Shown: positions 1 to 64,000, counted from the stretch's first letter. The stretch: DNA of 64,000 bases from Clostridiales bacterium (GCA_918244965.1 CAKJYC010000021.1:85025-149024); one strand, 5' to 3'. The notes: generated from the sequence alone by a model not told the origin. Numbers and translations are program-made.

Positions 1-161
1 TGTCCGTGACCGCGCGTATCGACGGCATAGACCGCAAACCGCTCGGAAAGCGCGGGAATCTGTCCGCGGAAATAGGTATGATCTTCACCGTTTCCGTGCA
101 GCAGCACAAGCGGATCGCCCTTGCCGCTTTTCTCATAATACAGCCGAATGTCCGATTTCAT
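1..161 (-). CDS. alpha/beta-fold hydrolase, N-terminal fragment (gene continues past the left edge)
   Basis: My own translation of the minus strand from the ATG at 161-159 gives MKSDIRLYYEKSGKGDPLVLLHGNGEDHTYFRGQIPALSERFAVYAVDTRGHG. This is a typical alpha/beta hydrolase N-terminus with the HG oxyanion motif. It is absent from the ORF track because the window edge truncates it. No clear SD sequence. Confidence 0.5.
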   Translation of the reverse strand, partial: MKSDIRLYYEKSGKGDPLVLLHGNGEDHTYFRGQIPALSERFAVYAVDTRGHG

Positions 162-171
162 AACAGTATCC

Positions 172-205
172 GAATACAAAAACAGAGGCGGGCGGTCCCG
201 CCTCC
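172..205 (-). terminator. rho-independent terminator after udk
   Basis: The minus strand reads GAGGCGGG-accg-CCCGCCTC followed by TGTTTTTG, about 10 nt after the udk stop. Confidence 0.55.
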
Positions 206-215
206 GATCCTTGTG

Positions 216-887
216 TCAATCCATGTTCTGCGGATTCTCTTCCGTTGTCTGCCGCATGGCCGATTCATGCTCAAATCGTTCGGCCAGCACCTTGGTTGTG
301 AGATATGCCGAGATGCAGTCGATCGCCATCTTGTTCTTGCCGCCGCGCATGATCGCGAAATCCGCCTCGGTGATGTAGTTCGCGATATACTTTTCATACA
401 TCGGTTTGACCGTTTCCAGATACTGCTCGGCAATGTTGTCGATCGTTCTGCCGCGGCTCTTGATGTCGCGCTTGATACGGCGCAGCAGGCATACGTCGAT
501 ATCGACATGCATATAGACCTTCAGTACCATGCGGTTCACGAGGCGCGGATCGTGGAACATGTGAATGCCTTCCATGATCAGCACTTCGGGCGGCTCGATC
601 AGCTCGTCCGAATCGGCACGCAGATGGTTCGCGTAATCGTAGCCCTTCTTGGTGATGGGCTGACCGCTTTCCAGCAGATCGAGGTCGCGGATGATCTCGT
701 CGTAGTCGAAGATGTTCGGTTCGTCGTAGTTGATGTGTACGCGCTCCTCAAACGGCAGCTCCGGAAAGCTCTTGTAATAGCAGTCCTGACCGATGATGAC
801 GCAGCTGCAGGAAAGACTGTCCTGAATGCGCTTAGCGAGCGTGCTTTTGCCGCTGCCGGATGCACCGCAGATACCTACAATGATCAT
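216..887 (-). CDS. udk: uridine kinase
   Basis: 223 aa. The P-loop GICGASGSGKST and overall similarity match the uridine/cytidine kinase family. RBS AAAGGAG lies upstream of the ATG at 887. Confidence 0.9.
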   Translation of the reverse strand: MIIVGICGASGSGKSTLAKRIQDSLSCSCVIIGQDCYYKSFPELPFEERVHINYDEPNIFDYDEIIRDLDLLESGQPITKKGYDYANHLRADSDELIEPPEVLIMEGIHMFHDPRLVNRMVLKVYMHVDIDVCLLRRIKRDIKSRGRTIDNIAEQYLETVKPMYEKYIANYITEADFAIMRGGKNKMAIDCISAYLTTKVLAERFEHESAMRQTTEENPQNMD

Positions 888-988
888 AGCTTTCTCCTTT
901 TATTGATATTTTTCGCGGATATTGTACTCCAAATCAACACGTCTTGCAAGTATCAATCTGCAAACCTTGCGCGATTTGCCCCGCAAGA

Positions 989-1017
989 TTGACAAATCTG
1001 CGGGATTGTACTATATT
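989..1017 (+). promoter_or_regulatory. sigma-A-type promoter candidate
   Basis: TTGACA (989-994), 17-nt spacer, TATATT (1012-1017), in the AT-rich divergent region upstream of the 1065 ATG (RBS GAAAGGAG). Confidence 0.4.
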
Positions 1018-1064
1018 TTTGTATATAAAAGGATCGTTTTATCTGCGATCGAAAGGAGCATGGT

Positions 1065-1685
1065 ATGAGGATCATCACAGTCAGCCGTGAATTCGGATCC
1101 GGCGGGCGCGAGCTCGGAAAACGCATCTCTGACCTTATGGGCTACGACTATTACGACAGCGAAATCATCTCCGCCGTTGCAAAGAACAGCGGGTTTGACA
1201 CTGCATACGTCGAGACGGCGCTCGACAACCACGGCTGGCACGACTTCCCCGTTACGTTCGGCGGAACGATCCATTCGACGGCGTATCTGCAGGCGAGCAA
1301 GATCGATCTTTTGATCCAGCAGAAAAAGGTGATCGAGAGCATCGCGACGCTCGGCAAGAACTGCGTCATCATCGGGCGCAACGCCGATGCGATCCTGAAG
1401 GAGTACCATCCCTTCAACATCTTTGTTTGCGCCGACGTCGAAGCGAAGATCCACCGCTGCCGCGCCCGTGCGCGCGCCGACGAGCATCTGACCGATCGAG
1501 AGCTTGTCCGCAAAATGAAGGAGATCGACAAGGCGCGTTCCCGCACGCGAGATTTCCTGACGGGAAGTGAATGGGGACAGTGCGAAAGTTATCACCTGAC
1601 CGTCAACACAGGAGACTGGGATTTGAAAGCCCTTGCCGTCGCCGTTGCCGCATTTGCGGAAAAATGGTTTGAAAGCAAAGAATGA
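1065..1685 (+). CDS. cytidylate kinase-like family protein (P-loop NMP-kinase fold)
   Basis: 206 aa. The N-terminus MRIITVSREFGSGGRELGKRIS is the hallmark of the cytidylate-kinase-like 2 family. Confidence 0.7.
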   Translation: MRIITVSREFGSGGRELGKRISDLMGYDYYDSEIISAVAKNSGFDTAYVETALDNHGWHDFPVTFGGTIHSTAYLQASKIDLLIQQKKVIESIATLGKNCVIIGRNADAILKEYHPFNIFVCADVEAKIHRCRARARADEHLTDRELVRKMKEIDKARSRTRDFLTGSEWGQCESYHLTVNTGDWDLKALAVAVAAFAEKWFESKE

Positions 1686-3016
1686 GCATTCGCCTTTCCG
1701 ATCATTTCACATACAGAAAGCTGCTTCGTTTTACCCTGCCGTCCATCGCCATGATGATCTTTACCTCGATCTACGGTGTGGTCGACGGGTATTTTGTTTC
1801 CAATTTTGCAGGTAAGGAACCGTTTGCAGCCGTCAACCTGATCATGCCGTTTATCATGGTCGTTTCCACAGTCGGGTTTATGCTCGGCACCGGCGGGACC
1901 GCGCTCGTCTCCAAGACCTTCGGCGAAGGCGATCCGGACCGCGCAAACCGGTACTTTTCGCTGTTCGTCTATGTCTCGTTTATTCTGGGCATTCTGTTTT
2001 CGATCCTCGGAATCGTCTTTCTTCGCCCGATCGCAAGGATGCTCGGCGCCGAAGGCACACTTCTTGACAACTGTGTTGTATACGGACGGATCGTCATTGC
2101 GGCAATGCCGTTTTTCATCCTGCAGCTGCTGTTTCAAAGCTTCTTCGTCGCCGCAGAAAAACCGCATCTCGGTTTCTGGGTGATCGTTGCCGGCGGCATC
2201 GCCAATATGATCGGGGACGCCGTTCTCGTCACACTTCTCCCGCAGGAATACAAGCTCGTCGGCGCAGCGATCGCGACCGCGCTCGGGCAGGTCGTAGGCG
2301 GCGGCGTTCCGCTGTTCTATTTCTTTCGGAAAAACAGCAGCATCCTGCGGCTCGGCAAGACACGTTTCGACGGAAGAGCGCTATGGAAAGCGATGTCCAA
2401 CGGGATGTCGGAGCTGGTCAGCAGCGCGTCCATGAGCATTGTCGGCATGGTCATGAATGTTCAGCTGATGAAATATGCCGGCGAGGACGGCGTTGCGGCA
2501 TACGGCGTTATGATGTACGTCAATATGATCTTTGCGGCGATCTTCATCGGGTACTCGATCGGCACCGCGCCGGTCATCGGCTTTCATTTCGGCGCAGGGA
2601 ATCGTACCGAGCTCAAAAGTCTGCTGAAAAAGAGTCTGCTTTTGCTTCTGATCGGCGGCATACTGATGGTCGGTGCAGCCGAAGGTCTTGCAAGGCCTTT
2701 GGCGTTGCTGTTTGTCGGATACGATGCGGAGCTGATGGCGCTCACCGAATCCGGTTTCCGGATCTTCGGTCTGTCCTTCTTCTTTATCGGCTTTGCGATC
2801 TTCGGCTCCGGCTTCTTTACCGCGCTGAACGACGGCGTGACCTCAGCGATCATTTCTTTTCTGCGCACGCTCGTATTTGAGCTCGGCGCGATCCTGCTGC
2901 TGCCTCTGCTGTTCGGCATCAACGGACTTTGGTTCTCCGTCGTCGTGGCAGAGCTGATGGCAACCCTGTTGTCCTTCCTGTTCATGCGGATCAAGCGCAA
3001 ACGGTTCGGATACTGA
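1682..3016 (+). CDS. MATE family efflux transporter
   Basis: 444 aa and about 12 hydrophobic segments. The N-terminus LLRFTLPSIAMMIFTSIYGVVDGYFVSNFAG is typical of MATE/NorM proteins. ATGA overlap with the upstream gene. Confidence 0.85.
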   Translation: MSIRLSDHFTYRKLLRFTLPSIAMMIFTSIYGVVDGYFVSNFAGKEPFAAVNLIMPFIMVVSTVGFMLGTGGTALVSKTFGEGDPDRANRYFSLFVYVSFILGILFSILGIVFLRPIARMLGAEGTLLDNCVVYGRIVIAAMPFFILQLLFQSFFVAAEKPHLGFWVIVAGGIANMIGDAVLVTLLPQEYKLVGAAIATALGQVVGGGVPLFYFFRKNSSILRLGKTRFDGRALWKAMSNGMSELVSSASMSIVGMVMNVQLMKYAGEDGVAAYGVMMYVNMIFAAIFIGYSIGTAPVIGFHFGAGNRTELKSLLKKSLLLLLIGGILMVGAAEGLARPLALLFVGYDAELMALTESGFRIFGLSFFFIGFAIFGSGFFTALNDGVTSAIISFLRTLVFELGAILLLPLLFGINGLWFSVVVAELMATLLSFLFMRIKRKRFGY

Positions 3017-3026
3017 TTACAACACG

Positions 3027-3060
3027 ATAAAAGGAGGGGTCGATGCCCCTCCTTTGTGTT
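3027..3060. terminator. bidirectional intrinsic terminator between convergent genes
   Basis: aaaa-GGAGGGG-tcgatg-CCCCTCC-tttgtgtt. It has an A-run on one side and a T-run on the other. Confidence 0.55.
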
Positions 3061-3068
3061 GAGATCCG

Positions 3069-5198
3069 TTATTTCAGCTTAAGCGAACCGAGCTTCTCCA
3101 TCGTGCCGAACGAGAGCATGACAACCTTGCTGTCGGACACGACGTAGAACACATCGTCGATGAACAGTCCGCGCGCATCGGAGAACCACCAGTCGTCGTC
3201 GGACAGCTTGATCCGTCCGACCTCCGTAAAGCCGTTTTCATCCGCACGGAACACCAGATAGTAATCGTCGGCCGGGAACGCGACCGTTCCGGTTGCCGCA
3301 TCGACAAACACCGCCTTGTGATTGAACTGTACCGAGGTGTAGTTCGTCTCCTTGACGGACAGCTTGAAGGCTTCCCTGACGTTTGCCGGATCGGAGATGT
3401 CGAACATGGACAGCTTCACGTTCTCGGTCCAGCCGTGCTCCTCGTCCGCGTCGTAGCCGATGCCGAGCAGTCTGCCCTCGCCGAACGGATGCAGGTACGC
3501 CGAGAATCCGGGGATCTTCAGCGCAGACAGCACCTTCGGGTTGCTCGGATCGGACAGATCTGCCGCAAACAGCGGGTCGACCTGACGGAACGTCACGAAG
3601 TATGCCGTATCTCCCATGAACCGCACGGACTGCACACGTTCGTCCTTTGCAAGCTCCTGAATGGTTCCGACGACGTTCAGATCGCCGTCCAGCACATACA
3701 GCGCGCAGTCGCTCGAATTGTTCCATTCATAGGTGTCGATGCCGTCCGTCCAGATGATCTCTTCGTTTTCGCTGTGCGTCACGACGACACGGAAATAGCC
3801 GTTGTACGCGTCCATACTGAACTGGTTCAGAAGCGCTCCGGAGATCTTTGTGCTTGCAACCGCTTCGATCTGTCCGTTGTCAATCGTGAAGCGGAACAGA
3901 TTCGTATCCGTGCCGCTGGTTCTTCTGACGAAATGCTTTCCGTTCTTGTCGGTCTGCTCGTCGCTCTGCTCGTTTCTCCATTCCTGCGAGCCGATCAGAA
4001 GGTCCGTGCCGCTGCAGTAGACCGTATCGCATCCGCCGAGCACCGCCTTGTTCGAATCATACGCGCTGCCGTCGGCGGCGTTGATCGTCGTGATGACGGT
4101 AAAGCCGTTCTCTTTTGAATTGGGATTGACATAGATATCTCCCGGCTGCAGCGTCTTTTCACTGCCGTTGGTCACGATGGTCGGACAGTACTCGATCGGC
4201 TTGACTTCGTCGAACAGGATGCTGTAAACACGGTAATCCGAAACGATCACCAGAAGATTGTCGATCAGCCGCGCCGTGCGATAATTGCCCTGCTGCTTGA
4301 GCGTCGCGATCTCTTTCGGTGCGCTGCGGTCGCCGAGGTCATAGACCTTCGCGAACGTGTACTGCGAGTCAGTCCCGTACCCGTCCTTGTTCCATTCATA
4401 ATACGAGCCGAGCAGATACAGCCTGTCGCCGTACAGCATCATTTCGGAATAGTTCTGCCAGAACGTATCGTTCCCCTTCGGCATCTTCAGCTTGATCGTG
4501 GAAACGATCTTTGTATCCTTGCCGTCGGCTGCGAGAATGTAGACCTTGTTCTGCGAATTGCTCAGCACATAGATCCATGTCCCGTCCGTCTTGACGATAT
4601 CGGCTTCATCGACGCCGACGACCTGATTGTTCGTACCGGAGTACGAAAGGCCGTCGCTGCTGTTGTTCACGCTCTTGACACCGTTGGACTCCGTCAGCAA
4701 GGGGGCTCCGGTGGGCATGGGCATCGCATCAGGCATTGCTGCGTCAGCGGGTACTTCGGCTTCTTCTGCCATAACAATGCCGCCCTTCTCGTCGCCGCCA
4801 TAGAACAACGCGCTGCTTCTTGCACGCATGATCTCTGCGATCTCGTCATAGGACGAAGCCGTTTCGATCGTCTTCGGTTCCTCCGCAAAGGCTGCATCCT
4901 GTTTTGCTTCATATGCTGCAGCGTCAACCTTTTCGTAAGCGCCGAGCGCGGCGTTGGCTTCCGCTTCCATATTAGCGGCCTTTGCGCGGTCCTTTGTGCC
5001 GCGCAGACCGATCACAAGTGCGACGCAGGCTGCAACTGCAGCGGCGGCGGTCGGGATCGCGATCCACCACTGTTTCCGGCGGACCCGCTTCTCGCGTTCG
5101 GCACGTCTTTGAACAGCTTCGGCTGCTTTGATCTCGTCGAGCAGGCTTTCCCGTACATGCATTCTGTCGTTTTTGTTCCGATACGATTCCTTAAACAT
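3069..5198 (-). CDS. membrane-anchored beta-propeller domain protein, probable anti-sigma partner of the upstream ECF sigma
   Basis: The protein has a short cytoplasmic N-terminus, one TM (WWIAIPTAAAAVAACVALVIGL) and a large extracytoplasmic region resembling the secreted beta-propeller (Beta_propel) family. I chose the ATG at 5198 (RBS GGAGGAG) over the track TTG at 5213. It overlaps the sigma gene stop. Confidence 0.65.
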   Translation of the reverse strand: MFKESYRNKNDRMHVRESLLDEIKAAEAVQRRAEREKRVRRKQWWIAIPTAAAAVAACVALVIGLRGTKDRAKAANMEAEANAALGAYEKVDAAAYEAKQDAAFAEEPKTIETASSYDEIAEIMRARSSALFYGGDEKGGIVMAEEAEVPADAAMPDAMPMPTGAPLLTESNGVKSVNNSSDGLSYSGTNNQVVGVDEADIVKTDGTWIYVLSNSQNKVYILAADGKDTKIVSTIKLKMPKGNDTFWQNYSEMMLYGDRLYLLGSYYEWNKDGYGTDSQYTFAKVYDLGDRSAPKEIATLKQQGNYRTARLIDNLLVIVSDYRVYSILFDEVKPIEYCPTIVTNGSEKTLQPGDIYVNPNSKENGFTVITTINAADGSAYDSNKAVLGGCDTVYCSGTDLLIGSQEWRNEQSDEQTDKNGKHFVRRTSGTDTNLFRFTIDNGQIEAVASTKISGALLNQFSMDAYNGYFRVVVTHSENEEIIWTDGIDTYEWNNSSDCALYVLDGDLNVVGTIQELAKDERVQSVRFMGDTAYFVTFRQVDPLFAADLSDPSNPKVLSALKIPGFSAYLHPFGEGRLLGIGYDADEEHGWTENVKLSMFDISDPANVREAFKLSVKETNYTSVQFNHKAVFVDAATGTVAFPADDYYLVFRADENGFTEVGRIKLSDDDWWFSDARGLFIDDVFYVVSDSKVVMLSFGTMEKLGSLKLK

Positions 5199-5721
5199 CC
5201 ATTTCTCCTCCAAGCGTTTCCTTCAGCATTGCTCTTGCACGGTGCAGCCACGATTTGACCGTTGATTCGGTCGTCCGCATAACGGAAGCGATCTCCTTTA
5301 CGGAATAGTCCTCATAGTAATACAGATGGATCGCCGTGCGATACTTTTCGGGGAGCTTCATCACCGCATCGTACACGGTCGAGTCCGGCGTCTCGTCCTC
5401 TGAGACCAGCTCGCCTGCTGCGTCCTCCGGTACGCTGTGCCGACGGAACGCGCTGCCCAAAAGGGACTTTGCACAGTTGATCGTGACCTTGATGAGCCAC
5501 GCCTTTTGATGCTCGGCGCTCGCAAACGACGGATTGTTTTTCAGGCACCGCAAAAAGACCTCCTGCACGACATCCTCTGCGTCGGCTGTACTTCTTGTCC
5601 GCACCAACGCGAGGCGATAGATCATATCGCCGTAGGTATGGAACAGAGTATCGAGGTCGTTGTTAACGGGCTTCCTTTGCTCGATTTGCATGCATGTTTC
5701 CAACGGTTTTTCGCTCCTCAT
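5191..5721 (-). CDS. ECF-type sigma-70 family RNA polymerase sigma factor
   Basis: Region 2 (DAEDVVQEVFLRCL) and region 4 (YYEDYSVKEIASVMRTTESTVKSWLHRAR) are recognisable. The exact start is uncertain (ATG 5721 or a downstream codon). Confidence 0.8.
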   Translation of the reverse strand: MRSEKPLETCMQIEQRKPVNNDLDTLFHTYGDMIYRLALVRTRSTADAEDVVQEVFLRCLKNNPSFASAEHQKAWLIKVTINCAKSLLGSAFRRHSVPEDAAGELVSEDETPDSTVYDAVMKLPEKYRTAIHLYYYEDYSVKEIASVMRTTESTVKSWLHRARAMLKETLGGEMDV

Positions 5722-5781
5722 CAATAATACCGCAGTCCGGCGGTTCAGGTTGCATCATTTCAACGGTTTTCAGCGTATTTC

Positions 5782-5823
5782 TAAAAAATGCGGCGCGCGT
5801 TCGTCTCTGCGTACGTGCGCCGT
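5782..5823 (-). terminator. rho-independent terminator after the amidase gene
   Basis: The minus strand reads CGGCGCACG-(14-nt loop)-CGCGCGCCG (one mismatch) followed by CATTTTTT. Confidence 0.5.
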
Positions 5824-5831
5824 CGTTGCGT

Positions 5832-6737
5832 TCAGTTTTTCAGCTGATGCAGCAGCGTCTCATAGATCGCCTGCATCATTTTTGCCTGCGTCGCGTCGTC
5901 CTGCAGCTTGCTGCGCTCGGACTTGTTGTCCCAGTTGCCCATGATCAGCAGCACACACGGACAACCGCACGCATTTGCGACTGCGTCGGACTTGACTTCA
6001 ACGCCGTTCTTTTTGCCGTTCTGGATCTGAATGCCCGATTGTGCGGAATACGCTTCGATCAGCGCCGCGCCGAACGCCTTGTTCTTCTTCGGCGCCTGTA
6101 CATAACAGCCGCTCGTGTTCGCGGCGATATGATTGCACATCAGACGAAGTGCGATGTCGCAGCCGCCGTTCTTGATCGTTTTTGCGCGCGCCGTATTGCT
6201 GACGGACTTTTTGTTGTTTTCGCGCGTGATGACGACCTCTGCGCCCTTGGATTCCAGAAACTCGCCGAGCTTTTGCGCAAACTCCAGGTTGAATTCCGCT
6301 TCGGCCTTATACTTGGATCCGCCGTCGCGCGTCGGGTCAATGCCGATCGTGAAGCCGTCAAGCGGCGCGTTCGGATCCCTTGTCGGACCGGCCGAGCTGT
6401 CCGGATCGGGTGTTTGCGTGTCGATCGGCGGCGGCGTCGGCGTTTCGGGCGCGGGCGTGCCGATCTCCGGCGTCTCAACGCCCGTGACCGGTGTTGCGGT
6501 CGGCGCCTGCGTTGCCGCCTTTGTCGTCTCGGCGACCGGCTCCGTCGTCGTCTGTCTGTCATCGTTGATCAGCTCCGATTTCACGCAGCCCAGCATTTGC
6601 CGGACATAACCGCCGCGGATCAGAAACACCGCGCCGACGATCAGGCCGATCGCCAGTACGATCATTGCGCAGAACAGCGAAAATCCAAGCGGATTGCTGA
6701 TCCGGAAATGCTTTTTTCGCGTTTTGATGCGTTTCAT
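5832..6737 (-). CDS. N-acetylmuramoyl-L-alanine amidase family (Amidase_3-like) protein, N-terminally membrane anchored
   Basis: The C-terminal ~180 aa align by eye to Amidase_3 (IGIDPTRDGG...EFNLEFAQKL...VVITRENN...LMCNHIAA...). The start was moved to the ATG at 6737 (MKRIKTRKK, RBS AAGGAGG). A TM helix and a Pro/Thr-rich linker follow. Confidence 0.65.
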   Translation of the reverse strand: MKRIKTRKKHFRISNPLGFSLFCAMIVLAIGLIVGAVFLIRGGYVRQMLGCVKSELINDDRQTTTEPVAETTKAATQAPTATPVTGVETPEIGTPAPETPTPPPIDTQTPDPDSSAGPTRDPNAPLDGFTIGIDPTRDGGSKYKAEAEFNLEFAQKLGEFLESKGAEVVITRENNKKSVSNTARAKTIKNGGCDIALRLMCNHIAANTSGCYVQAPKKNKAFGAALIEAYSAQSGIQIQNGKKNGVEVKSDAVANACGCPCVLLIMGNWDNKSERSKLQDDATQAKMMQAIYETLLHQLKN

Positions 6738-6850
6738 CGGATGCCTCCTTGAGACCGATTTGTCGGCTTTCATTGTATCACGCATTTTGCAAATCGGAAG
6801 AGATTTTGCATTTCGTTTACAAAAAAGATAAAAAAGCACGCATAAAAGCG

Positions 6851-6878
6851 ATACAAATTCCGGAAAATATGGTATCAT
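6851..6878 (+). promoter_or_regulatory. extended -10 promoter candidate (possible leaderless transcript)
   Basis: ATACAA (6851-6856), 16-nt spacer, TGgTATCAT (6870-6878). Only 6 nt separate the -10 hexamer from the ATG at 6885, and there is no SD. Confidence 0.3.
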
Positions 6879-6884
6879 ATTCCT

Positions 6885-7730
6885 ATGCCGAATATTTGTG
6901 CACATCTGATCTTCGGCGCGCATATCGCCGACGCGGTCAAAAAGCCGCTTGCTTCGCTCGGACAGGAGTACTTCCTTGGGTGTCTCGGTCCGGACTGGTA
7001 TTTCTATGACCGTTTACCGCCGACGCCGTTTACGCGCAATCAGAAAAAGCACGGCAACGCGCTCCACGCACTCGACTGCGAAGTTCTGTTTTCCGCAATG
7101 GCAGACGCCGCAGGCGATTCCATGCGTCCGTTTCTGTACGGGTTTTTGACGCATATAGCGCTCGACAGCACCATGCACCCGTACGTCGAATTCGAGCATG
7201 TCGGCAACGCGCATTCCCGCTTTGAGGGCGTGATCGACTCAGTCATATACAAGGAGACCTGCGACGTCTTTCCCTACCGTGATGTATTCTTGGCGAAGGC
7301 CGATGCACGTCCGCTCGATGCGCTGCTCTCCCGTGTGTCAAAGGATCTGCTCGATGCAAATGTTTCCGGCGCATATGTGCGCGGTATCCGCAAGTTCAAA
7401 CGGCTTGTGCCGCTCATGTACGACCCGCACAACACGCGCTACCGGTTTATGCGTCGGCTCGAACGACTGTTTCACAAGCCCGGCGTCGTATCCGATCTTC
7501 TGATCGGTCCCGATCATGAGGACCTTGACGACTGCATGAACGTTTCACGAAAAAAATGGACCTCGCCCTTCAATCCCGGCATATCCGGCAACGACAGCGT
7601 TCCCATGCTCTTCTCCAAGGCCGGCGCGCTTGCGGTCGCCATGATCCGCGCGTTCGATGAAGGCGATTCGGAAACGCTTTCCGGGCTGCTGCACAACCGC
7701 ACGATGCAGAAAGGACTGCTTCCATGCTGA
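6885..7730 (+). CDS. zinc-dependent phospholipase C-like family protein
   Basis: 281 aa. The pattern MPNICAHLIFG...GCLGPDWYFY...HGNALH...LTHIALDSTMHP resembles the short bacterial Zn_dep_PLPC family. This is family-level similarity only. Confidence 0.55.
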   Translation: MPNICAHLIFGAHIADAVKKPLASLGQEYFLGCLGPDWYFYDRLPPTPFTRNQKKHGNALHALDCEVLFSAMADAAGDSMRPFLYGFLTHIALDSTMHPYVEFEHVGNAHSRFEGVIDSVIYKETCDVFPYRDVFLAKADARPLDALLSRVSKDLLDANVSGAYVRGIRKFKRLVPLMYDPHNTRYRFMRRLERLFHKPGVVSDLLIGPDHEDLDDCMNVSRKKWTSPFNPGISGNDSVPMLFSKAGALAVAMIRAFDEGDSETLSGLLHNRTMQKGLLPC

Positions 7731-8194
7731 GATCGTGCTGCTTTACGGGACACCGAGACCTGCCTCCCGCCGGATCGGACGAACGCGCATCTCTGCTTCT
7801 GAAGCTCGAAGCCGCCGTTTCCGACGCGGTCAAGGACGGCTGCCGCCGTTTCATCGTCGGCGGAGCAAAGGGCTTTGATCTGCTGGCGGCCGAATGGATC
7901 CTTACGCTGAAAAAAGTCGATCCGTCGATCGTTCTTTCGGTCTATGTGCCGCATCGCGGGCAGGAGGATCACTATCCTGCAGCGGATCGCAGGCGTTACC
8001 GCGCTCTTCTGGACGGCGCGGACGAGGTCCTGGTGCTGTCCGACGGATACCATTCCGGCTGCATGCGCGAACGAAATGCGCGTATGGTCGCAGACGCAGC
8101 TGTTTGCATCGCCTATGTGCGACGCTCGCCGAGCGGCTCGGCCCAGACAATGCATATGGCGGAGGCGAAGGGCCTGACCGTCCTTCGGATTTGA
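7724..8194 (+). CDS. SLOG superfamily / DUF1273 (YpsA-like) protein
   Basis: 156 aa. CCFTGHRDLP...FIVGGAKGFDLLAAEWIL...YVPHRGQ is typical of DUF1273. ATGCTGA overlap with the upstream gene. Confidence 0.7.
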   Translation: MLRSCCFTGHRDLPPAGSDERASLLLKLEAAVSDAVKDGCRRFIVGGAKGFDLLAAEWILTLKKVDPSIVLSVYVPHRGQEDHYPAADRRRYRALLDGADEVLVLSDGYHSGCMRERNARMVADAAVCIAYVRRSPSGSAQTMHMAEAKGLTVLRI

Positions 8195-8196
8195 TT

Positions 8197-8727
8197 ATGA
8201 CGGCAAAAACGCAACCATCCCCCATCCGGCTGATCCCGATGTGCTTTCTCCTGTCGCTTCTGCTCTTGTGCGCTGCGGAGTGCTTCGGTTGGTTTGCGCT
8301 GCTCCTGTTTCTGCCGCTTGCGCTCTGTATGCTGCCGCTGTATGCGGAACGGCTCTGGGGCTTTGCGATCCTGTCCGATGTATTGATTGCGGCGGTCGTA
8401 CTGTTTCTTCCGCTCCCGCATTACGCTTGGCTTGCGTTCGTCTGTGTGCTCGCGCCGTATGTGCCCGTTCGCCATGCGCTGCGCAATCTGAAAAAGCCGT
8501 ACGCGGTGACGCTGTTCTCGATCGGCATCGTGCTTGCATGGACTGCCGCCGTCCTGCTCGGATTGCATTTTCTCGGCATCGGCATGCTTTCGCTTCTTCC
8601 CCTGCCGTTGACGATCCTTGCGGGGCTTGGGCTTCTGTTCTTTCTGTTTTTGCTGGACGCCGCGTATCAGCTTTGCCTGAAATGGTATGAAAAGCGTTTG
8701 CGTCGGTTTCTTCTTCCGCGCGCATAG
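8197..8727 (+). CDS. hypothetical polytopic membrane protein
   Basis: 176 aa from the ATG at 8197, 2 nt after the upstream stop. About 5-6 hydrophobic segments and no recognisable family. The N-terminal part of track ORF 7894..8727 overlaps the SLOG gene and was trimmed. Confidence 0.5.
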   Translation: MTAKTQPSPIRLIPMCFLLSLLLLCAAECFGWFALLLFLPLALCMLPLYAERLWGFAILSDVLIAAVVLFLPLPHYAWLAFVCVLAPYVPVRHALRNLKKPYAVTLFSIGIVLAWTAAVLLGLHFLGIGMLSLLPLPLTILAGLGLLFFLFLLDAAYQLCLKWYEKRLRRFLLPRA

Positions 8728-8756
8728 ATAAGATCCGTTCGCGGCATACTGACCGT

Positions 8757-11102
8757 ATGTACGAGCAAAAAGCCCTCCGAATCTACAAAAGTCTGTACCG
8801 CCGACGCCGCCGTCGGCGGTTTGTTCGCATCCTGCTGATCGGATTGCTTGCACCGCTTCTCATCGGCTCTGTCTGGCTGTTTTCACAGGATGCATGGCAC
8901 GCGCTCGACCTAAAGAAGATCGTTCATGCGGACGAAACGCTGTTGATCAAGGATCGCGACGGGAAGATCGTTTCGCGCCTGTATCTGCATGAAAACCGCG
9001 TGTCCGTCGATGTACGCACCCTCCCCGCCCACGTCAAAAACGCGTTCCTTGCGGCTGAGGACGCGCGCTTCTATTCGCATCCCGGATTCGACCTGATCCG
9101 CATCGCGGGCGCCGCGCTGCACGATCTGCGCGCAGGGTCCTATGTCGAGGGAGCCAGCACGATCACACAGCAGCTCATCAAGCTGACGCATCTGAGCGCG
9201 GTTAAGACGCTCGACCGCAAGGTTGACGAGGCGATCCTCTCCTATCAGCTCGAAAAGCAGTTTACCAAGGATGAGATCCTTTCCTTTTACCTGAACCGCG
9301 TGTATTTCGGCGGCGGGTATTACGGGATCGAAGCTGCCGCCGAAGGGTACTTCGGCGTCCACGCAAGCGAACTGTCGCTTGCACAGAGCGCACTCCTTGC
9401 GGGCGTGCTGAAATCGCCTGCTACGTACGCGCCGCATCTTCGGCCGGAGGCCTCGGTCGGCCGTCGCGGCGTGATCCTCGATCTCATGGCAGAGTACAAG
9501 ATGATCGACAAGACAGAAGCCGAGTCCGCCAAGACCGAACCGCTTGTGCTCGTTCCGGATACCGTCAAGCAAAAACACGATTCCTATATTGACCTTGCTT
9601 TGACCGAGGCATGTTCGCTTCTCAACTGTGATCTTGACAGTCTGCTGACCGGCGGATACACCATTGAGACCGCGATGGATGCAAATGCGCAGCGCATTGC
9701 GGAAAACGCATTTGCAAACGATGCATATTTCCCGTTTTACGGCGATGAATCGTCCGAAGGCGCAATGGTCCTGATCGACGCAAAGACCGGCGGCGTGTCC
9801 GCAATCGTCGGCGGACGTGATACAAGCGCCGCGCTCGGCTTCAATCGCGCAACGCGGATCCGTCGTCAGCCGGGAAGCGCAATCAAACCCATCCTGGTCT
9901 ATGCGCCCGCGCTTGAAGCAGGCTATACCGCCGCGTCGATGCTGCTGGATGATCCGTCTGATTTCGGTGATTACACGCCGAGAAACGCAAGCGGGCGCTA
10001 TGAAGGATGGGTCACGATGCGCGAGGCCGTCCGAAAATCGCTGAATCTGCCCGCCGTCTCTTTGTTTCGCGAGCTCGGCGTCCAGCCCTGCAAGGCGTTT
10101 GCGACGCGTATGGGCATTCGCTTTGACGTGCGCGACGACTCGCTTGCGCTCGCGCTCGGCGGGTTCACCTACGGTGTTTCTCCGTATCGTCTGTGCGGTG
10201 CATACGCGGCGCTTGCGGCAGGCGGCATATATCGGGAGCCGTATGTGATCACGCGGATCACCGACCGGGCGGGCACGGAGCTGTATCGACATGAAACGAA
10301 TGCTTCACGTGTCATGTCGGAAGGCAATGCGTTTATCCTCACTTCCCTGCTCACCAGCGTTGCGCAGGAAGGCACGGCAAGCATGCTCTCGACGCTTCCG
10401 TTCACGCTGGCAGCCAAAACCGGTACGGTCGGTGACGAAACGGGCAATCGCGATATCTGGCTGGCCTGCTACAATCCCGAATACGCTGCCGTAGTCTGGA
10501 TGGGCTTTGACGATGCAAGCGGCGGACGCTGTCTGCCGCGCGACTCAGGCGGCGGTTCGTATCCTGCCATGCTGCTTTCGGACGTCTTTTCGGCGCTGTA
10601 TCCGGAGGGTATCGCACCGGAGTTTTCCGTACCGGCCGATGTGATCCGCGTTCCGCTCGACGCGGTCACGCTGAAGAACGAGCATATGGCCGTGCTTGCA
10701 AACGGACTGACGCCCGGCAGCAAAACGGTCTCGGAGTATTTTGTTCGCGGGACCGAACCTGTGGAAATCACACAGTACTGGCAGATCCCGGAGCCTCCGA
10801 CCGATCTCAATGTCGTTTTGTCCGGCGGTGTCGCCGAGATCACCTTCATGCCCCCGTCCCGATACATGCGTTACCGGCTGTACCGCGAGGATGCTTCGGG
10901 GTTCTCCGTTCTTCTGGAAACGTTTGAGAACGCCGTCTACCCGGTTTCGTTTTCCGACCCGGTCGATCATCTGTATGGTGAATATGCATACTATATCGTG
11001 CCGGTCCATCCATCGCTATCGTCGGACGGCGAACCGCTGTGCGGACGTTCCAGTGAGAAGAAATGGATCTCCATTTGGCGTTCTCTCCCTTTTTTGCCAT
11101 GA
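8757..11102 (+). CDS. class A penicillin-binding protein (PBP1A family glycosyltransferase/transpeptidase)
   Basis: 781 aa with an N-terminal TM. GT51 motifs are EDARFYSHPGFD and RKVDEAILSYQLE. Transpeptidase motifs are SAIKP (SxxK) and KTGT. Confidence 0.9.
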   Translation: MYEQKALRIYKSLYRRRRRRRFVRILLIGLLAPLLIGSVWLFSQDAWHALDLKKIVHADETLLIKDRDGKIVSRLYLHENRVSVDVRTLPAHVKNAFLAAEDARFYSHPGFDLIRIAGAALHDLRAGSYVEGASTITQQLIKLTHLSAVKTLDRKVDEAILSYQLEKQFTKDEILSFYLNRVYFGGGYYGIEAAAEGYFGVHASELSLAQSALLAGVLKSPATYAPHLRPEASVGRRGVILDLMAEYKMIDKTEAESAKTEPLVLVPDTVKQKHDSYIDLALTEACSLLNCDLDSLLTGGYTIETAMDANAQRIAENAFANDAYFPFYGDESSEGAMVLIDAKTGGVSAIVGGRDTSAALGFNRATRIRRQPGSAIKPILVYAPALEAGYTAASMLLDDPSDFGDYTPRNASGRYEGWVTMREAVRKSLNLPAVSLFRELGVQPCKAFATRMGIRFDVRDDSLALALGGFTYGVSPYRLCGAYAALAAGGIYREPYVITRITDRAGTELYRHETNASRVMSEGNAFILTSLLTSVAQEGTASMLSTLPFTLAAKTGTVGDETGNRDIWLACYNPEYAAVVWMGFDDASGGRCLPRDSGGGSYPAMLLSDVFSALYPEGIAPEFSVPADVIRVPLDAVTLKNEHMAVLANGLTPGSKTVSEYFVRGTEPVEITQYWQIPEPPTDLNVVLSGGVAEITFMPPSRYMRYRLYREDASGFSVLLETFENAVYPVSFSDPVDHLYGEYAYYIVPVHPSLSSDGEPLCGRSSEKKWISIWRSLPFLP

Positions 11103-11128
11103 ATTTACACTTTCTTTGCATTCGAAGG

Positions 11129-11157
11129 TTGACGAATGAGCGAAATTATATTATATT
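11129..11157 (+). promoter_or_regulatory. sigma-A-type promoter candidate for the GntR gene
   Basis: TTGACG (11129-11134), 17-nt spacer, TATATT (11152-11157), in a locally AT-rich stretch. Confidence 0.45.
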
Positions 11158-11216
11158 GTAAATAGGATAAACATATTTTGTGTTTCCGCAAATATGATAA
11201 TGGAGAGTGAGTAAAA

Positions 11217-11885
11217 ATGGATTACAAGGCCTTGGCAGCCAACATCGAGAATCGTGAAGGATTCGGAACCCAGGAATGGGTCTACCGCGTTTTGCGTTCG
11301 GGTATCGTAAACGGTGTTCTTCCCGGAGGAATGCAGCTGAAGCAGGATGAGATCTCTGCTGCGCTGAATGTCAGCCATATCCCCGTACGTGAAGCGCTGC
11401 GTCAGCTGGAGGCACAGCAGCTTGTTACGATCCACGCAAACCGCGGCGCGACCGTGACCGAACTTTCCCGTGAGATGCTCATCAACACCATGCAGGTTCG
11501 TGCCGCGATCTCTACCGCTTTGCTTGCTGTTGCAATCCCCCGCATGACAGAGGAAGATTTTGCTGAGCTGGATGCGATTCTGGACGAGCAGCGCCGCACC
11601 AGCGAGCTCTTAAAGTCCGAGGATCTCAACATGCACTTCCACGAAGTGCTGACCGCAAAGGCGAACAATTCCGTCGCCGATATGCTGATGGAGATCATCC
11701 ATGCAAACATTGATCGGTATCTCAGAAGCGGCTTCTACAGCGACGCGGCAGAGCGCGAGATCTCGGTCGGCGAGCATGAAAAGATCCTTGCTGCGTGCAA
11801 AGCACGCAATGTCGACGAGGCGGTTCGCCTGCTGCACGCGCATATCATGGACGCCGCCGCGCTGATCCCCGAAAACGTACGATAA
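11217..11885 (+). CDS. GntR family transcriptional regulator (FadR/FCD subfamily)
   Basis: 222 aa. The N-terminal wHTH is LKQDEISAALNVSHIPVREALRQLEAQQLV, followed by an all-helical FCD-like C-terminal domain. Confidence 0.85.
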   Translation: MDYKALAANIENREGFGTQEWVYRVLRSGIVNGVLPGGMQLKQDEISAALNVSHIPVREALRQLEAQQLVTIHANRGATVTELSREMLINTMQVRAAISTALLAVAIPRMTEEDFAELDAILDEQRRTSELLKSEDLNMHFHEVLTAKANNSVADMLMEIIHANIDRYLRSGFYSDAAEREISVGEHEKILAACKARNVDEAVRLLHAHIMDAAALIPENVR

Positions 11886-11898
11886 AGCCCGACTTGCA

Positions 11899-11930
11899 AA
11901 CAGCCGCCCGAACCCGGGCGGCTGTTTCTT
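11899..11930. terminator. bidirectional intrinsic terminator (GntR gene / ger operon)
   Basis: AACAGCCGCCCG-aacc-CGGGCGGCTGTT, a perfect 12-bp stem. TTTCTT follows on the plus strand. Confidence 0.6.
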
Positions 11931-12099
11931 ACGGCATTGCAAGATACTCCCATACAAGAACCGATGAAACGGCGACGGCGAGCAGCAGCAGCACGCCGAT
12001 CGAAACGGCCTGTGCGCCGCGTTTCCTTTCGGCACTGTGGATCAGATACAGCGCGCCGCAGCCGAGCGGCGCCATCGAAAGAATCAGATACAGAATCAT
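11929..12099 (-). CDS. small two-TM protein, candidate fourth (D-like) subunit of the germinant receptor operon
   Basis: Not in the ORF track (56 aa, below its apparent 60-aa cutoff). My own translation is MILYLILSMAPLGCGALYLIHSAERKRGAQAVSIGVLLLLAVAVSSVLVWEYLAMP. The ATG lies 4 nt after the GerAC-type stop, with GGAG 7 nt upstream. Two hydrophobic helices flank a basic loop, and the terminator follows immediately. Confidence 0.5.
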   Translation of the reverse strand: MILYLILSMAPLGCGALYLIHSAERKRGAQAVSIGVLLLLAVAVSSVLVWEYLAMP

Positions 12100-12103
12100 A
12101 TGC

Positions 12104-13258
12104 TCACTCCGTTTCCGGATCGTGCGGACTGTGCGAAAGCATCACATTGACCTCGAAAACGACACGCATTGTACGGTAATCCGCCTTCCAGTCGTACGCC
12201 TCCCAATCGGCTGCGGAATAGAACCGTTTTACCGCATACCGGCCGAAGCCCATTGCGTCGCTGTTTACATGCTGCAGCGCTTTCAAAACCGCATCAAGCT
12301 CCGTTTCAAGCTGTGCTTCCAGATATGCCTTCAGCGTTTCGCTCTCCATTGCGATCGTCTGCGGCGCATACGGATCCGCTTCAAGATACACGGTCACGGA
12401 CGCCTGCTGCCCGTCGATGCGGATCTTCGGCGCGTGCGTCCGGTACAGTGTCACACGAATCGTGTATCCGTCAGGCAAGCGGAACGCCAGCTCTCCCCTT
12501 CGGAACGCACCGGTCACCATCAGTGTCTCCATCGTGTGTCTGCCGTCCAGCACACCGACCATGCGATCGCCGTCGAATACCGCGCTGCCCGCAACAGATG
12601 TATTCAGCAAGCTCTCCACCAGCAGCGAACCGCCTACGATCGGATAGGCCTCGCCTCCCGGCAGGTCCTCCGTCAGCGTGTATTCATTTGTTCCCGCATA
12701 TGCAAGCATTGCATCAAATCCGGCACCCGATACGGCTTCCAGATACATGCTGTAACCCGTATCCGGCGTGATCCCGGACGACTTTTCAAGATCCCCCACT
12801 GCAGTCTTGATCCTGCGAAGCGAAGGATCCGCCTCGGAGATCCAGCCCTCGAATACGTCGCGTATCGGTTCTTTTGCGATCACGACGCGCAGGTTCGGCC
12901 AAAGGTCCGGCTTGCCGAACGCAAAGTTCAGAAACTCGGTTTGTTCTCCGCTGCGCGCAAGGTCCTCACCGATCGCCAGCAGCGAAGCACGTGCAAAACT
13001 CAGCCGGCTCGGATACGCAGCATTCAGCGTTTCATACGCCTCCGAGAACGACATTGCCTCCGCAGATATCACTTCGTTCCTGACCTTTGTTTCCTCCGAT
13101 CCGCCGGGCGATGAGACAACCAGCGTGACAAGGTACGGCATGGTCGTTCCGCGTTCGACGCCGACGTTCAGCACATATGCGTATTCGTCTATGTTCTTCG
13201 ACTGCATGCACGAGCAAAGCAGCGTGAGACAGAACAGGATCATTCCGATGCGGCGCAT
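12104..13258 (-). CDS. Ger(x)C family spore germination lipoprotein
   Basis: 384 aa. The lipobox signal is MRRIGMILFCLTLLCSC, and the N-terminus NIDEYAYVLNVGVE is typical of GerAC/GerKC. Confidence 0.85.
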   Translation of the reverse strand: MRRIGMILFCLTLLCSCMQSKNIDEYAYVLNVGVERGTTMPYLVTLVVSSPGGSEETKVRNEVISAEAMSFSEAYETLNAAYPSRLSFARASLLAIGEDLARSGEQTEFLNFAFGKPDLWPNLRVVIAKEPIRDVFEGWISEADPSLRRIKTAVGDLEKSSGITPDTGYSMYLEAVSGAGFDAMLAYAGTNEYTLTEDLPGGEAYPIVGGSLLVESLLNTSVAGSAVFDGDRMVGVLDGRHTMETLMVTGAFRRGELAFRLPDGYTIRVTLYRTHAPKIRIDGQQASVTVYLEADPYAPQTIAMESETLKAYLEAQLETELDAVLKALQHVNSDAMGFGRYAVKRFYSAADWEAYDWKADYRTMRVVFEVNVMLSHSPHDPETE

Positions 13259-14334
13259 GTACGCGTCCTCCTTTTTCGCCTGATCAGGATCAACGGGATC
13301 GGCACGGAGATCAGTGCCCAGCTGTTTTGATAGAGTCCCTGCAAGACGGCGACCGTCAGCTCGGAATCATAATAGAGCACGAGCATCAGCGTCACGGCAA
13401 TCCCGGACAGAAGCAGCGCGGGCGGGCGCGAATCCCTTACGCCGAATGTCTTTGCGAACAGCACGCAGGCTGCATACAGATAAAACGCCGCAATCAGCAC
13501 TGCAGCGCCGAGCCACAGAAACAGCACTGCACGGTCGAGCCGCAGTGTCGGATTCTCCGCGCGTACCTCGACAAGCATTCGATAGAACGGCGACGGCATC
13601 ATTTTCAGCTCGGTATACGGAAACGTGAGCGACAGGGCAAACAGCGCTGCGGCCGCGGTCAACCCGCCCGCGATCGCGCCGATCCGTCCGGCGTTGCGCA
13701 TGGCCATACGATCCTGCGTACCCTCTCCGATACACAAAAGCGCGAGAAGCGGCGCGCATGTACGCAGCTGCGCGCTGCCCGCCAGCATAAAGATCCCGTA
13801 CGGATCACGGAACGGGATCGGATACAGCCGATACCACCGGTACTGACCGAGTCCGGAAAGCAGTGCGGCCACGATCGACAGCAGCAGGATCGGAAGCAGC
13901 ACACGCGCGGTCCGTACGATCGTTTCCGCGCCGAGTACAGTCAGCAGAAACAGGCTCGGCAGCAGATACAGGCACACCGTTACCTGCTTGGATTCGACGA
14001 ATACGTATTCCGTGACTGTCACAAGAAAACTGCCGAGCGGCTGGATCGCCGCAATCAGGAGCGCAAGGATCAGCGGCACCGCAAGCGCTTTCTTCCATCG
14101 CGCATCGCCGATCAGCGCGGACAGATCGTTGCCGCCGCGTACACGCAGCGCCCAAACGACCGCTTCAAACAGCAGCAGCGATTGGATCAGCGCCAGGATC
14201 TGCACCAGATAGGATGCGTTTCCGTTGCCGAACAGTGCGCGGCTGTCGAACGAAAAGCAGCCGCCGATGAACGATGCAAGCAGCACGATCGCCGCGCTTT
14301 CCTGTTTTCCGAAAGTACCGATCCGCAGATTCAT
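13240..14334 (-). CDS. spore germination protein, GerAB-type (APC-like permease subunit)
   Basis: 364 aa from the ATG at 14334 (ATGA overlap with the GerAA-type stop), with about 10 TM segments. The upstream part of track ORF 13240..14787 overlaps the A-subunit gene and was trimmed. Confidence 0.8.
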   Translation of the reverse strand: MNLRIGTFGKQESAAIVLLASFIGGCFSFDSRALFGNGNASYLVQILALIQSLLLFEAVVWALRVRGGNDLSALIGDARWKKALAVPLILALLIAAIQPLGSFLVTVTEYVFVESKQVTVCLYLLPSLFLLTVLGAETIVRTARVLLPILLLSIVAALLSGLGQYRWYRLYPIPFRDPYGIFMLAGSAQLRTCAPLLALLCIGEGTQDRMAMRNAGRIGAIAGGLTAAAALFALSLTFPYTELKMMPSPFYRMLVEVRAENPTLRLDRAVLFLWLGAAVLIAAFYLYAACVLFAKTFGVRDSRPPALLLSGIAVTLMLVLYYDSELTVAVLQGLYQNSWALISVPIPLILIRRKRRTRTCAASE

Positions 14335-15920
14335 ACGCGCCTCCGTTCCGTGTTCGACCAGTCGTCTGCATGCGCTCTTTGCTGAAGCTTTCCCGAAAAC
14401 AGCAGATGCTCCCGATGCTTCGTCACCGGCGCATAAGGCGTGAAGAACGGTACGCCGAACGACTTGACTGAACACATGATCGCCGTTGCGCACAGTCCGA
14501 TCAACGTGATCCCCAGCAGCCCGCCGAGCGTAGCAAAGATACACAGCAGGACCCGGTAATACGCTGCAGCGACCTGCGCGCTGTAATCGGGGATCGTAAA
14601 GTTGCCGAGGCCGGTCAGTGCAACGATGATCAGCACAACGGTCGAAACGATATTGGCCGATACAGCCGCCTGTCCGAGCAAAAGTCCGCCGATGATGCCG
14701 ATGGCGTGTCCGATGGACCCCGGCACGCGAAGACCTGCCTCGCGAACCAGCTGAAAGACCAGAAGCAGGAAAATCATTTCCATCCACAGCGGCAGGAACA
14801 CCATTGCACGCGATGCGATCACCGTTTCCAGGATCTCGCTCGAAAGCTGTCCCGGATGATGCAGTGCAAGCGCAAGGAAGTACGCCGGCAGATAGGTCGA
14901 CACAAGCGCGCCAAGCATGCGAACGATGCGCACAACCGTCCCGACCGGCTGGCGCATATCGCGGTCCTCACCGCTTTCCATCAGCGTTCCGATCGTGATC
15001 GGCAGCACGCCCGCAAGCGGACAGCCCTCGACCAGCAGCGCGATCCGCCCGTCGAGCACAGCCGAAGCCGCGCGGTCCGGACGTTCGGTTTTCAGCATCT
15101 GCGGCAGCGGCAGATAGGTGAAATCCTCAATCAGCTGTTCGATCCGTCCGACGGTCAGGCGCATATCTGTCGAGATCGTATCCAACCGTCTTTTTACCTC
15201 GTTCAAAAGTGTCGGATTCACCGTCCCCTCCAGATATGCAAGCGCAAGCTGGGTCCGGTTCGACCCGCCGGAATCGCGGAATTCGCAGACAAAGTCCGGA
15301 CGCTTCAGAATGCGTCGCATGAGCGTTACGTTTGTGCGAATGTTTTCCGTGAACGCTTCCTTTGGTCCGAGGATCGTCGTCTCGTTCTGCGGCGCGCCGA
15401 CCGGTCGCGACACAAACCCGCGCGTATCGCAGAGGATCGCCTCCCCCGTCCCGTCGAGCAGAATTGCCGTCCGTCCTTCTGTGATCGCGCGGAGCACATC
15501 CTCCCGGCTTCGGGACAGTTCCGTTTCCTGCATGGACAGCGCATGATCCCGAAAATAAGCAGGCAGCTCCTTTGCGCCGACCGTTTCACGCATGCGGAAT
15601 GCGGGACGCAGAATGAAATCCGCGACCTTCGTATCGTCCGCCATGCCGTTCAGATTGACGGCAAGCGCTCTTCTGTCCGCACCGATACAGAACGGCCGAA
15701 GGATCAGGTCTGTGTTGATCTTCGCATGAAAGCATTCGCACAGCCAGTCGCGGTTTTCGTCGAGGCGACTGGACAGCGTTCCCTTCTCCCCGGTTCGTTT
15801 CGCGCGCCGCGCCCGGCTGCGTGCAAAAAAGGACGGCGTCCCAAGGGACTCCGTCTCTCTGAGTTCAAAACGCGTGTACGGCGCATCAAATTGCAGCAGT
15901 CTGCGGATCGCTTTCTTCAT
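14331..15920 (-). CDS. spore germination protein, GerAA/GerKA-type subunit
   Basis: 529 aa. Family-wide similarity (DLILRPF...GIADDTKV-like region, a conserved core, C-terminal TM cluster). It is the first gene of the A-B-C order. Confidence 0.9.
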   Translation of the reverse strand: MKKAIRRLLQFDAPYTRFELRETESLGTPSFFARSRARRAKRTGEKGTLSSRLDENRDWLCECFHAKINTDLILRPFCIGADRRALAVNLNGMADDTKVADFILRPAFRMRETVGAKELPAYFRDHALSMQETELSRSREDVLRAITEGRTAILLDGTGEAILCDTRGFVSRPVGAPQNETTILGPKEAFTENIRTNVTLMRRILKRPDFVCEFRDSGGSNRTQLALAYLEGTVNPTLLNEVKRRLDTISTDMRLTVGRIEQLIEDFTYLPLPQMLKTERPDRAASAVLDGRIALLVEGCPLAGVLPITIGTLMESGEDRDMRQPVGTVVRIVRMLGALVSTYLPAYFLALALHHPGQLSSEILETVIASRAMVFLPLWMEMIFLLLVFQLVREAGLRVPGSIGHAIGIIGGLLLGQAAVSANIVSTVVLIIVALTGLGNFTIPDYSAQVAAAYYRVLLCIFATLGGLLGITLIGLCATAIMCSVKSFGVPFFTPYAPVTKHREHLLFSGKLQQRAHADDWSNTERRRV

Positions 15921-15948
15921 ATGGAAAGCATGCGCAGTCTTCCGTGTT

Positions 15949-17013
15949 TTATACCGTTATGAAATCGGTCCGCTCCCTGACGATCCCGTGATCGAATTCA
16001 AACAGACGAAGAACGGACGACGCTTCGCACGCAACCGACAGCATATATTCGGTATCGAGCCGGATCAGAACCGTGCGCAGCGATCGATCCGTCGCGTTCT
16101 GTTTGATTGCGGGCATCGTCTGGTCTGTGCTGCGCTTGAACGCAGCTTCCTTGCGCGTCCACAGGTACGGAACGCGCAGCCGTTCCGGCAGCGATCGCAG
16201 CATCGCTTTTTCAACGTCGTTTGCGATCCGATCGATCAGCGTCTGCCGATACCGTACATCCTCTGCAGGTTCGATGTCAATGCCGACCGGCAAATTGGAA
16301 ACAGCGGCGGCAACCGCCGTTCTGCAGTGCGACAGCGAAATGCCGCACACCGCCGACGACCATCTTCCCCTTTCGTCTTTTGTCAGCCCGGCCGTTTCGG
16401 CGTCAAGCCCGTAGCTGTGCTCCAGGCCGTTCAGCAGCACTTCCCACGCCCGGTATCGCTGTGCTTTGACCGCATCGCTGTCCGTTGCGTCGATCTGCTC
16501 CTGCCTCTCCTTCGGTAACACCGGCTCGTATGCGACCGTATCCGGAATCCTTGCGATATACACATCGGTGACCGGAAGTCTGCAGGAAAACCATTCCGGC
16601 TCCATTTCCGTAAACCCTGCTGCCTCAAACATTCGGCGGCTTTGCATATTGAAAGAATAGATGTTTGCCTTGACCTCCGAAAAGCCTTTTTCCGCCGCAA
16701 GCGCAAGCATGTCGGCGATGCAGCGGCGTCCGATATGGCGGTTCTGATACTCCGGCGCAACGACGATGCAGATCTCCGCGTTGTCGCGCAAGGTTACATC
16801 GCCCGCAAGCGCACCGCGATACCGGATATAGAAGCATTCCCCGTGCGTGCTCAAATACGAATACATGCGGCCGAGCTTCTCCGCTGTATACGGCTCGTCG
16901 ACGTTGTCGACCTGCTTCACCAAAGCGGGGTCCTGATACCACGGCAGCGTCGTTTCCGGATCCGGATAGTACGGGATCAGCATAATCTCATCGTCTACAA
17001 TGCGTTCCTTCAT
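15949..17013 (-). CDS. fusion protein: N-terminal GNAT acetyltransferase plus C-terminal Sfp-type 4'-phosphopantetheinyl transferase
   Basis: 354 aa. Residues ~1-150 have the GNAT core (QNRHIGRRCIADMLALAAEKGF). The C-terminal half carries PPTase motifs ISLSH, VGIDIE and WTRKEAAFK, i.e. (F/W)(S/C/T)xKE(S/A)xxK. ATGA overlap with the upstream gene. Confidence 0.75.
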   Translation of the reverse strand: MKERIVDDEIMLIPYYPDPETTLPWYQDPALVKQVDNVDEPYTAEKLGRMYSYLSTHGECFYIRYRGALAGDVTLRDNAEICIVVAPEYQNRHIGRRCIADMLALAAEKGFSEVKANIYSFNMQSRRMFEAAGFTEMEPEWFSCRLPVTDVYIARIPDTVAYEPVLPKERQEQIDATDSDAVKAQRYRAWEVLLNGLEHSYGLDAETAGLTKDERGRWSSAVCGISLSHCRTAVAAAVSNLPVGIDIEPAEDVRYRQTLIDRIANDVEKAMLRSLPERLRVPYLWTRKEAAFKRSTDQTMPAIKQNATDRSLRTVLIRLDTEYMLSVACEASSVLRLFEFDHGIVRERTDFITV

Positions 17014-17996
17014 GCATTTTCCTTTCCGCGTTCACGGGTAATCAGCCGCATCAGCACAAATGTGATAGCACCGGACATCAGAATCACCAGAAGGTCGACC
17101 GGCGCAAGAACGATTCCGGGCAATCCGGCAAAGAAGATGCCTTCGCCGTACCGATACAGATGCCCGTGCAGCAGGATCATTTCTCCGACATACATCAAAA
17201 GCGTCGTGATCGCAGACGCCGCGGCAGGGATCCAGACCGCCGCAGCGCGTCTGCGTTTGATTACCAGCGATCCGACAAAGACGCCGAGCGTCACACCGAG
17301 CAGAATAAAGAATGCGGACATCAGCGAAGCGGACAGCGGAGAAACAGTGATGCTGCCATCGCGGTAGAATGCCGTGAAGCACGCGAGGATGCACAGGCCA
17401 AGGAAGAGCGCGGCCGCAACTGCCTGCAGAATCAGTGCCTTTCTTCTGTGCGTATCGCCGGTCCGCACCATCTGCGCAAAACCGTAGAGGCAGTTCAATA
17501 TCGCAAGGATCAGCACGACCGAGATCATGTAAAAATGCAGCTTGAACATGGGATCGTACTCGCCCATCAGGACCTCGACCGCCGTCAGCTGCTTGTACTC
17601 CGTGACGGTCGTTCCCCATCCTCCCGGCGGCTGATAGCACATCGCCATCTGCCAGGCTTCAAGCTTTGTTACGGTTTCCTCCGCTGTCACAATGATCCAT
17701 TCTTCAAACAGCAGCTCAATCCCGAAGAACGCGCCGACCGACAGCACCGCGCCGCCGACGAACGCAAAGCGCTTGAGCAGCTTGACAAACAGCGGCAATA
17801 CGAGCACACCGAGAATGACCGCAAATGCGATCGGCGTATAGGGAATCACGTACTTCGGGTAGTTTTCCTGCATCACCGTACCATCGCGGATCATATCGAC
17901 AAACACGCGGACGCCCATCATCAGCGGATAGATCGAAATGAGCAGCACGCCTAGCACAGCCAGCAGCCAGTAAACGGTCAGCTTCCTTGTTTTCAT
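17010..17996 (-). CDS. hypothetical polytopic (~8 TM) membrane protein
   Basis: 328 aa from the ATG at 17996 (MKTRKLTVYWLL...). The RBS AAGGAG overlaps the stop of the M56 gene. No family recognised. Confidence 0.55.
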   Translation of the reverse strand: MKTRKLTVYWLLAVLGVLLISIYPLMMGVRVFVDMIRDGTVMQENYPKYVIPYTPIAFAVILGVLVLPLFVKLLKRFAFVGGAVLSVGAFFGIELLFEEWIIVTAEETVTKLEAWQMAMCYQPPGGWGTTVTEYKQLTAVEVLMGEYDPMFKLHFYMISVVLILAILNCLYGFAQMVRTGDTHRRKALILQAVAAALFLGLCILACFTAFYRDGSITVSPLSASLMSAFFILLGVTLGVFVGSLVIKRRRAAAVWIPAAASAITTLLMYVGEMILLHGHLYRYGEGIFFAGLPGIVLAPVDLLVILMSGAITFVLMRLITRERGKENA

Positions 17997-18012
17997 ATTC
18001 GTTACGCTCCTT

Positions 18013-18921
18013 TCATGCAGCATTGGTCAGCAGGATATACGCGATCACACACGCCAGAATACCGAACCCGACAGCGGATGCGACCGTCATTTTGCGGAAG
18101 GATACGATGCGCTTTATGCGCGTGCGAAGCCTTGCTCCGCCGAACGCCGAGGCAAAGACCGTCAGGCTCTTCTGCGCGTTCAAAAGCGTATGCGCGTACC
18201 GTTTTTGTTCCTCTTCCGACAGCTTTGACAGCACCGATTCGTCGCACGCAAGCTCGACGTCGGACAGATACAGCTTCAGAAACACCCACGCAAGCGGATT
18301 GAACCAATGCAGCGCCGCCGCACAGAACGCGATCACGCGCCACAGGTTGTCCAGTCGCCGGATGTGTCTCTGCTCGTGAAGAACGATCAGGTCGAGGTCT
18401 TCGGAATCGAAAAGCTGTGTCGGAAGAATGATCCTCGGACGGAAGATCCCGTATGCCGCGGGGCTAGTGATCTTGTCAGAGCAATACACATTGTCATGCA
18501 TCCGCACGGCGTCCCTGAGTTCGGACACCGTCGCAAGATACACGATGATCATCGCAAGCAGCAGCGCGCCTGCAATCACAGCCCAGACGATCGACGCGAT
18601 CCGGAATACGTCGGCAAGCAGGTCGATCTTATATTCGATCGGAAAGTAGTGCTTTGCCGCCATTGTGTAGTTCGTCATTGTGGCAATTCTGCTGTTGTCA
18701 AAGATCTCGACCGTCCTTGTCGTATATCGCGACAGCAGCGACAGAAGACCGAATCTTCCTCCGATCCCGAACGGAATGAAGAATCGGATCAGCGGGATCG
18801 CCCACAGCACAGCAATCACGCGGCGCGGAATATGACGGATCAGGCGCAGCAGCAGGATGACGGCTCCCGCAATCGAACCCGCAATGCTCATATTGAAAAG
18901 CCAATAGAAAAGATCTCCCAT
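18013..18921 (-). CDS. M56 family (BlaR1/MecR1-type) membrane metalloprotease lacking an extracellular sensor domain
   Basis: 302 aa. It has the HEXXH motif as LHEQRHIRRLDN and multiple TM helices. The protein ends right after the last TM (…GFGILACVIAYILLTNAA). Confidence 0.8.
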   Translation of the reverse strand: MGDLFYWLFNMSIAGSIAGAVILLLRLIRHIPRRVIAVLWAIPLIRFFIPFGIGGRFGLLSLLSRYTTRTVEIFDNSRIATMTNYTMAAKHYFPIEYKIDLLADVFRIASIVWAVIAGALLLAMIIVYLATVSELRDAVRMHDNVYCSDKITSPAAYGIFRPRIILPTQLFDSEDLDLIVLHEQRHIRRLDNLWRVIAFCAAALHWFNPLAWVFLKLYLSDVELACDESVLSKLSEEEQKRYAHTLLNAQKSLTVFASAFGGARLRTRIKRIVSFRKMTVASAVGFGILACVIAYILLTNAA

Positions 18922-18924
18922 GCG

Positions 18925-19275
18925 TTATCTCCGGTCGATCAATGCGCGCAGCTCGCTGATTTCGTCGTCGGACAGCGTTTCGTCCTCCAGCAGCGCGGAA
19001 AACAGCGCCTTTTTTGACCCGGCAAAGAGCTTTTCGGCAAGGCCTTTCACCTCGCTTTTCTGGATCTCGCTCCTTGATATCCTTGACGTACAGACAAAGC
19101 CGGGGTCCGTCCGTTCGACGTAACCTTTGTCGATCAGTTTTTTCAGTACCGTATAGGTCGTGTTCTTGTTCCAGCCGATCTCTCCTGCCGCGATCAGACT
19201 GATCTCCTTTGCGCTGATCGGCTCGCGGCTCCAGATGATGTCCATCAGCTTGAGTTCGCTGTCAAATACCTTCAT
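18925..19275 (-). CDS. BlaI/MecI/CopY family transcriptional repressor
   Basis: 116 aa from the ATG at 19275 (RBS GGAGGG). MKVFDSELKLMDIIWSREPISAKEI...YTVLKKLIDKGYV is the typical winged-helix Penicillinase_R fold. Confidence 0.85.
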   Translation of the reverse strand: MKVFDSELKLMDIIWSREPISAKEISLIAAGEIGWNKNTTYTVLKKLIDKGYVERTDPGFVCTSRISRSEIQKSEVKGLAEKLFAGSKKALFSALLEDETLSDDEISELRALIDRR

Positions 19276-19285
19276 GCTTCCCTCC

Positions 19286-19332
19286 GGACTATTTCTGTAG
19301 TCCATACTATCACAGTAGTCTGCGCTTGTCAA
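19286..19332 (-). promoter_or_regulatory. promoter with two tandem operator-like dyads upstream of the BlaI-family gene
   Basis: The minus strand has TTGACA (19332-19327), a 17-nt spacer and TAGTAT (19309-19304). Dyads aGACTACtgtgaTAGT and GGACTAcagaaaTAGTCC overlap and follow the -10 hexamer. Confidence 0.45.
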
Positions 19333-19369
19333 GAATAAGTGCGCTGTTTCGACGCACCTTGCAAACACG

Positions 19370-20047
19370 CTATTTGGACCGTGTCATGCGGAAGCTGTCG
19401 GCGATCAGATCCATGACCGCATCGTCAGAAAGCGTCTCGTCCAGCGTGACCGTGATCCAGCTTTTATGGTTCATGTGATATGCGGGATAGACGCCTGCGC
19501 ACGTCGATCGGTCCTCTTCCGGATCGCGTTTCAGATTGAGAGCGTCGATCATCGTTGCGTCGCCGTCCTTCGTCAAAAGCCCCTTGCGGATGTGCATGAT
19601 CAGCGCAAACCACTTGCCGCTGTCCGTATGACGGAACACGCCGGAATGTTCATGCGGGCTCTTTCCCCACGGGAAGTCCGGCCGGACGCCGTACCGGTCA
19701 AGTATCTGCTCCGTGACCCGGTTCGCCTGCTCGGAATCGAACGTGACCTCGCGGCAGCAATGCGCGGCGATTCTTTGCAATACATCCTCGTACGCAGCGC
19801 GCACTGCGTTCACATACGCGCCGTTGAAGCGCTCCGCCCGCAGCGGCGCGTAGAGTTCGCCGTTCATGTTGTCGACGACAGATCCCGTGACCGCACCGTC
19901 CCCGGCGACCGTGACCGCTGCGGAAAAATCGCCGTTCAGAAAGTCGGTTGTATAGACGTATCCGGCGTCGGTTCTGCAAAAGCCGTAGGAAAGCATCGCT
20001 TCTGGAACAAAGCGTCTGCGCGAAAACGCCTTCTCTTCTATCGTCAT
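19370..20047 (-). CDS. MmcQ/YjbR family protein with an N-terminal extension
   Basis: 225 aa from the ATG at 20047 (RBS GGAGGG). The C-terminal ~115 aa (PDFPWGKSPHEHSGVFRH...KWFALIMHI...HMNHKSWITV) match the YjbR fold family. Confidence 0.65.
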   Translation of the reverse strand: MTIEEKAFSRRRFVPEAMLSYGFCRTDAGYVYTTDFLNGDFSAAVTVAGDGAVTGSVVDNMNGELYAPLRAERFNGAYVNAVRAAYEDVLQRIAAHCCREVTFDSEQANRVTEQILDRYGVRPDFPWGKSPHEHSGVFRHTDSGKWFALIMHIRKGLLTKDGDATMIDALNLKRDPEEDRSTCAGVYPAYHMNHKSWITVTLDETLSDDAVMDLIADSFRMTRSK

Positions 20048-20051
20048 TTTG

Positions 20052-20525
20052 TCATCCCTCCGGCCGGTCGATCCGATAGTACTTGAAGGATTCGTCCTCC
20101 CCGATCTGCGTAAAGCCGACCTTTTCCAGCACATGCCGGCTGCGCGTATTCGGTCGGATCGAATCGGCGTACAGTGTCGGGATATCGAGCTTGTCAAACA
20201 CATACTGCACCGCAAGCCGCTCCGCCTGCGTCCCGATTCCGCGATCCTTATACGATGCGTTTTTCAGGCACAGTCCCATCGTCGCGCATTTGCGGTCCTC
20301 AATGTTCTTCAGCACGATCTCGCCGACGATTTCGCCGTCAAGCATGATTGCAAGCGGGATCCGTCCGAGATCGATCTGGCGCTGTACATACCGGTCGACC
20401 GTTTCCGCATCGTATACGTATGGCTTACACTTTGACGGATCGAGATACAGCTCCGGGCTGTTTTTATACCCCTTCATGTATTGATGATACATTTCGCGCG
20501 TCATGGGCTTCAATGTGATGTTCAT
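20052..20525 (-). CDS. GNAT family N-acetyltransferase
   Basis: 157 aa with a RimJ/RimL-like pattern (YKDRGIGTQAERLAVQYVFDKLD...NTRSRHVLEKVGF). Confidence 0.8.
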   Translation of the reverse strand: MNITLKPMTREMYHQYMKGYKNSPELYLDPSKCKPYVYDAETVDRYVQRQIDLGRIPLAIMLDGEIVGEIVLKNIEDRKCATMGLCLKNASYKDRGIGTQAERLAVQYVFDKLDIPTLYADSIRPNTRSRHVLEKVGFTQIGEDESFKYYRIDRPEG

Positions 20526-20623
20526 GCGAATCTCCGATCCTTATGATGGTTCAATGTTTCCGAACAGCCGGCATGCTCCAACCGTTTTGGGGCGGCATTT
20601 GCTTTTCTGCAGTATTGTACAGC

Positions 20624-21547
20624 CTATGCGAGAAACCGCACGATCTCTCCGAACACGGCAGGATCCGGTTCCATCATTCTTTTGGTCGGCTTGTCGCGGA
20701 AAAAGGCCTTCTTCTCCTCCGCGGTATTGATCTCCTTGCTGTACACCGCACGGTTGTATTCGCCGATCCAGGCGTTCATCGTGTCCAGCGCCTCTTTGGT
20801 ATACTGCGGCATGTGCTTTTTGTTCTCGACCGTCATCACGCGCACATTCGGATTGCCGAGCTTCTTTGCCTGTCCGGCGTTGTATCGATAGCCGACCACC
20901 GGATCATCCGTCGAATGGATCCACAGAATGCTGTCCTTCGTGCAAGCAAGATACGCCCGATTGTCTAAAGCGGAAAACCGGGGAATGCGCTTCTTTTCAT
21001 ACTTCTTTACGCGGTTTGCGAGAATGCGCAGCTTTACAAAGCCCATCATTTCATCGGCAATGCTCAAAAAGCCGGAGATGATGACCGCGCGCTTTACTTG
21101 AGGCAGATCGTTTGCAAGGTTCAATGCCGTATAGCCGCCGAGCGAGTGTCCCACCGGGATAATCTCCTCCTTCGGCGCAAGATGCGCCAAAAGCTCCTCT
21201 GCGTCGCGCGTCGGCGCGTTGACGGAGGTTAACCGTTCTCCGCCCGAAGTGCCGCAGCCCGCATAATCAAGCGCCGTCACCCTGTAACCGGCTCTGCACA
21301 GCTGCTCTATATCGACCGTGTACGGCGCATGTCCGGCCCCGAGCCCGTGGAGAAACAGGATTCGCTTATCCCTTTTGAACCCCTCGTAGCAATACGTGCA
21401 GTACCGGATTTCTACGCCTTCCGAGTTTTGAAACGAGCCGCGCTCGCAGATGAGCCCCGGATAATCCGCAGGGCCCGGAAACGGGATTTCATCCGGATCA
21501 TATCGCTTCATAAAGTTTTCCCGATACTTCTTTACAATCAAACCCAT
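20624..21547 (-). CDS. alpha/beta hydrolase
   Basis: 307 aa from the ATG at 21547 (RBS AAAGGAG). It has the nucleophile elbow GHSLGG and an HG motif (LFLHGLGAGH). Confidence 0.75.
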   Translation of the reverse strand: MGLIVKKYRENFMKRYDPDEIPFPGPADYPGLICERGSFQNSEGVEIRYCTYCYEGFKRDKRILFLHGLGAGHAPYTVDIEQLCRAGYRVTALDYAGCGTSGGERLTSVNAPTRDAEELLAHLAPKEEIIPVGHSLGGYTALNLANDLPQVKRAVIISGFLSIADEMMGFVKLRILANRVKKYEKKRIPRFSALDNRAYLACTKDSILWIHSTDDPVVGYRYNAGQAKKLGNPNVRVMTVENKKHMPQYTKEALDTMNAWIGEYNRAVYSKEINTAEEKKAFFRDKPTKRMMEPDPAVFGEIVRFLA

Positions 21548-21585
21548 TTTCGCGTCTCCTTTCATCGGTGCCTGCTTCTGTAAGG

Positions 21586-21614
21586 AGTATACCATGAATC
21601 ACGCTCGATATCAA
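21586..21614 (-). promoter_or_regulatory. sigma-A-type promoter candidate (extended -10) for the hydrolase gene
   Basis: The minus strand has TTGATA (21614-21609), a 17-nt spacer ending in TGG, and TATACT (21591-21586). Confidence 0.45.
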
Positions 21615-21682
21615 TTATGATTCGCGATCTGTCCGCGCAAAACGTACATCGTCTGCAAAGACGGCCTTTGCCATGCAGCATT

Positions 21683-21780
21683 CACCGCACTGCTGTGTTT
21701 TTGCGACGACCGAGTCGTCGCCGCGGCGTTCGAGTCCTCTATCATAACGCCAAACAAAAAAACCACCCGTGCGGCTGGTC
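21683..21780. repeat. copy A1 of a ~98-nt imperfect direct repeat
   Basis: Hand alignment with 22057-22153 gives 9 substitutions and a 1-nt indel. The shared core is GCGTTCGAGTCCTCTATCATAACGCCAAAC-A(6-7)-CCACCC. Confidence 0.8.
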
Positions 21781-21912
21781 GCTGGTCCCCGCAAAATGTT
21801 GGTAGCGACAGTGAGCCGTCGTGAGCGCGCTTGCAAGCGAGCAGGCGAACCGAGCGTGACATTTTGCGGAAAGGAGCCGCAGCGGAACAAAGCGCTGCGG
21901 CGGCTTGTTTGT

Positions 21913-21954
21913 AAAGCAAAAAGCCGCCGCAAGCCAAGTGCAGCTTGCGGCGAC
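21913..21954 (-). terminator. strong rho-independent terminator directly downstream of the tRNA-Trp 3' fragment
   Basis: The minus strand reads GTCGCCGCAAGC-tgcacttg-GCTTGCGGCGGC (12-bp stem, one mismatch) followed by TTTTTGCTTT. Confidence 0.6.
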
Positions 21955-21955
21955 G

Positions 21956-21976
21956 TGGCAGGGGCAGAAGGACTCG
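21956..21976 (-). repeat. 21-nt exact copy of the tRNA-Trp 3' end (T-loop to CCA), att-like
   Basis: TGGCAGGGGCAGAAGGACTCG is identical to 22161-22181. Similarity to the tRNA stops abruptly at the T-loop. Confidence 0.85.
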
Positions 21977-22056
21977 CCTGCTCCGCTTGTTCAGACTCGT
22001 CTGCTCGCGCTCCGCACTTCGCAGCCGGTCTTGCGCTCCGCAGCATCCGCTGAAAA

Positions 22057-22153
22057 CACCGCACTGCGGTGTTTTCGCGTCGACAGCGTCGCCGCCGTGG
22101 CGTTCGAGTCCTCTATCATAACGCCAAACAAAAAACCACCCATGCGGGTGGTC
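22057..22153. repeat. copy A2 of the ~98-nt imperfect direct repeat
   Basis: See A1. This copy sits immediately 3' of the intact tRNA-Trp and contains its terminator-like hairpin. Confidence 0.8.
22128..22152 (-). terminator. terminator-like hairpin after tRNA-Trp
   Basis: The minus strand reads CCACCC-gcat-GGGTGG followed by TTTTTTG. The stem is short (6 bp). Confidence 0.45.
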
Positions 22154-22160
22154 TTTTGTT

Positions 22161-22234
22161 TGGCAGGGGCAGAAGGACTCGAACCCTCAAGAACGGTTTT
22201 GGAGACCGCTATGTTACCATTACATCATGCCCCT
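22161..22234 (-). tRNA. trnW: tRNA-Trp (anticodon CCA), CCA end encoded
   Basis: Hand-folded cloverleaf. Acceptor AGGGGCA/TGCCCCT. D-arm ATGT-aatggta-ACAT. Anticodon arm GCGGT-CTCCAAA-ACCGT. T-arm GAGGG-TTCGAGT-CCTTC. 74 nt. Confidence 0.9.
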
Positions 22235-22264
22235 AATGGTTGCGTTTTTTATTCCATGTTTGAT

Positions 22265-22293
22265 ATTTTACCACAGTCGGATATAAAATGCAA
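22265..22293 (-). promoter_or_regulatory. sigma-A-type promoter candidate for tRNA-Trp
   Basis: The minus strand has TTGCAT (22293-22288), a 17-nt spacer ending in TGG, and TAAAAT (22270-22265). The region is AT-rich. Confidence 0.45.
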
Positions 22294-22339
22294 GCTTTAT
22301 TTTGACTCCCGAACGTTCCCGAAGCAGATCCCCTTCCCC

Positions 22340-22368
22340 TTGCAATTCCTCCCTTCGTATGATATACT
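22340..22368 (+). promoter_or_regulatory. sigma-A-type promoter candidate for the 411-aa orphan gene
   Basis: TTGCAA (22340-22345), 17-nt spacer, TATACT (22363-22368), about 30 nt upstream of RBS GAGGAGGG and the ATG at 22400. Confidence 0.45.
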
Positions 22369-22399
22369 TTGTTCAGATCCGTTTTTCGAGGAGGGCAAA

Positions 22400-23635
22400 A
22401 TGCGCGCGATCCGATCCTTTGTTTTCGAAACCGCAAACAAAATCACCTTTTCGCAGCTTCCGGAGATCGTTCGCCGCTTTCTTGCGGAACAGCGCCTTTC
22501 GGCAAACGTCTTTCTCTATTATCTGGAGTGCTATGACAAGACGGAGCATGCGATCCGGTTTCTGAAATCGCTGGACAACAATCCCCGGATAAAAGAGTTC
22601 ATCCTGCGGACTTCGCCGGAGACGATCGAGGAAAACAGGAAGATCGTCGAGAACCCGCCCAAAACCGCGCTTGCGCGTGCAGTCACGGACTGCCCGAAGC
22701 TCGGCGCCGTAAAAACGTATACGCCGTTTGATGAACAGTACGGCTCCGATCATTTGTACGTGAGCAATATCATCGAACCGACCGAATGCACCGAAGCGGA
22801 CATGCAGCCGTTTTTTAAGCGCATGGAACGCACGTACGGCCTTTCGGAAGCCGTTTTGTATTACTGCGACGTCGATTTCTTCGGCAAAGTGATCCCGTAC
22901 GTGCGTGATCTTGCGCCGGTTCAGCAGCGCAGCGAAGCGCTCGGCTATCCGTTCGACGAAGCGGAGACGCTGGATCTTCAGCCGTACGGTTCCATGGTTT
23001 GCATCACGCGAAGCGTCGCAGGGCCGCGCTGGAACGATCTCACGCTGTCCGTCGACATTCTGCACGACGGAACGTATTACGATCCGTCGCCGTACTATGA
23101 AGCGATGAAGGCGCTCCTGCCGGGGATCAAAAGCAGGACTCTTCTCAGGGTCATCCCGAACGATAAGGAGCAGGCGGCGATCGAAGCGTCGAACGCCGAA
23201 GCAGCGCCGCTGATCGCGGAATGCAGCGCATTCCTGTCCGCAAGGCTCTCCCCGGCCGACCGGCAGACGATGCATCAATGCAATTACAGCCTTGCGCCGA
23301 AGCTCAAAAAGCTTGCAAAGAACGCCGGCTATTCCTATTCATTCGTTTGGAGCGGCGTGTTCGGAATGAACAAGCGTCTCCCGCGCGGTCATTATCTGAG
23401 CATCCTCGTGACCAGCGGGCAGTCCCATTACGACACGACGTTCCATCTGAACTTCGACGGACTCGGCTTTTCTCACGCGCTTACGGAAGTGATGTTCGCT
23501 CCGACCGATCAGAGCGAATTTGACGCGTGCGCGGATGCGTTCTTTGCCGCAGTACGCGCGTTTGAAACCGGATTCGCTTCAAAGCTCGACTGCCTTTACG
23601 ATCCGACCCCGGCATGGTTTTTCCCGAATGACTGA
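22400..23635 (+). CDS. hypothetical protein, no recognisable domain
   Basis: 411 aa from the ATG at 22400 with a strong RBS. The track ORF (21905..23635) extends upstream through the tRNA and repeats and was trimmed. Amino-acid composition looks like a real protein (balanced, not Arg/Ala-biased). Confidence 0.6.
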   Translation: MRAIRSFVFETANKITFSQLPEIVRRFLAEQRLSANVFLYYLECYDKTEHAIRFLKSLDNNPRIKEFILRTSPETIEENRKIVENPPKTALARAVTDCPKLGAVKTYTPFDEQYGSDHLYVSNIIEPTECTEADMQPFFKRMERTYGLSEAVLYYCDVDFFGKVIPYVRDLAPVQQRSEALGYPFDEAETLDLQPYGSMVCITRSVAGPRWNDLTLSVDILHDGTYYDPSPYYEAMKALLPGIKSRTLLRVIPNDKEQAAIEASNAEAAPLIAECSAFLSARLSPADRQTMHQCNYSLAPKLKKLAKNAGYSYSFVWSGVFGMNKRLPRGHYLSILVTSGQSHYDTTFHLNFDGLGFSHALTEVMFAPTDQSEFDACADAFFAAVRAFETGFASKLDCLYDPTPAWFFPND

Positions 23636-23638
23636 ATA

Positions 23639-23672
23639 ACAAAAAAGCACTTCGCGGGAAGTGCTTTTTTTG
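23639..23672. terminator. bidirectional intrinsic terminator between convergent genes
   Basis: AAAAAA-GCACTTC-gcgg-GAAGTGC-TTTTTTT. Confidence 0.6.
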
Positions 23673-23685
23673 TGTGTTATTTTGC

Positions 23686-24612
23686 TTACACGAACTGCAC
23701 GATATAATCATGCAGATTGCGGTACGCAATGCGCTCGACCTCGGCGGGCGTGAAGCCCTCCGCAAGGAGCGCGTCGAACAGCGCGGGCAGATCGGACGGG
23801 TTTTTGAGGTTCTTCGGATAGCGCTGCATGCCGTCGAAATCCGAACCGATGCAAACATGCCCGACGCCGCCGACCGACGCCGCGTGCGAGATGTGCCGAA
23901 CGATGTCCCGGATCGTCGCATGACCGGATTCATTTAGCTGCGGACCGTAGAAATTGATCCCGACAACGCCGCCCTTTTCGGCGATTGCTTTGATGTATTC
24001 ATCCCGGAGGCAGCGCGGCGCGTTCATCAATGCGCGGCAGTTGGAATGCGAAGCGAAGATCGGCTGCGTCGAAAGCGCCAGCGCGTCCTCGATCCCGTCG
24101 TCACTCAGATGCGACACGTCGAACGCGATACCGAGCCGGTTCATTTCACGAAGAATCTCGCGTCCGGCTTCGGTCAGTCCGCGGCGGCGCTTACCCTGTC
24201 CCGCGCCTGCAAGCTCGTTGTCCGAGTTCCAGGTGAACGTCATGGCGCGCACGCCGAGCCGATAAAGATCGCGCAAGATCGACGGCGATGCGCCTAAGGC
24301 TTCCGCGCCCTCGACCGCAAGCACCGTGGCGATCCGGCCGGAAGCGGGATCGAAGTCCTTTGTGAGCCGCACAAGCTCCGGATGCGTATCGAGCATGCTG
24401 TGATACCGGTCGATCATGATCAGCACCTGTTCGAGCGGCGGGACCTTCAGCGTCGTATCCGCCCATGCAGCAAGGAATTGCAGGGCAACGCCGCCCTTTT
24501 TCAGGTTCTCCAGCGTGATCGTCTGGTTCCGTCTCTGTGTGTCGATCGTCCAGCCGTAGTCCATCGCGCCGAACAAATAATCGCAATGCGCGTCAGCCGC
24601 GTAAAACTGCAT
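23686..24612 (-). CDS. membrane (renal-type) dipeptidase, peptidase family M19
   Basis: 308 aa. The N-terminus MQFYAADAHCDYLFG and the motifs FASHSNCRAL and IGSDFDG are typical of M19. Confidence 0.85.
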   Translation of the reverse strand: MQFYAADAHCDYLFGAMDYGWTIDTQRRNQTITLENLKKGGVALQFLAAWADTTLKVPPLEQVLIMIDRYHSMLDTHPELVRLTKDFDPASGRIATVLAVEGAEALGASPSILRDLYRLGVRAMTFTWNSDNELAGAGQGKRRRGLTEAGREILREMNRLGIAFDVSHLSDDGIEDALALSTQPIFASHSNCRALMNAPRCLRDEYIKAIAEKGGVVGINFYGPQLNESGHATIRDIVRHISHAASVGGVGHVCIGSDFDGMQRYPKNLKNPSDLPALFDALLAEGFTPAEVERIAYRNLHDYIVQFV

Positions 24613-24621
24613 AGCTTCCTC

Positions 24622-24653
24622 CTAAAATGAAAGGGGTTGTCTGTACAACCCCT
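24622..24653 (-). terminator. intrinsic terminator/attenuator abutting the dipeptidase RBS
   Basis: The minus strand reads GGGGTTGT-acag-ACAACCCC followed by TTTCATTTT, then directly AGGAGGaagctATG. Confidence 0.55.
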
Positions 24654-24781
24654 TGATGCTTTACAACCCTCCCGTCTCGCTTCGGGATCCAGCCTCCCTT
24701 GAACAGGGAGGGCAAGATTGCTCGACTCCCCTGTATAAGGGGAGCTGTCGCCGAATGGCGACTGAGGGGTTGTTTTGTCCC
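24654..24781 (-). promoter_or_regulatory. structured leader / 3'UTR element, candidate cis-regulatory RNA
   Basis: Three local hairpins (GTCGCC/GGCGAC, CTCCCC/GGGGAG, CCCTCCCT/AGGGAGG) are enclosed by ACAACCCC...GGGTTGT. These segments duplicate the two arms of the downstream terminator. Confidence 0.3.
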
Positions 24782-26332
24782 TTATTTCGCGTAATCGACT
24801 GTGCGGGTCTCGCGGATGACGTTGACCTTGATCTGGCCCGGATATTCAAGCTCGCTCTCGATGCGCTTTGCAATGTCCTTCGCCATGATGACGGTCTCGG
24901 TGTCGCTGACGCGCTCCGGCTTGACGATGATGCGTACCTCGCGGCCCGCCTGGATCGCATAGGAGTAATCGACGCCCTCGAACGAGTTAGCGATCTCCTC
25001 CAGTTTTTCGAGGCGCTTGATGTACGCTTCGAGCGTTTCACGCCGTGCGCCGGGTCTTGCCGCCGAGATCGCATCCGCCGCCTGGACAAGCACCGCTTCG
25101 ATCGAGTTGGGATCGACGTCGCCGTGATGCGCCATGATGCAGTGGATGACCGCGTTGTTCTCGCGATACTTCTTCGCAAGGTCCGCACCGATCTGTGCAT
25201 GGCTGCCCTCTACCTCATGGTCGATGGACTTGCCGATGTCGTGCAGAAGACCTGCGCGCTTTGCGAGCGCAACATTTGCGCCGATCTCGCTTGCCATGAT
25301 GCCCGCAAGATGCGCGACCTCGATCGAGTGCCGCAGCACGTTCTGGCCATAGCTGGTGCGGTACTTCATTCTGCCGAGGTAACGGATCAGCTCGTGATGC
25401 AGGCCGTGTACGCCGACCTCAAGTACCGCCGCTTCGCCGGCCTCGCGGATGATCTGATCGACCTCCTTGCGTGCCTTCTCGACCATTTCCTCGATGCGTG
25501 CAGGATGGATGCGTCCGTCCATGATCAGCTTTTCAAGACTGATGCGGGCGATCTCTCTGCGCACCGGATCGAATGCAGACAGGATGACCGCCTCCGGCGT
25601 GTCGTCGATAATCAGATCGACGCCGGTCGCCGTTTCAAGTGCGCGTATGTTGCGTCCTTCGCGGCCGATGATGCGGCCCTTCATTTCGTCATTGGGCAGC
25701 GGCACGACGGACACGGTCGCCTCTGCAACGTGGTCCGCGGCGCAGCGCTGGATCGCAAGAGATACGATGTTGCGCGCGCGCTTGTCTGCTTCCTCCTTGG
25801 TACGCTGCTCGATCTCGCGGAGCATGACCGCCGCTTCATGTTTGGCTTCCTGTTCGGCACGGTCGAGCACCATGGTCTTCGCCTCGTCGAGCGTGATGCC
25901 CGAAATGCGCTCCAGCTCCTCTTCCTGCTTCTTGTACAGGGCGTTGATCTCGTCCTCCAGTTTGTCCAGCTTCTTGGTGCGGTCGTTCAGCTGCTGCTCA
26001 CGTGCTTCGACACCTTCGAGCTTCTTGTCCAGCGATTCCTCACGTTGGAACAGTCTGCGTTCGTTCTGCTTGAGTTCGTTGCGGCGTTCCTTGATCTCCT
26101 TGTCCGCCTCGTTGCGGATGCGGTACGCCTCGTCCTTTGCTTCCAATACTTTTTCTTTGCGGATCTCTTCGGCTTTCTTCTGCGCTTCGTCGTACAAACG
26201 CTTCACGGCGTCCTCGGCTTTTTCGACCTTGGCCTCCGCAACGTTCTTCCGATAGAAGTAGCCGATTGCAAATCCGATCGCCGCGCCGACGATGAGCCCC
26301 GCGGCAAGCAATACAATGTGCAACCAGTCCAC
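24782..26332 (-). CDS. rny: ribonuclease Y
   Basis: 516 aa with an N-terminal TM, a coiled coil, a KH domain and an HD domain (HDIGK). GTG start with GGAG upstream. Confidence 0.95.
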
Positions 26333-26506
26333 GATATTCTACTCCGATCTATATCAATATAACCGAGCATACTGCCCGGTCATTCCAAAGATTCGTTTCA
26401 GGTTTATCGAATATGGTTCACGTACAAAACGGTACGGCAATCGTTCGGCAAATCTATCTACAAATATATCATGAATGCACATGGCAGTGCAGGATTACTC
26501 AATAAT

Positions 26507-26535
26507 ATTGTAAACGCGATTTCGCACAAAGTCAA
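26507..26535 (-). promoter_or_regulatory. sigma-A-type promoter candidate for rny
   Basis: The minus strand has TTGACT (26535-26530), a 17-nt spacer and TACAAT (26512-26507). This implies a leader of roughly 165-170 nt. Confidence 0.45.
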
Positions 26536-26576
26536 GCCGCAATTCCGGAAATGGCGCAGATTCTTTATATTTTCTT

Positions 26577-26614
26577 AACAAAAAACAGCGCTGCCTTTCT
26601 TTCGACAGCGCTGC
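26577..26614 (-). terminator. rho-independent terminator after polC
   Basis: The minus strand reads CAGCGCTG-tcgaaagaaagg-CAGCGCTG followed by TTTTTTG, starting 2-3 nt after the polC stop. Confidence 0.55.
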
Positions 26615-26616
26615 GT

Positions 26617-29600
26617 TTAAAAATCGAACAGCGAAATCTGCTTGTTCTTCGGCATGTCGCCGAACGCGCCGACCTGTTCGAGCATCGAGACGATACCGGT
26701 ATTCGCGCCGGTCTCGTTGGCAAAATCCTCGATCGTGGGATAGGTCACACCGGGCTTTCTGCGCTCGCAGATTGCGATCGCCTGTCCTGCGCCGACGCCG
26801 GGGATCGCGTCGAACGGCGGCCGCAGCGCGTTGCCCTCGATCAAAAACTTCGTCGCGTCGGATTTATAGATGTCGACGGGCAGCAGGTCGATCCCGCGAA
26901 GGTTCATCTCATAGACGAGCTCAAGGATCGTGACGAGCTCCTTGTCCTTCTTCTTCTCGCTGTCGGTCTTCTGTCCGGAGGACGCATCCTTTTCGATCGC
27001 TTCGATCTGCTGTTTGACTGCGTCCGGTCCGCCTGCCGCGCGCGTGATGTCGAACGTGTCCGCGCGTACCGTGAAGTAGACCGCATAGAATGCAAGCGGA
27101 TAATGCACCTTGTAGTACGCGATGCGGAATGACGACATGGAGTATGCGACCGCGTGTCCGCGCGGGAACATGTACTTGATCTTCTTGCACGAATCGACAA
27201 ACCACGCAGGGATATTGCCGTCGACCATCGCCTGCTCCATTTCGTCGGTCAGGCCCTTGCCCTTGCGGACGCGCTCCATGATCTTGAACGACAGCGACGC
27301 TTCCATGTCGTGCGCAATCAGATAATTCATGATGTCGTCACGCGTGCAGAGGACTTCGGAAAGCTTTGCAATGCCGCCCATAACAAGCGGCTCGGCGTTG
27401 TTCAGCCATACGTCCGTGCCGTGCGTGAGGCCCGCAATGCGGATCAGTTCCTCGAACGTGGTCGGACGCGTGTTTTCCAGCACCTGCCGCACAAAGCCCG
27501 TGCCGAACTCCGGCACGCCGAGCGTGCCGAGCGAGCAGCCGATGCCGCTAAGGTCGATGTGCAGCGGCTCGACCGTGGAGAACAGCATGCGCGTATCGTG
27601 GTCGTCCAGCGGAATCTCGCGCGGATTCAGTCCGGTCAGCGCTTCGAGCATGTGCAGCGCGGTCGGATCGTCGTGGCCGAGGATATCGAGCTTGACAAGG
27701 CGATCGTCCATCGCATGGAAGTCGAAATGCGTTGTGATCGTGTTCTTGTCGACCTTGTCCGCCGGATACTGGATCGGCGTATAATCGTAGACCTCGGTGT
27801 ATTCGTCGTGATCGCGCGGAACGATGACGATTCCGCCCGGATGCTGTCCGGTCGTGACCTTGACGCCCTCGCAGCCCTTTTCGAGCCGCTGGACCTCCGC
27901 CGACGAGAATGTGCGCCCGGTTGCCTCCGCGAACGAATAGACGCATTCAAACGCCTTCCGCTCGGCAAGGCCGGAAATCGTACCGGCGCGGAACGCATGG
28001 CCCTTGCCGAACATTTCCTCGACGTACTTATGCGCGACCGGCTGATACTCGCCGGAGAAGTTCAGGTCGATGTCGGGGACCTTGTCGCCCTTGAACCCCA
28101 AAAAGACCTCGAACGGGATCTCAAAGCCCTCCTTGCGGAGCATGGTCCCGCATACGGGGCACGCGCGGTCCGGCATGTCTGCGCCGACGCTGTATTGCTC
28201 TTTGTCAATATCGAAGTCCGAAAACTTGCACTTCGAGCAGACGTAATGCGGCGCAAGCGCGTTGACCTCGGTGATGCCCGCAAGCATCGCCACGACCGAC
28301 GAACCGACGGAACCGCGGCTGCCCACCAGATACCCGTCGGACAGCGATTTTTTAACAAGACGCTGCGCCATCAGATACAGCGAAGCGTAGTGGTTGCCGA
28401 TGATGGAGTTGAGTTCCTTATCGAGCCGCGCCTGCACGATCGGCGGCAGCGGATCGCCGTAAATCTCGTGCGCGCGGGTGATCGCCGTGTTCTTGAGCTC
28501 CTCCTCCGCGTTCTCGATCGTCGGCGAATGCGTCCCCTCCGGAAACGGCACAAGCGTACCGCACAGGTCCGCGATCCGGTTCGGTACGTCGATGACGACC
28601 TCATGCGCCTTTTCTTCGCCGAGATAGGAAAACTCGTTCAGCATGTCCTCGGTCGTGTGGAACCACAGCGGCGCCTGCTGCTGGGCGTCCGCAAAGCCGA
28701 GCTTGCTCATCAGGATCGCGCGGTAGATCGCGTCGGTCGGCTCCAGAAAATGCACGTCGCCGGTCGCAGCAACGGGTTTCCCCATCTGCTCGCCGAGTGC
28801 GACGATGCGACGGTTCAGATCGCGCAGGCCTTCGTCGTCCGCGACACGGCCCTCGCGCTTCAGAAACGCGTTGTTGCCGATCGGCTGGATCTCGAAATAA
28901 TCGTAAAACGCCGCGATCTTTTCAATCTGTTCCTGCGACTCGTTGTTCAGGATCGCGCGGAACAGCTCGCCGGCCTCACAGGCCGAGCCGACGATCAGAT
29001 CGCTGCGGTACAGCATGAGCAGTGATTTCGGGATCTGCGGCCGTCCGTGCAGATAGTCGAGATGCGACCAGCTGATCAGCTTGTACAGGTCCTTCATGCC
29101 CGCCTGCGTTTTGGCAAGCAGAATGATATGGTTTGTCTGCCGTTTTTCCTTTGCCGTACGTTTTTTGTATGCCTCATGCGCGTCCGGCACGACCGGGATG
29201 CGATCGATTCCGCGCTCTCTGAGCATGTCGATAAACCGCAGCAGGATCTCGGCGCAGGTGTTTGCGTCGTCGTCCGCGCGGTGGTGGCTGCCCATGTCGA
29301 TCTCGAAATACGCCGAGATCGTGTCCAGCTTGTGATTCTCCAGCGCGTCGCGCAAAAGATAGCGCGACAGCATCAGCGTATCCGCGTACGGCATCGGGAA
29401 TGTAACGCCGACGCGATCGCCGTGGTGCGTGATAAAGCCGACGTCGAACGACGCGTTGTGTGCAACCAGCGTACTGCCCTCCGCAAATGCGCGGAACCGT
29501 TCCAGAACCTCGCGCGTGGTCGGCGCTCCTTCGAGCATCGCTTGCCGGATACCGGTCAGCTCGGTGATGTTTTTCGGAATCACAACGCCGTCGTCAATGA

Positions 29601-30630
29601 ACGACTGAAAGCGTCCCGTGACCTTGCCCTCATGCAGGCGTACCGCGCCGATCTCGATGATGTCGCAGCTTTCCGCCTTTAGGCCCGTCGTTTCAATGTC
29701 GAACACGGTGAAATCGCCGTCCTCGGGGATCGCCTCGCAGTCCGGGATCAGATAGCCTTCAACGCCGAATATCGCCTTGACGCCGGTTGTCTGCGCCGCT
29801 TTTGCGGCCTCCGGAAACGCCTGCACGACGCCGTGATCGGTGATCGCAAGCGCTTTGTGCCCCCAACGCTTGGCCGTTTTGAACGCTTCTGTCAGGTTGG
29901 TGATGCCGTCCATTGTGGACATGCGTGAGTGCAGATGCAGCTCGACACGCTTTTCCTGTGCGTTGTCCATGCGAAGCGGACGCGGCAGAATGCCGACAGA
30001 ATCAACGTATACGCTGCGTTCGCCGGTCTTTTTCACGGTCTTGCACACGCCTTTGATCCGAAGGTCCTTGCCGCCCTTCTGCGCGTCGTTCAGCCATTTC
30101 AGAAACCGCGCAGCCTGCCATTCCTCCGGAAAGCTCGCGGTACAGTAGACGGAATCGTTCAGGTCGGTCACATTAAACTGCACGCGGCAGTTGGGCTTTT
30201 TGACGCGCATCGACCAGTCGTCGCGGACTTCGGCCGAAACAAGCCGCCCGACAAACACGGTGCTCGTCTCCTCCTCGCCGGAGAGCTCGAAAACCGAAAC
30301 CTCCTCCGCCCCCTCCGGGATCGGCTTACCAAGCAGCACACCGTTGTCCGGGATCGGTACGTCGACCTCGTTCTTTTTCTTCGGCAGCGGCTTCGACGCA
30401 ATGCGTTCCGGTTCGACCTCGTTGTATAGAAATACGACCGAATACGCAGGCAGGAGCGTTCGGATCTCCTCCTCCCACGTACGGCATGCCGATTCCGATA
30501 CGATGTTCTTTTGCCGGTCGGCCGTGACCGTCAGCGTTAGAGAATCGCGCGAAAGGCACACGCTTTTGATCGTGAGCCATTCGGTTTTCACCCGTGCCGC
30601 ATCATAGGCCGCCTTCAGTTCTTCCTTCAC
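26617..30630 (-). CDS. polC: DNA polymerase III alpha subunit, PolC type
   Basis: 1337 aa. PHP domain (ELHLHSRMSTMDG), an inserted DEDD 3'-5' exonuclease (FTVFDIETTGL) and the polymerase core. GTGA overlap with ispG. Confidence 0.95.
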   Translation of the reverse strand: MKEELKAAYDAARVKTEWLTIKSVCLSRDSLTLTVTADRQKNIVSESACRTWEEEIRTLLPAYSVVFLYNEVEPERIASKPLPKKKNEVDVPIPDNGVLLGKPIPEGAEEVSVFELSGEEETSTVFVGRLVSAEVRDDWSMRVKKPNCRVQFNVTDLNDSVYCTASFPEEWQAARFLKWLNDAQKGGKDLRIKGVCKTVKKTGERSVYVDSVGILPRPLRMDNAQEKRVELHLHSRMSTMDGITNLTEAFKTAKRWGHKALAITDHGVVQAFPEAAKAAQTTGVKAIFGVEGYLIPDCEAIPEDGDFTVFDIETTGLKAESCDIIEIGAVRLHEGKVTGRFQSFIDDGVVIPKNITELTGIRQAMLEGAPTTREVLERFRAFAEGSTLVAHNASFDVGFITHHGDRVGVTFPMPYADTLMLSRYLLRDALENHKLDTISAYFEIDMGSHHRADDDANTCAEILLRFIDMLRERGIDRIPVVPDAHEAYKKRTAKEKRQTNHIILLAKTQAGMKDLYKLISWSHLDYLHGRPQIPKSLLMLYRSDLIVGSACEAGELFRAILNNESQEQIEKIAAFYDYFEIQPIGNNAFLKREGRVADDEGLRDLNRRIVALGEQMGKPVAATGDVHFLEPTDAIYRAILMSKLGFADAQQQAPLWFHTTEDMLNEFSYLGEEKAHEVVIDVPNRIADLCGTLVPFPEGTHSPTIENAEEELKNTAITRAHEIYGDPLPPIVQARLDKELNSIIGNHYASLYLMAQRLVKKSLSDGYLVGSRGSVGSSVVAMLAGITEVNALAPHYVCSKCKFSDFDIDKEQYSVGADMPDRACPVCGTMLRKEGFEIPFEVFLGFKGDKVPDIDLNFSGEYQPVAHKYVEEMFGKGHAFRAGTISGLAERKAFECVYSFAEATGRTFSSAEVQRLEKGCEGVKVTTGQHPGGIVIVPRDHDEYTEVYDYTPIQYPADKVDKNTITTHFDFHAMDDRLVKLDILGHDDPTALHMLEALTGLNPREIPLDDHDTRMLFSTVEPLHIDLSGIGCSLGTLGVPEFGTGFVRQVLENTRPTTFEELIRIAGLTHGTDVWLNNAEPLVMGGIAKLSEVLCTRDDIMNYLIAHDMEASLSFKIMERVRKGKGLTDEMEQAMVDGNIPAWFVDSCKKIKYMFPRGHAVAYSMSSFRIAYYKVHYPLAFYAVYFTVRADTFDITRAAGGPDAVKQQIEAIEKDASSGQKTDSEKKKDKELVTILELVYEMNLRGIDLLPVDIYKSDATKFLIEGNALRPPFDAIPGVGAGQAIAICERRKPGVTYPTIEDFANETGANTGIVSMLEQVGAFGDMPKNKQISLFDF

Positions 30631-31679
30631 GAATCTCCCTTTAACGCTGTGTTGGCCTCATCGACCAGCCGGTTCAAAATCTCCTCATACGCGCCATGCC
30701 CGACGATCTCGCCCTTTTTGAAGAGAACGCCGTTGCCGTCGCCAAACGCCACGCCGAGATCCGCCTCCCTGGCCTCGCCCGGTCCGTTGACCGCGCAGCC
30801 CATGACGGCGATCTTCAAATAGCCCTTGTTGTGCGTGACGTGTTCGTTCACGTACGACGCCGCCTTCTCGACGTCGCAGCGCGTCCGCCCGCAGGTCGGG
30901 CAGGAAACGATCTCCACGTCGTCTTTACGAAGTCCGCATGCGCGTAGGATCGCAAGCGCGGTCTCCACCTCCCTGACCGGATCGCCGGTCAAAGAAACAC
31001 GCATCGTATCGCCGATGCCCTGTAAAAGCAGCGCGCCGAGGCCCGCGGCGGATTTGATGATCCCGGTCTCGATCGGTCCGGTCTCCGTGATGCCGATGTG
31101 CAGCGGATAATCCATTCGCGCCTGCGCCATGCGGTATGAATGTACGGTTTCGGATACGGTCGTGCATTTCAGCGAGATCACGATATCCGAAAACCCACAG
31201 TCCTCCAAAAGCTTTGCGTGGCCCATTGCGCTGCGGCACATGGCCTCCGCCGGATTCTCGCGGTACAGCGGCAGAAACTGTTTCTCGATCGAGCCGCCGT
31301 TAATGCCGATACGGATCGGGACATGATGCGCCTTGCAGCAGTCCGCGACCATGCGCACGCGATCCGCCGAGCCGATGTTGCCCGGATTGATGCGCAGCTT
31401 GTCCACGCCGTTTTCGACGGCTTTGATCGCAAGGCGATAATTGAAATGCACGTCTGCGACAAGCGGGATATGGATGCGTTCCTTGATCCCTTTGACAGCG
31501 TCCGCCGCGGCTTCGTCGAACACCGCGACGCGCACGATCTCACAGCCCGCCTGCTCCAGACGATGGATCTGCTCGACCGTTGCTGTTACGTCGCGCGTGT
31601 CCGTATTGCACATGGACTGCACGGATACAGGCGCGCCGCCGCCGATCTGTATGCTGCCAACCTGAACAAAACCTGCCAT
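30627..31679 (-). CDS. ispG: 4-hydroxy-3-methylbut-2-en-1-yl diphosphate synthase (flavodoxin)
   Basis: 350 aa from the ATG at 31679 (RBS GGAGG inside the end of rseP). Motifs include IGGGAPVSVQSM and the cysteine cluster CPTCGR. Confidence 0.9.
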   Translation of the reverse strand: MAGFVQVGSIQIGGGAPVSVQSMCNTDTRDVTATVEQIHRLEQAGCEIVRVAVFDEAAADAVKGIKERIHIPLVADVHFNYRLAIKAVENGVDKLRINPGNIGSADRVRMVADCCKAHHVPIRIGINGGSIEKQFLPLYRENPAEAMCRSAMGHAKLLEDCGFSDIVISLKCTTVSETVHSYRMAQARMDYPLHIGITETGPIETGIIKSAAGLGALLLQGIGDTMRVSLTGDPVREVETALAILRACGLRKDDVEIVSCPTCGRTRCDVEKAASYVNEHVTHNKGYLKIAVMGCAVNGPGEAREADLGVAFGDGNGVLFKKGEIVGHGAYEEILNRLVDEANTALKGDS

Positions 31680-31680
31680 C

Positions 31681-32904
31681 TTAACCTCCGAAGCAACGTA
31701 CAATATCGCTGACGGTGAGCGCCGCGATGAGGATCAGCAGTGCGATCATGCCGATCAGATGCACCATGCCCTCCTTTTCGGGCGGCACGGGCTTGCGGCG
31801 GATCATTTCGATGATGATGAAGATCAGCCGGCCGCCGTCCAGCGCAGGCAGCGGCAGCAGGTTGATGATGCCGAGGTTGACCGCGATCAGCGCCATAAAC
31901 CACAAAAACAGCTCAATCGCCTCCGAAGCGGAGGTGCTTTGCGCCATTGCGTCGGACATATAGTTGACCGTACCGACTGCGCCGGTCACATCGCGACAGC
32001 TCGCCTGCCCCGTGATCAGCATGCCGAGCGACTGATAGACCGCCTTTGCAAGATCCCACGTCTGCGGAAACGCCATATACGCGGCCTTCCAGACGGTGTA
32101 ACGCTCCTCGGTGAAGCTGTATGCCTGCCAGCTGACGCCGACAGATACCCGTTTATCGCCGGTGCTCTGATCCACAACGAGCCGGTTTGTGGAAAGCGTC
32201 AGCGGCTCGCCGCCGGACAGCGTCAGAGTCGTCGTAATATTTCCGTCCTTTTCCTCGACGGTCGGAACGATCTTTGCGCCGCGCAGCACGCCAAGCTCGA
32301 CGCCCTTGAAGACGTCAGCTTCGTTCATCAGCGTCTTCATTTCATCGGAGCTGTCGAACGTCTTGCCGTTGACCGACACAAGAATGTCATCCTTCTGCAC
32401 GCCCGCTTCATACGCCGGACCGTCCTGCACGACCTCGGTCACCTGCACAAACGACTTGCCGTCCCATGAGACCGTGCCGAACGCAAGCAGCATGATAAAA
32501 CAAAGCACAACGCAGGTAATGATGTTCGTGAGCGGTCCCGCAAGTACGACCAGAAAGCGCTTCCACGCGGGCTTGGAGGAAAACAGGCGCGGATCGGGCT
32601 CCTTGGGCTTTTCCTCGGTCTGTTCGATCTCCTCCGAGAACGCCTCCGGATGCTTCTTGTCCTTGTCGTTTTCGTCCTTTCCGTCTTCGCCATAGAAGCG
32701 GCACGAGCCGCCGATCGGCAGCGCGCGCAGGGTGAACTCCGTTTCCTTGCCCTTGATGCCGAACAGCTTCGGACCGAGACCGACGGAGAACTCCGTGATC
32801 GTAAAGCCGAGCCATTTGCCCATCAGGTAGTGACCGAGCTCATGCGTGATGACGAGCACGGACAGACCCAATATAGCCAATAAAATGTACCAGAATGTCT
32901 GCAT
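31681..32904 (-). CDS. rseP: RIP metalloprotease RseP/RasP (site-2 protease)
   Basis: 407 aa. HELGH lies in the first TM, followed by a PDZ region and the C-terminal NLLPLPALDGG motif. Confidence 0.9.
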   Translation of the reverse strand: MQTFWYILLAILGLSVLVITHELGHYLMGKWLGFTITEFSVGLGPKLFGIKGKETEFTLRALPIGGSCRFYGEDGKDENDKDKKHPEAFSEEIEQTEEKPKEPDPRLFSSKPAWKRFLVVLAGPLTNIITCVVLCFIMLLAFGTVSWDGKSFVQVTEVVQDGPAYEAGVQKDDILVSVNGKTFDSSDEMKTLMNEADVFKGVELGVLRGAKIVPTVEEKDGNITTTLTLSGGEPLTLSTNRLVVDQSTGDKRVSVGVSWQAYSFTEERYTVWKAAYMAFPQTWDLAKAVYQSLGMLITGQASCRDVTGAVGTVNYMSDAMAQSTSASEAIELFLWFMALIAVNLGIINLLPLPALDGGRLIFIIIEMIRRKPVPPEKEGMVHLIGMIALLILIAALTVSDIVRCFGG

Positions 32905-32913
32905 ATCGTTTCC

Positions 32914-34050
32914 TTATTCTCCGTAATGCGCGTCGACCGCCCGCCGCGCGGCCGCATCCGCCTCCGCGATCGCTTCGATCGAATCAGCCGGACGGTTTTC
33001 AATGGTGTTCAGCGCAAGCTCCACCGCATCCTCGATTTCACAGAATGCGATCCGTCCTGCAAAGTAAAGCTCCGCTGCGCGTTCGTTCGCGCCGTTGAAC
33101 ACCGTCGGCAGGATCCCGTCCGCGCGCAAAGCGTCGTACGCCATGCGAATCGCGCGGAAACGGTCCGGATCTGCCGGATAGAATTCCAGCGGATGATTGA
33201 GATCGAGCTTCAGCGGCTCGCACGGGCTTTCGGTCCGCTCCGGATACGTCAGCGCGTATTGGATCGGCAGCCGCATATCGGGCTTCGAAAGATTCGCCAT
33301 GATCGTACCGTCGCGGTATTCGACCATGCTGTGCACGATCGACTGCGGATGGATCAGCACCGAGATGCGGTCCGCACCGAAGTGAAAGAGGCGGCTTGCT
33401 TCGATGATCTCCAGCCCCTTGTTCATCAGCGTCGCCGAATCGAGCGTGATCTTTCTGCCCATCTTCCATGTCGGATGGTTCAGCGCGTCGGCAAGCGACA
33501 CCGTTTTCAGCTCCTCGCGCGATTTGCGGAAGAACGGCCCGCCCGATGCGGTCAGGATCAGGCGCTTCACCTCGTCCCGCGTACCGTTCTGCAGCGCCTG
33601 AAAAATCGCGCTCTGCTCGCTGTCGATCGGAAGAAGCTCCGCGCCGTAAGATTTCAGCGCTGCGTCGACCAATGCGCCGCCGCAGACGAGGCTTTCCTTG
33701 TTTGCGATTGCGATGCGCTTTCCGTGACGGATCGCGGCAAGCAGGGGCTTCAAAGCTGCATAGCCGGAGATCGCAAGCACGGTGACGTCCGCATCCGCTT
33801 CCGCCGCCAGTCGTTCTGCGGCGTCCGGTCCGGAAAATGCAGCCGTGCCCTTCGGCAGACGGTTCGGATCGAGCGGCGCCTGTGCCGCAACATAGCGCGG
33901 ACGCCATTCGTTTGCCTGCCGGTAGAGCGTTTCCACATCGTTGCGGCAGGACAGACCGAGCACGGAAAACCGGTCCGGATGTGCCTTCACCACATCGAGT
34001 GTCTGCGTGCCGATCGAGCCGGTGCAGCCCAAAAGAAGTACCTGTTTCAT
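32914..34050 (-). CDS. dxr: 1-deoxy-D-xylulose 5-phosphate reductoisomerase
   Basis: 378 aa with LLGCTGSIGTQTLDV and LIPIDSEQSAIFQ-type motifs. Confidence 0.95.
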   Translation of the reverse strand: MKQVLLLGCTGSIGTQTLDVVKAHPDRFSVLGLSCRNDVETLYRQANEWRPRYVAAQAPLDPNRLPKGTAAFSGPDAAERLAAEADADVTVLAISGYAALKPLLAAIRHGKRIAIANKESLVCGGALVDAALKSYGAELLPIDSEQSAIFQALQNGTRDEVKRLILTASGGPFFRKSREELKTVSLADALNHPTWKMGRKITLDSATLMNKGLEIIEASRLFHFGADRISVLIHPQSIVHSMVEYRDGTIMANLSKPDMRLPIQYALTYPERTESPCEPLKLDLNHPLEFYPADPDRFRAIRMAYDALRADGILPTVFNGANERAAELYFAGRIAFCEIEDAVELALNTIENRPADSIEAIAEADAAARRAVDAHYGE

Positions 34051-34051
34051 T

Positions 34052-34795
34052 CTATTTCGCCTTATTCGATTTCAGTCCGCCGAACCTGCGATCGCGGCCG
34101 GCAAAGTCCCGGAACGCATTCACAAGCTCGTCCATCGTGAAGTCCGGCCATCTGACGTCGGTAAAGTACAGCTCCGCATAAGCGATCTGCCACAGCAGAA
34201 AGTTGGATACGCGGATGTCGCCGCCGGTGCGGATGAGAAGGTCCACGTCTCCGGAATCCGTTGTGTACAGCTTTTGTGCGATCGCACTTTCGTCCGCCTC
34301 CGGATCCTCTGCAAACGCCAGCCGCATTGCGCGCACAAGCTCCGCGCGCGCGCCGTAGTTCAGCGCAAGATTGACCTTCAATCCGGTATTGTTCGCCGTC
34401 TTGATCTCGGCGTTTCGCACGGTCTCCTGCACGGCCGTCGGAAACCACGTCATGTCGCCGATCGCCTTAACGCGCACACCGTTGCGGTGCATTTCCTCGA
34501 TCTCGCGGTTGAAATACTCGATCAGAAGGCTGCAGAGGATGCCGATCTCGTCCTTCGGGCGCTTGCGGTTTTCGGTCGAAAACGCGTACAGCGTCAGCGA
34601 TTCGACGCCGAGATCCGACGCGGCGCGGATGATCTCCTTGACCGTGTTCATGCCGGCGCGGTGTCCCGCGGCGCGCGGCAGTCCCCGCGACGTCGCCCAG
34701 CGGCCGTTGCCGTCCATGACGATCGCGACGTGCTTCGGAATGCGCTCCGGCTTCAGCCCGAACGCCTTCATCTGCTGATCGGTGTATTTTCTCAT
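34052..34795 (-). CDS. uppS: isoprenyl transferase / undecaprenyl diphosphate synthase
   Basis: 247 aa with HVAIVMDGNGRWA and RTGGDIRVSNFLLWQIAYAELYF. Confidence 0.95.
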   Translation of the reverse strand: MRKYTDQQMKAFGLKPERIPKHVAIVMDGNGRWATSRGLPRAAGHRAGMNTVKEIIRAASDLGVESLTLYAFSTENRKRPKDEIGILCSLLIEYFNREIEEMHRNGVRVKAIGDMTWFPTAVQETVRNAEIKTANNTGLKVNLALNYGARAELVRAMRLAFAEDPEADESAIAQKLYTTDSGDVDLLIRTGGDIRVSNFLLWQIAYAELYFTDVRWPDFTMDELVNAFRDFAGRDRRFGGLKSNKAK

Positions 34796-34863
34796 GGTTG
34801 CTCCTGTCGAACAAGCGGGGGCTGTCGCGTCATGCGCAACGCCCCCTGTTGTGTCGTATGTTG

Positions 34864-35058
34864 TTATGCGTCGATCCGTGTCTTGAATGCGGACCAGTAG
34901 ACGACCGTTTCCGTTTCGGTCTCGGTCGTTTTGATGACGCGCCGGTCGTCGCCCTTGCCGCCCTTTTTCGAGCGTACCTCGATAAGGCGGACGGCCTTTC
35001 CGTCCGTTTCAAGCAATGCGACAGCGGTCTTCAGGTCCAGTCCCAGAACGTCCGTCAA
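34864..35058 (-). CDS. small hypothetical protein (64 aa), translationally coupled to frr
   Basis: ATGA overlap with the frr stop. The sequence [30 protein letters not shown]...RRVIKTTE...VVYWSAF has a PASTA-like beta-alpha-beta pattern by eye, with no signal peptide. Confidence 0.45.
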
Positions 35059-35612
35059 ACCGAAAGGATCTCCTTTTCCTTTGCAGCGAGGATGGCGTCG
35101 ATGTCTTTGATGAACTCGTCGGTCATCTTCTGGCCCTTCTCTTCGAGGCGCTTCTGATCGTCCTCAGTGATGAGGCTGTCTTTCTTTTGCTTTTTGATCT
35201 GGTCGTTCAGATCACGGCGAAGGTTGCGGATCGCGACCTTGCTCTCCTCGCCCTTTTTGCGGACGGTCTTGACGAGGTCCTTTCTGCGTTCTTCGGTCAA
35301 CTCCGGGAATACAAGACGGATCACCTTGCCGTCGTTTGCCGGGTTGATGCCGAGATCGGACTTCTGGATCGCCTTCTCGACCGCCGGGATCATCTTGGTA
35401 TCCCACAGTGCAATGATCAGCATGCGCGGCTCAGGCGTGGAGATGTTGCCGAGCTGGTTGATCGGCGTCATCGAGCCGTAGTAGTCGACTGCGATCCGGT
35501 CCAGCACCTGCGCGTTCGCACGGCCCGCGCGAAGGCTCGAAAGCTCGGATTTCAGTACGTTCAGGGTCTTGGTCATTCTTTCTCTGGTTTCATCGATCAG
35601 TTCCATCGGCAT
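35055..35612 (-). CDS. frr: ribosome recycling factor
   Basis: 185 aa with full-length similarity ([22 protein letters not shown]...). Confidence 0.95.
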
Positions 35613-35673
35613 ATCGAATCCCTCCTTATGGTTTCACTCAATTTGATATTATACAACGGTTTCCCGTCCGGAA

Positions 35674-36366
35674 TCAAGCCTCATTTCCGTCGATGCGCGT
35701 TCCGACGGCTTCGCCCCTTGCGACCTTGTCGATCTCGCTCCTTGCGAACACAAGGATCGGCAGGTCGTTGTCACGGCACAGCGCGATCGCGCTCATGTCG
35801 ATCGCCTTCAGGTTGTCGCGGATGACCTTGTCGTAGGTCAGATGATCGTAACGGATCGCGTTCGGATCGAGCTTCGGGTCCGCGCTGTACACCGCGTCGA
35901 CATTCTTTGCCATCAGCAGCGTGTCCGCGCCGATCTCAAGCGCCCGCAGCGTGGACGCCGTATCCGTCGAGAAATACGGACAGCCCGTCCCGCAGGCGAA
36001 CAGCACGACCTTTCCTTCGGAAAGCGCTGCGCGTGCGCCGCGCGCCGTGTACTCGTCAATAAAGCGGGTCATGGCAATCGCGCTCATGGCAAGGGTCGGC
36101 ATACCCTGCCGTTCGAGGCAGTCCTGCAGCGCAAGTGTGTTGATCGCGGTCGAGAGCATGCCCATGCTGTCCATGCGCGAGCGCTCCTGCATGACCGTGT
36201 CGCGTCCGCGCACGATGTTGCCGCCGCCGACGACGATGCCGATCTCAAGCCCCGCGTCATACAGCAGCTTGATCTCCTTTGCGGTCTCCTCGACCTTTTC
36301 AAAACATACCGGCTGATTGGCGCTTGACAGCGCCTCTCCGCTGACCTTGATCAAAACACGCTTCAT
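35674..36366 (-). CDS. pyrH: UMP kinase
   Basis: 230 aa from the ATG at 36366 (RBS GGGAGG), beginning MKRVLIKVSGEAL. Confidence 0.95.
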   Translation of the reverse strand: MKRVLIKVSGEALSSANQPVCFEKVEETAKEIKLLYDAGLEIGIVVGGGNIVRGRDTVMQERSRMDSMGMLSTAINTLALQDCLERQGMPTLAMSAIAMTRFIDEYTARGARAALSEGKVVLFACGTGCPYFSTDTASTLRALEIGADTLLMAKNVDAVYSADPKLDPNAIRYDHLTYDKVIRDNLKAIDMSAIALCRDNDLPILVFARSEIDKVARGEAVGTRIDGNEA

Positions 36367-36410
36367 CCCGCATACCTCCCTATTATGTCTTACAGTATAC
36401 CATATACTTC

Positions 36411-36458
36411 GCAAAAAGAAAAGAGGTTGCGAAAAACTCCACAGGTTTTTCACAACCT
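36411..36458 (-). terminator. strong rho-independent terminator after the anti-sigma gene
   Basis: The minus strand reads GGTTGTGAAAAAC-ctgtgga-GTTTTTCGCAACC (13 bp including one G-U) followed by TCTTTTCTTTTTG. A TGGTATACT extended -10 for pyrH follows. Confidence 0.6.
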
Positions 36459-36477
36459 CGTCGTCGCGAGTGTCCTT

Positions 36478-37374
36478 TTATTCTTTCCGCAGCAGCTTCC
36501 GGCCGCACAGCCCTGCGCCGATCAAAAGGACCGTGATGACAAGCACAAACGTCAGCTCGCGCACCGGCGCAATTGTCGTTGCCGGGAAGCCGGCGACAAG
36601 GAACGCAAGGGTCCCGCTTGCCGCGATCAGCAGCAGCACGCCGAGCACGCGGCTTGCATTCTTTTTCTTGCAGAGCCGCAGCACAAGCCACACGACCGCA
36701 AGGATCGCCGTTCCGATCACTGCGATCAGAAAGTAGTAGTTCATCACAAGCCGCGGCAGCGCAAAGCCCGCTTCGGGCGTATAGCCTTCGCGCTGATACA
36801 GCGCGATCCGATCCGTATTGTCAAACGGTTCATAATATACGCCGTCGACGTCGTACAGCGGAATCACCGTCTGTACCGGTTCGCTGTTTGTTCCGACCAT
36901 TTCACGCCACAATGTTGTAATTGCCGTGACACAAACCTCCTCTGCATTGACGCTGACGGCCACAGTCTCGACAGAACGGTTCGCCGTAAGCACCAGCTGC
37001 AGCGTCGCTTCCCCGTCGTTTTGCGTCTCCGGGTCTGCGTCGATCGTCCGCTCGATCCTGATCGCGTCAAACGCATCGTTCTCCGATTGGATCGAGAACG
37101 GCTTCAAGAGACGTGCCGCACATCCGATCACAAGCGCAGCGACCAAACATGCGATCAGTCCCGCGATCAGCCACCCGCGGCGCTTGACCGCCTTGCGCAC
37201 GGTAAAGAGCGGCGCGGCGGGCTCGGTCTCCACCGGCGCTTGCATGGCGTCGAACGCGGCGCGGCAGCTTTCGCAGGTTTCGATATGCTCCTTGACAAAG
37301 GCGGTCGATTCCTCGCTCGCCATATGTTCCACAACAAGCGGCAAAAGATCCTTTACGATCCCGCAATCCTTCAT
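36478..37374 (-). CDS. zinc-finger (zf-HC2) anti-sigma factor, membrane protein
   Basis: 298 aa from the ATG at 37374 (ATGA overlap with the sigma stop). The N-terminus MKDCGIVKDLLPLVVEHMASEESTAFVKEHIETCESCRAAF carries the H-x3-C-x2-C motif. It has TM helices and a C-terminal multi-TM region. Confidence 0.7.
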   Translation of the reverse strand: MKDCGIVKDLLPLVVEHMASEESTAFVKEHIETCESCRAAFDAMQAPVETEPAAPLFTVRKAVKRRGWLIAGLIACLVAALVIGCAARLLKPFSIQSENDAFDAIRIERTIDADPETQNDGEATLQLVLTANRSVETVAVSVNAEEVCVTAITTLWREMVGTNSEPVQTVIPLYDVDGVYYEPFDNTDRIALYQREGYTPEAGFALPRLVMNYYFLIAVIGTAILAVVWLVLRLCKKKNASRVLGVLLLIAASGTLAFLVAGFPATTIAPVRELTFVLVITVLLIGAGLCGRKLLRKE

Positions 37375-37850
37375 GTTGTTTCCTCCAGTTCGGCTTTGAT
37401 TTTCGCTTTCGCGCGGTGGAAGGTGACGCACGCCCAGTTGGCGGTCTTTTGAAACAGCTTTCCGATCTTCTCAAACGGCATCTCGCCGTACACGCGTAAG
37501 AGAAAGACCTCCTTGTACGGTTCGTCGAGCCGATGCGCCGCCTCGGAAACGCGCTCCGCCTCGTCTCTTCGGACCGCCTCGGCTTCGGGAGAAGGCGCCG
37601 GACTCTCGATCGCATCGGAAAGCGGTTCCGTTTTTCGCTTTCGCTGTTCCGAAATGTATTTGTTCTTGGCGATCTGACAGAGCCAGACGCGCAGTTCACA
37701 CGCACCGCGGTAGCTGTCCAAACACTGCAGGGCTTTTAGAAAGGTCTCAGCGGTCAGCTCCTCGGCTTCATCGGCGCTTCCGCACAGCTTGAGGCAGTAG
37801 CGGTATACATCCGTAAAATATGCGCGATAAATGCTCTCGAATGTTTCCAT
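37371..37850 (-). CDS. ECF-type sigma-70 family RNA polymerase sigma factor
   Basis: Regions 2 and 4 are recognisable (FTDVYRYCLKLCGSADEAEELTAETF..., MPFEKIGKLFQKTANWACVTFHRAK). The start is uncertain (ATG 37850 or 37859). Confidence 0.8.
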   Translation of the reverse strand: METFESIYRAYFTDVYRYCLKLCGSADEAEELTAETFLKALQCLDSYRGACELRVWLCQIAKNKYISEQRKRKTEPLSDAIESPAPSPEAEAVRRDEAERVSEAAHRLDEPYKEVFLLRVYGEMPFEKIGKLFQKTANWACVTFHRAKAKIKAELEETT

Positions 37851-37904
37851 CGTTTTCATCTTCCGCTTATATGACGCGGTCATGCAGGGAATCTTACAAA
37901 AAAC

Positions 37905-37933
37905 TTTAAAAAAAGCACCGCTTTTCACGGTGC
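37905..37933 (-). terminator. rho-independent terminator after ftsY
   Basis: The minus strand reads GCACCG-tgaaaag-CGGTGC followed by TTTTTTT. Confidence 0.6.
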
Positions 37934-37942
37934 AGTTATGTG

Positions 37943-38863
37943 TTATTCGTCCAGTCCCAGAAGGGCTGCCGCAAAGTCGTCCGCATCGAAGCGTTTCAGG
38001 TCGTCAATCCCTTCGCCGACGCCGATGAAGCGGATCGGGACCTTCAGCATGTCGGAAATCTGCACCGTCACGCCGCCCTTTGCGGTGCCGTCGAGCTTGG
38101 TCAGGATGACACCGGTCAGCTCGCAGACCTCCAGGAACGCCTCTGCCTGTGCGACCGCATTCTGTCCGGTCGTCGCATCCAGCACCAGAAGCACCTCACA
38201 CGGCACGTCCGGCAGCTCGCGCGCGATGACGCGGCGGATCTTATTAAGCTCGTTCATCAGGTTCTTCTTGTTGTGGAGCCGTCCCGCCGTATCGACCAGC
38301 AGCAGATCGCAGCCCTTCGCGCGGAACGATGCGATCGCGTCGAACACGACCGCCGCCGGGTCAGCGCCCTCCTGATGGCGCACCATCGGCACGCCTGCGC
38401 GGTTCGCCCATTCGCCGAGCTGTTCGGCCGCCGCCGCGCGGAACGTGTCCGCCGCCGCGATCATGGGCTTTCTGCCTGCCTGCGCATACTCGTTTGCAAT
38501 CTTGCCGATCGTGGTCGTCTTGCCGACGCCGTTCACGCCGACGATCAGAAGCACAGCAGGCCCTTCGTCGCCCATAAACGGCTTGTCGGTACGGACCGCG
38601 TCCGCGATCAGTCCCGCAAGCGCGCTTCTCGCCTCGTCGCGCTCCTTGAGCTTATCGGCCTTGACCTTGCCGCGAAGCCCGTCCAGAAGGCGCTCTGCGG
38701 TGTCCATGCCCATATCGGCAAGGATCATCGCCTCTTCGAGCTCCTCATAGAAGTCGTCGTTGATGCCATCCTTGTTGAACAGGGTCGAAAACCAGTTGTT
38801 TGTTTTGTGCAGGCCTTCCTTCAGCTTGGAAAACCAGCCCTTTTTCTTTTCTTTCTTTTCCAT
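37943..38863 (-). CDS. ftsY: signal recognition particle-docking protein FtsY
   Basis: 306 aa with the NG domain and GVNGVGKTTTIGK. TAATG overlap with the smc stop. Confidence 0.95.
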   Translation of the reverse strand: MEKKEKKKGWFSKLKEGLHKTNNWFSTLFNKDGINDDFYEELEEAMILADMGMDTAERLLDGLRGKVKADKLKERDEARSALAGLIADAVRTDKPFMGDEGPAVLLIVGVNGVGKTTTIGKIANEYAQAGRKPMIAAADTFRAAAAEQLGEWANRAGVPMVRHQEGADPAAVVFDAIASFRAKGCDLLLVDTAGRLHNKKNLMNELNKIRRVIARELPDVPCEVLLVLDATTGQNAVAQAEAFLEVCELTGVILTKLDGTAKGGVTVQISDMLKVPIRFIGVGEGIDDLKRFDADDFAAALLGLDE

Positions 38864-41800
38864 TATGCCGTTTCTCCGAATCTTGCCGAGACGATGCTCG
38901 ATATGCCTTTTTCCTCCATTGCGACGCCGTACAGCGTGTCGCAGACCTCCATGCTGCCCTTGCGGTGCGTGATGATGATGAACTGCGTTTCGTCGGAATA
39001 CGCTTTGAGGTAGTCCGCAAATTTCGTCACGTTCGCCTCGTCGAGCGAGGTCTCGATCTCATCGAGCACGCAGAACGCGGGCGCTTTCAGCTTCAGCATG
39101 GCGAACAGCAGCGCGATCGCGGTCAGCGCGCGTTCACCGCCGGAGAGCAGCGACAGAAGCTGCAGTTTCTTTCCCGGAGGCTGTGCAATGATGTCGATGT
39201 CGCAGTTCAGGACGTCGTTCTTGTCCGACAGCCGAAGCTCCGCGTGACCGCCACCGAACAGCTCGGTAAACGTCTCCGCAAAGTTCAGCTGGATCTTCTG
39301 GAACTCCTCGACGAACGTGCGCTCCATCGTTTTGGTGAGCTGCCCGATCAGCGTATACAGGTCTGTCTTGGCCTTTTCGAGGTCTGCGTACTGCGTCGAC
39401 AGCGTTTCATGCCGTTCGGACACCGTGCGGTAATCCTCGATCGCGGACACGTTGATATCGCCGAGACCGCGGATCTCTGTTTTCAGCGCGTTGACCCGCT
39501 GCTGCGTCGCGCCGACGGCGATCTCGTGCCGCATGGCCTGCGCGTTCTCGTAGGTCAGCTCGTACTCCTCCCAGATGCGGTCGGCGCTCGTTTTGAGCTC
39601 CATCTCCATGCGGCTTTGCGTCAGCTCGTTTTTGTGCTTGCGCTCGCCGAGCACGCGGTAACCTTCCGCAAGGCTGTCGCGCTCGCGCCGGTACTGGCTC
39701 AAAAGTTCGTTGATGCGCGTGCGCTCGGCTTCGAGCTTGCTCTGCTCTTCTTTGGCGAGGCGCAGCGCGTCCTGTTCGCCCGAAATGCTCTTTTCCATTT
39801 CGGACAGCCGCGCGTCGGCCGCTTTGACCGATTCGGTCAGCGTCCGGATCTCCGCATCGAAGGATTCCATCCGCTGTTCGGTCAGCGCAAGGTCGCGCGT
39901 CAGGCGCTGGTGCTCCGCGCGCTTTGCGTCTGCTTCTTTTTCGAGCGCGGTCAATTTGATGCGCTTTTCGGTCAGCGCCGCGAGCCGGTCCTCACGCGCG
40001 TTCTTAGCCTCGCCGATCGAAAGCTGCTCCTTGCGGATGTCCTCGGTCGACAGCAGGTTCTGCTTCTCGATGTCGTCCTGTACGGACGCAGCCGCAGCGC
40101 GCCGCTTCCCGATGTCGGCAATGCTCTCGTTGACGTCGCCGCGTTCGTCGCAAAGCTCCTGCACCGTTTCCTCTGCGTCCTTTCGGTCGCGTTCGATGAT
40201 CTCGCGCTGTTCCTTCAGCCGGACAAGCTCCAGCTCGTCCTCATGCGACGCGGACAGGAATGCGTCGATCTGCGTGTCCTTCAAAAGGATCTGTTTCTTC
40301 TGCGCTTCGATCGCATCCTGTTTCTCCCTGACTGCCTTTTCTGCGGTCTTCAACTGCTTCTTGATCTCCGCAACCTCGCGTTCGCGGCCCAGGAGAGAGA
40401 ATCCCGTCTTTTTCAGACTGCCGCCGGTCATCGTACCGCCCGTAGAAAGGAAATCGCCCAGAAGCGTAGCGATATGGAAGGAGCTGTGCGACTTTTTGCG
40501 CAGCCGGATCGCATCGTCCAGTGTTTCGGTCACGACCGTGCGGCCCAAAAGATACTCCGCAACGATCTTCACGCTTTCATCGCAGGTGACCAGCTCGCTT
40601 GCAAGTCCGACGACGCCGGGTTCTTTCAAAAGCGCGCGCTCCTTGTCGGACAGCGGATTCGGATTCAGAAGCGTCATCGGCAGCAGTGTCACGCGGCCGA
40701 GATCGTTCTTTCTCGCATATTCAATGACCGTTTTCGCGTCCTCAGCGGTCGTTGTAACGATGTTTTGGAGCGATCCGCCCAATGACATGCCGATGGCCGT
40801 TTCGACCTTTTTCGGGACCTTCAGAAGCTCCGCAACGGGTCCGACGATGCAGCCTTTCAGCGTCGCGTCCGTTTCCGCCGCGGTCAGCACCGCGCGGACG
40901 CTGTTCTGATACCCCTCGTGCGAGCGGACCATTTCGGACAGCACGCGTTCGCGCGAGGACAGCGCGCCGACGTTCTGCTCGCAAACGCGCAGCTCCGCCT
41001 GCAAGGCAAGATAATCCGATTCGATTTCGAGCCGTTCGCGCTGCGCCGTCTTGCGCGCCGCGATATGCTCGTTCATCTTCTCCGCCTGTGCATCGACCGC
41101 TTTCCGTGCAGTCTCCTCCTCCGCCTTCAGCGCGTCAACCTTTTCGCGTGCCTCGGCCTCCTCGCCGTCAAGCGCTTTCAGACGGTCGTGCAGCGCCGAC
41201 GCCATCGTGTCGAAGCGGGAAAGGTCGCTCTTTGCGTCTGCAAGGCGGTTCATTGCCTCCATCACAGCGGCCTTCTGCTCCTCGACGGACGCTTCACGTG
41301 CGGCAATCTTTGCATCTATGTCGGCGATCGCGTCGGTCTCTGTCTGGATCTCTTCCGTGAGCGATGCAAACTCCTCGACATTGGCGCTGCCTTTCTCGTT
41401 TTCGGCGATGCCCGCACGCAGTTCCCCGCATGCGCGCGCTGCGCCGTCGCGTTCGCCCGTGATGCGGACGATCTCCTTTTTGGCATGTTCGCGCCGCTCG
41501 ACCAGCAGATTGCTTTCACCGACGTGCGATTCCACGCCGGACAGCATTTCGATGACCTTGTTCTGCTGTGCGCCAGCGCGCTCGTCGATCTCACGCAGCT
41601 GTTCCTCCAGCGCAAGCGACTGTTCGCCGAGCGTGCGGTTCTGCGTCTCGTTCAACGCAAGATCCTGTTCGAGCGCCGCCGTTTGCTCCTCGATGGATTT
41701 CAGTTTTTCGCGGATGCGGTCGCTGTTGTACAGGTACAGATTGACCTCAAGATCCTTGAGCTCTTCGCGCAGACGCAGATATTCGCGCGCGGTCGCGCTT

Positions 41801-42423
41801 TGCTCGCGCAGCGGTTCGAGCCGTTCGCCGAGCTCCTTCAACGTATCCGCGATGCGCTCCATATTGCGCTCGGTGCTGTCGAGCCTGCGCTCCGCCTCCT
41901 CCTTGCGCACGCGATATCGCATGACGCCGGCTGCCTCTTCGAGTGCTGTGCGGCGATCGTTCGATTTGTTCGACAGGATCTCGTCGACGCGTCCCTGTGA
42001 AATGATCGAATAGCCGTCCTTGCCGATGCCCGTGTCGCGGAACAGCTCGGAAATATCCTTCAGACGGCAGTTGCGTCCGTTCAGCACATATTCGCTCTCG
42101 CCGGAGCGGAACATGCGCCGCGTCACGGCGACCTCGTCGTAGTCGGTCGGCAGCAGATGATCGCTGTTGTCGAACGTCAGCGTCACCTCGCACATCGACT
42201 GCGGCTTGCGCTTCTGCGTGCCGTTGAAAATGACGTCCTCCATCTTCGAGCCGCGCAAAGCACGCGCGCTCTGCTCGCCGAGCACCCAGCGCACGGCGTC
42301 GGAGATGTTGCTCTTTCCGCTGCCGTTCGGTCCGATGACCGCCGTGATGCCCGAACCGAACACGAGCTCGGTTTTCTTCGCAAACGATTTGAAGCCGGAG
42401 ATGTCCAGTCTTGTCAGTCTCAT
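38863..42423 (-). CDS. smc: chromosome segregation protein SMC
   Basis: 1186 aa with Walker A GPNGSGKSN, long coiled coils, a hinge, and C-terminal LSGGE / Walker B. Confidence 0.95.
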   Translation of the reverse strand: MRLTRLDISGFKSFAKKTELVFGSGITAVIGPNGSGKSNISDAVRWVLGEQSARALRGSKMEDVIFNGTQKRKPQSMCEVTLTFDNSDHLLPTDYDEVAVTRRMFRSGESEYVLNGRNCRLKDISELFRDTGIGKDGYSIISQGRVDEILSNKSNDRRTALEEAAGVMRYRVRKEEAERRLDSTERNMERIADTLKELGERLEPLREQSATAREYLRLREELKDLEVNLYLYNSDRIREKLKSIEEQTAALEQDLALNETQNRTLGEQSLALEEQLREIDERAGAQQNKVIEMLSGVESHVGESNLLVERREHAKKEIVRITGERDGAARACGELRAGIAENEKGSANVEEFASLTEEIQTETDAIADIDAKIAAREASVEEQKAAVMEAMNRLADAKSDLSRFDTMASALHDRLKALDGEEAEAREKVDALKAEEETARKAVDAQAEKMNEHIAARKTAQRERLEIESDYLALQAELRVCEQNVGALSSRERVLSEMVRSHEGYQNSVRAVLTAAETDATLKGCIVGPVAELLKVPKKVETAIGMSLGGSLQNIVTTTAEDAKTVIEYARKNDLGRVTLLPMTLLNPNPLSDKERALLKEPGVVGLASELVTCDESVKIVAEYLLGRTVVTETLDDAIRLRKKSHSSFHIATLLGDFLSTGGTMTGGSLKKTGFSLLGREREVAEIKKQLKTAEKAVREKQDAIEAQKKQILLKDTQIDAFLSASHEDELELVRLKEQREIIERDRKDAEETVQELCDERGDVNESIADIGKRRAAAASVQDDIEKQNLLSTEDIRKEQLSIGEAKNAREDRLAALTEKRIKLTALEKEADAKRAEHQRLTRDLALTEQRMESFDAEIRTLTESVKAADARLSEMEKSISGEQDALRLAKEEQSKLEAERTRINELLSQYRRERDSLAEGYRVLGERKHKNELTQSRMEMELKTSADRIWEEYELTYENAQAMRHEIAVGATQQRVNALKTEIRGLGDINVSAIEDYRTVSERHETLSTQYADLEKAKTDLYTLIGQLTKTMERTFVEEFQKIQLNFAETFTELFGGGHAELRLSDKNDVLNCDIDIIAQPPGKKLQLLSLLSGGERALTAIALLFAMLKLKAPAFCVLDEIETSLDEANVTKFADYLKAYSDETQFIIITHRKGSMEVCDTLYGVAMEEKGISSIVSARFGETA

Positions 42424-43109
42424 TTCGTTTCCAACCTCGAAAGCGCGTCGGCGGCTGCCGCCTGTCCCGCGCTCTGTTTTGAATGTCCCGTGCCGGTGCC
42501 GAGAACCGTATCGTTCAGCACCGCCTGCATCGTAAACTCCTTGCTGTGATCCGGCCCCGATTCGCCGATCAGCCGGTAGCTTACCTGCATTCCGTGCGTT
42601 TTGGCGTGGATCAGCTCCTGCAGCCGTGTCTTATGGTCCTTCTCATAGATCGGCTTAGAGAGATCGAGCTGGGACAGCACGAACCGGTGGATGAACGCTT
42701 TTGCCGGCGTCAAACCGCCGTCAAGGAAGATCGCGGCGATCACCGCCTCGAACGCATCTGACAGGATTGAGGGCTTTTCACGGCCGCCGCTTGTATCTTC
42801 CCCGCGTCCGAGCAGAAGGAATGCACCGAGCCCGATCTCTTTTGCGGCGCGAAAGAGCGCATCTTCGCAGACGATCGAAGCGCGGTTTTTGGTCATCATG
42901 CCCTCCTGCATGTCCGGAAAGCGGAAGAACAGCTCTTCGGATACGCACAGTTCAAGAACGGCATCGCCCAGAAACTCCATTCGCTCGTTGTCGTTTCCCT
43001 CGCCGGGTACGAACGATGAATGCGTCAGCGCGCGCCGAAGATACGCATGCTCTGAAAAAGCATACCCGATCCGCTGTTCCAATTCGTGAAGATGTTCCTT
43101 TGTCAGCAT
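42420..43109 (-). CDS. rnc: ribonuclease III
   Basis: 229 aa from the ATG at 43109 (the track TTG at 43121 lies inside the upstream terminator T-run). It has the signature ERMEFLGDAVLEL and a dsRBD at the C-terminus. Confidence 0.93.
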   Translation of the reverse strand: MLTKEHLHELEQRIGYAFSEHAYLRRALTHSSFVPGEGNDNERMEFLGDAVLELCVSEELFFRFPDMQEGMMTKNRASIVCEDALFRAAKEIGLGAFLLLGRGEDTSGGREKPSILSDAFEAVIAAIFLDGGLTPAKAFIHRFVLSQLDLSKPIYEKDHKTRLQELIHAKTHGMQVSYRLIGESGPDHSKEFTMQAVLNDTVLGTGTGHSKQSAGQAAAADALSRLETK

Positions 43110-43117
43110 GGTATTAT

Positions 43118-43147
43118 CCAAAAAACCCGCACGGATCGCGTGCGGGT
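43118..43147 (-). terminator. intrinsic terminator-like hairpin between acpP and rnc
   Basis: The minus strand reads CCCGCAC-gcgatcc-GTGCGGG followed by TTTTTTGG. It ends about 10 nt before the rnc ATG. Confidence 0.5.
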
Positions 43148-43170
43148 CGGTTCGACGTGCCTGATTCCGC

Positions 43171-43392
43171 TTATTTCTTCAGATAGCGAAGAATGTCGCC
43201 GACGGTCTGCACCTTGGGCAGCTCTTCATCGGGAATCTCGGTGTCAAATGCCTGCTCCATGTCCATAACGAGCTCCACAACATCCAGAGAATCCGCATGC
43301 AGATCCTCCACGAGGTTGCTCTCCATCGTAATGGTCTTGGGGTCGATATCCAGCTGTTTGCCGATGATTTCGCAGATTTTTTCGAATTCCAT
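43171..43392 (-). CDS. acpP: acyl carrier protein
   Basis: 73 aa from the ATG at 43392 (RBS AGGGAG). The phosphopantetheine attachment motif is LHADSLDVVELVM. Confidence 0.9.
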   Translation of the reverse strand: MEFEKICEIIGKQLDIDPKTITMESNLVEDLHADSLDVVELVMDMEQAFDTEIPDEELPKVQTVGDILRYLKK

Positions 43393-43435
43393 GATTTCTC
43401 CCTTCCGTCCGTCCGGACGTTTCAATCAATATGGT

Positions 43436-43464
43436 ATTTTACCGAAAAAGCACGGTTTTGTCAA
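43436..43464 (-). promoter_or_regulatory. sigma-A-type promoter candidate for acpP
   Basis: The minus strand has TTGACA (43464-43459, overlapping the plsX stop), a 17-nt spacer and TAAAAT (43441-43436). Confidence 0.5.
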
Positions 43465-44483
43465 TCCTCAATGTTCATCGTCTCGGCGAACTTGCCGATC
43501 TTTTCCGTCACGCCGCCGCGCACGAGCCGCGTTGCCTGCAGCAGGCACACCTTGACCGACTTTGCGTCTGAGCTGCCGTGTCCCTTGATGATGCCGCCGT
43601 TGATTCCGAGCAGCGGCGCTCCGCCGTATTCGGTGTAGTCCAGCTTCTTTTTGAGCGAGTTGAACGCCGGTTTGCCGATGAGTCCGGCGATCTTGCCGCG
43701 CGTCGATTCCATCAGCGTTTTTTTCAGCATTGCGCCGATCCACTTCGCCACGCCTTCGGTCGTTTTCAGCATCACGTTGCCGTCAAAGCCATCGCACACC
43801 AGCACGTCGACCGCGCCGGTCGTAAGATCGCGTGCCTCGACGTTGCCGATGAAGTTCAGGCCTTCGATCGCCTTCAGCCGCTGATGCGCTTCCTTGGTCA
43901 GAGAGTTGCCTTTCTCCTCCTCGGTGCCGTTGTTCAGAAGGCCGACGCGCGGATTCTTCACGCCCTCGACCGCCTCAAGATACGCGGCGCCCATCAGCGC
44001 AAACTGTACAAGGTACCCCGGCTTACAGTCCGTGTTCGCGCCGCAGTCAAGGATCTCAGTCACGGTCCCCGCAGACGTCGGTATCAGCGTTGCAAGCGCC
44101 GGACGCTTGATGCCCTTATGCCGCCGCACGATCAGCGTTGCGCCGGTCAGCACCGCGCCGGTAGAACCCGCGGAAAAGAAACAGTCCGCTTCATGGTCAC
44201 GCACGGCTTCGAGCGCTTTCACAAGGCTCGAATCCTTTTTCTTGCGGATCGCCTCGGTCGGATGCTCGCCCATGCCGATCGTTTCGGTCGTAAACACCGT
44301 CTCGATCCGGTCCTTCCATTCCGGATGCGCCGCCGTAAACGGCTGCAGCGCTTCCTCATTGCCGAAGAGGCGCAGATTCACGTCCTCCGCTTCCTTCTCG
44401 TTCAGAAATGCCAGAACGCCGTCCAGCACCGCCTGCGGCGCATTGTCGCCGCCCATTACGTCCACTGCCAGCTTCATTGCCAT
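43461..44483 (-). CDS. plsX: phosphate acyltransferase PlsX
   Basis: 340 aa with VDVMGGDNAP and full-length family similarity. Confidence 0.95.
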   Translation of the reverse strand: MAMKLAVDVMGGDNAPQAVLDGVLAFLNEKEAEDVNLRLFGNEEALQPFTAAHPEWKDRIETVFTTETIGMGEHPTEAIRKKKDSSLVKALEAVRDHEADCFFSAGSTGAVLTGATLIVRRHKGIKRPALATLIPTSAGTVTEILDCGANTDCKPGYLVQFALMGAAYLEAVEGVKNPRVGLLNNGTEEEKGNSLTKEAHQRLKAIEGLNFIGNVEARDLTTGAVDVLVCDGFDGNVMLKTTEGVAKWIGAMLKKTLMESTRGKIAGLIGKPAFNSLKKKLDYTEYGGAPLLGINGGIIKGHGSSDAKSVKVCLLQATRLVRGGVTEKIGKFAETMNIED

Positions 44484-44498
44484 CGCTCCCGTGCCCGC

Positions 44499-45377
44499 TT
44501 ATTCTCCGTCTCCGCCGCCGTCGCCGTCACCGTCGCCGTCGTCATCGCCTTCGTCGCCGTCCTCGTCATCCGGATCCGACGGTGCAGGCTCCTCCGCAAT
44601 GCTTTCCTCGGTCGGAAGCTCCTCCGTCGGACGCTCTGCGATCGGCTCCACGGGCGCATTTGTATCCTCTTCAGCCGAGTGATTCGCCTTCTTTTTGCGC
44701 AGCAGCACGAACGCGATCGCTGCGATCGCTGCCGCAGCAGCGACGCCGATCACGACCCAAAGCCACCACGGTAGCCCGTCGGACTTCAGGTCAAACTCAG
44801 CGTATGCGACTTCGCCCGATTTCAGTTCCGTCAGATCCCATGTCAGCGTCTTTCCGCCGTTGGAAACCTCGTGTGCATTGTGCGTCGTCGGCTTGGACGG
44901 AAGCTCCAGCGTCAGCTTCATATATCCGCCGTAGTTCTTCATCGCGGCAAGCATCTGCTCGGATTCCTTCATGCTTTCCTCGCCCATCGAGCCGAGGAAA
45001 TCCATCCGGAATGTGACATGATTGCCATCGACCGCAAACACATTGCCGTTGAAAACAGCCTCCATGCCGTCTTCGCTCGCCGGTCCGGACGAAGCGGTGT
45101 CGAGCTTGCCCGATTTGCTGAGTGTGTACCCGGAGTAGCCGTCCTCGCTGTAGGCTTCGCATTTGACGCCGTCCTGCGCAAACGAGTCCAGCTCTTCCTG
45201 CGTCACAGTAAGGCCCTCGCCGATCATCGACGCCATGGAATCGCTGACCGCATACAGCATGCGAACGTCGGCCGTTCCGTCGGCCTTGACCCGGAACCGA
45301 ATATCGATACGCATGCAGCCGATCAGGGAAACCAGCATCACAAGCGCAAGCGCAAGCAAAAGCAATCTCTTTTTCAT
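44499..45377 (-). CDS. hypothetical lipoprotein with a C-terminal TM anchor and a poly-acidic tail
   Basis: 292 aa from the ATG at 45377 (RBS GGAGG; the track start is a TTG two codons upstream). Lipobox LVSLIGC, a late TM (WWLWVVIGVAAAAAIAAIAFVLL) and the tail DPDDEDGDEGDDDGDGDGDGGGDGE. Confidence 0.55.
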   Translation of the reverse strand: MKKRLLLLALALVMLVSLIGCMRIDIRFRVKADGTADVRMLYAVSDSMASMIGEGLTVTQEELDSFAQDGVKCEAYSEDGYSGYTLSKSGKLDTASSGPASEDGMEAVFNGNVFAVDGNHVTFRMDFLGSMGEESMKESEQMLAAMKNYGGYMKLTLELPSKPTTHNAHEVSNGGKTLTWDLTELKSGEVAYAEFDLKSDGLPWWLWVVIGVAAAAAIAAIAFVLLRKKKANHSAEEDTNAPVEPIAERPTEELPTEESIAEEPAPSDPDDEDGDEGDDDGDGDGDGGGDGE

Positions 45378-45483
45378 ACCCAAGCCTCCATATTCTCACT
45401 GGATACAGTATACTCCATTCTCCGCTTCTTTGCAATAGCAAAACGGAACGCCGAAGCGTCCCGTGATGATGCAAGTATAGCGA

Positions 45484-47040
45484 TTACAGGCTGGGAATCA
45501 GGCCGACCAGCCAGCGAAGGATCATCGCCGCGTCGCCCGCCGTAATGCGTCCGTCGCCGTTGACGTCTGCAAGCGTTTTTGCCTTGCCGGACAGGAGTTC
45601 GATTTCGACGATGTGGCGCAGGATCAGCACCGCGTCGGCTGCCGTGACGTCGCCGCTGAGGTTCGCGTCGCCGTTCGGAAGGTACGGCAGCGGCTCATAC
45701 TGCTCGGCAAAGGTCAGCCGGTCGATCAGCTTATGTGTACGCGACGCCGAAACGTCCGCTGTAAAGCGCTCCCATGTCTCCGTGTATTTTGGATGATAGC
45801 GCAGATGCCACAGGACGCCCGCGGGCAGCTCGTACCGCCAGAATGTCAGGGAATCTGTTTCCCCTGGATGCAGCATCACATTCGGCTGTTCCGGGGTTCG
45901 CTTCGGCGGCTCTCCGCGAAAGATCACCGTCGGCGATTCCCGCCAGGGATGCAGCGGATCCGTGTCCCACCCGCAGTCCGGGTCGATCAGGTCCTCGTGT
46001 CCTTCGATGTCCGTACTGTACGCGCCGAACGTTCCGATCCAGTTCAGCCGCGTGACCGACGCCGGAACGACCACGGTTTTCAGCTTTTCGCAGTTGAAAA
46101 ACGCATACGGTCCGATGTACGTCACACCTTCGTTCAGCACGACCTCTGTCAGCTCCGGAAGGCTGTAGCATGCGGCATGGATCTCGCGTACGGAGCCGGG
46201 AAACGTGACCTTGCGAAGATTCGGGTTCGTCATACGCTCGCGGGCATAGGTGTATACGCCCTGCGTTTCAAAATCCCGCCAGCCAAGCGTACAGCAGACG
46301 CTCTTCACGGAATCGGGCACGGTGATCTCCGTTTGATTTGTCCCGTTGTAGCGGATCAGGACGCCGTCGCCGACGATAACGAATTCTTCCGTCCGGGTTT
46401 CAAGCCACGGCGTTTTGTGAAATGCTTCAAGGCCGATCCGCTTGACGGAATCCGGAATGTCGACGTGCGTAAGGGCTTCGCATTCGTAAAACGCCTGACA
46501 GCCGATCTGATCGACACCCTCTTCGAGCACGACGGACTGCAGCTCGGTGCAGTGCGTGAAGCCATCGACCGTCTTGACACTGCCGGGAATCACAAGCTCC
46601 CGGATCGGCTGATCGGCGAACGGATCGTCCGTGATCACGCTGACCGATCCGAATTCGATCGTGCGAAGATTCGGGAACAGAATGCCCGTATATCCTCGGA
46701 TCGTATCGTACCCGACATACCGCAGCGTTTCGACGGATTCCACGATTTGCGCAATAGACAAGCCGGTTTGTTCGGCGAGTGCCGGAACGATCTCATCCCA
46801 GTCGGGCGCAATCCGTCCGTATGCATCCGTGCTGCGGAAATACCGATACTGCACTGTGAGCGAACGCTCCTGCAGATCGAGCGTCCATTCGTCCTGACGG
46901 ATCAGCTCGTGCGTCTCCGCAGTATAGCTTTCAAAAACGCCGCTATAGGCTTTTCCCTCCGCAGCTGCGACCGGCAGCGCCGTCATCAAAAGAACGATGC
47001 ACAGCAGCAACGCAATGATCAGTTTCTGTACATTTCGCAT
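45484..47040 (-). CDS. secreted leucine-rich-repeat (BspA-like) protein with a C-terminal type I dockerin
   Basis: 518 aa with a signal peptide and repeated LRR_5-like units (IPDSVKRIGLEAF..., VPDSVKSV..., FPGSVREI..., VPASVTRL...). The dockerin has two Ca-binding repeats: GDANLSGDVTAADAVLILRHI and DVNGDGRITAGDAAMILRWL. Confidence 0.7.
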   Translation of the reverse strand: MRNVQKLIIALLLCIVLLMTALPVAAAEGKAYSGVFESYTAETHELIRQDEWTLDLQERSLTVQYRYFRSTDAYGRIAPDWDEIVPALAEQTGLSIAQIVESVETLRYVGYDTIRGYTGILFPNLRTIEFGSVSVITDDPFADQPIRELVIPGSVKTVDGFTHCTELQSVVLEEGVDQIGCQAFYECEALTHVDIPDSVKRIGLEAFHKTPWLETRTEEFVIVGDGVLIRYNGTNQTEITVPDSVKSVCCTLGWRDFETQGVYTYARERMTNPNLRKVTFPGSVREIHAACYSLPELTEVVLNEGVTYIGPYAFFNCEKLKTVVVPASVTRLNWIGTFGAYSTDIEGHEDLIDPDCGWDTDPLHPWRESPTVIFRGEPPKRTPEQPNVMLHPGETDSLTFWRYELPAGVLWHLRYHPKYTETWERFTADVSASRTHKLIDRLTFAEQYEPLPYLPNGDANLSGDVTAADAVLILRHIVEIELLSGKAKTLADVNGDGRITAGDAAMILRWLVGLIPSL

Positions 47041-47127
47041 GCAAAACCTCCCTGTCTCCGTATCACACGGTTTTTGATCGTTTGCTTTCTGTCTATACAG
47101 ACAGTCCGGGGATCAAAAGTGATACAC

Positions 47128-47646
47128 TCAATTGTGTGAAGAATCTGTAAACGGTGCGTGTTTTCTGTCGTCGCGGACGTCGTGGACGACGTACGGCTTT
47201 GGAACAGTCAGCGCTTCGCGCATAAAGTGCGGATAGAGCGTTTTCGGCTCGTCCGGCGCGACCCAGACAAACTTCTCCTCGCCGTCACCGAGATGGTCGG
47301 ACATGAGCGCAAAGTCCTCCGGCACGTACATGTAGAAATAGAATGCAAGCTCATAGACGGGCTTGCCGAAGTGCTTTGTGCCGTCGTTATAGAAATAAAC
47401 CTCGCTGATGTAACCGAGCCGGTCGACGGTCATCTTTTGGCCTGTCTCCTCAAAGACCTCGCGCACGACGGCTTGTTCAGCTGTCTCGCCGAATTTGATC
47501 CGTCCGCCGACGGAATAGCAGTAATCGCCGAATTTGCTTTTGACCATCAGCGCTTTACCGTTGCGGATAATGATCGCGCCGACGCGAATGTTCAGAAGTC
47601 CGTCCCCGCAGGGTACGCACATGTCGGGTCCGGGAATCGTTTCCAT
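47128..47646 (-). CDS. NUDIX hydrolase
   Basis: 172 aa from the ATG at 47646 (RBS AAAGGAG; the track start is an upstream TTG). The Nudix box is GGRIKFGETAEQAVVREVFEETG. Confidence 0.75.
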   Translation of the reverse strand: METIPGPDMCVPCGDGLLNIRVGAIIIRNGKALMVKSKFGDYCYSVGGRIKFGETAEQAVVREVFEETGQKMTVDRLGYISEVYFYNDGTKHFGKPVYELAFYFYMYVPEDFALMSDHLGDGEEKFVWVAPDEPKTLYPHFMREALTVPKPYVVHDVRDDRKHAPFTDSSHN

Positions 47647-47912
47647 ACGCTGCTCCTTTTCTCTCTTTTTCGACAACCCTTCCGGCTCGGCTTCGCCGAT
47701 CCGCCCTCTCTTTTCACACTTCGCTCCTCTTCGTTGCTGCGGCAGATCGCGCGCTTCCCGCGCGTACCATCCACAGGGAGGGCAAGATAAAGCGATTCCG
47801 CGCAGCGGAATATATCACGAGGGAGTCAGATTCTTCTGACTCCCTCAAACTTGTGGTGCTCCCGCTCAGGAAGCTCCGATCGCGCTTGCGCCGAACGGGC
47901 AATCATGGTCAA

Positions 47913-48101
47913 TTACTTGTCTTCTTCCATGTTGATGACTTCTCTGCCATCGTAATAGCCGCAGTTCTTGCAAACCGTGTGCTGCGCTTTCAGCTCGTGG
48001 CACTTCGGGCACTCGACGAGGTTGGGCGCGATCGCCTTCGAATTGTTCGCTCTGCGCGAATCTCTTCTCGCCTTCGATGTTTTTCTCTTCGGGACTGCCA
48101 T
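47913..48101 (-). CDS. rpmF: 50S ribosomal protein L32
   Basis: 62 aa beginning MAVPKRKTSKARRDSRRA, with a CxxC...CxxC zinc ribbon. Confidence 0.95.
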   Translation of the reverse strand: MAVPKRKTSKARRDSRRANNSKAIAPNLVECPKCHELKAQHTVCKNCGYYDGREVINMEEDK

Positions 48102-48103
48102 GA

Positions 48104-48616
48104 TTACACCTCCTTATGATCGTTCAATAATGATTCGAGCGCACTGAATCGCGCGTCGATATTTTGGGTCAGGCAGGAACACTGCCCCTGGTTCAGATCG
48201 GCGCCGCACACGGGACACAGTCCCTTGCACGATTCGCTGCATACCGTCGTCATCGGCATCTCCAGAAAGAGATTGTCAAAGAACGCTTCGGTAAGGTCGA
48301 GCTTTTCGCCCTCGTAGGGATACAGCTCGTCGTCCTCGGTCTTGAACACCGAGCGCACAAACCGTTCCGAAAACGAAAACGAAAGCGTTTCGACCATCGG
48401 GCGACCGCAGCGGGCGCAGGTCGTTTCGTACGACGCTTCGGCCTCAGCGTCCACGCGAAAGGTCTTTCCGTCATAGACATACGTTCCGGCCAGCTTTGCC
48501 GTGCCGACAAACGTCACGGTTTCGCCCGCATACGTCTGTGGCTTGAGCTCGCCCTCCCATTGAAACGGGAACGGCTCGCCGACCCGCCGCAACGCTTCAT
48601 TGACCGATACAATCAT
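48104..48616 (-). CDS. yceD: YceD family (DUF177) protein
   Basis: 170 aa in the conserved position upstream of rpmF, with the C-terminal CxxxCxGxCxxCG motif (CSESCKGLCPVCG). Confidence 0.85.
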   Translation of the reverse strand: MIVSVNEALRRVGEPFPFQWEGELKPQTYAGETVTFVGTAKLAGTYVYDGKTFRVDAEAEASYETTCARCGRPMVETLSFSFSERFVRSVFKTEDDELYPYEGEKLDLTEAFFDNLFLEMPMTTVCSESCKGLCPVCGADLNQGQCSCLTQNIDARFSALESLLNDHKEV

Positions 48617-48646
48617 ACGCTACCTCAAAATGAACCAACAGATATT

Positions 48647-50557
48647 TTAACCATTCCGACGTCGTTTGTCAACAGATTTCTTCGCTTGTTTTCCCTTTTT
48701 TGGCGGGATTTCATTCCTGCTCTGCTGTTTTTTGCCGCGATCGGGCGCGTTCGGCGTTCGCTCCGGCGGAACCAGCGTATTTTTGCCCGTTCCGATCAGG
48801 TCGTCTCTGCCCGCAAGCCGCAATGCTTTGCGGACCGTATTGAAATTTGCCGGCAGAAAATACTGCATCAGCGCACGCTGCATGGCCTTCTCCTGCGGGT
48901 TTTTCGGAACGAACACCGGCTGCATGGTTCGCGGGTCCAGTCCGGTGTGATACATGCACGTCGATACTGTTCCCGGCGTCGGATAAAAGTCCTGCACCTG
49001 CTGCGGACGGTGTCCCGTCTTTTTGAGATACAGCGCAAGCTCGACGGCGTCGGAAAGCGTGCAGCCCGGATGCGAGCTCATCAGATACGGCACGACGAAT
49101 TGCTTTTTGCCGAGCCGTTCGTTCATACGCGCATAGCGGCGGAGAAACTCCTCATACAATGCGTGCGGCGTCTTGTTCATGTAATAAAGCGTCCTGTCCG
49201 CAATGTGCTCCGGCGCAACCTTGAGCTGTCCGGAAACGTGATGCTCGCACAGCTCTTTCAGAAACGCGTCGCTCTTGTCGTAGAGCAGATAGTCGAACCG
49301 CACGCCGCTGCGAATGAACACCTTTTTGACGCCCGGCAGCGCCCGCAGCTTTCTTAACAGCGCGATATAGTCCGTATGGCTGACCTCAAGGTTCTGACAG
49401 CGCTCGTAGCCGATGCAGGACCGGTTTTTGCAGACGCCGCTTTTGAGCTGTTTATGGCAAGAGGGTTGGCGGAAGTTCGCGGTCGGACCGCCGACGTCGT
49501 GGATAAAACCCTTGAAATCGGGATCCTTCGTCATGGCCCGCGCTTCCTTCAGGATCGAATCGTGGCTGCGCGCAGAGATCACACGGCCCTGATGAAACGT
49601 CAGCGCGCAGAAATTGCAGCCGCCGAAGCATCCGCGGCAGGATGTGATGGAAAACCGTACCTCGTCGATCGCAGGGATCGGTTCCCTGTACGACGGATGC
49701 GGTCGGCGCGTAAACGGCATCGCATACACCGCGTCCATTTCCTCGGTCGACAGCGGCGGCTGCGGCGGGTTCTGCACAAGGCAGCCCTTCTCGTGCGGCT
49801 GCACAAGGCGACGGCCGCGAATCGCGTCCTGCTCCTCAAACTGTGTCTTGAACGCCTCGGCATATTTGCGCTTATCGGATGCGACCTCTCTGTAGGACGG
49901 CAGAACGACCGCATCGGGGCATTCGGACGGATCGTTGATCCGGAAACAGGTCCCCGGCACATTCCTGATCTCACGGACCGGCGTGCCCGCGTCGAGCGCG
50001 TCCGCCAGCGCAACGATGCTGCGTTCCCCCATGCCGTACATCAGGATGTCCGCGCCCGCGTCATACAGGATCGAATGGCGAACGCGATCATCCCAGTAAT
50101 CATAATGCGCAAAGCGTCTCAGGCTTGCCTCGATCCCGCCGATCAGCACCGGCACGTGCGGAAACGCTTCCCGACAGCGGTTGGCATAGACGATCACGGC
50201 GCGATCCGGACGTTTGCCTGCCCTGCCGCCCGGCGTATACGCGTCGTCGCTGCGTCTGCGCTTTGCGGCGGTATAGTGATCGACCATCGAATCGAGATTC
50301 CCTGCGGAGACCAGAAACGCAAGCCTCGGCTTTCCCATGCTCCGGAACGCCTCGACGTCGTGCCAGTCCGGCTGTGCAAGGATCCCCACCGAGTATCCGC
50401 GGCTTTGCAGTACGCGCGCAATGATCGCCGTGCCGAAGCTCGGATGATCGATATACGCGTCGCCGCTGATATAAACAAAATCAAGCCCGTCGATGCCGCG
50501 GGCTTTCATTTCTTCCGCCGAAATCGGCGGTATGGTGTTGATCGGTGCTCGGTTCAC
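48647..50557 (-). CDS. ygiQ: YgiQ family radical SAM protein (UPF0313)
   Basis: 636 aa with the N-terminal SGDAYIDHPSFG, the radical SAM cluster CRGCFGGCNFC and a basic C-terminal tail. GTG start. Confidence 0.9.
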   Translation of the reverse strand: MNRAPINTIPPISAEEMKARGIDGLDFVYISGDAYIDHPSFGTAIIARVLQSRGYSVGILAQPDWHDVEAFRSMGKPRLAFLVSAGNLDSMVDHYTAAKRRRSDDAYTPGGRAGKRPDRAVIVYANRCREAFPHVPVLIGGIEASLRRFAHYDYWDDRVRHSILYDAGADILMYGMGERSIVALADALDAGTPVREIRNVPGTCFRINDPSECPDAVVLPSYREVASDKRKYAEAFKTQFEEQDAIRGRRLVQPHEKGCLVQNPPQPPLSTEEMDAVYAMPFTRRPHPSYREPIPAIDEVRFSITSCRGCFGGCNFCALTFHQGRVISARSHDSILKEARAMTKDPDFKGFIHDVGGPTANFRQPSCHKQLKSGVCKNRSCIGYERCQNLEVSHTDYIALLRKLRALPGVKKVFIRSGVRFDYLLYDKSDAFLKELCEHHVSGQLKVAPEHIADRTLYYMNKTPHALYEEFLRRYARMNERLGKKQFVVPYLMSSHPGCTLSDAVELALYLKKTGHRPQQVQDFYPTPGTVSTCMYHTGLDPRTMQPVFVPKNPQEKAMQRALMQYFLPANFNTVRKALRLAGRDDLIGTGKNTLVPPERTPNAPDRGKKQQSRNEIPPKKGKQAKKSVDKRRRNG

Positions 50558-50841
50558 TTCTTTGTTGTCCGGGATTCCTGCGCCTGTCTGCGTTCCTCTG
50601 CGCTGACTGTAGCATGCGGAGAGATCGGGCCGACAACCGCATCGTGCGTCGCTTCGGACGCGCCCTGCCGCGTGACCTCCGAAACAAGGTATTCGATGGT
50701 CGCGACCATTTCCTTGCGCTCGTTCTCCATCTGCCGCATCTGCACGATCAATTCGTCCAGATACTTGTCCACGTCCTCGCGGTCGTATCCGAACAGGGAT
50801 TTGCGAAATTCCTTATTGACGATGTTCTCCGCTTTGATCAT
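50554..50841 (-). CDS. DivIVA domain-containing protein
   Basis: 95 aa. FRKSLFGYDREDVDKYLDELI is the canonical DivIVA N-terminal domain. Confidence 0.75.
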   Translation of the reverse strand: MIKAENIVNKEFRKSLFGYDREDVDKYLDELIVQMRQMENERKEMVATIEYLVSEVTRQGASEATHDAVVGPISPHATVSAEERRQAQESRTTKK

Positions 50842-50856
50842 GGACGCAAAGGGACA

Positions 50857-51288
50857 TTACATATCGGTATAGCCGGAATCTTCGCCGGTATCCTCTACGT
50901 CAACGTCGCGCGGCGCGACAAGGAAGATCCCTCTGGAGACCTTGTTGATCGTACCGTTGATCGCATAGATCGCGCCGAGCAGGAAGTCGAGCACGCGCTG
51001 TGCGCAGCTGCCCTCAAGCTCCTCCATGTTGACGATGACCGGACGGCGGTTCTTCAGATTATCGACGATGTTCTGCGCATCGTCATAGCATACCGGATGA
51101 TAGACGATCATCTTCATCGACGCCATGCTGCTCGGAACCGGCTGCGCATCGCCGCCGCCCATCAGCGCGTTTTCACGTCGACGGGAACGCGGCTCACGCT
51201 TCGGCTGCGGCTGCTGCGGCTGTTCGTCCGTCAGGACGTCGTCTTCCTCGGTTTCTTCCAGTCCGATGAAATTCAAAAACTTACCCAT
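50857..51288 (-). CDS. sepF: cell division protein SepF
   Basis: 143 aa with a conserved C-terminal domain (IVYHPVCYDDAQNIVDNLKNRRPVIVNM...VLDFLLGAIYAINGTI). Confidence 0.9.
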   Translation of the reverse strand: MGKFLNFIGLEETEEDDVLTDEQPQQPQPKREPRSRRRENALMGGGDAQPVPSSMASMKMIVYHPVCYDDAQNIVDNLKNRRPVIVNMEELEGSCAQRVLDFLLGAIYAINGTINKVSRGIFLVAPRDVDVEDTGEDSGYTDM

Positions 51289-51300
51289 TCTGTTCTCCTC

Positions 51301-51987
51301 CTAAATTTGTCGCGGTCCGAAGATCGCCGTTCCGACGCGCACGGTCGTCGCGCCTTCCTCGATCGCAATGTCGTAATCGTGGCTCATGCCCATCGACAGG
51401 GTGTCGATCGGAAGCGTCGGAAACGACGTTCTGAGCCGTTCAAACCATGCCCGCATTTCCCTGAAGTAGGGACGCACGGCCTCTTTGTCGACAGCGGGCG
51501 GGACACACATCAGCCCTCTCAGCCGCACATGCTCCTGCGCGGCGATCCGGTCGACGAGCTGCGGCAGCGCCTCCGGCGAAATGCCGCCCTTCTGCGCTTC
51601 GCGGCCGATGTTGACCTCGATGAGAATATCCTGCGTGATCCCGTTCCGTCCGGCAAATGCCGCGATCGCATCGAGCAGCGGTTCCCGATCCACGGATTGA
51701 ATGAGATCCGCCTTTCCGCAGATATATTTTACCTTGTTCGTCTGCAGTTGTCCAATGAAATGTGCCCGTAATTGATGCTGTTTATAAAAATTTAACTTTT
51801 CGGTGAACTCCTGCGCGCGGTTTTCGCCGATTTCGGTCACGCCCGCCTCGACCGCTTCGAGGATCCTGCCGGTATCGACAAACTTGGTGACCGCAATCAG
51901 CGTCACATCCGACGCCTCCCGTCCGCAGCGTTCACACGCAAGGCGCATGGTTTCGCGCACGGTTTCGAGATTCTCACGGATCGTCAT
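51301..51987 (-). CDS. yggS: YggS/YlmE family pyridoxal-phosphate homeostasis protein
   Basis: 228 aa from the ATG at 51987 (RBS GGAGGGAG), with LIAVTKF, IGENRAQE, HFIGQLQTNK and SMGMSHD. Confidence 0.9.
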   Translation of the reverse strand: MTIRENLETVRETMRLACERCGREASDVTLIAVTKFVDTGRILEAVEAGVTEIGENRAQEFTEKLNFYKQHQLRAHFIGQLQTNKVKYICGKADLIQSVDREPLLDAIAAFAGRNGITQDILIEVNIGREAQKGGISPEALPQLVDRIAAQEHVRLRGLMCVPPAVDKEAVRPYFREMRAWFERLRTSFPTLPIDTLSMGMSHDYDIAIEEGATTVRVGTAIFGPRQI

Positions 51988-51988
51988 G

Positions 51989-53212
51989 TCATTCTCCCTC
52001 CTCATCCAACGGCATGCGGACCTTCAATCCCGCAAACAGTGAAATGTTGCTGTCGCGTGCGGACACGATCGCGTTCTCGCCGTCGCTGCCGGCGATATAC
52101 ACAGCGATCTTCTGGAAACTGCCGTCCGTCGTCTTTACATACAGATACGGTACGCCGTTCGTGTACTGAATGTAGTCGACCGGCACGTACAGACCCGTCG
52201 CGTTGTTCTGGACCGAGATCTCGACCACGCGCGTGGTAAGCAGCGGACGCACGTCCGCATTGACCTGCATGACGTACAGGATGCCGTCCGCCGTGTCGCG
52301 CTCGGTGATGATCCTGCCCTGGTATGCGCTCTTGACGCCCTTGACCGTGAAGGAGTACGTCAATCCCGGCATCAAACGGTCTGCACGCTTTGCGCTCTGT
52401 ACGAATGCAAGATAAAACGTCGTGCGATCCGTCACGATCCGGTAATTGAAGCTTTCATTATCCATACTGATCGACGGCGAGTTCAGGATTCGCTTGATCA
52501 GCGGAACGGTCAGCTGTGACACGTCGCGAAGGTTGTCCTCGTTTGCATCGGAATAAAAGCTGACATATCCGTTGTATTCGGACACGACCGTGCGTGCGCT
52601 GTTCGTCTCAAAGCTCTGCTTCAGCGTGTCGAGCTCTGCCACCGCGTCGGCAACAAGGCTCTTGTCCTTGAGGTTTTCGATCATCAGCGCGCGTCGTTCG
52701 GACAGCAGATGCACCATGCGTGATTCCAGCTTGGCATACTCCACCGGGTCCTTCTCGCCGTTTGCCGCTGCACGCATCTGCTGCGAAACGGCGTTGATCT
52801 GCTCATTGTACTGCACGACCGCTGCCGGCAGCGTTCCGCCGGTATCGGTACGCATCAAAGACTCAAGATGCGTATACAGCGCGGCTTCCTTGGCGCAGAT
52901 ATTGGCAAGGGTGCTTTCATAGGAATACGGGTACAGCACGGCGATCGGATCGCCCTCGGAGACGAGCGCGCCTTCCTCCAGAAGGATGTGGCTCTCGCTT
53001 GCGGACTCGGAAAACAGCCGTTCGCTCCGCACGACGACCGCTTCGCTCTCGACCTCGGTGTACAGCGTCATCTGCGACAGCTTTCGCACGTTGCCCGTGA
53101 CCTTCTTCATCAGATAGATCGCGCCCACGACAAAAACCACCAGCAGCACCGCGCTGATGAGCAAGAGCAGATAAAACCGTTTCGTTGCCCGAAAGCCCCG
53201 TCCCTGTTCCAT
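51989..53212 (-). CDS. HlyD-like membrane-fusion family protein (putative)
   Basis: 407 aa with an N-terminal TM, a lipoyl-like hairpin (LVSEGDPIAVL), a predicted coiled-coil stretch and a beta-rich C-terminus. The assignment rests on architecture only. Confidence 0.4.
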   Translation of the reverse strand: MEQGRGFRATKRFYLLLLISAVLLVVFVVGAIYLMKKVTGNVRKLSQMTLYTEVESEAVVVRSERLFSESASESHILLEEGALVSEGDPIAVLYPYSYESTLANICAKEAALYTHLESLMRTDTGGTLPAAVVQYNEQINAVSQQMRAAANGEKDPVEYAKLESRMVHLLSERRALMIENLKDKSLVADAVAELDTLKQSFETNSARTVVSEYNGYVSFYSDANEDNLRDVSQLTVPLIKRILNSPSISMDNESFNYRIVTDRTTFYLAFVQSAKRADRLMPGLTYSFTVKGVKSAYQGRIITERDTADGILYVMQVNADVRPLLTTRVVEISVQNNATGLYVPVDYIQYTNGVPYLYVKTTDGSFQKIAVYIAGSDGENAIVSARDSNISLFAGLKVRMPLDEEGE

Positions 53213-53222
53213 TCGCGTACCC

Positions 53223-53582
53223 TCAAGTTACCTCGTAGCCTTTTTTCTGAGATCTGCCGTACTGACGGTCGAAATTCTCGCGGTTCTTTGCGATATAGCC
53301 GTCAAACAGAGCCTGCGCGTCCATGCCGCTTCTGATGCACATGCTGACAAAGAAGTGCAGCACATCGACGAGTTCGCCCTTGATCGCCTCCGGATCGAGC
53401 GGCTTCTCGTTCTTCCACCATTTCCAGTTCAGCTCGTTCAAAAGCTCGGTCAGCTCATCCATGCAGGCAAGGATGTCCTTCTGCATCCAAACCTCATACG
53501 GAAAGTCAAGCTGCCGCCGTTCCATGATGTCCTCATCCAACGCCTTCTGCAGGCGGAAAATCATTTCAAGCCTGTCTTCCAT
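53223..53582 (-). CDS. all-alpha NTP pyrophosphohydrolase (dimeric dUTPase / MazG-like) family protein
   Basis: 119 aa. The pattern DELTELLNELNWKWWK...ELVDVLHFFVSM resembles the dUTPase_2/MazG-like family. Confidence 0.5.
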   Translation of the reverse strand: MEDRLEMIFRLQKALDEDIMERRQLDFPYEVWMQKDILACMDELTELLNELNWKWWKNEKPLDPEAIKGELVDVLHFFVSMCIRSGMDAQALFDGYIAKNRENFDRQYGRSQKKGYEVT

Positions 53583-54855
53583 TGCGTTTCCACCACTCCT
53601 CCGCCGTCGTTTTCAATGTGTCGCCGACGCCGTCGATCCGGCCGACCGCGCAGAATGCGCAGGCTTTCGGCGAAAACAGTTCGTTTGCGATCGTGCGCAC
53701 CGATCCGATCGTCACGGACTCGATGCGGTTCAGCGTCGTATCGAGATCATATTGCTTTTCCAGCAGCAGTTCCGTCTTGCCGAGCGCGCTCATATGCGCC
53801 ATGGTCGACTCCATTCCGAGGAGATAGCTGCCCTTGAGCTGCTGTCTTGCGCGCAGGAATTCTTCCTCGCTGACGCCATTTTTCTTGACGCTGTCGATCT
53901 CCGAAAGCATCAGTGTGAGCACCTCCTGCGCCTGCCGCTCGGTGCAGCCCGCATAGAAGCAAATGCTGCCCGCGCCGCGGTACGCGATCGGGTAGGAATA
54001 GACGGAATATGCAAGTCCGCGTTCCTCACGAATGCGCTGGAACAGCCGTGAGCTCATGCTGCCGCCCAGCGCGTTCGACAGGACCGCCTGCGCATAGTAA
54101 TCGTCGGTACCGAGCGCAGCGCCCGGCAGCGCAAGGCAAAGGTTGATCTGCTCCACGTCCTTTTTGACAAGCACGGGCCGAAAACCGTTTCCGATGCGTA
54201 CATCCGGCGCATTGTGCCTGGCACCCTTCGCGACGTCTGAAAAATACCGTTCGAGAAGCGCAATCAGCGTCTCACGTTCAAAGCTGCCCGCGGCGGAAAT
54301 CACGATGTTCTCCGCCGTGTAGTGCTTCTTCATGTACGTACGAAGGTCCGTGTCCGAAAGTGCGCGCACGGTATCCTCTGTGCCGAGGATCTCAGATTCG
54401 ATCGATGTTCCACGAAAAAGCTGCTCGCTCACGCGGTCAAACGCGATATCCTCCGGGCTGTCCTCGGTCATTGCGATCTCTTCGATCACAACGCCCTTTT
54501 CCCGCTCCATCTGCTCCGGATCAAGCGTGCTGTGAAACACGATGTCCGCAAGCATATCGACGACGGTTTCAAGGTCCTCGTCAAGTGCCTTTACATGGAA
54601 GCAGGTACATTCCTTGGCGGTAAACGCATTCAGGTTTGCGCCGATCGCGTCCATTTCGGCCGCAATGTCCGACGCGGTGCGCCGCTCTGTCCCCTTGAAC
54701 AGCATGTGTTCAATAAGGTGTGAAATGCCCGCGATCCGTTCGGTTTCAAAGACCGATCCCGCATTGACCCAAACGCCGAGCGCAACGGAGCGCACGGACG
54801 GCATGCGTTCGATCACGACGCGGATCCCGTTTGACAGTCGTGTTTTTTCGATCAT
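53566..54855 (-). CDS. M16 family (pitrilysin/insulinase-like) zinc peptidase
   Basis: 429 aa with the inverted zinc motif HxxEH as HLIEHMLFKGT. Confidence 0.85.
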   Translation of the reverse strand: MIEKTRLSNGIRVVIERMPSVRSVALGVWVNAGSVFETERIAGISHLIEHMLFKGTERRTASDIAAEMDAIGANLNAFTAKECTCFHVKALDEDLETVVDMLADIVFHSTLDPEQMEREKGVVIEEIAMTEDSPEDIAFDRVSEQLFRGTSIESEILGTEDTVRALSDTDLRTYMKKHYTAENIVISAAGSFERETLIALLERYFSDVAKGARHNAPDVRIGNGFRPVLVKKDVEQINLCLALPGAALGTDDYYAQAVLSNALGGSMSSRLFQRIREERGLAYSVYSYPIAYRGAGSICFYAGCTERQAQEVLTLMLSEIDSVKKNGVSEEEFLRARQQLKGSYLLGMESTMAHMSALGKTELLLEKQYDLDTTLNRIESVTIGSVRTIANELFSPKACAFCAVGRIDGVGDTLKTTAEEWWKRNGRQA

Positions 54856-54872
54856 ACTTCAGAGACCTCCGA

Positions 54873-54908
54873 TGCAAAAGAAGGGCGAACGGTCATTCTG
54901 TCGCCCCC
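54873..54908 (-). terminator. rho-independent terminator after pnp
   Basis: The minus strand reads GGGCGA-cagaatgaccgt-TCGCCC followed by TTCTTTTG. Confidence 0.45.
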
Positions 54909-54942
54909 CTCTTATTCTGTTCTGTCGGTTTCTCCGCTATAC

Positions 54943-57033
54943 TCAGGCGTCGGGCAGCAGATCCTTGCGGGTCAGGCCGATCTTGCCGGTCTTCGGGTCG
55001 ATCTCAAAGACGCGCACAAGCACCTGATCGCCGAGGTTCAGAACGTCCTCGACCTTGTTCACGCGCTCTTTGGCGATGCGGGAGATGTGCAGAAGTCCGT
55101 CGGTGCCGGGCTTGAGGTTGACGAACGCGCCGAACTCCTTGATGCCGACCACGGTGCCGAGATAGACCTTGCCGACTTCGATATCCTCAACGATGCCGTC
55201 GATGATGCGCTTCGCTTCCTCTGCAGCCGCCTGATCGGGTGATGCGATGAACACGCTGCCGTCGTCCTCGATGTCGATCTTGACGCCGGTCTTGGCAATG
55301 ATGCCGTTGATGGTCTTGCCGCCGCTGCCGATGACGTCGCGGATCTTATCCGGGTTGATCTTGAAGGTCAGGATGCGCGGCGCATAAGGCGAAAGCTCTG
55401 CGCGCGGCTCGGCGATCGTTTCCGCCATCTTGTCGAGGATGAACAGACGGCCCTTGCGCGCCTGTTCGAGCGCGCGGGTCAGGATCTCGCGGTCGATGCC
55501 CTTGATCTTGATGTCCATCTGGATCGCGGTGATGCCGTCACGCGTACCCGCCACCTTGAAGTCCATATCGCCGAGGAAGTCCTCAAGGCCCTGGATGTCG
55601 GTGAGGATCGCGATGTTGCCGCTCTCCACGTCCTTGATGAGACCCATGGCAACGCCTGCGACGGGCTTTCTGATCGGAACGCCCGCGTCCATCAGCGCCA
55701 GCGTGCTCGCGCAGATCGAAGCCTGCGACGTGGAGCCGTTCGAGCTGATGACCTCAGACACGAGACGCATGCAGTACGGGAACTCCTCTTCGCTCGGAAG
55801 CACCGGGAGAAGTGCGCGCTCTGCGAGTGCGCCGTGGCCGATCTCGCGGCGGCCGGGGCTGCGCACGGGGCGCGTCTCACCGGTCGAATACGGCGGCATG
55901 TTGTACTGATGCATATAGCGCTTGGAATCTTCGAGAGTAAGTCCGTCGAGGATCTGCGCCTCTGCGATGGTGCCGAGCGTCGCGATCGTCATGACCTGCG
56001 TCTGGCCGCGAGTGAACACCGCGCTGCCGTGCGGACGCTCAAGCATGTGGACCTCGCTCCAGATCGGACGAATCTCGTCCTGCGCGCGTCCGTCGGGACG
56101 GATCTTCTTGTTGATGATCTTGTCGCGCATGACTTCCTTCTGCATCTGGTACAGGATCGCGTCGACGTCCTTCTCCATGCCGGGATCGGATTCCGCGAAT
56201 GCGGCTTTGGTCTCGGTCTTGACCTGTTCGGTGCGCATTTCGCGCTCGTGACGGTCGAAGGTGTCCATCTGCCAGACGACCTTGTCCATCGCGTACTCGC
56301 GCACGCGGCGGTCGAGATCCGCATCCGGAACATGGATGTTGACTTCCATCTTGGGCTTGCCGATCTCCTTCTGGATCATCTCGATGAAGTCGACGATCTT
56401 CTTGATCTCCTCATGCGCAAACAGGATCGCGCCGAGCATTTCCTCCTCGGTCACTTCGTTCGCGCCCGCCTCGACCATCATGACAGCGTCGCGCGTACCG
56501 GCGACGGTCAGGGCGAGACGGCTCTTTTCACGCTGCTCGCAGTCGGGGTTGAGGATGTATTCGCCGTCGATCAGGCCGACCGCCACGGAACCCGTCGGGC
56601 CCATGAACGGAGCGTTGCTGATGGACAGTGCGATCGAGGAGCCGATCATGCCCAGCACGTCGGGCTGGACGTCCTGCTCCACTGAGAGAACGGTCGCGAT
56701 GACCTGCACATCGTTGTAGAATCCCTTCGGGAACAGCGGACGCAGCGGACGGTCGATGAGGCGCGAGGTCAGGATCGCCTTTTCGGTCGGGCGTCCTTCG
56801 CGCTTGATGAAACCGCCGGGGATCTTGCCGACCGCGTACAGCTTCTCTTCAAATTCAATGGACAGCGGCAGAAAATCAACGCCGTCGCGCGGTTCCTTGG
56901 CGACCGTTGCGTTGACCATGACCGCCGTTCCGCCGCAGCGCACGAGGCAGTTGCCGCCCGCTTGCTCGGCGTACTTTCCGGTTTCGACGATCAGCTTGCG
57001 ATCGCCGATCATGGTTTCGAACACTCTTTGCAT
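54943..57033 (-). CDS. pnp: polyribonucleotide nucleotidyltransferase (PNPase)
   Basis: 696 aa with two RNase PH domains plus KH and S1 domains. Full-length similarity. Confidence 0.97.
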
Positions 57034-57089
57034 TTTCTTCTTTTTTCCTCTTTATCTTTATTTAATAATTGCCTGTCGTAATGCAGCGC

Positions 57090-57124
57090 CCAAAAAGATA
57101 GGCGGGGAATAAAACCCCCGCCCT
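57090..57124 (-). terminator. rpsO-pnp intergenic hairpin/terminator
   Basis: The minus strand reads GGCGGGG-gttttatt-CCCCGCC followed by TATCTTTTT. Confidence 0.55.
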
Positions 57125-57129
57125 GCTCT

Positions 57130-57384
57130 TTACTTTCTGAGGTTCAATGCTGCGATGATCGCTCTGTAGCGCTCGATGTCCTTTTCCTTCAGATAGTTCA
57201 GAAGACCCCTGCGGGTACCGACCATCTTCAGAAGACCGCGGCGGGAGTGATGGTCCTTCTGGTTGACCTTCAGATGCTCGTTGAGGTGATTGATGCGTTC
57301 GGTCAGAAGCGCGATCTGAACCTCCGGAGAACCCGTATCGCCCTCGTGCAGCGCGTACTTTGCAATGATTTCCTGTTTCGTCAT
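57130..57384 (-). CDS. rpsO: 30S ribosomal protein S15
   Basis: 84 aa from the ATG at 57384 (RBS AAGGAGG), containing [25 protein letters not shown]...HHSRRGLL. Confidence 0.95.
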
Positions 57385-57475
57385 GATTTTTTCCTCCTTT
57401 TTTTCGTATCCCCGTAGACTGCGTATGGCGTCGGAGAGTCGCAACAACCCAGCTTACGGTTTAACCTTTGACAGT

Positions 57476-58393
57476 TTAGCACAACCGTTCCGAATTGTAA
57501 ACACCTTTTTTGTGTGTTTCACAAACTTTTTTTGCTTCCGCGGCGTCCCTGCGGATCTGTTCAAACAAACGGTCCTTCGTTTCAAACCGCTTTTCGTCCC
57601 GGAGCCGTTCCAAAAACGCGACGCTGACGCGCTTTCCGTACAGATCGAGCGATGTGCCGATCGCATGCGTCTCCACGGTGCGCGCCCGTCCGCCGACGGT
57701 CGGATTGGTACCGACGTTTGTCACGGCATCGTAGCAAGCGCTGTCGAACAGCAGCATCGTTGCGTAGACGCCGTCCTTCGGCAGCAGCTGTGCGCCTGCG
57801 TCAAGGTTGGCCGTCGGGCAGTCAAATTGCCGGCCCAGTGCCTTCGCGTGCACGACCTCACCGGACAGTACATACGGCCTGCCGAGCATGCGTTGTGCAA
57901 ACGCGACGTCGCCGTTTTTCAACGCATCACGTACACGGGTGGACGCGCACGGCACACCGTCGACGGTCACTTCGTCGATCACCGTAAGGCCGATCCCCCG
58001 CGCCCTGCACAACGTCCCCAACAGCGCTGTATCGCCCTTCGCATACGCGCCGAAGCGATAATCATAGCCCACGACGATCGCGGATACGCCGCCTTCATAC
58101 CGCGCGTTCAGCCAATCGACGAACCGCTCCGGCTCCATGGCCGCGAACGCCGCATCGAACGGAATACTGTCCACGCGGTCCACGCCGGTCCCGCGGATCA
58201 GCCGCTCGCGCTGCTCCTTTGTGCAAAGGTAGGAGAACGCGCCGGAGAACAGCTCTTTCGGATGGTTGTCGTAGGTGAACGCCACGGCCGTGTCGCCCTG
58301 CGCGTGCGCGATCTTTGCTGCGCGTGAAAGCAGCACCCGGTGTCCCAGATGCACCCCGTCAAACATGCCGAGCGCCACAACCGTCTGATTCAT
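57476..58393 (-). CDS. ribF: bifunctional riboflavin kinase / FAD synthetase
   Basis: 305 aa with GMFDGVHLGH and a C-terminal riboflavin kinase domain. ATGA overlap with truB. Confidence 0.95.
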   Translation of the reverse strand: MNQTVVALGMFDGVHLGHRVLLSRAAKIAHAQGDTAVAFTYDNHPKELFSGAFSYLCTKEQRERLIRGTGVDRVDSIPFDAAFAAMEPERFVDWLNARYEGGVSAIVVGYDYRFGAYAKGDTALLGTLCRARGIGLTVIDEVTVDGVPCASTRVRDALKNGDVAFAQRMLGRPYVLSGEVVHAKALGRQFDCPTANLDAGAQLLPKDGVYATMLLFDSACYDAVTNVGTNPTVGGRARTVETHAIGTSLDLYGKRVSVAFLERLRDEKRFETKDRLFEQIRRDAAEAKKVCETHKKGVYNSERLC

Positions 58394-59265
58394 GCGTCCT
58401 CCGAATACAAATGCACCTTCAGCATCGCGCTGCCGTCCCGCACGGCGCCGATGCCTAGGAAAGATTCACAATAGATGCGGTATACGCCGTCCGGCGCGTT
58501 CATGCGCGTCGGCAGTCCGTTCCTTGTCGGGACCAGGCGATCCGCCTTGAGATCGAGTCCCGGCAGAAACGTGACCGCGTCCTCGCAGGAGGTCAGCGCT
58601 TCCGGCAGTCTCCCCCGCTCCTTCATGGTCTGCAGCTCTGCGATCGAAACCGCACGTTCGAGCGTAAACGGGCCCGACGCCGTACGCAGCAGAAACGCCA
58701 TGTGCGCCGGCACACCGAGCGTTTTGCCGATGTCGTGACACAGCGTGCGGATGTACGTTCCGCGCGAGCAGGTGATCTCTAAAAGAAACCGGTTCGGCCC
58801 CAAATCCTTTGTCCGCCGCAGCGACAAAATCTCTACCTCGCGCGATTTGTCCGGGATCTCCTTGCCGGAAAGCGCGAGATCGTACAGCTTCTGTCCGTTG
58901 TATTTCAGCGCGGAATACATCGGCGGCGTCTGCACGATCCGTCCGGTAAACGCGGGCAGGACTTCGTCGAGCATGTCCGCCGTCACGACGGCGTCGCTCG
59001 TCTCGGTCACGCATCCCTGCGCGTCCTGCGTATCGGTCGAAGCGCCGAACGCGATCTCACAAAGGTAGGTTTTTTGCTTGTCAACCAGATAGTCGAACAG
59101 CCGCACCGCACGGCCGACACAGACCGGAAGCACGCCTGCGGCTTCCGGGTCCAGCGTACCGAGATGCCCCACGCGCTTCGTCTCGAAGATGCGCCGCACA
59201 TCCACGACGACATCGGAGCTCGACATCGCCGGCGGCTTCAATACGGTTACGATCCCTTCGATCAT
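58390..59265 (-). CDS. truB: tRNA pseudouridine(55) synthase
   Basis: 291 aa with GHLGTLDPEAAGVLPV. Confidence 0.95.
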   Translation of the reverse strand: MIEGIVTVLKPPAMSSSDVVVDVRRIFETKRVGHLGTLDPEAAGVLPVCVGRAVRLFDYLVDKQKTYLCEIAFGASTDTQDAQGCVTETSDAVVTADMLDEVLPAFTGRIVQTPPMYSALKYNGQKLYDLALSGKEIPDKSREVEILSLRRTKDLGPNRFLLEITCSRGTYIRTLCHDIGKTLGVPAHMAFLLRTASGPFTLERAVSIAELQTMKERGRLPEALTSCEDAVTFLPGLDLKADRLVPTRNGLPTRMNAPDGVYRIYCESFLGIGAVRDGSAMLKVHLYSEDA

Positions 59266-60218
59266 TGCAGTGCTTCCGTGAGCGCTTCGCGCATGACCGC
59301 CGTCGCCTCTTCAAGCGGCAGATACAGCGTACAGCCCGCCGCGCGGACATGCCCGCCGCCGCCGAAGCGCTTGGCGATCGCCGCCACGTCGCAATACCGT
59401 TTGCTGCGCATGCTCACGCGCACACAGCCGTCGCTTTCGCGCAGTACGCACGCAGCCTCGACCGTGTCGATATCCCTTAGCCAGTCGATCAGTCCCTCGC
59501 AGTCCTCCTTGGTCGCGCTGCAAGCTGCAAGCGCGTCAAGCGGGATCGCGCACAGGTTCAGCCGTCCGCCTTCGAACAGCTCCATATGCGAGAGCGTATA
59601 CGCAATCAGCTTCGCCTTGCTGACCGGCATTTCGCGGAACAGCACGCGGTTCAGTTCCGGCAGATCAATGCCGTAACCTAAGAGCTTCGCCGCCGCCTCG
59701 AACGATTCCGGAGAGGTATTCCCGTACGAGAAATTGCCGGTATCGGTGGTGATAGCGGTGTACAATGCAGTCGCGATCGTCTTGTTCATCGGCACGTTTA
59801 GTGCTTTGATGAGACGCAGGATCAGCTCGCCTGTCGCGGAAACCTCCTCGACCCAGTCGCCGTCCTTCGACTCGCGCGGGTTCGTGCCGTGGTGGTCGAT
59901 GCAGAACTGGTACGGCGCCGTTTCAAGCGTCTCGCGGAGCGCGCCGGTGCGCTTATGGTCCGCGCAGTCGATATAGAGCACCGCTTCCTTCGGCGGTTCG
60001 ATACCGTCTGTGCCGGTCACCGTGTCCGCCCCCGCAAGAAAGTCGAGGACCGGCGGCACGCGGTCGGGACAGACAACGGCTGCGTCCTTGCCGAGCAGCA
60101 GCAGCGCTTCCCGCAAAGCAAGGCAGGAGCCCAGCGTGTCGCCGTCGGGCGACTGGTGGGCTGCCAGATAAAAGAATTGATGCGATTGTATAAACGCCGC
60201 CGCCCGTTCGAGGTTCAT
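59262..60218 (-). CDS. nrnA: DHH/DHHA1 family phosphoesterase (NrnA-like oligoribonuclease/pAp phosphatase)
   Basis: 318 aa with the DHH motif (CIDHHGTN) and DHHA1 motif GGGGH. It sits in the conserved position between rbfA and truB. Confidence 0.8.
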   Translation of the reverse strand: MNLERAAAFIQSHQFFYLAAHQSPDGDTLGSCLALREALLLLGKDAAVVCPDRVPPVLDFLAGADTVTGTDGIEPPKEAVLYIDCADHKRTGALRETLETAPYQFCIDHHGTNPRESKDGDWVEEVSATGELILRLIKALNVPMNKTIATALYTAITTDTGNFSYGNTSPESFEAAAKLLGYGIDLPELNRVLFREMPVSKAKLIAYTLSHMELFEGGRLNLCAIPLDALAACSATKEDCEGLIDWLRDIDTVEAACVLRESDGCVRVSMRSKRYCDVAAIAKRFGGGGHVRAAGCTLYLPLEEATAVMREALTEALQ

Positions 60219-60589
60219 GCTTCCGTCTCCTCGTTCGGTTTGTCGTTTTTGTGCAGCGAACGGATGACCTCGGAGATATGCACCGAGTATGCGATCGAAT
60301 CGTCGCCGACAAACTTGATCGACGGCACGCGGCGGATCGTCATGCGATTGCCGACCTCATGCGCGATGAAGCCTGCGGCATGGTTCAGCGCGTCGACCGC
60401 AGTCTTGGCCGCGTTCTCATCCGCATCGTACACAGAGACGTGTGCCTTCGCGTACTTGAGGTCCGGCGTGATCTCCATCTCGGTGATCGAGGTGACCGCC
60501 GGGATGCGCGGGTCCTTCATATCGAAGATGATCGCGCTGACCGTTTTCTTGAGTTCCTCACGGAGCCGTTCATTTCTGACCTTTGCCAT
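60215..60589 (-). CDS. rbfA: ribosome-binding factor A
   Basis: 124 aa with RNERLREELKK...DPRI...VTSITEMEITPDLKYAKAHVS. Confidence 0.95.
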   Translation of the reverse strand: MAKVRNERLREELKKTVSAIIFDMKDPRIPAVTSITEMEITPDLKYAKAHVSVYDADENAAKTAVDALNHAAGFIAHEVGNRMTIRRVPSIKFVGDDSIAYSVHISEVIRSLHKNDKPNEETEA

Positions 60590-60590
60590 A

Positions 60591-63077
60591 TCAGCGCTTC
60601 ACTTCCTCCATCGTATAGCACTCGATGACGTCCTCTTCGAGAATGTCGTTGAAGTTTTCGATCGAAATACCGCATTCATAGCCCGCAAGGACTTCGCGAA
60701 CGTCATCCTTGAAGCGCTTGAGCGATGCGATCTTGCCGTCGTGGAGCACGATGCCGCCGCGGACCACGCGTACCTGTGCGGTACGGGTGACCTTGCCCTC
60801 GTTGACGTACGCGCCCGCGATCGTGCCGACGCCGGAGATGCGGAACGTATTGCGCACCGTGCAGCGTCCGAGCTCGACCTCCTGGAACACCGGTTTGAAC
60901 ATGCCCTTCATTGCGTTCTGGACATCCTCAATCGCGTTGTAAATGACGCGATACGTCCGCACGTCGACCTTTTCCTTTTCGGCGGTCGCGCGCGCCGTGG
61001 AATCCGGACGCACGTTGAAGCCGATGACGATCGCGTTCGATGCGGATGCGAACATGATATCCGATCCGGTGATTGCGCCGACGCCGCTGTGGATGCAGCG
61101 AACGCGGACCTCGTCGTTGGAGAGCTTTTCGAGCGCCTGCTTGACGGCCTCGACCGAGCCCTGCACGTCGGCCTTGATGATCAGGTTCAGGTCCTTGAGC
61201 TCGCCCTCGGCCATCTGGTTAAACAGATCGTCGAGCGAGACCTTCTGCGCCTGTTTGACCTGCGCCGCCTTCAATCTGTCGCGGCGCTCCTCTGCGACCT
61301 GACGGTTCAGCTTGTCGTCGTCCGCAGCAAACAGCACGTCGCCCGCAGCCGGGACCTCGTTGAAGCCGAGTACCTCGACCGGGATGGACGGGCCTGCGGA
61401 ATTTACGCTCCTGCCCTTATCGTCCATCATGGCGCGCACGCGTCCGTACGCCGTACCTGCAACGATCGTATCGCCCTTCTTCAGCGTGCCGTTCTGCACA
61501 AGCACCGTTGCGACCGGGCCGCGCGTCTTGTCGAGCTGCGCCTCGATGATCGTGCCCTTTGCGAGACGGTCGGGGTTCGCCTTGAGTTCGAGAACGTCCG
61601 CCTGCAGCAGCACCATTTCAAGGAGCTGATCCAGGTTTATCTGCTTTTTTGCCGAGACCGGCACGCAGATCGTATCGCCGCCCCATTCCTCGGTAACGAG
61701 GCCGTATTCGGTCAGCTGTTGCTTGACACGGTCGGGATCCGCGGTGTCGCGGTCGATCTTGTTGATCGCAACGACGATCGGAACGCCCGCCGCCTTTGCG
61801 TGGTTGATCGCTTCGATGGTCTGCGGCATGATACCGTCGTCCGCCGCAACGACCAGGATGACGATGTCCGTGACCTGCGCGCCGCGCGCACGCATGGCGG
61901 TAAACGCTTCGTGGCCCGGCGTGTCGATGAACGTGATCTGACGGCCGTTCAGCGTGACGGTGTACGCGCCGATGTGCTGCGTGATGCCGCCGGCTTCGCC
62001 CGCAGTGACGTGCGAGTTGCGGATCGCGTCGAGCAGCGACGTCTTGCCGTGGTCGACGTGGCCCATGATCGTGACGACCGGCGGACGCGGCTTCAGAGAT
62101 TCCGGCGCGTCGACGTCGTCCGCGGCATCCATCAGGACGTCCTCAAACGACTTTGCGATCTGCTGTTCGAGCGTGATGTTGAACTCGCCCGCAATCAGCT
62201 CACAGGTGTCGAAGTCCAGTTCCTGATTGATGTTGGCGATGATGCCGAGCATCAGGAGCTTCTTCAGAATTTCATTCGCGGGCTTTCCGAGCTTTTCGGA
62301 AAGGTCCTTGACGGTGATCGTTTCGGTGGTGATAACCGCGTGGTCGATCACAACGGGCGCAGGCTTCGGCTGCTGCGCCTCGGCCTGGTTGCGCTTTGCC
62401 TTGCGGCGATTGCCCATCTGGCTGTCATCCTCCCAGCCGCGTGCGGTGGGACCTGCTTCCTTCATCATGGTCTTCTTGTTCTTTGCCTTCTTATCCGACG
62501 GATCGAACGTCTTTTTCTTATCGTTGTTCCGGTTGTGGCTGTTGTCCGCAACGCTCGGCGGATTGATCACCACTGCGCGAGAGCCCGCGTTTGCATCGCG
62601 GCGCGGCGGGCGCGTATCGCCCTGTCTGCGTTCGCCTGCAGGCTGTCTCTGCGCATCCTGACGCGGTCCGTCCTGACGCGGACGGTCCGTACGGTCGCGC
62701 CTCGGTTCGCGCTGCTCCTGCGGCCGCTGCGGCTTCTGCTCCGGCGCGACAGGCTTCACGGGCTGCGGCTTCACGGGCTGCGGCTCAACCGGCTGCACAG
62801 GCGCAGCAGGCTCCGGCTCCGGTTCTTCGGAACCGCCCGCGTGCGCGGCGAGGTCGCCGTCGCTTTCGAGCATCGCCTTCAGACGTTCCGCGCGCTCGCG
62901 TTCCTCACGCTCCTGCTTCTCCTTTTCCTCGCGGTCGATCATGCTCCCCTCGATCCTGCGCGCGGCGTCCAGAAGCGTGCCGATCGCACCCTTCGACGCA
63001 TCGAGCTTTGTGAGAAGCGCCTGCATCTGCTCCTTTAATTCTTTCGCTGATTCCAGAAAATTCACTGCCATACTCAT
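60591..63077 (-). CDS. infB: translation initiation factor IF-2
   Basis: 828 aa with the G domain [12 protein letters not shown]...DTPGHEAF...NKID and a low-complexity Pro/Arg/Gln-rich N-terminal region. Confidence 0.97.
62752..62796. repeat. 3 x 15-nt in-frame tandem repeat inside infB
   Basis: GGCTTCACGGGCTGC occurs twice exactly (62752-62766, 62767-62781), followed by the variant GGCTCAACCGGCTGC. It encodes the (Q)PVKP/PVEP repeats of the IF-2 N-terminal linker. Confidence 0.7.
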
Positions 63078-63382
63078 CCCCGCTTTTCATCGGTATTGCG
63101 CATTGCGCGCTCGATCATATCCCGGAAATTCGGATCCGTCACCGCCATCACGATGTGCGCATCCTTTCCGATTGCGCGGCCCACGGTCTCGACCGTAATC
63201 AGCGGGACCTCGTGCGCTGCGCACAGTTGTTCATAATGCGTCTTTGTCGCCTCCGACGCTGTTTCCTCCAATATCACCAGCTTTGCCTTGCCGGCACGGA
63301 TCGTTTGCTCTACCGCAAACGCGCCGCTTTTCGCCTTTCCTGCCTTTTGGCAGAGCCCGATCGCGTTAAACAGCCGATCCAT
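63074..63382 (-). CDS. ylxQ: L7Ae/L30e family RNA-binding protein (YlxQ)
   Basis: 102 aa with [12 protein letters not shown]...[12 protein letters not shown]. It sits in the conserved position between ylxR and infB. Confidence 0.85.
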
Positions 63383-63638
63383 TGCGTTCGATCTCCGATT
63401 CCAGAGCCGCCTTCAGCGTGTCGTTCATCGGCGCCTCCAGCGCGCGCTCCAATGCGCGCGTTTTGATCGTTTTGTTCAGGCACGCTGTGTCACGACACAG
63501 ATACGCGCCGCGGCCGGAGAGCTTTCCGGTCGCGTCGAGCACAAGCTCGCCCTCGGCCGTGCGCACCACACGCATCAGGTCCTTTTTCGCCCGCATTTCG
63601 CGGCAGGCGACGCACATCCGCATCGGGATCTTTTTCAA
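63366..63638 (-). CDS. ylxR: YlxR family (DUF448) RNA-binding protein
   Basis: 90 aa. I place the start at the TTG at 63638, 7 nt after GGAGGAG, because the family N-terminus KKIP(L/M)R.C lies upstream of the first ATG. Motifs: KKIPMRMCVACREMRAKKDLMRVV...GRGAYLC. Confidence 0.8.
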   Translation of the reverse strand: MKKIPMRMCVACREMRAKKDLMRVVRTAEGELVLDATGKLSGRGAYLCRDTACLNKTIKTRALERALEAPMNDTLKAALESEIERNGSAV

Positions 63639-63642
63639 GCGC

Positions 63643-64000
63643 TTACTCCTCCGCGTTCCGCTCGGCCTGCGCGGCGTCCACCGCTGCATCCGCCTGCGAC
63701 TGGCTCTTGATGTCGATCTTCCAGCCGGTCAGCTTCGCGGCCAGGCGCGCATTTTGTCCCTCCTTGCCGATGGCAAGCGACAGCTGCGAATCCGGCACCA
63801 CGACGCGCGCGGCCTGTTCTTCTTCATTCACATACACCATCAGGACCTTCGCCGGGCTCAGCGCCTTTGCAATGTAGATCGCGCTGTCCGAATCGTACTC
63901 GATGATGTCGATCTTTTCGTTGTTCAGCTCGTTGACGATGCGTTCCACACGTGCGCCGCGCGGGCCGACGCATGCGCCGACCGCGTCCACCTGCGGATCG
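63643..64000 (-). CDS. nusA: transcription termination/antitermination factor NusA, C-terminal part (gene continues past the right edge)
   Basis: KH-domain region ...[30 protein letters not shown]...[27 protein letters not shown]. The reading frame is open to position 64000. Confidence 0.9.

Follow-up and report, generated by a model that had tools for sequence, protein, structure and literature searches.

A blaI-M56-TM8 gene module of gut and rumen Clostridia as a candidate autoregulated envelope-signalling system with a tail-less BlaR-type protease

BlaIR-type systems, in which a BlaI-family repressor is paired with an M56 membrane protease, are now known to be mostly unrelated to beta-lactams. 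A penicillin-binding domain is present in only about 6% of M56 proteins, so an M56 protein without this sensor is not unusual in itself (PMC13492132). CenIR of Clostridioides difficile is a non-beta-lactam BlaIR system (Kurtz et al. 2026, PMC13492132), and the same article reports other functions for the mycobacterial BlaI/BlaR regulon, with energy metabolism as the example in M. abscessus. BlaX of C. difficile is a membrane protein co-transcribed with a BlaI-controlled beta-lactamase (bioRxiv 10.1101/630020). The blaI-M56 pair described here fits the definition of a non-canonical, CenIR-like BlaIR given in PMC13492132, with no transpeptidase domain and a cargo that is not a beta-lactamase. 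Non-beta-lactam BlaIR systems are thus already known (CenIR, 2026), and the blaI-M56-TM8 composition is a new, widespread variant of them. The first-pass annotation named no described regulon of this composition, and none was found in the literature searched.

The locus lies in a 64,000-nucleotide stretch (the window) of a Clostridiales bacterium (GCA_918244965.1, CAKJYC010000021.1:85025-149024). The four genes, the promoter and the tandem dyads that had been noted in it were all located, in place or a few bases away (Table 1). The TAA stop of blaI is followed after 3 nt by the M56 ATG at 18921. The M56 TGA stop (18015-18013) had been described as embedded in the ribosome binding site of the next gene; the two are indeed adjacent, with the stop abutting AAGGAG (18012-18007) instead. 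The TM8 ATG at 17996 lies 10 nt past AAGGAG. A longer TM8 ORF from 18023 is possible, and the start at 17996 is favoured by the homologues and by the NCBI gene call (328 aa). The reported ATGA overlap between TM8 and gene 4 (17013-17010) is real. The gerA gene lies 28 nt downstream of gene 4, and a scan of this gap (15921-15948) found no terminator-like site, as had been claimed.

Table 1. Features of the locus, with positions counted from the first letter of the window.
Feature	Position	Strand	Remarks
blaI-like repressor gene	18925..19275	(-)	116 aa; RBS GGAGG at 19285-19281
Short M56 (BlaR1 N-terminal-domain-only) membrane zinc protease gene	18013..18921	(-)	302 aa; HEQRH
TM8 (8-TM) gene	17010..17996	(-)	328 aa; polytopic, predicted 8-helix, unannotated family
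GNAT::Sfp/EntD-type PPTase fusion gene (gene 4)	15949..17013	(-)	354 aa
Segment encoding PPTase half of gene 4	15958..16588	(-)	631 bp
gerA, first gene of GerA/GerB/GerC operon	14331..15920	(-)	PF03323, E=4e-133
tRNA-Trp, far edge of variable segment holding the blaI-M56-TM8 module	22161..22234	(-)	
Sigma-70-type promoter	19304..19332	(-)	10/12 matches; hexamers kept in 50/51 orthologous loci
Putative operator dyad 1, GACTACTGTGATAGTA	19305..19320	(-)	right half-site overlaps -10 hexamer
Putative operator dyad 2, GACTACAGAAATAGTC	19287..19302	(-)	covers predicted +1

The product of the first gene is a BlaI/MecI/CopY-type repressor, as initially read. It matched PF03965 over residues 5-114 (Pfam, E=1e-23), and aligned over its full length to MecI (1okr, E=2e-10) and BlaI (1sd4). 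Its 51 orthologues share 59-89% identity, and the recognition helix GWNKNTTYT is invariant among them. The top NCBIfam match was TIGR02698 (CopY), at 61 bits versus a cut-off of 122, and the C-terminal CxCx4-5CxC site of CopY is absent, with no Cys in the last 30 residues of 50 out of 50 orthologues; its identity as a CopY/TcrY copper repressor was therefore rejected. The scissile site N101-F102 of MecI/BlaI aligns with Ala-Leu in a conserved ALFSALLED segment, and the Asn-Phe residues of that bond were not found in the aligned repressor. Judging by this alignment, cleavage may occur at Ala-Leu or at another position.

The promoter is composed of TTGACA (19332-19327), a 17-nt spacer with a TG extension, and TAGTAT (19309-19304), and it was the top promoter-like site in an 8-kb scan (13000-21000). 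Two tandem dyads are present in its -10/+1 region, as had been noted; their proposed GACTAC-N5-TAGT form is better replaced by two 16-bp palindromes, GACTAY-N4-ATAGTM, whose centres are 18 bp apart. At two mismatches or fewer the motif is present three times in the window, where chance predicts 0.71. Decisive support for this putative operator comes from conservation across genomes and not from this count. The 46-nt promoter/operator is near-invariant in 50 of the 51 orthologous loci (TTGACA..GACTAT-N4-ATAGTA-TA-GACTAT-N4-ATAGTC, written out as TTGACAAnnnCAGACTATTGTGATAGTATAGACTATAGaAATAGTC; family consensus at dyad 1 GACTATTGTGATAGTA). In these 50 loci the palindromes overlap the -10 hexamer and +1, a position that makes them putative BlaI binding sites, and the motif, searched at one mismatch or fewer across 850 kb of related loci, is almost confined to this promoter position. 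Operators of bla, mec and cop systems have a TACA/TGTA motif, which differs from GACTAT-N4-ATAGTC here.

The second gene product matched PF05569 (Pfam, E=1e-42, 147 bits versus a cut-off of 31). The HEQRH motif is at residues 182-186 and the protein ends three residues past its last TM helix, confirming the earlier description of a sensor-less protease on the sequence. No penicillin-binding (transpeptidase-like) sensor domain was found in the protein or in its 120 closest database homologues, which are 294-318 aa long and have PF05569 alone. It aligns to residues 164-321 of BlaR1 and stops at the position matching about residue 321, in the TM4-equivalent helix. Its AF2 model (pLDDT 77) retrieved S. 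aureus BlaR1 (8exq, 8exp and 8exr) with a Foldseek probability of 1.0 and a TM-score of 0.63 for 8exr_A; as modelled, it corresponds to the transmembrane and protease domain of BlaR1. The BlaR1 autocleavage region is aligned here with a conserved, low-confidence loop (residues 252-271, FASAFGGA.IRTRI), which is only suggestive of a counterpart.

The third gene product, TM8, had no match in Pfam, NCBIfam, PADLOC or PHROG, and no PDB match by fold or by sequence. Its AF2 model is moderate (pLDDT 75) and resembles no known structure searched. The family nevertheless has more than 2,700 homologues. Eight helices with both termini inside are predicted. On the predicted outer face, E98, Q116 and H154 are invariant and E94, E272 and D301 nearly so, and these Glu, His and Gln residues suggest an outward-facing catalytic or binding site.

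Synteny was sampled in 80 species-level genomes carrying TM8. The order blaI-M56-TM8 was found in 51 of the 80 loci, supporting the 8-TM protein as the conserved cargo, and M56-TM8 stood at a contig edge in four more. The gap between M56 and TM8 is 16 nt in most of these 55 loci, with near-identical junctions, and the same gene arrangement surrounds a TM8 homologue of only 38% identity. The carriers are more than 50 species of gut and rumen Clostridia, nearly all of them uncultured MAGs.

We propose that the locus is probably an autoregulated, self-contained module of three genes, blaI-M56-TM8, for envelope signalling. A BlaI-family dimer would keep the operon off by binding the two tandem palindromes, which overlap both the -10 hexamer of a strong sigma-70 promoter and its transcription start. 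The M56 protein, equivalent to the TM and zinc-protease portion of BlaR1 and lacking anything past the last helix, would act as the anti-repressor, and upon a cue it would cleave or inactivate BlaI and derepress the operon. The cue would probably be read via the M56 membrane helices or a conserved outer loop of about 50 residues predicted in this protein. The output would be a surface-exposed protein, usually TM8, with unannotated lipoproteins (one or several) under the same operator in other genomes. A module of the proteolytic-derepression type had been suspected from the outset, and the family and synteny evidence upholds that type, derepression being the step we infer.

TM8 has also been considered as the input, replacing the missing sensor domain and signalling to the tail-less M56 in a membrane complex, perhaps while serving as an effector with flux-sensing-like feedback. 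The distribution of the genes weakens this idea. TM8 occurs without blaI-M56 in 21 of the 80 loci, including deletion derivatives that keep the promoter/operator alone; the operator directly precedes TM8 in eight loci without the pair. Among the 21, TM8 genes in unrelated surroundings lack the operator, so that this control does not extend to every TM8. Scanning metagenomes for the tandem operator placed it directly before several unannotated lipoprotein genes as well, and revealed blaI-M56-lipoprotein operons with the lipoprotein in place of TM8. In some loci lipoprotein genes are inserted between M56 and TM8. TM8 is missing from 9 of 31 informative operator-blaI-M56 loci, where the third gene usually encodes a lipoprotein, and one blaI-M56 pair behind this operator stands alone. 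Since the operator precedes lone TM8 or lipoprotein genes, and lipoproteins replace TM8, TM8 appears to be a regulated cargo and not a required sensor. The absence of an extracytoplasmic tail on M56 would suit a partner that senses; the 16-nt stop/RBS junction suggests coupled, roughly equimolar synthesis of M56 and TM8, a geometry that also fits a stoichiometric complex. Both proteins are modelled with an outer-face beta-hairpin bearing conserved residues, and some TM8 members carry an extra extracytoplasmic domain. Against TM8 as the input, no M56::TM8 fusion was found among the long members of the family. On balance we consider TM8 as the input unlikely, and keep TM8 as the cargo of the three-gene module.

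The first-pass annotation also counted gene 4 as cargo. This gene combines GNAT (PF00583/PF13302) with ACPS (PF01648, 33 bits versus a cut-off of 25), and its PPTase motifs GIDIE and WTRKEAAFK, which are conserved in homologues, are of the Sfp/EntD type by sequence. All of its NCBIfam equivalog scores were far under their cut-offs. The fusion was found in two lineages only. Four-gene synteny held for blaI-M56-TM8 but not for gene 4, which follows TM8 in none of the 80 species-level loci and in the closest relatives only, there without the PPTase half. In these close relatives (about 91% nucleotide identity) the ATGA overlap is kept and the gene encodes a GNAT of 151-154 aa, the PPTase half being deleted in at least eight assemblies. 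By blastn of the window against four of the relatives' loci, the 631-bp segment is replaced by 74 bp, and it marks a break in identity from 91% upstream to about 82% downstream. The sole other full-length fusion (L086, a more distant relative) is collinear with gerABC and has no BlaI module; gerA follows it, and a PadR-HAAS-DUF4097 operon precedes it, with the same tRNA-Trp upstream. Elsewhere, the GNAT and PPTase domains each occur by themselves or in fusions with many unrelated partners. By gene order, gene 4 is part of a conserved backbone beside gerA and a lineage-specific neighbour of the module, which leaves blaI, M56 and TM8 as the functional unit.

A regulon in which BlaI/M56 governs TM8 and gene 4 as one unit, with an acyl/4'-phosphopantetheinyl-transfer output, would accord with the ATGA overlap, with the lack of a terminator before or after gene 4, and with PPTase catalytic motifs that look intact, and is nonetheless quite improbable given the gene orders above. 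Because the other fusion sits before gerA without a BlaI module, the supposed transfer output is an accident of local gene order, which corrects the PPTase fusion to a bystander. In this genome the transcript probably runs on into the overlapping gene 4, and perhaps reads through towards gerA. Upstream of gerA, a GTATAAAA..TGCGCATGC element is conserved and is retained where it falls between genes, a hint that ger has a promoter of its own.

Conservation also bears on whether M56 is a truncated pseudogene. The M56 orthologues are 302-311 aa long (n=50), equally short and naturally without a sensor domain. HExxH is kept in 50 of 50, and across 39-50 orthologues there is no variation at H182, E183, H186, E223, D227 and E228 or at about 50 further columns. 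The pseudogene reading was rejected on this basis. A vestigial system, with M56 as a truncated blaR1 in what is left of a beta-lactamase or copper regulon in decay, might explain the low NCBIfam scores (82 versus 400 bits for blaR1_generic, besides that for CopY) and why the operon encodes no beta-lactamase, PBP or copper ATPase, but it is refuted by the uniform M56 proteins, the conserved operator and junctions and the missing CopY Cys motif, and we give it almost no credence.

The three-gene module is a clean, widespread example of a BlaIR-type system with the smallest possible BlaR, lacking any extracellular tail. Its operator is so sharply defined that the regulon can be read from sequence, and its targets are consistently surface proteins, namely the unannotated 8-TM family and several unannotated lipoprotein families. 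Together these features make it tractable to ask what activates an M56 protease that has no sensor domain, and the module provides a regulatory handle on several protein families without any annotation. A bolder extension, which we hold only tentatively and think rather doubtful, is that the tail-less M56 is a minimal BlaR sensing the state of the membrane or envelope directly or via TM8 or lipoprotein partners; that the cassette has spread horizontally and gives gut Clostridia inducible protection or repair; that TM8 is a membrane enzyme of new fold with an outward Glu/His site; and that lineages that lost blaI-M56 and kept the promoter are constitutive variants, comparable to mecI-mecR1 deletions in MRSA.

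Gene 4 shares ACPS, GxDxE and WxxKEAxxK with Sfp/EntD-type PPTases and an N-terminal GNAT fold with RimJ/RimL-type GNATs, and differs from the former in equivalog scores under the cut-off (EntD 36 versus 169). CopY/TcrY share the repressor family, whereas their Cys metal site and copper ATPase are not found here and an M56 partner is present. BlaX is, like TM8, a polytopic uncharacterised membrane protein under BlaI control (predicted here); set apart by description, BlaX has 5 TM helices, a loop of about 125 residues and a beta-lactamase partner, whereas TM8 has 8 predicted helices and no such partner (bioRxiv 10.1101/630020). Compared by description (PMC13492132), the mycobacterial systems likewise combine BlaI with a short M56 without a sensor domain, in a different phylum and with no TM8-type cargo. 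BlaI/BlaR1 and MecI/MecR1 of Staphylococcus aureus (8exp-8ext, 1okr, 1sd4) have in common with this locus the PF03965 winged-helix repressor, the M56 HExxH zinc protease with its TM and protease fold (Foldseek probability 1.0), a repressor gene directly before the protease gene, and paired dyad operators (putative here) overlapping the promoter. They have a penicillin-binding domain, whereas M56 here stops at the BlaR1 TM4-equivalent helix; their cleavage site is N-F and the aligned residues here are A-L; their cargo is a beta-lactamase or PBP2a and here is neither. Unlike theirs, the cargo here follows the regulators within a single operon. CenIR has a mostly unstructured extracellular tail of about 125 residues on CenR, whereas M56 here has none (PMC13492132). 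Its target CDR_0474, a small protein that is exported and restricted to C. difficile, is set apart by description from the 8-TM protein and lipoproteins found here across many genera. As here, CenIR is a BlaIR pair without a beta-lactam-binding domain in a Clostridium-class organism (PMC13492132), its main target is likewise the adjacent gene for an extracytoplasmic protein, and the system likewise has a proposed role in the envelope.

Four co-directional minus-strand genes occupy positions 15949-19275, and ORF and profile checks found the genes and their junctions as the first-pass annotation had claimed. The spacing between blaI, the repressor gene, and the gene of M56, a short BlaR1-type protease, is 3 nt. 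The TGA stop of M56 directly abuts an AAGGAG, which is followed 10 nt further by the ATG of TM8, the gene of an eight-helix membrane protein, and this start agrees with the NCBI gene call. TM8 and gene 4, a GNAT::PPTase fusion gene, share an ATGA overlap. The TTGACA-17-TAGTAT promoter proposed upstream of blaI is present and was the best promoter-like site in an 8-kb scan. The two tandem dyads at its -10 and +1, here called the operator, are real as well, and each is best given as the 16-bp palindrome GACTAY-N4-ATAGTM. Hence the original observation is confirmed, and its interpretation as a four-gene operon with TM8 and gene 4 as cargo is supported in part.

Features of the locus and of related loci (positions without a locus prefix are those of the window)
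Feature	Position or loci	Strand	Size	Match or context
tRNA-Trp	22161-22234	minus		window
YjbR/MmcQ-family gene	19370-20047	minus		upstream of the module
Promoter TTGACA-17-TAGTAT	19332-19304			
Operator palindromes	19320-19305; 19302-19287		16 bp each	
blaI-family repressor		minus	116 aa	PF03965, E=1e-23
M56 protease		minus	302 aa	PF05569, E=1e-42; HEQRH at residues 182-186
TM8 polytopic membrane protein	ATG at 17996	minus	328 aa	no family match
Gene 4		minus	354 aa	N-terminal GNAT domain, C-terminal ACPS/PPTase domain
gerA-upstream element	15921-15960			just upstream of the gerA ATG
tRNA-Trp of L086	L086:1-63			upstream of gene 4
Second BlaI pair of L025	L025:1709-4598			long M56
Lipoprotein family	L164, L177, L170, L132		~270-287 aa	behind operator or inside operon
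Lipoprotein family	L171, L134, L147		~141-146 aa	'GLDVVVWQM..SYSFGLL' motif; behind operator or inside operon
Lipoprotein family	L157, L110, L019		~370-404 aa	behind operator or inside operon
Further lipoprotein type	L109, L168, L172		221-224 aa	directly follows M56

TM8 has more than 2,700 homologues, and the best 120 of them are 60-91% identical and carry neither a Pfam domain nor a name that is informative. Clustered at 50% identity, the family is represented by 237 sequences in a set of 1.84 billion proteins, and it was found in 303 species when one genome per species was scanned. For the synteny sample, 80 TM8 loci of these 303 species were fetched and searched with the proteins of the window. 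Oscillospiraceae, Lachnospiraceae, Acutalibacteraceae and other families are represented, nearly always by gut or rumen MAGs. At 51 of the 80 loci, blaI, M56 and TM8 follow one another in this order on one strand. A further four contained M56-TM8 truncated by the contig end, four had too little upstream sequence to judge, and TM8 stood in unrelated contexts at 21. The TM8 of L059, the Oscillospiraceae isolate B83_8_IP_BP from mouse gut, is unlinked. At most of the 55 linked loci, 16 nt separate M56 from TM8, and the arrangement was kept even for a TM8 homologue of only 38% identity. Clustering of all flanking ORFs gave no fourth conserved gene, as every other family was limited to 11 or fewer of the 82 loci, and the cassette therefore occupies variable surroundings. 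The conserved unit consists of three genes only, not of the four first proposed. A crude scan found a terminator after TM8 in only 11 of the 55 linked loci. The M56 copies of L121, L091 (3076-3984), L023 and L056 are broken by frameshifts or stops, as is blaI in L121; these are either assembly errors or cases of occasional regulator decay with TM8 intact. The YjbR/MmcQ-family gene, considered as a further module member, was near the module in only three arrangements. Besides its upstream position in the window, it was seen directly after TM8 (L002:6985-7653) and 4 kb off (L068:7913-8578), and its presence beside the module may be a loose association or a coincidence.

The M56 orthologues at these loci (n=50) are 302-311 aa long and all contain HExxH, and the nearest 120 homologues in the database (52-96% identity) measure 294-318 aa, with PF05569 only. 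M56 aligns with residues 164-321 of S. aureus BlaR1 and ends at TM4. Its AF2 model (pLDDT 77) fits the cryo-EM structures of BlaR1, with a probability of 1.0 and a TM-score of 0.63 against 8exr_A, a construct of the TM and zinc-protease regions. The NCBIfam BlaR1 model gave a score of 82 bits against a cut-off of 400. Because of the uniform short length, the end at TM4, the BlaR1-like fold and the sub-cut-off BlaR1 score, M56 belongs with the M56/BlaR1-N-terminal-domain proteins and is no BlaR1 sensor-transducer. The absence of a sensor domain, already noticed in the first reading, is thus the natural tail-less state across the 50 orthologues and 120 homologues. A truncated pseudogene is refuted, since the orthologues are uniformly short and HExxH is kept in 50 of 50. 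An outer loop of ~50 residues (52-105) is of low confidence in the model yet conserved, with invariant T70, V71, N84, A89, Y92 and P94. The loop 252-271, also conserved and of low confidence, aligns with the BlaR1 autocleavage region. A second BlaI pair of another type lies at the locus L025. Its M56 is 649 aa long, of which ~330 aa form an extracellular region without annotation, and the next gene encodes a membrane protein of 191 aa. BlaR proteins of the short and the long type thus occur together in one genome region.

In the 120 nt upstream of blaI, a near-invariant element, TTGACAAnnnCAGACTATTGTGATAGTATAGACTATAGaAATAGTC, followed by GGAGG and the start codon, was present in 50 of 51 loci. 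The palindrome GACTAT-N4-ATAGTC (≤1 mismatch) was almost confined to this position in 850 kb of fetched loci. The recognition helix GWNKNTTYT is invariant in the 51 BlaI orthologues, which are elsewhere 59-89% identical. The residues aligned with the N101-F102 scissile bond of MecI are Ala-Leu, inside a conserved ALFSALLED, and any cleavage of BlaI would be predicted near ALFSA|LLED. CopY-like metal sensing by BlaI was rejected, as the CopY-type Cys motif is absent.

The promoter and operator were also found directly before TM8, without blaI-M56, at four 'orphan' loci (L054, L071, L031 and L048), and L031 and L048, read directly from sequence, appear to keep the 3' tail of M56. Metagenome contigs were scanned for the tandem operator, and 80 loci were fetched among the matches listed, so that the class counts are lower bounds. 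The operator was followed by blaI-M56-(x)-TM8 in at least 22 loci, by blaI-M56 with TM8 absent within at least 2.6 kb in at least 9, and by blaI and then the contig end in at least 30. It stood directly before TM8 in at least 4 loci, L153 and L161 among them, and directly before a lipoprotein gene in at least about 8. Among the matches listed, 5 of 6 inspected TM8-less blaI-M56 loci have a lipoprotein gene immediately 3' of M56. A blaI-M56 pair that stands alone behind this operator also exists, and the pair of L097 is unlinked. The operator-led lipoprotein genes encode a signal peptide and a lipobox Cys and fall into at least three unannotated families, and several genomes have members of at least two of these families between M56 and TM8. 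The placement of the operator across loci points to a predicted regulon of blaI-M56 plus TM8 and/or lipoproteins, and its targets are all membrane-anchored and probably outward-facing. TM8 had been proposed as cargo and also as a possible input. The first role is supported by the operator directly before TM8 in the orphan and metagenome loci, and the second is disfavored by the occurrence of blaI-M56 without TM8, usually with a lipoprotein instead, or alone. TM8 is the predicted cargo, and M56 would not need it in cis.

In the AF2 model of TM8 (pLDDT 75, pTM 0.75), eight long helices are accompanied by a β-hairpin at 102-138, and the positive-inside rule would place both termini in the cytoplasm. 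E98, Q116 and H154 are among the residues invariant across the family, and E94, R212, E272 and D301 are nearly invariant. On this topology, the conserved residues would lie at outer helix ends or in outer loops, where they may form an outward-facing catalytic or binding site. Ten of the 55 linked loci (L016, L020, L022, L025, L028, L050, L053, L063, L079 and L082), and also the representative P0122, have a longer TM8, extended by a ninth helix and by a conserved extracytoplasmic domain of 250-290 aa, which has no Pfam match. Another representative, P0127, has a BspA-type LRR region at its N-terminus instead of the C-terminal extension. No M56::TM8 fusion was seen among 20 long family members, which are extended by an LRR_5 region or by extracytoplasmic domains without annotation. 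TM8 matched no family in Pfam (E≤10), NCBIfam, PADLOC or PHROGs, its profile matched no PDB sequence, and Foldseek of the model against the PDB gave no fold match (best E=0.59). No internal repeat was found by hhalign of the two halves, and tblastn found no copy in plasmid and phage collections. A CPBP/Rce1-like glutamate protease (E-x3-E / F-x2-H motifs) was rejected as unsupported because the motif spacing differs and a PF02517 match is absent. In the searched literature, nothing relevant was found on ionophores or antibiotics as the signal.

The window is collinear with its closest relatives at ~91% nucleotide identity from 20537 to 16589, and again, from 15957 on, at ~82%. The intervening 631 bp encode the PPTase half of gene 4, where the relatives have 74 bp. 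The identity drops exactly at this indel, suggesting a recombination breakpoint inside gene 4. A GNAT-only version of 151-154 aa was found in at least eight assemblies of close relatives, and the single other full-length fusion found, at L086, is 62% identical. L086 is collinear with the window from the start of gene 4 through gerABC (76% nucleotide identity). Upstream of gene 4 it has tRNA-Trp, a 100-aa ORF and PadR-HAAS-DUF4097, whereas in the window tRNA-Trp is followed by alpha/beta-hydrolase, GNAT, YjbR and blaI-M56-TM8. Therefore, the stretch from tRNA-Trp to gene 4, which contains the BlaI module, is variable, and gene 4 and gerABC form a conserved backbone beside it. The two domains of gene 4 occur singly or fused to many other domains. 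The stand-alone PPTase homologue P0273 still has a piece of the GNAT N-terminus at its start (MEERIIDRKIT), and either half has therefore been lost in different lineages. With its PPTase motifs intact, the enzyme of the window is probably functional. The proposal that the fusion is a regulated output was not supported, as the PPTase half is missing in close relatives and the L086 fusion has no BlaI module. Gene 4 is a neighbor and not a conserved output of the switch; in this genome it is likely co-transcribed with TM8 via the ATGA overlap.

A terminator scan found no terminator-like hairpin in the 28-nt gap before gerA, in agreement with the earlier reading, and read-through into gerA is therefore possible. 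The element GTATAAAA..TGCGCATGC is conserved in four lineages, even in those that have it between genes and not at the end of gene 4. Its conservation there hints that the ger genes have a promoter of their own, and the element may be such a promoter or another regulatory element.

No description of the blaI-M56-TM8 module was found in the searched literature. The penicillin-binding domain is present in only ~6% of roughly 15,000 M56 proteins, the commonest M56 architecture is one without an identifiable C-terminal domain, and a BlaI homologue is near 96% of M56 proteins (Kurtz et al. 2026, PMC13492132). The target of CenIR in C. difficile is a neighboring exported protein whose function is unknown (PMC13492132), and a mycobacterial non-canonical BlaR without a sensor domain is cited in the same paper. 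A P. aeruginosa example of such a system has also been reported. The blaI-M56-TM8 module falls into this broad class and would work in the way of these systems. Despite its familiar regulatory logic, it is unusual in how well defined and widespread it is, and one switch would link several wholly unannotated surface-protein families. Compared to these systems, it differs in an M56 without any tail, an operator of its own kind, conservation across many genera, and a cargo set of TM8 and lipoproteins.
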